Source of the DNA: a virus
Lineage: Duplodnaviria > Caudoviricetes
DNA length: 24,076 nucleotides
IMG/VR virus record: IMGVR_UViG_3300032295_001488
Span: 1 to 24,076 of that record
Direction: 5' to 3' (one strand)
Below are positions 1-24,076 of the stretch, piece after piece; the first letter of the stretch is position 1; every line of letters begins with the position of its first letter. The notes under the pieces were generated by a model. The model ran no database searches. It was not told where the DNA came from and saw nothing but the letters and a program-made list of their open reading frames with translations. Both the position numbers and the translations under genes were made by a program.

Positions 1-558
1 ATCAACGATGTTGGTCAGCAAGTTGCCGACATCATTCGTGATGAGATGGAATACGAGAATATGTTGGAGATCGTCGTAAAAGGTAAGAAAGGGCAGAAGG
101 TTGGCGTTGCCTACGGTGGAGCAAAGACATACAACGGCGTGAAGATGAGCAGCCAAACCAAGAAGATCGGTTGTATCGCCCTCAAGGAGATGGTCGAGGG
201 AGACAAGTTGATACTCAACGACTTCGACCTCATCTCCGAAATCAGCACATTCGTCGCCAAGGCTCAGTCCTATGAGGCAAGTTCGGGATACCACGATGAC
301 TTGGTATCGACCTTGGTCATGTTCGGATGGCTGACCACGCAGCCGTACTACAAGGAATTGGTCAATATTGATGTCCGTAGGCGACTCTATGAGGAGAAAC
401 TAAGGAAAATCGAAGAGGATCTCACTCCATTCGGTTATGTGGATTTTGGTGATGAGGCTGACGAAGCGGAGCGGCTATTGGCGCAGGAATCAGCAGAAAA
501 CAAGAAACAGGGTCGGCGGGATCGGTCGTGGATGTCCGATGCCGACGAGATACTCTGA
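1..558 (+). CDS. gp17: Terminase large subunit, C-terminal nuclease part (5' truncated by window)
   Basis: Frame is open from base 1 (INDVGQQVADIIRDEMEYENML). Carries T4-like gp17 motifs ISEISTF and GYHDDLVSTLVMFGW, and lies directly upstream of the tail sheath gene. Confidence 0.93.
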   Translation: MNDVGQQVADIIRDEMEYENMLEIVVKGKKGQKVGVAYGGAKTYNGVKMSSQTKKIGCIALKEMVEGDKLILNDFDLISEISTFVAKAQSYEASSGYHDDLVSTLVMFGWLTTQPYYKELVNIDVRRRLYEEKLRKIEEDLTPFGYVDFGDEADEAERLLAQESAENKKQGRRDRSWMSDADEIL

Positions 559-570
559 AATAACGAAGGG

Positions 571-578
571 TATAAATA
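571..578 (+). promoter_or_regulatory. T4-type late promoter TATAAATA
   Basis: Exact consensus in the gp17-gp18 intergenic region; an AAGGAG RBS follows. Confidence 0.85.
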
Positions 579-622
579 CCCTCCGACTACCCAAAGTCTA
601 AGAAACCAAGGAGACTACTCAG

Positions 623-2395
623 ATGGCATTCCAACTCTCTCCGGGCGTGAATGTTACGGAAAAGGACCTGACCACAATCGTTCCTGCCGTGGCGACTACG
701 AACGCAGCCTTTGCAGGACTATTCGCATGGGGCCCTGTTGACAAGCGTGTCCTGATCGATAGCGAGAACAACCTCGCTAGACTGTTCGGACTTCCCAACA
801 AGGACAACTTTGCATATTGGTTCACCGCAGCCAACTTCCTCCAGTACGGAAACAATCTTCAGGTTGTTCGCTGCTTGAAGGAGACCACCTCGGCAAAGAA
901 TGCGACCCCTGGCAGCCTCACTTCCGTTCTCATCAAGAACGATGACTATTTCACCGCTGCGGGTGCGACCCTGAACGGCCCCTTCATTGCCCGTTATCCA
1001 GGTGCTCTTGGAAACTCGCTGTCGGTCGAGGTCTGCGGAAGCAAGACTCCAGGATCGGGCTTCAATACTTGGGCATACGCCGATGAATTCGACGGAGTTC
1101 CGAAGTCGAGTGCCTATGCTGAGTCATTGGGTGGTACCGCAGACGAGTTCCACCTTGTGGTCGTGGATAGTTCGGGTCTGTGGACGGGTGCTTCGGGCAC
1201 GGTTCTTGAGCGGTTCTCCAACCTCTCGCTTGCCGAAGACGCACAGGACTTCAGCGGAATCTCGACCTACTATGTGCAGAAGGTCAACGATACCTCACGG
1301 TACATCTTCTGCCCGACCCCTGCTGTTTCGAATGGCTATCTCTCGCTCACGGGCGGTGCCGCTAGCGCAACTCCGTTCTCGACATTCTTGTTCAAGGGTG
1401 CTACGGCATCGGACAATGTGTCGTTCACGAATGCTCGGTATGTACTCTCAGGTGGTGTTGATGAGGCTACGCCGACTACAGCACAGAACTACAAGGACAT
1501 TGCTTTCGGTGGAACAGGCAACGGTTTCCGTGCCTATACCGATCCTGAGAGCACGGATGTCAACCTGCTTCTCGCTGGCCCTGAGTTCTGCCCAACGAAT
1601 ACCTCGGTCAGCGACTCGGTTGCAAAAACCCTCAAGGACATTGCAGATGCTCGCAAGGACTGCGTTGTGTTCTGCTCGGCACCGATCAACAATCCGCAGC
1701 GTACCGAAGATGACAAGTTGGCGATTGCCAAGGCATACCGCAACGACATCGGTTCATCTTCGTATGTCTTCATCGACAGCGGCTACAAGTACATGTACGA
1801 CATCTACAACGACAAGTATCGTTGGGTGCCGCTGAACGGCGACATTGCGGGTCTCTGCGCCCGTAGCGATGCCAACACGGATCCGTGGTACAGCCCCGCA
1901 GGATTCAACCGTGGCAGCATCAAGGGTGTCGTGAAGTTGGCTTTCAACCCGACTCAGACATACCGTGATGAGTTGTACAAGAACAACATCAACCCTGTCG
2001 TGACATTCCCTGGTGAGGGAACGATCCTCTACGGCGACAAGACCGCACAGGCGAAGCCGTCTGCGTTCGACCGCCTCAATGTGCGCCGTCTGTTCATCGT
2101 CCTTGAGAAGGCAATCGCAACCGCTGCGAAGTACAGCCTTTTCGAGTTCAACGATTCGTTCACACGGGCACAGTTCCGTTCGCTCGTTGAGCCGTTCCTC
2201 CGTGATGTTCAGGCTCGTCGTGGCATCATCGACTTCAAGGTCGTGTGCGACGAGAAGAACAACACGCCTGAAGTCATCGATAGCAACCGCTTCGTGGCTG
2301 ACATCTACATCAAGCCTGCTCGTAGCATCAACTTCATCCAACTGAACTTCGTTGCTACGAGAACGGGTGTGTCGTTCAGCGAGGTTGGAGCCTGA
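623..2395 (+). CDS. gp18: Contractile tail sheath protein
   Basis: Starts MAFQLSPGVNVTEKDLT; contains PWYSPAGFNRG and FDRLNVRRLF; ends YIKPARSINFIQLNFVATRTGVSFSEV. Confidence 0.97.
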   Translation: MAFQLSPGVNVTEKDLTTIVPAVATTNAAFAGLFAWGPVDKRVLIDSENNLARLFGLPNKDNFAYWFTAANFLQYGNNLQVVRCLKETTSAKNATPGSLTSVLIKNDDYFTAAGATLNGPFIARYPGALGNSLSVEVCGSKTPGSGFNTWAYADEFDGVPKSSAYAESLGGTADEFHLVVVDSSGLWTGASGTVLERFSNLSLAEDAQDFSGISTYYVQKVNDTSRYIFCPTPAVSNGYLSLTGGAASATPFSTFLFKGATASDNVSFTNARYVLSGGVDEATPTTAQNYKDIAFGGTGNGFRAYTDPESTDVNLLLAGPEFCPTNTSVSDSVAKTLKDIADARKDCVVFCSAPINNPQRTEDDKLAIAKAYRNDIGSSSYVFIDSGYKYMYDIYNDKYRWVPLNGDIAGLCARSDANTDPWYSPAGFNRGSIKGVVKLAFNPTQTYRDELYKNNINPVVTFPGEGTILYGDKTAQAKPSAFDRLNVRRLFIVLEKAIATAAKYSLFEFNDSFTRAQFRSLVEPFLRDVQARRGIIDFKVVCDEKNNTPEVIDSNRFVADIYIKPARSINFIQLNFVATRTGVSFSEVGA

Positions 2396-2404
2396 TTAGC
2401 AGCC

Positions 2405-2412
2405 TCTAAATA
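2405..2412 (+). promoter_or_regulatory. Late promoter (TCTAAATA)
   Basis: TAAATA core just upstream of the AAGGAG RBS of gp19. Confidence 0.75.
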
Positions 2413-2431
2413 GAACAAGGAGTCACACCAC

Positions 2432-3058
2432 ATGTCACAGTTCAGCATTGACGCATTCAGAGCAAACCTCGTTAACGGCGTTGCCCGCAACAACCTCTTC
2501 CTCGTTCAGGGTAACTTCCCGAACGCAGGATTGGGTGCGGTCAACTTCGCAGCAGGAGTTGCAGGAGCATTCCTCGGTGCTGCTGCCGCTGGCGCAATCA
2601 ACGCCGTGGCAGGAGCGGTTGGTGCGGGTAGCCCCAACAATCAAGTTGCCTTCCTCGCAAAGGCGGCTTCGATTCCGAACAGCGTATTGAACATCGGCAC
2701 CGCCAACTACATGGGCCGTCAGTTCAAGTATCCTGCCGACCGAACCTTCAACGATTGGAACATCACCGTCTACAACGATGGTGCATATACCCTTCGCAAG
2801 GCGTTCGAACAATGGCAGAACACCATGAACACCAACAAGACAAACATCGGCCCGAATGCCATGAACACATTCATGACCGATTGGTATGTCTCACCGTTGA
2901 CCCGTGAAGGTAATGTCATCACGACATACAAGTTTGTCGGCTGCTGGCCCTCGACCTTGGGCGAAATCGCCCTCGACATGGGTCAGCAATCTGAGCCGTC
3001 GAACTTCAGCGTGACGATGACCTATCAGTATTACGAGATTGCAAATATCACAACCTGA
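2432..3058 (+). CDS. gp19: Tail tube protein with an Ala/Gly-rich insertion
   Basis: Motifs ARNNLF, YMGRQFKYPADRTFNDWNITVYND, YKFVGCWPS and FSVTMTYQYYE; located between sheath and portal. Confidence 0.93.
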   Translation: MSQFSIDAFRANLVNGVARNNLFLVQGNFPNAGLGAVNFAAGVAGAFLGAAAAGAINAVAGAVGAGSPNNQVAFLAKAASIPNSVLNIGTANYMGRQFKYPADRTFNDWNITVYNDGAYTLRKAFEQWQNTMNTNKTNIGPNAMNTFMTDWYVSPLTREGNVITTYKFVGCWPSTLGEIALDMGQQSEPSNFSVTMTYQYYEIANITT

Positions 3059-3115
3059 TAGAAACATTCTCAAGGAACGCTCTCCCCAGAGTCACAATAG
3101 GAGCGAAGATTCGTA

Positions 3116-4618
3116 ATGGCAGAACTATTTGGCTTCAAACTAGAGCGTACCAAGAAGCAGAAGGAAAACTTCAAGGCACTTAAGTCATTCGTGGTTCCGA
3201 TCACGGATGACGGTGCCATTCCTGTTGAGGCAGGAGGCTTCTACGGTCAATATGTCGATCTTGACGGAACGGTACGCAACGATTTCGAATTGATCATGAA
3301 GTATCGTGAGATGGCGATGGATCCGATCACGGAGATCGCTGTTGACGATATTGTGAATGAAGCAATCGTTCTTGGTGAAAAGAAGGCACCCGTCAAGATC
3401 ATCCTTGACCGCCTGAAGCAACCCGACAGCATCAAAGAGAAGATCCACGAAGAGTTCAGAAACATTCTTCGGGTTCTTCAATTTGAGACCAAGGGCTCCG
3501 ACATCTTCCGTCGTTGGTATGTGGACAGCAGAATCTACTTCCACATCATCATCGATGAGGAGAATCCTCAGAAGGGAATCCTTGAGTGCCGTTATGTCGA
3601 TCCGATGAACATCACGAAGATTCGTGAGTTCAAGAAGGAGACCCTCAAGGACGGAACCAAGGTCATTGCGGGGTATCACGACTTCTATGTCTACAACAAG
3701 GACAACCCCCGTCAGGGCGGAAATGTCAGCGGAACCAAGATCAGCGACGATGCAATCGCATTCTGCTCGTCGGGATTGATGGACAGCCGCTACAAGCGTG
3801 TCGTTGGATTCCTCCACAAGGCAATCAAGCCGCTGAACCAACTCCGCATGCTTGAGGATGCCGTAGTCATCTACCGCATCAGCCGTGCACCTGAGAGACG
3901 AATCTTCTACATCGATGTCGGTAACTTGCCCAAGACAAAGGCTGAAGCCTATGTCAAGGGACTTATGAATCAATACCGAAACCGTCTTGTGTATGACGCA
4001 AACACAGGGGACATTCGGGATGATCGCAAGTTCATGTCGATGCTTGAGGACTATTGGCTTCCTCGCCGTGAAGGTAGCCGTGGTACGGAAATCACGACAT
4101 TGCAGGGTGGAGCAAACCTCGGTGAACTCACCGATGTGATTTACTTCCAAAAGAAACTCTATCGTGCCCTCTCGGTTCCTGTCAGCCGTTTGGAGCAGGA
4201 CAAGCAGTTTGTGCTCGGTCGATCTACGGAGATCACCCGTGATGAGGTGCGATTCACCAAGTTCATTCACAGACTCAGAACTCGCTTCTCGGAGTTGTTC
4301 TTCGACCTCCTGAAGAAGCAGTTGGTGCTGAAGAAGATCATCACTCAGGATGATTGGCCTGACATGCGAGAGTCGATGTACTTCGATTTCGTCAAGGACA
4401 ACCTGTTCACGGAACTCAAGAACAGCGAGGTTCGCCGTGGTCAAATCGAAGAATTGGGCAATATCAAACCATACATAGGTAAGTACTATTCTCACGAATG
4501 GATACGGCGCAACATCCTTGGTCAGTCTGAAGCGGATATTCGGGATATGGATCGGCAGATTGAGAAGGAGCGCAATTTGGGCAAGATCGAAGCCGATACT
4601 TCTCAGTTCGGTCTATAA
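3116..4618 (+). CDS. gp20: Portal vertex protein
   Basis: Motifs LHKAIKPLNQLRMLEDAVVIYRISRAPERRIFYIDVGNLPK and MLEDYWLPRREGSRGTEITTL. Confidence 0.97.
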   Translation: MAELFGFKLERTKKQKENFKALKSFVVPITDDGAIPVEAGGFYGQYVDLDGTVRNDFELIMKYREMAMDPITEIAVDDIVNEAIVLGEKKAPVKIILDRLKQPDSIKEKIHEEFRNILRVLQFETKGSDIFRRWYVDSRIYFHIIIDEENPQKGILECRYVDPMNITKIREFKKETLKDGTKVIAGYHDFYVYNKDNPRQGGNVSGTKISDDAIAFCSSGLMDSRYKRVVGFLHKAIKPLNQLRMLEDAVVIYRISRAPERRIFYIDVGNLPKTKAEAYVKGLMNQYRNRLVYDANTGDIRDDRKFMSMLEDYWLPRREGSRGTEITTLQGGANLGELTDVIYFQKKLYRALSVPVSRLEQDKQFVLGRSTEITRDEVRFTKFIHRLRTRFSELFFDLLKKQLVLKKIITQDDWPDMRESMYFDFVKDNLFTELKNSEVRRGQIEELGNIKPYIGKYYSHEWIRRNILGQSEADIRDMDRQIEKERNLGKIEADTSQFGL

Positions 4619-4627
4619 GGGATATCG

Positions 4628-5311
4628 ATGGACGAACAGACACAAGACATTCTCCAGTCCGTTGTCGAGACCCTTCTCAAGAAGGAGGCTACGAAATTCC
4701 GTGGTCTCGTTCAGAAGGAATTGGCTGCAAAGGTGCATGCCAAAATCGAGGAATTGAAGAAGGCTTTGTCTGGTCAAGCCATCAGCGATTCTCCAACCAC
4801 AGTCAAGGAGGTCGGAGGTGCTATGTCACCATCGGCACCACCCACAACTGTTCCGAACAACGATATGGGCGCACCCTCCCCTGCGCCTGTCAAGCCCCTG
4901 AAGCCGAAGGACATCAAGATTGTCCCAACCGCTGCGGGTGCCAACAAGGACGATGTCTCTCTCGACCCAAACTTTGAGAAGGAATTCTTCGTGACTTCCT
5001 ACAACTACAAGGGTCAGAATGTGATCGTCAAGCAAGTGGGAACAGGCTTCGGAAAGCCTGTTCGCATTTATATCAATGATCGCCGTTGGGAATTCTTCCC
5101 AGGTCCGAAGACCGCTGAGAAAGCGACGAAGTCATACATCGATTCGATGATGAGCGATGCGAAGAAGGATCCTGAACTTGCACGAAGCATGACCGACAAG
5201 GTCAATACAGATAAAAAGCAGGGTGTTGCGGCTGCACCTCCACAAGCAGATGCTGCCAAGGAACCCCCTGCTGCCGCAGGAAAACCCCCATTCAAAGCAA
5301 AGAAGAAGTAA
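4628..5311 (+). CDS. Hypothetical head-region protein (prohead core/internal protein position)
   Basis: AAGG RBS; sits between gp20 and gp21, where T4 has gp67/gp68; helical N-terminus and Pro-rich linkers. Confidence 0.6.
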   Translation: MDEQTQDILQSVVETLLKKEATKFRGLVQKELAAKVHAKIEELKKALSGQAISDSPTTVKEVGGAMSPSAPPTTVPNNDMGAPSPAPVKPLKPKDIKIVPTAAGANKDDVSLDPNFEKEFFVTSYNYKGQNVIVKQVGTGFGKPVRIYINDRRWEFFPGPKTAEKATKSYIDSMMSDAKKDPELARSMTDKVNTDKKQGVAAAPPQADAAKEPPAAAGKPPFKAKKK

Positions 5312-5314
5312 GCA

Positions 5315-6301
5315 ATGAAGACTATTGCAAAATTTCATGTCATGGGTATGTCGAGTGTGGAGTTTAAGTTTGATCCATCCAACCCCAAAGAGGTCGTGTC
5401 TGTCTTTGGAACTGAGACTCGCAAGATACCGACGAAGTCTGTCTTGGAGTGGATTCGCACATACAAGCACATCGACAACATGCCACGGGGTGAATATGGC
5501 ACAGATAAAGTGCACTATGCGGTTGATGATGACGGCGGTTACCAATACACATTCTTCATTGGATCGTATTGGAGTAAGTTGTTCTTCAATCGCCAACAGA
5601 TTCCTGCACTTAAGGGGCAGCGAAAGATGGGAAGCATTAGCATACAGCCCATTTTCCCAAGTCTCTACAGTTACAAGGATTGGCTGAAATCAATAGAATC
5701 GCAACTTCGTATGCGAGAAGGAATTGAGGATGCTCACGATGGCGTTGACATTCACGAAGAAATCGGTGTCGATGCCCGAACAAGCATGTTCAGACGAACC
5801 TTGACTCGTTTGGAGCAAGCCCGTGCTAAACGGGAAAGCAAAACCGATAAGTACATGGGAATGTACGACGATGGCAGCGGCAAGGGTGTGGTTATGCCAA
5901 AACCAATCACATTCAACAAGGAAAGCAGGAGATTCACCGTGGAAATCGACGGACGCACAAAAGGACTTCGTGAAGCGATGAAGCGGGTCGAGATGTACCG
6001 CAAGTTGCGTGAGGAAAAGAAGAAGAAGACCCTCATGAGTTCATGGAAGGAATCGGTCGAGGAGACCGAATCCGTGATTCTTGAGGGAGCATCGCTCACC
6101 AAGGGTCAGATCATGGATGCCGTTGGTATGCAAGGCGGCAAGTTCGAAGTGAGCGAAGAGGAACTTTCTCCGAAGCAGAAGGCTTACCGTGCATTCTTCG
6201 CCAAGGCTCTGAAGAAGTTCGGCAAGGACTCCCCTGCATCGATGGATGATGGTGAGAAGAAGAAGTTCTTCGACTACCTAAAGGCGAATTGGAAGGGCTG
6301 A
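5315..6301 (+). CDS. Putative internal head/prohead core protein
   Basis: Lys/Glu-rich with an internal D-[AG]-R-T repeat, several (I/L/V/M)-x-E candidate gp21 cleavage sites, and a motif shared with gp22. Confidence 0.6.
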   Translation: MKTIAKFHVMGMSSVEFKFDPSNPKEVVSVFGTETRKIPTKSVLEWIRTYKHIDNMPRGEYGTDKVHYAVDDDGGYQYTFFIGSYWSKLFFNRQQIPALKGQRKMGSISIQPIFPSLYSYKDWLKSIESQLRMREGIEDAHDGVDIHEEIGVDARTSMFRRTLTRLEQARAKRESKTDKYMGMYDDGSGKGVVMPKPITFNKESRRFTVEIDGRTKGLREAMKRVEMYRKLREEKKKKTLMSSWKESVEETESVILEGASLTKGQIMDAVGMQGGKFEVSEEELSPKQKAYRAFFAKALKKFGKDSPASMDDGEKKKFFDYLKANWKG

Positions 6302-6732
6302 TGCCGACACTCAAGGTCAACTTCAAGACACCCGCAAAGGCATCGGAGTTCGCAAAGAACTTCGGTGTCGTTGGTGTCAAGGCGACCGTGAAGGTGGACG
6401 GTTCCTCCGTTTCCATCATGTCGAAAGACACCAAGACGCATGATTTCGTAAAGCAGATGGTGGGCGATCTTAAGGGCGAGACGAAGATGGAGTCAACGAT
6501 GTCATCGTTCCTCCTTTCCGTCATCGGCTCCGCAAACAACGAGGCGATTGTGGAGACAAAACTCTACGACGATTCGGTTGTGACGATTGATCCCGAATTT
6601 GCAAGAAACTTCATCAGAATTCATGACAGCCTAAGCAGCGAAGATGGGCAATCCATGCTTCGTGCACTCGCTGTCGAAAGCGTGGACTCATTCAACAAGA
6701 CGAAGGAGTTCGTCGCAGAGGAGCAGGAGTAA
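6301..6732 (+). CDS. Hypothetical head-region protein
   Basis: ATG at 6301 overlaps the previous stop (TGATG); protein starts MPTLKVNF; codon usage matches neighbours. Confidence 0.7.
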   Translation: MPTLKVNFKTPAKASEFAKNFGVVGVKATVKVDGSSVSIMSKDTKTHDFVKQMVGDLKGETKMESTMSSFLLSVIGSANNEAIVETKLYDDSVVTIDPEFARNFIRIHDSLSSEDGQSMLRALAVESVDSFNKTKEFVAEEQE

Positions 6733-6735
6733 ACC

Positions 6736-7161
6736 ATGGCATCAAGACAAGACTTGGTCAAGACACAGAAGAGAGCCGTAGTTAAGTTGGGCTTCAACAA
6801 CGAGAGTGCTGCATACAACCTCGGCGTGACTGGCTCGCTTTTTGATCCGATTGGCGGAACCACAGGCGAAGCATTTGTGAGAGGAATCACAAACAACACC
6901 GCAGCGTTGTCAAGAATCATTTGGACTGCTAGCACGGGTGGATACAACCTCACATGGGCGGGTACTGCGGGTGCAACTGCATTCATGGCATACGGAACCG
7001 ATGGTGTTGTCGATTTTGAGCGCATGACCATGATTAATAATGCAACTACTCCAACAGGCATTTTGACAATCACTCCAACGACAGCACTCACAGGCACCCT
7101 GATTCTTGAGGTTGTCCAAAATTCGGGATCGGTAACCCCACCTGGCTACTTCAGCCTCTAA
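6736..7161 (+). CDS. Hypothetical virion protein (Gly/Thr-rich, beta-like)
   Basis: AGGAG RBS; immediately upstream of gp21 in the head operon. Confidence 0.65.
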   Translation: MASRQDLVKTQKRAVVKLGFNNESAAYNLGVTGSLFDPIGGTTGEAFVRGITNNTAALSRIIWTASTGGYNLTWAGTAGATAFMAYGTDGVVDFERMTMINNATTPTGILTITPTTALTGTLILEVVQNSGSVTPPGYFSL

Positions 7162-7170
7162 GGAATCCCC

Positions 7171-7818
7171 ATGAAACTCATCACAGAAGTAAACGAAGGC
7201 ATCGAAATCATTACGGAAGCCGCCGCAAACGGTGAGAAGAAGTACACCATCGAAGGAACCTTCCTTCAGGGTGACATCACCAACCGCAACAAGCGCAAGT
7301 ATCCGTTTGAGATGCTCAAGACGAAGGTCAACGAGTACATCAAAGAATTTGTCGATCAGAAGAGAGCGTTCGGTGAGTTGGGTCACCCTGAGGGGCCAAC
7401 CATCAACCTTGAGCGTGTCTCGCACATGATCACGGAACTCCACGCCGATGGAAAGAATTTCTACGGCAAGGCAAAGATCATGGACACCCCATACGGAAAG
7501 ATCGTAAAGAATCTTATCGATGAGGGTGCCAAGTTGGGCGTGTCGAGCCGTGGTATCGGTTCAATCGAAGAGAAGAACGGCGTGAATGTCGTAAAGGACG
7601 ATTTCCGCCTATCGACCGCTGCCGACATCGTGGCAGACCCGTCTGCACCTGATGCCTTTGTCCGTGGGGTCATGGAAGGCAAGGAGTGGGTCTATGAGAA
7701 CGGCATTCTGAAGGAAAAGGAAATTGAGGAGATTCGCCGCCAAATCAGCAGAGCATCCGCTCGCAAGTTGGATGAGGCTTGTTTGTCGGCATTCCAACGC
7801 TTCATTTCGAAACTTTGA
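7171..7818 (+). CDS. gp21: Prohead core protease
   Basis: Motifs MKLITE, GELGHPEGPTINLERVSH, LGVSSRGIGS and ADIVADPSAPDAFV. Confidence 0.97.
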   Translation: MKLITEVNEGIEIITEAAANGEKKYTIEGTFLQGDITNRNKRKYPFEMLKTKVNEYIKEFVDQKRAFGELGHPEGPTINLERVSHMITELHADGKNFYGKAKIMDTPYGKIVKNLIDEGAKLGVSSRGIGSIEEKNGVNVVKDDFRLSTAADIVADPSAPDAFVRGVMEGKEWVYENGILKEKEIEEIRRQISRASARKLDEACLSAFQRFISKL

Positions 7819-7823
7819 CCCCG

Positions 7824-7831
7824 CATAAATA
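7824..7831 (+). promoter_or_regulatory. Late promoter (CATAAATA)
   Basis: One mismatch to consensus; precedes the AAGGAG RBS of gp22. Confidence 0.8.
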
Positions 7832-7852
7832 ACCCTTACGAAGGAGAAATCC

Positions 7853-8938
7853 ATGGACTCATTCCACAACGAAGAAATCGAAGAGATCCTTGATGAGGTT
7901 GCTGAGGAAACAGCAGACCTCACCGAAGAGGATTCGAAGACCGCACAGAAGACCAACCTGACGAAGGTTGGAAAGAAGACTCATCCTCCGATCAAGGAGG
8001 AGGAAGAAGAAGAGGAAGAGGAAGAAGAGATCGCTGCCAACGCATCCAAGAGAGGTGCAGGCAAGAACAAATATGCGGGTCTCTACAAGGACGGCACAGG
8101 CAAGGGCGCAATCGTTCCTGAGCCCGTTGCCACCGACACCTCGGATTCTGCTTCGAAACTCGCCGCAAGCGTGAAGGCAAAGAAGGCAATGCGTGAGGAG
8201 ATCGACACCCACATGAACGCAATGTTCGATGGTGAGTCGCTCTCTGAGGACTTCAAGTCGAAGGCTGCAACCATCTTCGAATCTGCTCTCAATGAGCGGG
8301 TTGAGTCGGTTCGTAGCGAACTCCAAGAGGAGTATTCGAACCGTCTTGTCGATGAAGTCGATGAGATCAAGAAGGGTCTCACCGAACAACTCGACTCGTA
8401 CCTCTCGTATGTTGTCGAGGAGTGGATGGAAGAGAACCGTCTCGTTGTCGAGAAGGGCATCCGCACGGAGATCGCTGAGGAGTTCATGCAGGGTCTTCGC
8501 AACCTGTTCCTTGAGCACGACATCGCTGTTCCTGAGACCAAGGTTGACTTGGCTGATCAGTTGGCAGAGACCGTCGAGTCTCTCAAGGGTCAGTTGAACG
8601 AGGAGATGAACAAGAACATCGAACTCAAGAGCGAGGTCGCCAACTATCGCAAGGCATCGATTCTTGAGGAGGCTGCTTCGGATCTTGCCGACACTCAGAA
8701 GGAGCGTTTCGCCGTTCTCGCTGAGGGTCTCGCCTTCGACAGCGAGGACGATCTTCGCAAGAAGGCACAGATCATCAAGGAGTCCTACTTCAGCAGCAAG
8801 AAGCCCGTCCTCAAGGAGGAGGCACTTGCAACCGCAGAGGAAGCCCCGATTGATGAAGTTTCGGGAACCCTAAGCGAGACTCTCTCTGAGTCGATGTCTG
8901 TCTACGCACAAACCCTCTCACGGCTCAATCGCCGTTGA
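7853..8938 (+). CDS. gp22: Prohead core scaffolding protein
   Basis: Motifs LSEDFKSKAATIFESA, YLSYVVEEWMEEN and IKESYF; acidic N-terminus with an 11-Glu run (7997-8029). Confidence 0.95.
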   Translation: MDSFHNEEIEEILDEVAEETADLTEEDSKTAQKTNLTKVGKKTHPPIKEEEEEEEEEEEIAANASKRGAGKNKYAGLYKDGTGKGAIVPEPVATDTSDSASKLAASVKAKKAMREEIDTHMNAMFDGESLSEDFKSKAATIFESALNERVESVRSELQEEYSNRLVDEVDEIKKGLTEQLDSYLSYVVEEWMEENRLVVEKGIRTEIAEEFMQGLRNLFLEHDIAVPETKVDLADQLAETVESLKGQLNEEMNKNIELKSEVANYRKASILEEAASDLADTQKERFAVLAEGLAFDSEDDLRKKAQIIKESYFSSKKPVLKEEALATAEEAPIDEVSGTLSETLSESMSVYAQTLSRLNRR

Positions 8939-8954
8939 CCAAACTGTTCGATTC

Positions 8955-8962
8955 GCTAAATA
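8955..8962 (+). promoter_or_regulatory. Late promoter (GCTAAATA)
   Basis: TAAATA core upstream of the AAGGAG RBS of the major capsid gene. Confidence 0.75.
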
Positions 8963-8999
8963 GAAACTGTACGAAAGTACTCAAAAGGAGAAACCACAA

Positions 9000-10379
9000 A
9001 TGGATCTGACCATTTCAGAAGCACTTCAGAAGAAGTGGAAGCCCATCTTGGAGCACCCTGAACTCCCTGAGATCAAGGACTCTTACAAGAAGGCCGTCAC
9101 AACCATGCTGCTCGAAAATCAAGAGCAGCACCTCAAGGAGTCGGCACCGACTAACTTCTCATCGAACCTCGACGGCCCGTCGAATTCGAATGTGAGCCGT
9201 TGGGATCCGATCCTCATCTCGCTCGTTCGTCGTGCAATGCCGAACCTGATCGCCTATGACATCTGCGGCGTTCAGCCGATGAGCGGTCCTACGGGACTTA
9301 TCTTCGCAATGCGTAGCCGCTACATCAATCAGACTGGCCCTGAGGCTCTGTATCAGGAAGCCGATGCTGGCTTCGGTGGCTCGGGTTCGACGGGTACGAC
9401 CGCCAACGGCGTGTACGACACCTCGACCTTCGGTGCCAACTCGACGGGTGTTGATCCGTTTGAGACTTCAAACGGCCCGACCATTCCTGGTGCGGGTCGC
9501 ACGACCAACGCCAACGGTGGCTACGGTTACAGCACTCTCTCGGGTGAAGCCCTCGGTGACTCGGTCAACAATCCGTTCCCGCAGATGGCATTCAGCATTG
9601 AGAAGACCACGGTCGAAGCAAAGACCCGTGCTCTGAAGGCTGAGTACACGATGGAACTCGCTCAGGATCTCAAGGCAATCCACGGCCTCGACGCAGAGAC
9701 CGAACTCGCCAACATCCTGTCGAGCGAAATCCTCGCTGAGATCAACCGTGAGGTTGTTCGTACCCTGTACCAGACCGCCAAGTTGGGTGCCCGTGCAGGA
9801 ACGACTCAGACCGCTGGTGTGTTCGACCTCAATGTCGATTCGAACGGTCGTTGGTCGGTCGAGAAGTTCAAGGGTCTGCTCTACCAGATCGAGCGTGAGT
9901 GCAATCAGATCGCTAAGGAAACCCGCCGTGGCAAGGGCAACTTCGTCCTCTGCTCCGCTGATGTCGCCTCGGCTCTCAGCATGGCAGGCATCCTCGACTA
10001 CGCCCCTGCTCTCTCCACGAACCTCAATGTCGATGACACGGGCAACACCTTTGCGGGTGTCCTCAACGGTCGCCTCCGTGTGTACATCGATCCGTATGCT
10101 TCGATGACCACTTCGCACGACTTCTTCATGGTCGGCTATAAGGGTTCGTCTGCATACGATGCGGGTATGTTCTACTGCCCGTATGTTCCGCTGCAAATGG
10201 TTCGTGCAGTCGGTGAGCAGTCGTTCCAGCCGAAGATCGGCTTCAAGACCCGTTACGGTCTTGTCAACAACCCGTTTGCCACCATCGCTGGTGGTGCATC
10301 GGTCACCGATCCGACCGCAGCGGCTGCAAAGCGTGCTAACTGCTACTACCGCATCGTGAAGGTCACAAACCTCTTCTGA
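9000..10379 (+). CDS. gp23: Major capsid protein
   Basis: Motifs DPILISLVRRAMPNLIAYDICGVQPMSGPTGLIFAMRSRY, KAEYTMELAQDLKAIHGLDAETEL and FQPKIGFKTRYG. Confidence 0.98.
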   Translation: MDLTISEALQKKWKPILEHPELPEIKDSYKKAVTTMLLENQEQHLKESAPTNFSSNLDGPSNSNVSRWDPILISLVRRAMPNLIAYDICGVQPMSGPTGLIFAMRSRYINQTGPEALYQEADAGFGGSGSTGTTANGVYDTSTFGANSTGVDPFETSNGPTIPGAGRTTNANGGYGYSTLSGEALGDSVNNPFPQMAFSIEKTTVEAKTRALKAEYTMELAQDLKAIHGLDAETELANILSSEILAEINREVVRTLYQTAKLGARAGTTQTAGVFDLNVDSNGRWSVEKFKGLLYQIERECNQIAKETRRGKGNFVLCSADVASALSMAGILDYAPALSTNLNVDDTGNTFAGVLNGRLRVYIDPYASMTTSHDFFMVGYKGSSAYDAGMFYCPYVPLQMVRAVGEQSFQPKIGFKTRYGLVNNPFATIAGGASVTDPTAAAAKRANCYYRIVKVTNLF

Positions 10380-10420
10380 TCGGTAACAAGGCAATCCCTT
10401 AATCAGGGAATTTCGCTACG

Positions 10421-10452
10421 GGGTCGAGTGGAGAAATCCACTCGACCCTTTT
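10421..10452 (+). terminator. Intrinsic terminator after gp23
   Basis: Perfect 12-bp stem GGGTCGAGTGGA-GAAA-TCCACTCGACCC followed by TTTT. Confidence 0.9.
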
Positions 10453-10464
10453 CATTTGGACTCT

Positions 10465-10472
10465 TCTAAATA
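10465..10472 (+). promoter_or_regulatory. Late promoter (TCTAAATA), probably giving a leaderless mRNA
   Basis: Only 6 nt separate the motif from ATG 10479. Confidence 0.7.
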
Positions 10473-10478
10473 CTAGAG

Positions 10479-11027
10479 ATGTATAGACCTATCGACATAC
10501 CGAAGGACAGAGTCGCAGGGATCTTCAACGAGATCCCCGCCGATACGAATGTCGCATACGCATCGAACTATCGGCTCTTCATCCCAAAGGTGAGGCTAGG
10601 TGTTTACTTCTGCACGGAAGTGACATTTCCTGGATGGGAATGTCCTCCTGTTCGTCTTCCCGTTCCTTTTGCTCCGTCTCTTAAGTTTTGGGGAAACAAA
10701 GTGTCGCACGGAGAGATGTCCCTCAAGTTCATCGTGAACGAGGACTACTCCAACTACAACCAAATGAGCGATTGGTTCAAGAACAGTCTTGTGTGGGAGG
10801 ACTTCTTCAAGACAGGAAACGACTTGCAGTTGTTGAGCAACACAGGTCATCTCCTGATTCTTTCGGGCAAGAGTAATCCAATCGCCAAGTTCAAGATTGA
10901 TGGTCTGATGATCACGGGGCTTTCATCAATCGAATACAACAGCGCATTGACAGATGCTACAGCGACCACGGCGACCGCAACTTTGCAGTTCTCCACATAC
11001 GAACTAGAGGAGATCGTTGATGGCTGA
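10479..11027 (+). CDS. gp3-like tail completion/sheath stabilizer, copy 1
   Basis: NYRLFIPKVRLGVYFCTEVTFPG, LKFIVNEDYSNYNQMSDW and ATATLQFSTYEL match the gp3 pattern; follows gp23 as in T4-like cyanophages. Confidence 0.75.
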   Translation: MYRPIDIPKDRVAGIFNEIPADTNVAYASNYRLFIPKVRLGVYFCTEVTFPGWECPPVRLPVPFAPSLKFWGNKVSHGEMSLKFIVNEDYSNYNQMSDWFKNSLVWEDFFKTGNDLQLLSNTGHLLILSGKSNPIAKFKIDGLMITGLSSIEYNSALTDATATTATATLQFSTYELEEIVDG

Positions 11028-11556
11028 ACCACTTCCAAAGATAGAGCCGTTGGAGAAGTTTGGAATCATCGGAAATCAGGCGAACACGAATTTTGCCCTG
11101 AACACCAACTTCCGATTCATTCTTAAGAAGATTCCATACTGCACATACTTCTGCACATCGATCACCTCTCCATCATCGAACGCCGATCCTCTGATCTATG
11201 ACTACATCACGGCGGCACCGCTGAAACTTCCAGGTGGCAGGACGAACACGGATGTGAGCATCCGTTTCATCATTTCTGATGACTTCAAGAACTACATGGA
11301 GATGGTGAGGTGGTTTCGGTCGAGCACGGCGTACAGGGACTTCGAAGGCATAAAGCCCGAAGACTTGGTCGGTCCGTCAGATGCCCAAATGCTGCTCTTG
11401 AACAACAAAAAGAAACCGATCTACATGATCAACTATCGGAACATGATCCCCACGACCCTGTCAGGATTCAGCCTCAGCAGCAGCGAGGCAGAGCCGACCG
11501 TATTGACCGCCACGGTGCAGTTCGTCTACGACACCTACACAGTCACCAAACTCTAA
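11020..11556 (+). CDS. gp3-like tail completion/sheath stabilizer, copy 2
   Basis: NFRFILKKIPYCTYFCTSITSP, IRFIISDDFKNYMEMVRW and ATVQFVYDTY; GAGGAG RBS before ATG 11020. Confidence 0.8.
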   Translation: MAEPLPKIEPLEKFGIIGNQANTNFALNTNFRFILKKIPYCTYFCTSITSPSSNADPLIYDYITAAPLKLPGGRTNTDVSIRFIISDDFKNYMEMVRWFRSSTAYRDFEGIKPEDLVGPSDAQMLLLNNKKKPIYMINYRNMIPTTLSGFSLSSSEAEPTVLTATVQFVYDTYTVTKL

Positions 11557-11663
11557 GGGCGGGGCTTACGGGGCTTCTTTGGTGCCCCACGGGATCTCCC
11601 GTCACTCGCCCGAAGAGGGCGACTTGGCTTCGACGGTTTGAGTATTGCTTTCCTTCTCGGCAT
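11553..11663 (-). CDS. 36-aa highly basic, Pro-rich peptide (not in ORF track)
   Basis: MPRRKAILKPSKPSRPLRASDGRSRGAPKKPRKPRP; AAGGGAG RBS 6 nt upstream; fills the gap to the convergent gene. Confidence 0.45.
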   Translation of the reverse strand: MPRRKAILKPSKPSRPLRASDGRSRGAPKKPRKPRP

Positions 11664-11913
11664 TGTCCACTCCCTTTTCTATGTTTTCGAGGGTGCTCAT
11701 GACCTTCATGTTATTTGCAATCAATTGCTTTGCGTTCTTGATCAGATCTGATGGGCAGTTCTCGACAGACTCCAAGTTCCGAACCGTCTTCAGCAGTTGA
11801 ATCGTATTCCTATCGAAGAAGTCCTTCAGGGATGCGATCTTCTCTCGCCTCTCGGTGAAAGATAGGCTGTTGAACCACTTGATCATCTGCGAGGTTTCTG
11901 ACTCATCGTTCAT
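11602..11913 (-). CDS. Hypothetical protein
   Basis: AGGAG RBS; 103 aa, helical; preceded by a late-like motif. Confidence 0.7.
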   Translation of the reverse strand: MNDESETSQMIKWFNSLSFTERREKIASLKDFFDRNTIQLLKTVRNLESVENCPSDLIKNAKQLIANNMKVMSTLENIEKGVDNAEKESNTQTVEAKSPSSGE

Positions 11914-11929
11914 ATTTGACTCCTGCTAG

Positions 11930-11937
11930 TGTTTATG
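11930..11937 (-). promoter_or_regulatory. Late-promoter variant CATAAACA
   Basis: Just upstream of the RBS of the 11602-11913 gene; back to back with the + strand late promoter. Confidence 0.5.
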
Positions 11938-11954
11938 CCTTTGAAGTCAAGGCA

Positions 11955-11962
11955 TCTAAATA
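11955..11962 (+). promoter_or_regulatory. Late promoter (TCTAAATA)
   Basis: 5 nt upstream of ATG 11968, with no room for an RBS. Confidence 0.7.
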
Positions 11963-11967
11963 CGGAT

Positions 11968-12924
11968 ATGAAACCATTCATTACTGCATTCACCACGATT
12001 CTGTTCTGTGTGATGGGATGTGAGACTGTTCCTGATCAGGTCAAGCCCTCCACAGGGGCATCTTCCGCAACGCTGACTTCCGTGATCGACCACACGGAGG
12101 ACTCGGTTAGCGACATCAAGCGAGATGCGGAAACCATAATCCAAGAGACGAATGTGGTTCGTGAGAGCCTAGCCTACAGCACACCACAGCCAAGCCGTGA
12201 TGTGACTCCGTCTCCCTCGGTCAAGCCCTCTGTCATCGACAGGGCAGCGGACTCCCTCAACAAGATCGACAGCAAGGCAACGAACATCATCGAAGCCGCA
12301 GACGATTTGCAGAGGGAAACCGACAAACTGAAGTCGTTGAGCGAGGAAGTCGATCAATTGGAGAAGTCGCTGACCAATCTTGAGGTGATGCTGAGTGAGA
12401 CCAAGGTAAAGGCGATGGAGAAGTTGTACGGTTACATAAGCATGTTTTGGGTGATCGGGTTCATTCTGATCGCTGGTGGAGCAGCCGTTGCATTCTTCCT
12501 GAACAAGACATATGGATCGTCCTTGGCTTTCATCGGTCTGCTCATGATCGGCTTCGCCTCGGCTTCGCAGTACTACATGGAAGAGATTGCTCTGATTGGT
12601 GCGATCCTCTTGGTGGTCGGCTTCTTGTCTGCCATCGGAATGATCGTGTGGTCTACGGTCAACAGCAAGCGGAACGCAACGGCGATCCGTGAGATCGTGG
12701 AGATGATTCAGATCCTCAAAGAGACTATGACCGAAGACGAGCGCAAGCGCATCTTCGGTCAAGGTGGATTGGCTTCACATGTTCAGTCTGAACTGACCAT
12801 GGAGATCATTCGCAAGATCAAGGAGCAGAACGGTTTCGTAAAATTGGAAGAGGCACGGAGATCACTCCGTGCCCCTGAGACCCAACCGACCAACGAATCC
12901 GATACTACTCCATCTCCATCTTGA
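11968..12924 (+). CDS. Lipoprotein with coiled coil and three C-terminal TM helices (spanin-like candidate)
   Basis: Lipoprotein-type signal MKPFITAFTTILFCVMG-C; heptad region (LQRETDKLKSLSEEVDQLEKSLTNLEVML); three hydrophobic segments. Start reassigned from 11929 to 11968. Confidence 0.65.
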   Translation: MKPFITAFTTILFCVMGCETVPDQVKPSTGASSATLTSVIDHTEDSVSDIKRDAETIIQETNVVRESLAYSTPQPSRDVTPSPSVKPSVIDRAADSLNKIDSKATNIIEAADDLQRETDKLKSLSEEVDQLEKSLTNLEVMLSETKVKAMEKLYGYISMFWVIGFILIAGGAAVAFFLNKTYGSSLAFIGLLMIGFASASQYYMEEIALIGAILLVVGFLSAIGMIVWSTVNSKRNATAIREIVEMIQILKETMTEDERKRIFGQGGLASHVQSELTMEIIRKIKEQNGFVKLEEARRSLRAPETQPTNESDTTPSPS

Positions 12925-13147
12925 CGAAGCCCTCGCTCACCGCAGCGTCCCAAATGCCCTTGGCGTACTCCTTGTTGATGGTGGTGATGTAGTCCCAATT
13001 CTGACTACTCACCCCACCCCTGCCCTCAAACACGGCTAGGTAGCCGTCCCAAGGCACGAACCGATACCATCGGTCAGCCTTGTTGAAGAGCAGGGCATCG
13101 GACTTGGTGAAGTTCTTTGGGGTCGGGGTTGTGGGTGTATCAGCCAT
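12905..13147 (-). CDS. Hypothetical early protein
   Basis: 80 aa; own sigma70 promoter; shares a C-terminal motif with the 17856-18275 protein. Confidence 0.7.
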   Translation of the reverse strand: MADTPTTPTPKNFTKSDALLFNKADRWYRFVPWDGYLAVFEGRGGVSSQNWDYITTINKEYAKGIWDAAVSEGFVKMEME

Positions 13148-13155
13148 ACACTAGA

Positions 13156-13184
13156 AGTATACTAGAGAACGGGGTCTTCGTCAA
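13156..13184 (-). promoter_or_regulatory. sigma70-type early promoter TTGACG-N17-TATACT
   Basis: -35 at 13179-13184, -10 at 13156-13161; ATG lies 8 nt downstream. Confidence 0.75.
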
Positions 13185-13479
13185 GCCCACTTTCCGAATC
13201 GGGGGAAGAACCCCCGAAATCGTCCGATAACATCTCCTCGGCTTCCTCCATGCTGTCCACCTTGCGAATGAACATGGGGGTGCCTTCCCCGTGCCATGCC
13301 CCTACGACATTGAACTCCATGTATTCGTATGCTTCGTCAATCTCCATGCCGTCCCGCTTCGCTAGAAGTTGGGCGCATTTGTCGTAGTCGTAGACAAGAA
13401 TCGGCACATTGTTGTCGATGCGATTCCCTACGCCGATGATGCAGTCATCGAATCCGTCAGCCTTCAGGGTGTGTGCCAT
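13162..13479 (-). CDS. Conserved phage hypothetical protein
   Basis: LKADGFDDCIIG...VYDYDK...EAYEYMEFNVVGAWHGEGTPMFI is a pattern I recognise from many aquatic phages; GAGGAG RBS. Confidence 0.8.
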   Translation of the reverse strand: MAHTLKADGFDDCIIGVGNRIDNNVPILVYDYDKCAQLLAKRDGMEIDEAYEYMEFNVVGAWHGEGTPMFIRKVDSMEEAEEMLSDDFGGSSPDSESGLDEDPVL

Positions 13480-13945
13480 CTTTGGTCTCCTCGGGAAGTG
13501 CGTCTCGGACGATTCGGTTGACCGCCTCGTTGATCGTGATGTCGTTGTTGTGTGCGTAGATGGCGAGGAACGAAAGCGTCTTCTCGTCTAAGTCGAGCGT
13601 GACTGAGGTATCGTCGTTCTTGGTGTCGATGCTGTCGAACACCATGGCGTACTCCTCGTACTTCAGGGATTCGACAAGCGAGTACAGAAGATCCTCTGCC
13701 GCCAAGAAGCGTCCGATCATCTTTCCCTGTTCCTTCGGATCGGTTTTCTTCAGGGGCGAATCCGAATCGGATTCGATTGCACCAACGAAGTCCTGATGTG
13801 CGTCAGCCAAGGCTTCCGAAGCGATTCGCACATTCTCAATGATCGTGTTCCATGGAGAATGTGGGATCGGATTCTTTGAGAGTTTCTCAAGTGTGTCTCC
13901 GTACTTCTCGTTGATCTCTTTGATGATGGTCTTCAGGTCTTTCAT
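13457..13945 (-). CDS. Hypothetical protein with a possible C-terminal ribbon-helix-helix domain
   Basis: VTLDLDEKTLSFLAIYAHNNDITINEAVNRIVRDAL has the strand-helix-helix pattern; ATGA-coupled to the upstream gene. Confidence 0.6.
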   Translation of the reverse strand: MKDLKTIIKEINEKYGDTLEKLSKNPIPHSPWNTIIENVRIASEALADAHQDFVGAIESDSDSPLKKTDPKEQGKMIGRFLAAEDLLYSLVESLKYEEYAMVFDSIDTKNDDTSVTLDLDEKTLSFLAIYAHNNDITINEAVNRIVRDALPEETKDGTHPEG

Positions 13946-14295
13946 AGGGTCTCGCAGTACTTCTTCAGGGCAATCTCAGCGTCACGGCGAGTGAGGTATG
14001 CCTTGCTTGGGTTGGTTGATGTCTCGTCCCAAAAGATCCACCCTCCGTGACGGGGGCTGTATTCGATGTGATCTCGCTCTCCCGAAGTCCCCAACTTCAT
14101 GTTCACTTCGTGGAGATACTCCGTGTGGCATCGAATCAATTCGTTTGCCTCGTATTCCGCAGGGAAATGCTTCAGAAGCCGCCGTGCCTCTCTCCGAATC
14201 GCAAGGGGAACCTTGGTCTTCTGAGGATCCATCAGCGACAGCAGGAAGTTCTTGGTGTTGACTAGGGCATGATACTGTTCGTATGGAAGAGTCAT
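13942..14295 (-). CDS. BPSL0761-like family protein
   Basis: MTLPYEQYHAL...FLLSLMDP...VPLAIRREARRLLKHFP resembles that family. Start reassigned to 14295, just after the promoter. Confidence 0.65.
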   Translation of the reverse strand: MTLPYEQYHALVNTKNFLLSLMDPQKTKVPLAIRREARRLLKHFPAEYEANELIRCHTEYLHEVNMKLGTSGERDHIEYSPRHGGWIFWDETSTNPSKAYLTRRDAEIALKKYCETL

Positions 14296-14302
14296 TGGGA
14301 TA

Positions 14303-14330
14303 AGTATAGCCTCCAAGATTTCCCTGTCAA
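14303..14330 (-). promoter_or_regulatory. sigma70-type early promoter TTGACA-N16-TATACT
   Basis: -35 at 14325-14330, -10 at 14303-14308; ATG lies 7 nt downstream (leaderless). Confidence 0.75.
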
Positions 14331-14358
14331 GAACGATCTTTCGCTATCTTTCCGCCAC

Positions 14359-14366
14359 GATAAATA
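14359..14366 (+). promoter_or_regulatory. Late promoter (GATAAATA)
   Basis: Upstream of the GGAG RBS of the 14393 gene. Confidence 0.75.
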
Positions 14367-14392
14367 CACGGTAACACCCCTCGGAGACAAAG

Positions 14393-15811
14393 ATGGCAAA
14401 CTACTATTGGGTTGGTGCTAGCGCATCTGCGGGTATCAGCAGATACGATTACAATACCCCGTCAAATTGGAATACTGTCTATTGGGCTTCCCAAGGAACA
14501 GGTGCAAGTTTCGGTTGGTCTTTCCAACCCGCTACCGCTGCCCCAGGACCTGGTGACAGAATTTTCGTGGGAACATCAAATGTCGGAACGATCCCCACGG
14601 CACTTTCGCCTCTCCTGTTCGGTGGCTACTCAGGAAACTCGGCGTTGGGTGGCTACTCAAATTCGTTGGGTGGTACGGGAACCACGACTACAAGTTCCCT
14701 GAACGCCGCCACGATTGATGTCAGCACGAACAAGTACCCGTTCAACTTCTTCGGCGGCGGTCTCACAGGTGCTGTCTACAGTTGGGCAGTCAACTCGGAT
14801 GGATTGACCACGAACGCATTCGTCGGCGCAACGGGACAGAGAGCAGTCCAACCATTCAAACTTAAGGTTGCACAGAACTACTACATCACGACAAAGTCAT
14901 CGTCCTTGGTCGATATCGTGAATGTGAAGTCCGTCAATGTCGCTGCGGGAACCACATCATCGAACATAGTCACCACAAGCGTGGGAATCTATGGATCTGG
15001 ATATGTAAGATTCAGCGGCGGATCGGTTGCATCGATCAACAACAATGGAAATGGATCGCTCTACCTGTCGGGAATCACTTGCGGTGATTTCTACACGAAT
15101 CCAAGTTCCGTGTATGTCGAGACGGATGCTCGGTTCAGTAATGTCTATGTCGGTGGCGCATACTTGGCTCCGATTTGGTTCGGTGGATCCTTGGACAGCC
15201 AAACCGTCCTCACCGATCTCGGCTTCCAAGGCAGCGTGACAGGTAGCAATGCCGCAGCAAACGACTCAAGCATTGTGATCACCCCCATCAATAATTGGTG
15301 GATCGGTGGTGGTCAGACCACTCAGCCGATCTTCTACTTCGGAACCCCTGGTGTGACTAGCGTAGTCTCCTTCTGCAAGAAGATCGACATCGCATCTTCG
15401 GTCGGCGCATCGGGTGGCCTGTCATCGGGTGGTGCAGCAAACAATGCCAAGTGGAACTTGGTGTTTGCGGGTGGTGCAAGTGCAGCCTCGGTCGAAGCGA
15501 ACGACACCATCGTCAGGGCATATGACTACATCGACCCAACGGTTCTCGTTAGAATCGGAACCTTGGGTATGTCTCGGGACTCGGTGCTGAACTTCGCACA
15601 CGAAGGCCCATTTGACAATTGGTTCTTCGGCTCCGTCACAGGAAACACCATCGTGGGTGGAATCGTATTCCGTGACGAGACTCCGACAATCAAGGGCAGC
15701 GCAGGAGTTCGCTTGTTCAACACGCAAGTTGTCCTCGGCAACAGATTCGATGCTCGTACAGGGAAGACTACAAACACTACACCGACAATAGCAAGCGGCG
15801 ACCCGCTGTAA
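14393..15811 (+). CDS. Gly/Ser/Thr-rich beta-structured protein, probably a virion (fibre/decoration) protein
   Basis: MANYYWVG...SNW N-terminus like beta-helix/adhesin starts; no signal peptide; late promoter; isolated + strand gene. Confidence 0.6.
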   Translation: MANYYWVGASASAGISRYDYNTPSNWNTVYWASQGTGASFGWSFQPATAAPGPGDRIFVGTSNVGTIPTALSPLLFGGYSGNSALGGYSNSLGGTGTTTTSSLNAATIDVSTNKYPFNFFGGGLTGAVYSWAVNSDGLTTNAFVGATGQRAVQPFKLKVAQNYYITTKSSSLVDIVNVKSVNVAAGTTSSNIVTTSVGIYGSGYVRFSGGSVASINNNGNGSLYLSGITCGDFYTNPSSVYVETDARFSNVYVGGAYLAPIWFGGSLDSQTVLTDLGFQGSVTGSNAAANDSSIVITPINNWWIGGGQTTQPIFYFGTPGVTSVVSFCKKIDIASSVGASGGLSSGGAANNAKWNLVFAGGASAASVEANDTIVRAYDYIDPTVLVRIGTLGMSRDSVLNFAHEGPFDNWFFGSVTGNTIVGGIVFRDETPTIKGSAGVRLFNTQVVLGNRFDARTGKTTNTTPTIASGDPL

Positions 15812-15825
15812 AGAAACCAAGTATG

Positions 15826-15864
15826 AAAACGAACAACCCCCGCCGAAGCGGGGGCTGTTCTTTT
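15826..15864 (-). terminator. Intrinsic terminator, possibly bidirectional
   Basis: On the minus strand: GAACAGCCCCCGC-TTCG-GCGGGGGTTGTTC-GTTTT. A T-tract also exists on the + side; the G-U pair favours the minus strand. Confidence 0.85.
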
Positions 15865-15911
15865 GTGACTAGCCTTGGCGAACCTTGGCAAGGGCGAACC
15901 CCTTTCGTCAC
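15826..15911 (-). ncRNA. Putative ~86-nt structured small RNA
   Basis: Consensus-like promoter upstream; GUGAC/GUCAC stem encloses two UUCG hairpins; a UUCG terminator follows; no complete ORF between start site and terminator. Confidence 0.6.
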
Positions 15912-16939
15912 GCATGCACTATACCACCCTGCAACTGTTTTGTCAACGCAGCAAGGTCGCTCTTGTACATAATCTTTGCGAGGAGTCGCATATCAACCTT
16001 GGGCTTCCATCCAAGAATCTTCTTAGCCTTGGAAGGATCCCCAAGCAGGAACGGCACCTCGTTCGGACGGAAGTACTTGGGGTCGATAACCACATGCTTC
16101 TTCCAATCAAGCCCTGCGTCCTCAAAGACGAGTTCTAGGAACTCACGGACGGTGTGGGTCTCCTGCGTGGCTACGACATAATCGTCGCCAACGGGCTGTT
16201 GAAGCATCAACCACATCGCCTCGACATAGTCACCCGCAAATCCCCAATCACGCTTTGCGTCGAGGTTTCCTAGTCGGAGTTCGTGCTGCAATCCCAATTT
16301 GATCCGTGCAGCAGCCATCGTGATCTTGCGAGTCACGAATGTCTCACCTCGGCGTGGGCTTTCGTGATTGAAGAGGATGCCCGACGATGCATGGATGCCG
16401 TATGCGTTTCGATACACACGGGCCATGTGGTGTGCGTGGAGTTTCGCAACGGCATACGGCGAAACGGGCATCATGCGGCTGTTCTCGTTGTAGCCCACCT
16501 CGGGGTCGTAGTCCTTGCTGTCGCCGTACATCTCCGATGAGGACGCTTGATAGAAGCGAGTGTTCGGACTGATGCTGCGGATCGCCTCAAGGATCTTGAG
16601 TGTGCCACCCGCAATACCATCAGATGTGTACTCGGGGATTTCGAAAGAGACCGCAACATGTGACTGCGCTGCCAAGTTGTAGAACTCGTCGGGCTTGTAT
16701 GTTGCGAGGATGTGCGTGATCGCTGCACCGTCGAGCAAGTCGTAGTGATGCAGTTTGAAGAGTTCGTTCTCGTAGAGGTGGTCGATTCGATCAGTATTGA
16801 TTGTCGAGGTTCGACGCTTCAGACCGATGACCTTGTAGCCCTTGGCAACAAGCATATCGGCAAGATAGGAGCCGTCCTGACCATTGACTCCCGTGATGAC
16901 CGCTGTCTTTCCGTTCCACTTATTTGCGAATGCCGTCAT
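15908..16939 (-). CDS. gmd: GDP-mannose 4,6-dehydratase
   Basis: Motifs ITGVNGQDGSYLA, YNLAAQSHV, FYQASSSEMYG, SPYAVAK, FNHESPRRGETFVTRKIT and LGNLDAKRDWG. True start 16939 has an AGGAG RBS. Confidence 0.97.
   Translation of the reverse strand: MTAFANKWNGKTAVITGVNGQDGSYLADMLVAKGYKVIGLKRRTSTINTDRIDHLYENELFKLHHYDLLDGAAITHILATYKPDEFYNLAAQSHVAVSFEIPEYTSDGIAGGTLKILEAIRSISPNTRFYQASSSEMYGDSKDYDPEVGYNENSRMMPVSPYAVAKLHAHHMARVYRNAYGIHASSGILFNHESPRRGETFVTRKITMAAARIKLGLQHELRLGNLDAKRDWGFAGDYVEAMWLMLQQPVGDDYVVATQETHTVREFLELVFEDAGLDWKKHVVIDPKYFRPNEVPFLLGDPSKAKKILGWKPKVDMRLLAKIMYKSDLAALTKQLQGGIVHA
15918..15946 (-). promoter_or_regulatory. sigma70-type promoter TTGACA-N17-TATAGT inside the gmd 3' end
   Basis: -35 at 15941-15946, -10 at 15918-15923. 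Confidence 0.75.
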
Positions 16940-17837
16940 AGTTTCTCCTGATGTAGTCGCATGTTTGCATGATGCCGTCACGAATCGGCGTGAACTTGAA
17001 GTCGGGGTAGTAGTGTGTGAACCGACTGTTGTTCGTAGGTTTGCGGAGTATACCCTCGGGCTTCGTCGTGTCAAACACAATTTCGCCATCGAAGTCGAAG
17101 CACTCGGCAATGATCTCCACGATGCTTCTGATCGAATGCTCCTCGCTCGGAGACACAATCATAAGATTTGGTATATCTCGGGGATCCTCATGGATCATCA
17201 TGATCGCTCGGGCGATGTCGGGAGCGTAGATGAACTCCCGCTCGGCTCGACCGCTACCCCACACATGGAACGGGGTTCCGTCACGCTTGGCGAGGTAGCA
17301 CTTGTGGATCAGGCTAGGAATGACATGACCGCTGTCTAGGTCGTAGTTGTCGTTCTTGCCGTAGATGTTGCACGGGATGATGCACCTTGCTTGGATACCC
17401 GCCGTGCTTAGGGCACGGGCACCGACCTCAAGCATGCGCTTGGCATAGGCGTACCCATAGTTCGTGTAGTGGGGTTCGCCGTGATGGAGCATCCCTTCGT
17501 GCACGGGATACTCGACATCGGATGGAAAGACACAGGTGGAAAGCATGAAGGTTGCTTTCCGAATCTTGTGTTCCTTGCAAGCCCTGACGATGTTTGCGTT
17601 GATCGTGAGGTTCTCGCTGAAGAAGTCGAGAACCTGTTCGTGGTTCGCCTTCACTCCACCGACCTTTGCAGCGAGATGCACGATCTCCGTGACGCTGCGT
17701 CCTCCGATGTAGGAGAACAGTTGCGGATAGTTCAGAAGGTCTAGTTCTCTTCGGGTTGGCTTTTTGCCCCACTCGTCGGAAATCTCCGAACCTATGAGAC
17801 CATGCCCACCCGTTACCAATCTGTTCAAGTTTTTCAT
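16920..17837 (-). CDS. fcl: GDP-L-fucose synthase (GDP-4-keto-6-deoxymannose epimerase/reductase)
   Basis: Motifs VTGGHGLIG, HLAAKVGG, LSTCVFP, NYGYAYAKRM, SGHVIPSLIHK and WGSGRAEREF. Confidence 0.93.
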   Translation of the reverse strand: MKNLNRLVTGGHGLIGSEISDEWGKKPTRRELDLLNYPQLFSYIGGRSVTEIVHLAAKVGGVKANHEQVLDFFSENLTINANIVRACKEHKIRKATFMLSTCVFPSDVEYPVHEGMLHHGEPHYTNYGYAYAKRMLEVGARALSTAGIQARCIIPCNIYGKNDNYDLDSGHVIPSLIHKCYLAKRDGTPFHVWGSGRAEREFIYAPDIARAIMMIHEDPRDIPNLMIVSPSEEHSIRSIVEIIAECFDFDGEIVFDTTKPEGILRKPTNNSRFTHYYPDFKFTPIRDGIMQTCDYIRRNYDGIRK

Positions 17838-17847
17838 AGCGACCCTC

Positions 17848-17855
17848 TATCTAGG
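17848..17855 (-). promoter_or_regulatory. Late-promoter variant CCTAGATA
   Basis: Occupies the short intergenic gap before fcl; the CTAGATA core recurs before two other genes. Confidence 0.5.
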
Positions 17856-18275
17856 TCACGCCTCAAGGGCATAGGAGGTCGTGGTCTTGCAGTAGTCGTA
17901 GTCTTCGTCGTTCGATTGATCTTCCTTGACGAAGTACTCCTTCACGGGGGCAACCGTGATGTCGAACTTATAGAGAGAGACATCTGACAATCGATGAAAC
18001 CCTGCGTTGACGAGGTCTTCCCAAACCTCCTTCGCCAATCCCTTCGACATGTTGTTGGTCGTGAAAAGGCGGAAAATCCCATCGACTTCGGTAGGCGAGT
18101 TCGTGCATGCGATGTGCGAGACCAAATGGGTCGTGCGGAACGGATAGACCGCCACATCCGCAAATTCTCCCTCGGGAACGCAGAAGGCAATGATGTAGTC
18201 CATTCCTTCTCTGTCCTTACCAAACAGGAAGTGATTGGTGTACTTTCCCTTTTGGATCATGATGAATTCACCCAT
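17856..18275 (-). CDS. Hypothetical protein
   Basis: Operon-like packing; start uncertain (18275 or 18260). Confidence 0.65.
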   Translation of the reverse strand: MGEFIMIQKGKYTNHFLFGKDREGMDYIIAFCVPEGEFADVAVYPFRTTHLVSHIACTNSPTEVDGIFRLFTTNNMSKGLAKEVWEDLVNAGFHRLSDVSLYKFDITVAPVKEYFVKEDQSNDEDYDYCKTTTSYALEA

Positions 18276-18555
18276 GATTGTTTCGTGCTCCTGTGCTCTC
18301 CCACAGGAGTTCATCGATCCGCCCACTAAGTTCGCTGTTGGTCTTCTTCAGGGCTTCGATCTCTTCGACCGCCTTGCGGAACCCTGCCCGTTCCTTGTCG
18401 CTGTACGCTTCCTTGTCGTTGGCGCATGTGGTGAGGAACTTCACAAGATCGAACTCCTTCTTCGGAGTCGGCTTTCGCTTGGGGCTGTCCAACTCGACAC
18501 GAACTCCTCGCTTGAGACCGTTTGCCGTGCGACGATTGCGGTATATGCTGTTCAT
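18268..18555 (-). CDS. Hypothetical protein (basic N-terminus, coiled-coil C-terminus)
   Basis: Starts MNSIYRNRR at 18555 with a GAGGA RBS and ATGA coupling. Confidence 0.7.
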   Translation of the reverse strand: MNSIYRNRRTANGLKRGVRVELDSPKRKPTPKKEFDLVKFLTTCANDKEAYSDKERAGFRKAVEEIEALKKTNSELSGRIDELLWESTGARNNHG

Positions 18556-18815
18556 GAGTTCCTCAGTTCGTTTTGGAATTCTGCGACTGCGGCGTAGATG
18601 TTCTTGAAGTACTCGCCCTCGGAGTCCAACATGAAGTCGAGGTAAGGCAGCATCTGATTGACATGCATCAGAAGCAGGGTGTAGTCCCTGATGTCGCTGC
18701 GCCAATTGTCGGCTTCGAAAAGTGCTTCCATCACCAACAGGGTTTGGGTGATGATCGATCCTTCTTGCGGGATGCTTTGGGGTTCACTATCGAAGGGAAA
18801 TGCGTTCTCTTCCAT
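18552..18815 (-). CDS. Hypothetical acidic protein
   Basis: Starts MEENAFPF at 18815 with an AGGAG RBS, after a promoter. Confidence 0.7.
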   Translation of the reverse strand: MEENAFPFDSEPQSIPQEGSIITQTLLVMEALFEADNWRSDIRDYTLLLMHVNQMLPYLDFMLDSEGEYFKNIYAAVAEFQNELRNS

Positions 18816-18836
18816 GGTTTGGCTCCTGTTCCTACA

Positions 18837-18864
18837 AGTATAGCAAAATGCCACGCTAACGCAA
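18837..18864 (-). promoter_or_regulatory. sigma70-type promoter TTGCGT-N16-TATACT
   Basis: -35 at 18859-18864, -10 at 18837-18842. Confidence 0.6.
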
Positions 18865-18893
18865 GTGTGGCGAGACGATTCCGAAAAGATTCG

Positions 18894-18983
18894 TTAGAGC
18901 AGGGCGATGAACGCAAGCACGGTCAGGTAGACGATCTTGCGGTTCTCATCCGTGGTTGTCAGGAGGTCGTGCATCATGTCCAT
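18894..18983 (-). CDS. 29-aa peptide with a hydrophobic C-terminus (not in ORF track)
   Basis: MDMMHDLLTTTDENRKIVYLTVLAFIALL; C-ending codon bias like real genes; no clear RBS. Confidence 0.45.
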   Translation of the reverse strand: MDMMHDLLTTTDENRKIVYLTVLAFIALL

Positions 18984-19005
18984 AAGTATTGTGCTATACC
19001 CCGAC

Positions 19006-19047
19006 AAAAAAGCAACCCCCCTCCCTGTGAAGTTGAGAGGGGGGTGC
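19006..19047 (-). terminator. Intrinsic terminator after the cohesin-dockerin gene
   Basis: On the minus strand: GCACCCCCCTCTC-loop-GGGAGGGGGGTTGC followed by TTTTTT. Confidence 0.8.
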
Positions 19048-19088
19048 ACATGTAGGTGTCAAATCCCTACATTCTGTACTTATGGGAC

Positions 19089-19850
19089 TTAGCCCCAATT
19101 GTCAAGCAGAATTCCCAAATCGGGGGAATCAACCACTCCGTTGCCGTTCAGGTCGCAGGGGTTTCCCTTGAACGATGCCTGTCCCCATGCTGCGATCAAC
19201 TGCGCCAAGTCTGATGAATTGACCGTGCCGTTGCCATCGATGTCCCCGACTCTCATGTTTCCGATGACAGTCGCATTCGTCAGAACACCTGTGGTCGAGA
19301 GACCTGGGATGTAACTGCCGTAGACGATGGTCTTTTGTTCGGCATTGATATTGATCTCGGGTATGAAATACACATTGCTCTCAGAGAAGGGAGCAAGGAC
19401 TCGGAACCGCAGTTTCACGATCTGCACGGGTTCATCGATGAGCCACACGCTTCCCAACTTTCCATATCCGTAATACAAGGCGTTGCCGTCTGCGGGTGGA
19501 ATCGATTCGTTGATTCCTGTGTAGTCGCCACCGATGCCCTCGCAGTTCTGATACCCAGCGGGGCATGGCATTCCGCTCGGGGGAACCCAAAGAAGCGGAT
19601 GCGAACCGACATGGGAAAGACCGATGAACTGAAGTTCGTTCGGATTCCAACCGAAGACGATGTCCGCAACAAAGTATCGTTGCGGTGTGGTCTGTGCCGA
19701 AGCGATGATCTGTACTTCGATCTCTTCGTCAACGCCCACGGCACTCGTCGGTGCGACCATGGTGAGATCGATCTTCGCATTCGGGTCTGTCTGTGCTTGT
19801 GTGGATGCTGCGATTCCCAACGCAAGCAATATTGCTGTCATGATTCTCAT
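19089..19850 (-). CDS. Secreted protein with a cohesin-like beta-sandwich and a C-terminal dockerin-like domain
   Basis: Signal peptide MRIMTAILLALGIAASTQA. Cohesin-like pattern (VGVDEEIEVQI, ADIVFGWNPNELQF, IVKLRFRVL). Paired Ca-binding repeats GDIDGNGTVNSSDLAQLIAAWG and CDLNGNGVVDSPDLGILLDNWG. Confidence 0.8.
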   Translation of the reverse strand: MRIMTAILLALGIAASTQAQTDPNAKIDLTMVAPTSAVGVDEEIEVQIIASAQTTPQRYFVADIVFGWNPNELQFIGLSHVGSHPLLWVPPSGMPCPAGYQNCEGIGGDYTGINESIPPADGNALYYGYGKLGSVWLIDEPVQIVKLRFRVLAPFSESNVYFIPEININAEQKTIVYGSYIPGLSTTGVLTNATVIGNMRVGDIDGNGTVNSSDLAQLIAAWGQASFKGNPCDLNGNGVVDSPDLGILLDNWG

Positions 19851-20050
19851 GTGTCTCCTCCTTTTGTTTCTGATGCCTTCCACTTTAGAAGTGTCCTGCT
19901 AGCGATATACATGCACCCCAAAGCCGTGCCGCAGACGATGAGGTAACGGCTGTTCTCAGCGTCACCTCTTTGTCCTTCGATCAGCCCGATCAACACGGGT
20001 GCAAGTGCCACCCAAAACTCTGTGGTCTTGGTTCCTGACTTCTGCTCCAT
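19847..20050 (-). CDS. Small two-hydrophobic-segment protein, holin-like
   Basis: KSGTKTTEFW motif, two hydrophobic segments and a charged C-terminus; AGGAGG RBS; late promoter upstream. Confidence 0.55.
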   Translation of the reverse strand: MEQKSGTKTTEFWVALAPVLIGLIEGQRGDAENSRYLIVCGTALGCMYIASRTLLKWKASETKGGDT

Positions 20051-20137
20051 GTAACCTCCTATATCAATGGAAATCCGCTCGGGACTGCGCTATACACACC
20101 CCGTGGCGGTAGAAATTCTGACGATTTGATGTATTCC

Positions 20138-20145
20138 TATTTATG
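20138..20145 (-). promoter_or_regulatory. Late promoter (CATAAATA)
   Basis: Directly after a terminator, upstream of the holin-like and cohesin-dockerin genes. Confidence 0.7.
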
Positions 20146-20174
20146 AAAGAACCCCCGTCTTGCGACAGGGGCTC
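20146..20174 (-). terminator. Intrinsic terminator after the PEP-CTERM-like gene
   Basis: GAGCCCCTGTC-GCAA-GACGGGGGTTC followed by TTT. Confidence 0.8.
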
Positions 20175-20200
20175 GTTTCGGTTGGGTATGTTGTATTGTC

Positions 20201-20875
20201 TCAGCGGCGGCGGCGACCAATCATTCCCGCCATACCAAGGAGGGCAATCGCACCAGGGGAAGGAGCAGACAATACGAATGCACCTCCTGCGGTATTGCCA
20301 ATGAAGTTCGGGAGTGGTCGCCAATCACCCCAATCATACTGACCGTTATTATCGGTGAACCAAAACCCATCGACATTCTCACCCTGCGACCACACGAACT
20401 GATCTCCCGCCGCATCATTGAGTTGTGCGCCGATGTTCATAAAGTAGTTGCCTGTCGTGATTTGGAATGCCAAAGGAACAACGAACTCATAGACAGGTTG
20501 ACCGAAGAAATTGAAGTCACCCGTTTCACCCCACTTGATGTTCGCCAAGTCGATCTTCTGATTGAACACTTGGGACTCAAAGTTCGAATCCCACACAATG
20601 ATCTGAAAGCAATCGATGTTTGAGATTCCCTGATCGTTGAAGCCGTTCATCGAACCCCACCATCTGAGTGACGATGTGGTGTATGAATCTTCAAGACTGA
20701 ACGCTTGCGCCCCACTCTGAGCGTAGGTATATGCGCCATTTGAATCGAATGCATCTGAGTAGAAGCCAACTGTATCCACAACTGGATTGTTGACCACGAT
20801 GAACTCTGCGTTGACTGCACCACAGATAGAAGCCGCAGCAAGTGCGGTAGCCACACAAGTCTCTCTGACAGACAT
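20201..20875 (-). CDS. Secreted protein with a PEP-CTERM-like C-terminal sorting signal
   Basis: Signal peptide ending GAVNA; C-terminus APSPGAIALLGMAGMIGRRRR (Pro motif, TM segment, Arg cluster); AGGAG RBS. Confidence 0.85.
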   Translation of the reverse strand: MSVRETCVATALAAASICGAVNAEFIVVNNPVVDTVGFYSDAFDSNGAYTYAQSGAQAFSLEDSYTTSSLRWWGSMNGFNDQGISNIDCFQIIVWDSNFESQVFNQKIDLANIKWGETGDFNFFGQPVYEFVVPLAFQITTGNYFMNIGAQLNDAAGDQFVWSQGENVDGFWFTDNNGQYDWGDWRPLPNFIGNTAGGAFVLSAPSPGAIALLGMAGMIGRRRR

Positions 20876-20939
20876 GCTTACTCCTGTTTCATTTTCGAAA
20901 CTGTTGGGGTTTCCCGCTGCACCTATGCGGGGATAATTC

Positions 20940-20947
20940 TATCTAGC
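20940..20947 (-). promoter_or_regulatory. Late-promoter variant GCTAGATA
   Basis: Intergenic, 64 nt upstream of the PEP-CTERM-like gene. Confidence 0.45.
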
Positions 20948-20993
20948 GGCGTGTCTTTGAAGATACTGTTTGTGTGTCTAAATTTGCTTTAGA

Positions 20994-21293
20994 TCACAGG
21001 TCGATCTTTCTGTAACCACATCGCCACAAAAGGTTTGCGAGGTCTCGTCCGTTTCGTGTGACGCTCTCCTCGGACTCGTCGGGGTACAGAGCGTGAAGAG
21101 CCTCATGGAGGATCGTCTCCATTCGATCCTTGCCTCTCATGCTCTTTCGTATTCTTATTCCCCTGTCTTTGTCATTGGGGTGGCTACAATCTGCCCACCT
21201 GTCGGCGGGTATCTCACGACTCAACACAAACCGAATTCTCCATGTCCTTCCACCCAAACGAATAGTAAAATCGTCCTTTGGGTTTTGGGGCAT
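20994..21293 (-). CDS. Small HExxH zinc-metallopeptidase-like protein
   Basis: Motif METILHEALHAL; likely start MPQNPK at 21293, adjacent to the upstream stop. Confidence 0.7.
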   Translation of the reverse strand: MPQNPKDDFTIRLGGRTWRIRFVLSREIPADRWADCSHPNDKDRGIRIRKSMRGKDRMETILHEALHALYPDESEESVTRNGRDLANLLWRCGYRKIDL

Positions 21294-21294
21294 G

Positions 21295-21504
21295 CTAGTT
21301 TCTCGGTATCGTTGTGTCGGATACGACCATCCACGCTCTAAACGGATCTTTCCGTAGGAGATGCCGTGCCCGTTTGATTGCTTCTTCCTGTCTGCGAACA
21401 CGGGCAAGGGTTCGCTTCATTGCCTTCTGTAGTTGCCGAATCTCGTCATTCGCCATCGAAGCGTACTGATTCAATTCTCTTGGAGTAATGGGTTCTGCAT
21501 CCAT
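21295..21504 (-). CDS. Hypothetical basic helical protein
   Basis: GGAGG RBS 8 nt before ATG 21504 (MDAEPITPRE). Confidence 0.65.
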   Translation of the reverse strand: MDAEPITPRELNQYASMANDEIRQLQKAMKRTLARVRRQEEAIKRARHLLRKDPFRAWMVVSDTTIPRN

Positions 21505-21512
21505 AGCACACA

Positions 21513-21541
21513 CCTCCGTACCTGTTTATGCAGCACGGAGG
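21513..21541 (-). promoter_or_regulatory. RBS-sequestering hairpin with late-like CATAAACA in its loop
   Basis: CCTCCGT...ACGGAGG inverted repeat; motif at 21523-21530. Confidence 0.55.
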
Positions 21542-21552
21542 CTCAAAATGAC

Positions 21553-21577
21553 AAACCCCCACACTTGGTGGGGGTCT
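21553..21577 (-). terminator. Probable terminator
   Basis: AGACCCCCAC-CAAGT-GTGGGGGTTT stem downstream of the 21599 stop, with a weak U-tract. Confidence 0.65.
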
Positions 21578-21598
21578 TATGTTTTTCGTTTCTTTCAG

Positions 21599-21907
21599 TT
21601 ACTCAGGGACGGTCTGATCGTAGTAGTACTGCCCCTGCTCGGTCAGGTTGTACTCGGGGTTGCCCTGCTCGTCCCACACCGTCACCTCGACCAGTTTGCC
21701 ATCCGTGCCCGTGGGCAGGGTAGCGTTCTCCTCAAGGGCTCCCATCAGGATGGAGACCGCCATGGAGGGATTGTTGGTCAGCATCCACACCGCCATCTCT
21801 TGGAGGTTCATCGTGGCGGGACGATCCTTGTAGGTCATCCAATGCGCCTCGGCGGTCTCGGTGGCAGGGGCGGGAGGGGTCATGACGGCGGTGGCTGTCT
21901 GTTTCAT
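21599..21907 (-). CDS. Monocistronic early hypothetical protein with an acidic C-terminus
   Basis: AAGGA RBS; starts MKQTATAV at 21907; has its own promoter and terminator. Confidence 0.75.
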   Translation of the reverse strand: MKQTATAVMTPPAPATETAEAHWMTYKDRPATMNLQEMAVWMLTNNPSMAVSILMGALEENATLPTGTDGKLVEVTVWDEQGNPEYNLTEQGQYYYDQTVPE

Positions 21908-21928
21908 GGGAGTTCCTTTCACGCCCAA

Positions 21929-21957
21929 ATAGTACAGTACCTTTGCAGTCGTGTCAA
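21929..21957 (-). promoter_or_regulatory. sigma70-type promoter TTGACA-N17-TACTAT
   Basis: -35 at 21952-21957, -10 at 21929-21934. Confidence 0.75.
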
Positions 21958-21967
21958 GCCCCATGCA

Positions 21968-22023
21968 AACTGTCCTCCTGAGAAGGACAGTTATCGGACA
22001 ATCTAGCCGTCTCAGAAGGACAG
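21968..22023. repeat. Inverted and direct GGACAG-containing repeats
   Basis: AACTGTCCT/AGGACAGTT inverted pair (21968-21976 and 21984-21992); AGAAGGACAG direct repeat (21981-21990 and 22014-22023). Confidence 0.6.
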
Positions 22024-22024
22024 A

Positions 22025-22123
22025 TCAGTCTTCTGTGCCAAAGATGTTCTTGTAAAAGTATGTGGCACAAGCACTTGCGGTGAGAATGAACACCGTAATT
22101 GAGATGATCTCTGAGGTAGGCAT
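22025..22123 (-). CDS. 32-aa single-TM peptide (not in ORF track)
   Basis: MPTSEIISITVFILTASACATYFYKNIFGTED; AAGGA RBS; CCTAGATA motif upstream. Confidence 0.6.
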   Translation of the reverse strand: MPTSEIISITVFILTASACATYFYKNIFGTED

Positions 22124-22141
22124 GGTGATTCCTTGAGCGGA

Positions 22142-22149
22142 TATCTAGG
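22142..22149 (-). promoter_or_regulatory. Late-promoter variant CCTAGATA
   Basis: Intergenic, just upstream of the RBS of the 32-aa peptide. Confidence 0.5.
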
Positions 22150-22185
22150 AACCATCACATTAGAAAATGGTTCAGCATCCGTGAA

Positions 22186-22386
22186 TCATGGGACGATCCT
22201 GTTCTTGATCTCCATGAGCGAGACCTGAACCTCGGTGCCAAGATCGGACGAGTACAGCCAAACATCATCCTTGTCATACATCGCTGAGATTTCATAGATT
22301 CCCGTGAATCCTTCCTCGGGATCATCCCACATGACCTTGTCACCCACCTTGATGTTGCCGATGTTCTGCTTTCGGGACTTGCTCAT
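22186..22386 (-). CDS. Small SH3/KOW-like hypothetical protein
   Basis: IKVGDKVMW...TGIYEI beta pattern; ATGA-coupled. Confidence 0.65.
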   Translation of the reverse strand: MSKSRKQNIGNIKVGDKVMWDDPEEGFTGIYEISAMYDKDDVWLYSSDLGTEVQVSLMEIKNRIVP

Positions 22387-22724
22387 CGTGAATCGCCTTT
22401 CGTAATCATTCGTGCGACCTCGGTGCCGACCAAGGTATCGAATTGGTTGCGCTCGGTGCTCGGAAGATCCGTCTCGCTGTAGTTGAGTGCGACGATTCCC
22501 GTGAGCATGTCGATGACACCGTGGTTCTGCGTGTATGCATACGCATCGGCTTCGTTGTCGAAGTGCTGCGTTGCGACCGCAAGGAACTTCTCATGCGAAT
22601 CGGGATAGAACTGCCGTGTGTACGCATCCTGCACGATGTAGACACTCTTGCAGTCGGGCAATCTCATGAAGGGAATGCCCAACTCATCGATTCCGTAGTG
22701 AATTGTTCTTCTTGATGGTTGCAT
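22383..22724 (-). CDS. Hypothetical protein
   Basis: Probable start MQPSRR at 22724; operon packing. Confidence 0.65.
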   Translation of the reverse strand: MQPSRRTIHYGIDELGIPFMRLPDCKSVYIVQDAYTRQFYPDSHEKFLAVATQHFDNEADAYAYTQNHGVIDMLTGIVALNYSETDLPSTERNQFDTLVGTEVARMITKGDSR

Positions 22725-22935
22725 ATCTCTTGTTCGCTTTCTTGTCCCAATGAAACCCCGCCAATGCGTGGAACGCATCATCGATGAGTATTGCTAGGTC
22801 TTCTGCCGATCCGTTCTTCGTCTTGGGGTTGTAGTACCCATCGTAGTCGAACAGGAGGATTGCGGCGTTGCCGATCCTCCGCTCAAGTTCAGCGTATGAA
22901 TTCTTACGCACCTTCTTGCGAACCATCTTACTCAT
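22684..22935 (-). CDS. Hypothetical protein
   Basis: GAGGA RBS; overlaps its neighbours. Confidence 0.7.
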   Translation of the reverse strand: MSKMVRKKVRKNSYAELERRIGNAAILLFDYDGYYNPKTKNGSAEDLAILIDDAFHALAGFHWDKKANKRYATIKKNNSLRNR

Positions 22936-23155
22936 CGGATCTTCCTCGCATTGAGTTCATCTGTGCCTTGAGATGCGCCGACTCCACACGGAGCCGAAAC
23001 GACTCTGCAAGCAATGACTTGATGCAATGCTGACTGTCGAGCAGGAGAAGCCTATCGCCATAGACCATCGGTTCCGTCGAGCCGCTCAGTCGTGTTTCGA
23101 TCTGCTCCAAGGTCGTGAGACACTTGCTGCGATCCTTGTCTGTGTCGCTGACCAT
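22928..23155 (-). CDS. Hypothetical protein
   Basis: GGAG RBS; starts 1 nt after the upstream stop. Confidence 0.65.
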   Translation of the reverse strand: MVSDTDKDRSKCLTTLEQIETRLSGSTEPMVYGDRLLLLDSQHCIKSLLAESFRLRVESAHLKAQMNSMRGRSDE

Positions 23156-23156
23156 G

Positions 23157-23615
23157 TCATTCTCCGTCCGTCTTGCGGAAGTGTTCGTTGTTGTGATCGC
23201 CTTCGTTCAGACCCAACTCCTCGTCCAATCTAGCGAGGTGGTCCAACGCCATATTGCGAACCGCAATCTCCTGATCCGTGGGGGGAACTCTTACATTCCC
23301 ATACACGATCATCTTCTGATGGACTCTCCGAATCTCGGCGGCAACAGTCTCGGCAAGGATCGGCTCACGGATTCGATATTGGTCTTCCATGAACTCGTCC
23401 GTGATACGCATCCATGTGTCGGTGGAACGGTTCACCATGTCGTACTTCACGAAGTACATGAACGGTGCGCTTTCAATCTTTCGAAGCCGCCGCTGCAACT
23501 TACCGATGGCGTGGTATGCCTCCGACATGGTGCGGACAACGCCCTCGGGTAGATCGGTGCGCTTGGTCAGCACACGGACTTCGTATGCGATGTCTTCGAT
23601 TTCTTCTGGGTTCAT
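23157..23615 (-). CDS. Hypothetical protein
   Basis: AAGGAG RBS; ATGA coupling; C-terminal ALDHLARLDEELGL helix. Confidence 0.7.
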   Translation of the reverse strand: MNPEEIEDIAYEVRVLTKRTDLPEGVVRTMSEAYHAIGKLQRRLRKIESAPFMYFVKYDMVNRSTDTWMRITDEFMEDQYRIREPILAETVAAEIRRVHQKMIVYGNVRVPPTDQEIAVRNMALDHLARLDEELGLNEGDHNNEHFRKTDGE

Positions 23616-23803
23616 TTATCGCTCTCCTTGTAGCAATCCCAACCCTTGGCTTTAGCGAAGTCGTGCTGCATTTCAGTACTGCTAAAATGCAAACGGCAGT
23701 ACATCCGCCTCGCCTCGTCACGCTCTGTGGTCAAGCGGTTGATGATTGCCATCAACTCTTGGTTACGCATGAGAATGTCCTCGTACTCCATGCCCGTGTT
23801 CAC
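23612..23803 (-). CDS. ERDEARR/GWDCYKE-family small protein, copy 2
   Basis: LTTERDEARRMYC...KGWDCYKE; GTGA-coupled start. Confidence 0.75.
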   Translation of the reverse strand: MNTGMEYEDILMRNQELMAIINRLTTERDEARRMYCRLHFSSTEMQHDFAKAKGWDCYKESDK

Positions 23804-24033
23804 TTGCCGTCCTCCTTGTAGCAGTCCCAGCCACGGTCTTTCATGTACTTCATGGCGATCTCATGGAAACGATCGCTGTCCACATACATCACGACGGTAT
23901 CGGCTGAATCAACCATTGCTGCGAACTCACAGCAAGAACGCCTCGCCTCGTCACGCTCTCGCAACGCATCAACTAGTTGATTGTTGAGACTCCGAATCAT
24001 TTCGTTCAGGTATTCCCGCTCTTCGTTGCTCAC
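23800..24033 (-). CDS. ERDEARR/GWDCYKE-family small protein, copy 1
   Basis: LRERDEARRSCC...RGWDCYKEDGK; GTG start at 24033 with a GGAGG RBS. Confidence 0.75.
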   Translation of the reverse strand: MSNEEREYLNEMIRSLNNQLVDALRERDEARRSCCEFAAMVDSADTVVMYVDSDRFHEIAMKYMKDRGWDCYKEDGK

Positions 24034-24045
24034 TTGCCGTCCTCC
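23800..24045. repeat. 16-bp direct repeat at consecutive gene junctions
   Basis: TCACTTGCCGTCCTCC at 23800-23815 and 24030-24045 (minus strand GGAGGACGGCAAGTGA). Confidence 0.85.
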
Positions 24046-24076
24046 ATCCAATCCGCTACCGCAAGCAGAGCCTGTG
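24030..24076 (-). CDS. 3' end of an upstream hypothetical gene (truncated by window)
   Basis: Reads ...QALLAVADWMEDGK-stop; the stop overlaps the next GTG. Confidence 0.5.
   Translation of the reverse strand, partial: QALLAVADWMEDGK

Follow-up and report, generated by a model that had tools for sequence, protein, structure and literature searches.

A 47-nt three-way RNA junction recurs in three genomic settings across phage contigs and may serve as an operator of homing endonuclease genes and, set free, as a decoy

We analysed a 24,076-nt stretch of phage DNA (hereafter, the window) that encodes, on its minus strand, a predicted small RNA beginning with a three-way junction. This junction recurs across phage contigs in three genomic settings: behind promoters in T4-like relatives (setting I), behind stop codons in another phage group (setting II) and ahead of homing endonuclease genes (setting III). 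The conserved unit is the first 47 nt of the RNA, its UUCG loops, AA/AA internal loop and third hairpin being non-defining. In setting III, the loop of the third stem is complementary to the 3′ tail of the same RNA, mostly at the Shine-Dalgarno-like sequence, an anatomy that predicts a translational lock. We tentatively propose that the junction is a fold binding a host factor, which would act as operator in setting III and as decoy in the window.

The window is a piece of a T4-like phage. From their translations, its genes at 46-10379 were recognised by eye as terminase, sheath, tube, portal, protease, scaffold and capsid, in the order known from T4; the capsid protein shares about 62% identity with its counterparts in Pelagibacter and Methylophilales T4-like phages. 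The small RNA starts at the end of gmd (GDP-mannose 4,6-dehydratase; 15908..16939, minus strand; TIGR01472 above cut-off), the start of which was taken at the ATG directly ahead of the Pfam domain. Together with fcl, gmd forms a phage-borne pair for GDP-fucose synthesis (15908-17837), and an 11/12 promoter lies within fcl, immediately ahead of gmd (17074-17047). On the other side, a 472-aa gene assigned to no known family in family searches (14393..15811, plus strand) runs convergent to the RNA and separates it from the gene that directly follows the RNA in L002-L004. This Gly/Ser/Thr-rich gene (also in L030, L031 and L033) lies reversed, just upstream of a 117-aa gene, in several relatives and is missing from that position in L002-L004. 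The 117-aa gene (13942..14330, minus strand) served as synteny marker and has its own promoter (14330-14303); its control in cis by the window RNA was ruled out, as the terminator and the convergent gene lie between. A secreted dockerin-domain protein (19089-19883) and a protein with a PEP-CTERM-like tail recognised by eye (20201-20875) are possible clues to the host, and no NCBIfam PEP-CTERM model matched in the window.

The promoter of the RNA consists of a −35 hexamer, TTGACA (15941..15946, minus strand), situated in the last gmd codons and kept in relatives, and an extended −10 element, TG-n-TATAGT (15918..15926, minus strand), at a 17-nt spacing. It scores 11/12 and reads exactly as in the earlier note, which had been made from the letters of the window. 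Three sites of at least 11/12 are present in the window, whereas 60 first-order Markov simulations had 0.18 on average. Canonical spacing predicts transcription to start at G15911, the first base of the closing helix, as had been proposed. The junction (15865..15911, minus strand), delineated by folding and covariation, is composed of P1 (15911-15907/15869-15865), a GAA strand between P1 and P2 (15906-15904), P2 (15903-15890), P3 (15889-15872) and a UA strand leading from P3 to the 3′ side of P1 (15871-15870). A search with a model that includes the window sequence located this one copy in the window. Behind it, folding and a promoter/terminator scan revealed a 13-bp hairpin with a U tail resembling an intrinsic terminator (15826..15860, minus strand), which is terminator-like on the plus strand too, for the convergent gene, and has a relative in the L004 end terminator. 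P1 contains the gmd stop codon TGA (15910-15908), so the 3′ end of a read-through gmd mRNA carries the same fold; P1 pairs with a probability of at least 0.99 in both the short RNA and the read-through mRNA.

The 86-mer folds with −45 kcal/mol (z −5.7; none of 200 shuffles as good) versus −38 kcal/mol for the plus strand, in agreement with the strand favoured earlier. Most of this signal comes from the 13-bp terminator (z −6.2 alone), and the energy of the 47-nt junction is non-significant (z −1.5, matched by 15 of 200 shuffles); it is therefore covariation, not energy, that establishes the junction. RNAfold places P2 one register off, and the register originally drawn is the one that covaries (columns 13/19, nine double changes). 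Of the three UUCG loops, that of the terminator alone is closed by C-G, as in the extra-stable form; the other two close with G-C. The claim that no complete reading frame fits needs qualifying: a 129-aa frame from ATG 15915 passes through the element, but it begins upstream of the predicted +1 and its ATG is missing in relatives such as L009. In metatranscriptome X20, no contig covered 15816-16118 or the setting II locus L062, and such contigs lose short RNAs.

Relatives were collected with exact and degenerate patterns, yielding 3, 10, 11, 18 and 36 viral loci, at least 120 metagenome loci and 12 GTDB loci. The pattern used for the 36 viral, the metagenome and the GTDB sets left four of the five P1 pairs and the body of P3 free. 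Among its unfiltered hits, P1 (three or four of the four free pairs) and a stable P3 were nevertheless found in 27/27 distinct viral and 46/56 metagenome sequences, and in 2/12 from GTDB. For a first alignment (A1, 59 rows), a filter on P1 pairing eliminated 19 of 80 distinct sequences; a further three were removed as chance and one was restored. Owing to this filter, the 152 double changes of A1, compared to 51 in shuffles, lean towards structure. In a second, model-fitted alignment of all settings (A2, 58 rows including one weak match), 95% of the cells were paired and double changes numbered 228 versus 68 in shuffles and at most 57 in slid controls. The homologues thus bear out the fold by covariation. 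P1 and P3 vary freely in sequence yet remain paired, and the base of P2 shows an A-C opposition in 53 rows, G-U in three, the window among them, and G-C in one.

The junction core reads Y-GAARR-GG..CC-YU-G..C-UA-G. Since the search patterns fixed most of its bases, part of the invariance seen in A2 follows from the design; sequences that were retrieved in other ways retain the core with small changes (G6 to A in L008, C5 to U). By contrast, the three UUCG loops and the length of about 86 nt, put forward earlier as the hallmarks of the RNA, did not hold up: the loops vary, several relatives have base pairs throughout in place of the AA/AA loop, the third hairpin amounts to an ordinary terminator and conservation is confined to 47 nt. 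The UUCG and AA/AA loops were accordingly dismissed as recognition features, both varying among relatives. A pattern for the G-U variant with free loops gave 14 loci, four already known and ten without P1 support. In the cellular genomes searched, no convincing junction was found, the 12 GTDB matches mostly lacking the stems and 151 Planctomycetota genomes, with 40 candidates scored per genome, giving a 24.8-bit match in one genome. Against cultured phages, BLAST matched only the terminator end of the element (best 30 of 484 records), and three setting III leaders had no match over the motif.

Setting I comprises 21 T4-like loci, which are close relatives rather than independent cases. A promoter of at least 9/12 precedes the junction in 17 of them, three score 8/12 and one has none; in 12 of the 21, the gap between −10 and P1 measures 6 nt as in the window, P1 beginning at the predicted +1. 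Together with the covarying stems, these promoters uphold the earlier proposal of a discrete promoter-to-terminator RNA with a real three-way junction. The junction stays constant while the sequence 3′ of it changes. It is followed by different terminators in the window and L030, both with intact promoter and no cargo, by a hairpin and a gene in L002 and L003, by a ribosome-binding site in L051, and in L004 by another module and then a terminator related to that of the window, which resembles L004 without its middle part. Many T4-like relatives carry a pistol ribozyme (RF02679) directly 3′ of the junction, above gathering score in 6/8, 1/4, 2/13, 1/20 and 6/15 loci of successive sets and in 0/20 of a further set. 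As the pistol ribozyme is described to cleave near its 3′ end (PMC4604425), it would free a junction-bearing 5′ RNA. It is a neighbour and not the element itself, and none is present in the window. In L026 (531-598), the pistol ribozyme extends to the start codon of the following gene, where cleavage would give an almost leaderless mRNA with a 5′-OH end.

Two further elements were observed in these cassettes. Seven loci (L001, L023, L145, L009, L033, L122, L004) contain a second module some 70-80 nt beyond the pistol ribozyme or small hairpin. It consists of two hairpins with a palindromic hexamer in each loop; the hexamers vary with lineage, and the three different pairs among the seven loci suggest self-kissing loops for dimer formation. 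A third element, located before the end terminator of the cassette (L001, L009, L023, L033), has H-type pseudoknot potential and a common A-rich linker, and no Rfam match was obtained for it in these loci.

Setting II accounts for 91 of 114 distinct contexts, all from other phages with short, separately promoted genes. In 81 of the 91, the stop codon of an open frame lies at most 23 nt upstream of the junction, and most contexts continue into U-rich sequence. The cassette, as seen in L056, L062 and L087, is made up of the stop codon, a small GUGGUG-loop hairpin, the junction, a U tract, a long stem whose inner hairpins vary, short DNA words in repeats and the next promoter, and often precedes a DUF7178 gene. 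In L082, a degenerate second junction copy (1530-1575) lies some 530 nt away from an intact one and shares its flanking cassette. From settings I and II together, 44 downstream proteins were chosen, of which 18 belong to DUF7178 and none to a nuclease family. Ten records from these settings have one or two junction copies each, and a search of five large ones (57-93% complete) with a wider model retrieved no pseudoknot form of the setting III type.

Setting III emerged from a pattern with free loops, which matched 99 viral loci (66 distinct). Thirty with non-standard loops were examined, and six of these, namely two genuinely capped forms and four that lacked stems, were left out before counting. 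The remaining 24 and nine loci from model searches, including eight new paralogs, make up a set of 33. In all 33 selected loci, 5-7 bases of the P3 loop are perfectly complementary to the 3′ tail of the same RNA. Pairing of at least 5 bp occurred in 16% of cross pairs, and none of 10,000 permutations was as good. The complementarity overlaps a Shine-Dalgarno-like run in 30 of the 33 loci and is present in each of the eight paralogs found by the model only; the P2 loop, by comparison, can differ from UUCG, as in a divergent paralog. Among 21 downstream proteins, 19 match endonuclease VII, HNH or GIY-YIG nucleases, one is a replication initiator and one has no match. Pfam alone gave nuclease-type matches for 11 of 22, several below the cut-off. 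The replication-initiator gene preceded by junction and pseudoknot is found in L369 / L329 (G020). Upstream of the junction lie, among others, genes for capsid, portal, small terminase and thymidylate synthase, and two contigs carry six and five junction copies. With a 9/12 promoter-like site at the 5′ edge of only 3 of the 33 loci (60 nt upstream scanned), a position at the transcript start was ruled out for this setting. Several copies begin 5 nt after the upstream stop codon, which suggests plain translational coupling. Setting III relatives thus lie 5′ of a nuclease gene and pair with its ribosome-binding site, as a homing-endonuclease operator would; the window copy is followed by a terminator and its P3 is capped.

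The element was further compared to known RNAs. Likenesses of the junction to xrRNAs, put-type antiterminators, S15 sites and the tRNA T-arm were weighed and not adopted. Covariance models of Rfam 15 gave no match at gathering score in the window, where sub-threshold matches were driven by the terminator, and none over the motif in the homologous loci (sets of 8, 4, 13, 20, 20 and 15). A single sub-threshold match over the motif was to the S15 leader (20.7 bits, E 0.79, L278). ARAGORN detected no tRNA or tmRNA cloverleaf at the element. The earlier note, which recognised in it no tRNA, ribozyme or known riboswitch, is supported to the extent that the element is neither a tRNA nor a member of an Rfam family. 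Type II hammerheads are three-way junctions open at one stem, with GAA after a C-G pair, a loop-tail pseudoknot and a seven-nucleotide catalytic strand between stems I and II. In contrast to these (RF02276), our junction has 2 nt rather than 7 opposite GAA and a G at the would-be cleavage position; the 2-nt UA strand is present in 57/57 rows, where the search pattern fixed it, and in the model-found paralogs. The hammerhead model RF02276 did not match the element, its only match in the window scoring 14.2 bits elsewhere, and was rejected, as was the SAM-III riboswitch (RF01767; no match at E 10). In SAM-III, the Shine-Dalgarno sequence is reported to be built into the junction pocket (10.64898/2026.09.10.749994), unlike setting III, where it pairs with a distal loop.

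Phage decoy RNAs such as pseudo-ToxI and RNA anti-CRISPRs are copies of a protein-binding fold. The window RNA resembles them in being small, promoter-driven and presenting a copy of a putative protein-binding fold, but no copied host RNA was found and the repeated fold is a predicted phage operator. The closest functional parallels are the hairpins sequestering the ribosome-binding site that are reported to control T4 and Aeh1 homing endonucleases (PMC2988022). As described for I-TevI/II/III and segB of T4 and mobE of Aeh1 (PMC2988022, PMC2677866), these structures are, like setting III, placed 5′ of free-standing homing endonucleases, over the Shine-Dalgarno sequence. They are portrayed there as simple hairpins with an internal late promoter that bypasses them, whereas setting III combines a three-way junction and a pseudoknot with a core common to unrelated nucleases, and the window copy has neither nuclease gene nor pseudoknot. 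An unnamed candidate of Fremin et al. 2023, DNAVirus_7989, is listed with 51 nt and 100 sequences from freshwater phages, 59 of them at most 25 bp from Endonuclease_7 genes (PMC10690425). Its entry names no function. Its length, habitat and gene context, compared by description, fit setting III, and the two may be the same family. Six junction core strings were not found in those files of PMC10690425 that were searched, and the literature searches listed no paper that describes the motif.

How might one fold serve all three settings? P2 and P3 would stack, and GAA and UA would lengthen P1 by non-canonical pairs that hold it beside P3, such that the 3′ tail could reach the P3 loop. In setting III, the pseudoknot would cover the Shine-Dalgarno sequence, silencing the nuclease gene for as long as neither a bound factor nor an upstream ribosome alters the structure. 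Settings I and II have a capped loop, which would preclude a switch while the core is still kept; the RNA, ending at a terminator, a pistol ribozyme or the transcript end, would titrate the factor. We take the factor to be the host's, because the nucleases have unrelated folds and the five large setting I/II records hold no setting III copy. The fold is linked to translational control of homing endonucleases, and nothing connects the RNA to the anti-defence or antitoxin-mimic role envisaged in the earlier note. The binding reading has its competitors, even within the proposed mechanism: the core can be explained as architecture alone, which counts against it, the lock could open without any factor by coupling to the upstream stop, and the window copy, also sitting at the 3′ end of gmd, could act there in cis.

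In a first alternative, the junction would be a compact, very stable fold without any partner that blocks ribosomes in setting III and, in settings I and II, protects the ends of RNAs. The copy in the window would then be a 5′ cap and a gmd 3′ structure left after loss of the nuclease gene or downstream modules. The GAA/UA strands, presumably a structural module, speak for such a fold, as do the position of P1 at the predicted +1 in setting I and the closeness of setting II copies to upstream stop codons, many leading into U tracts. Regulatory hairpins can, moreover, outlast the nuclease gene, as reported in PMC2677866. A plain hairpin, however, would serve equally well, the core is kept across phage groups without common neighbouring genes, and in the window and L030 a junction persists with an intact promoter, different terminators and no cargo. 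We regard a fold without partner as a serious contender, albeit a rather unlikely one.

We also consider it unlikely that the junction is a new small self-cleaving ribozyme, whose cleavage would separate the P3 loop from the Shine-Dalgarno sequence in setting III and cut after stops or after +1 in settings I and II. The junction with its loop-tail pseudoknot resembles type II hammerheads; it has a fixed core with free arms, occurs in up to six copies per contig and abuts pistol ribozymes. Self-cleaving ribozymes are also described as clustering together and with phage genes (PMC4604425). On the other hand, the pistol link is limited to one phage lineage, appearing in 1/20 and 0/20 loci of other sets, and P1 starts at +1, leaving nothing 5′ to remove. 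Cutting a cargo-less 86-nt RNA would give no evident product, few invariant bases are unpaired and no ribozyme model matches.

Quite improbable, in our estimate, is an aptamer for a small molecule or ion, functioning as translational riboswitch in setting III and as sponge when free. Its appeal lies in the multi-stem junction with a covarying pseudoknot over the Shine-Dalgarno sequence, a riboswitch architecture of the kind that, according to Weinberg 2017, marks biochemically demanding RNAs (PMC5737381). It is at odds with the lack of association with metabolic genes, the absence of convincing copies from the cellular genomes searched, the negative SAM-III model and the implausibility of an RNA sponge for abundant metabolites. 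Finally, that the element acts as DNA, in a promoter-stem-loop recombination cassette, is most improbable: the setting II cassettes do lie between short, individually promoted genes, but G-U pairs, the asymmetry between strands and the pairing of the loop to the Shine-Dalgarno sequence are hallmarks of RNA, and setting I/II records contain one or two copies each.

Returning to a fold that binds a host factor, a far-reaching and very improbable extension is that the free RNA soaks up the host factor opening the lock, so that the nucleases of a co-infecting rival stay untranslated, making the RNA a weapon in phage-phage competition. If this were true, phages without nuclease cassettes would make a free copy of the lock and thereby spare their own DNA from the nucleases of the rival. 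The window contains the smallest natural form of the element, cargo-free, its 47 nt flanked by a promoter and a terminator. Given that the known phage controls of homing endonucleases are unrelated simple hairpins, a common junction and pseudoknot ahead of endonuclease VII, HNH and GIY-YIG genes would point to a common signal or chemistry timing the expression of selfish nucleases.
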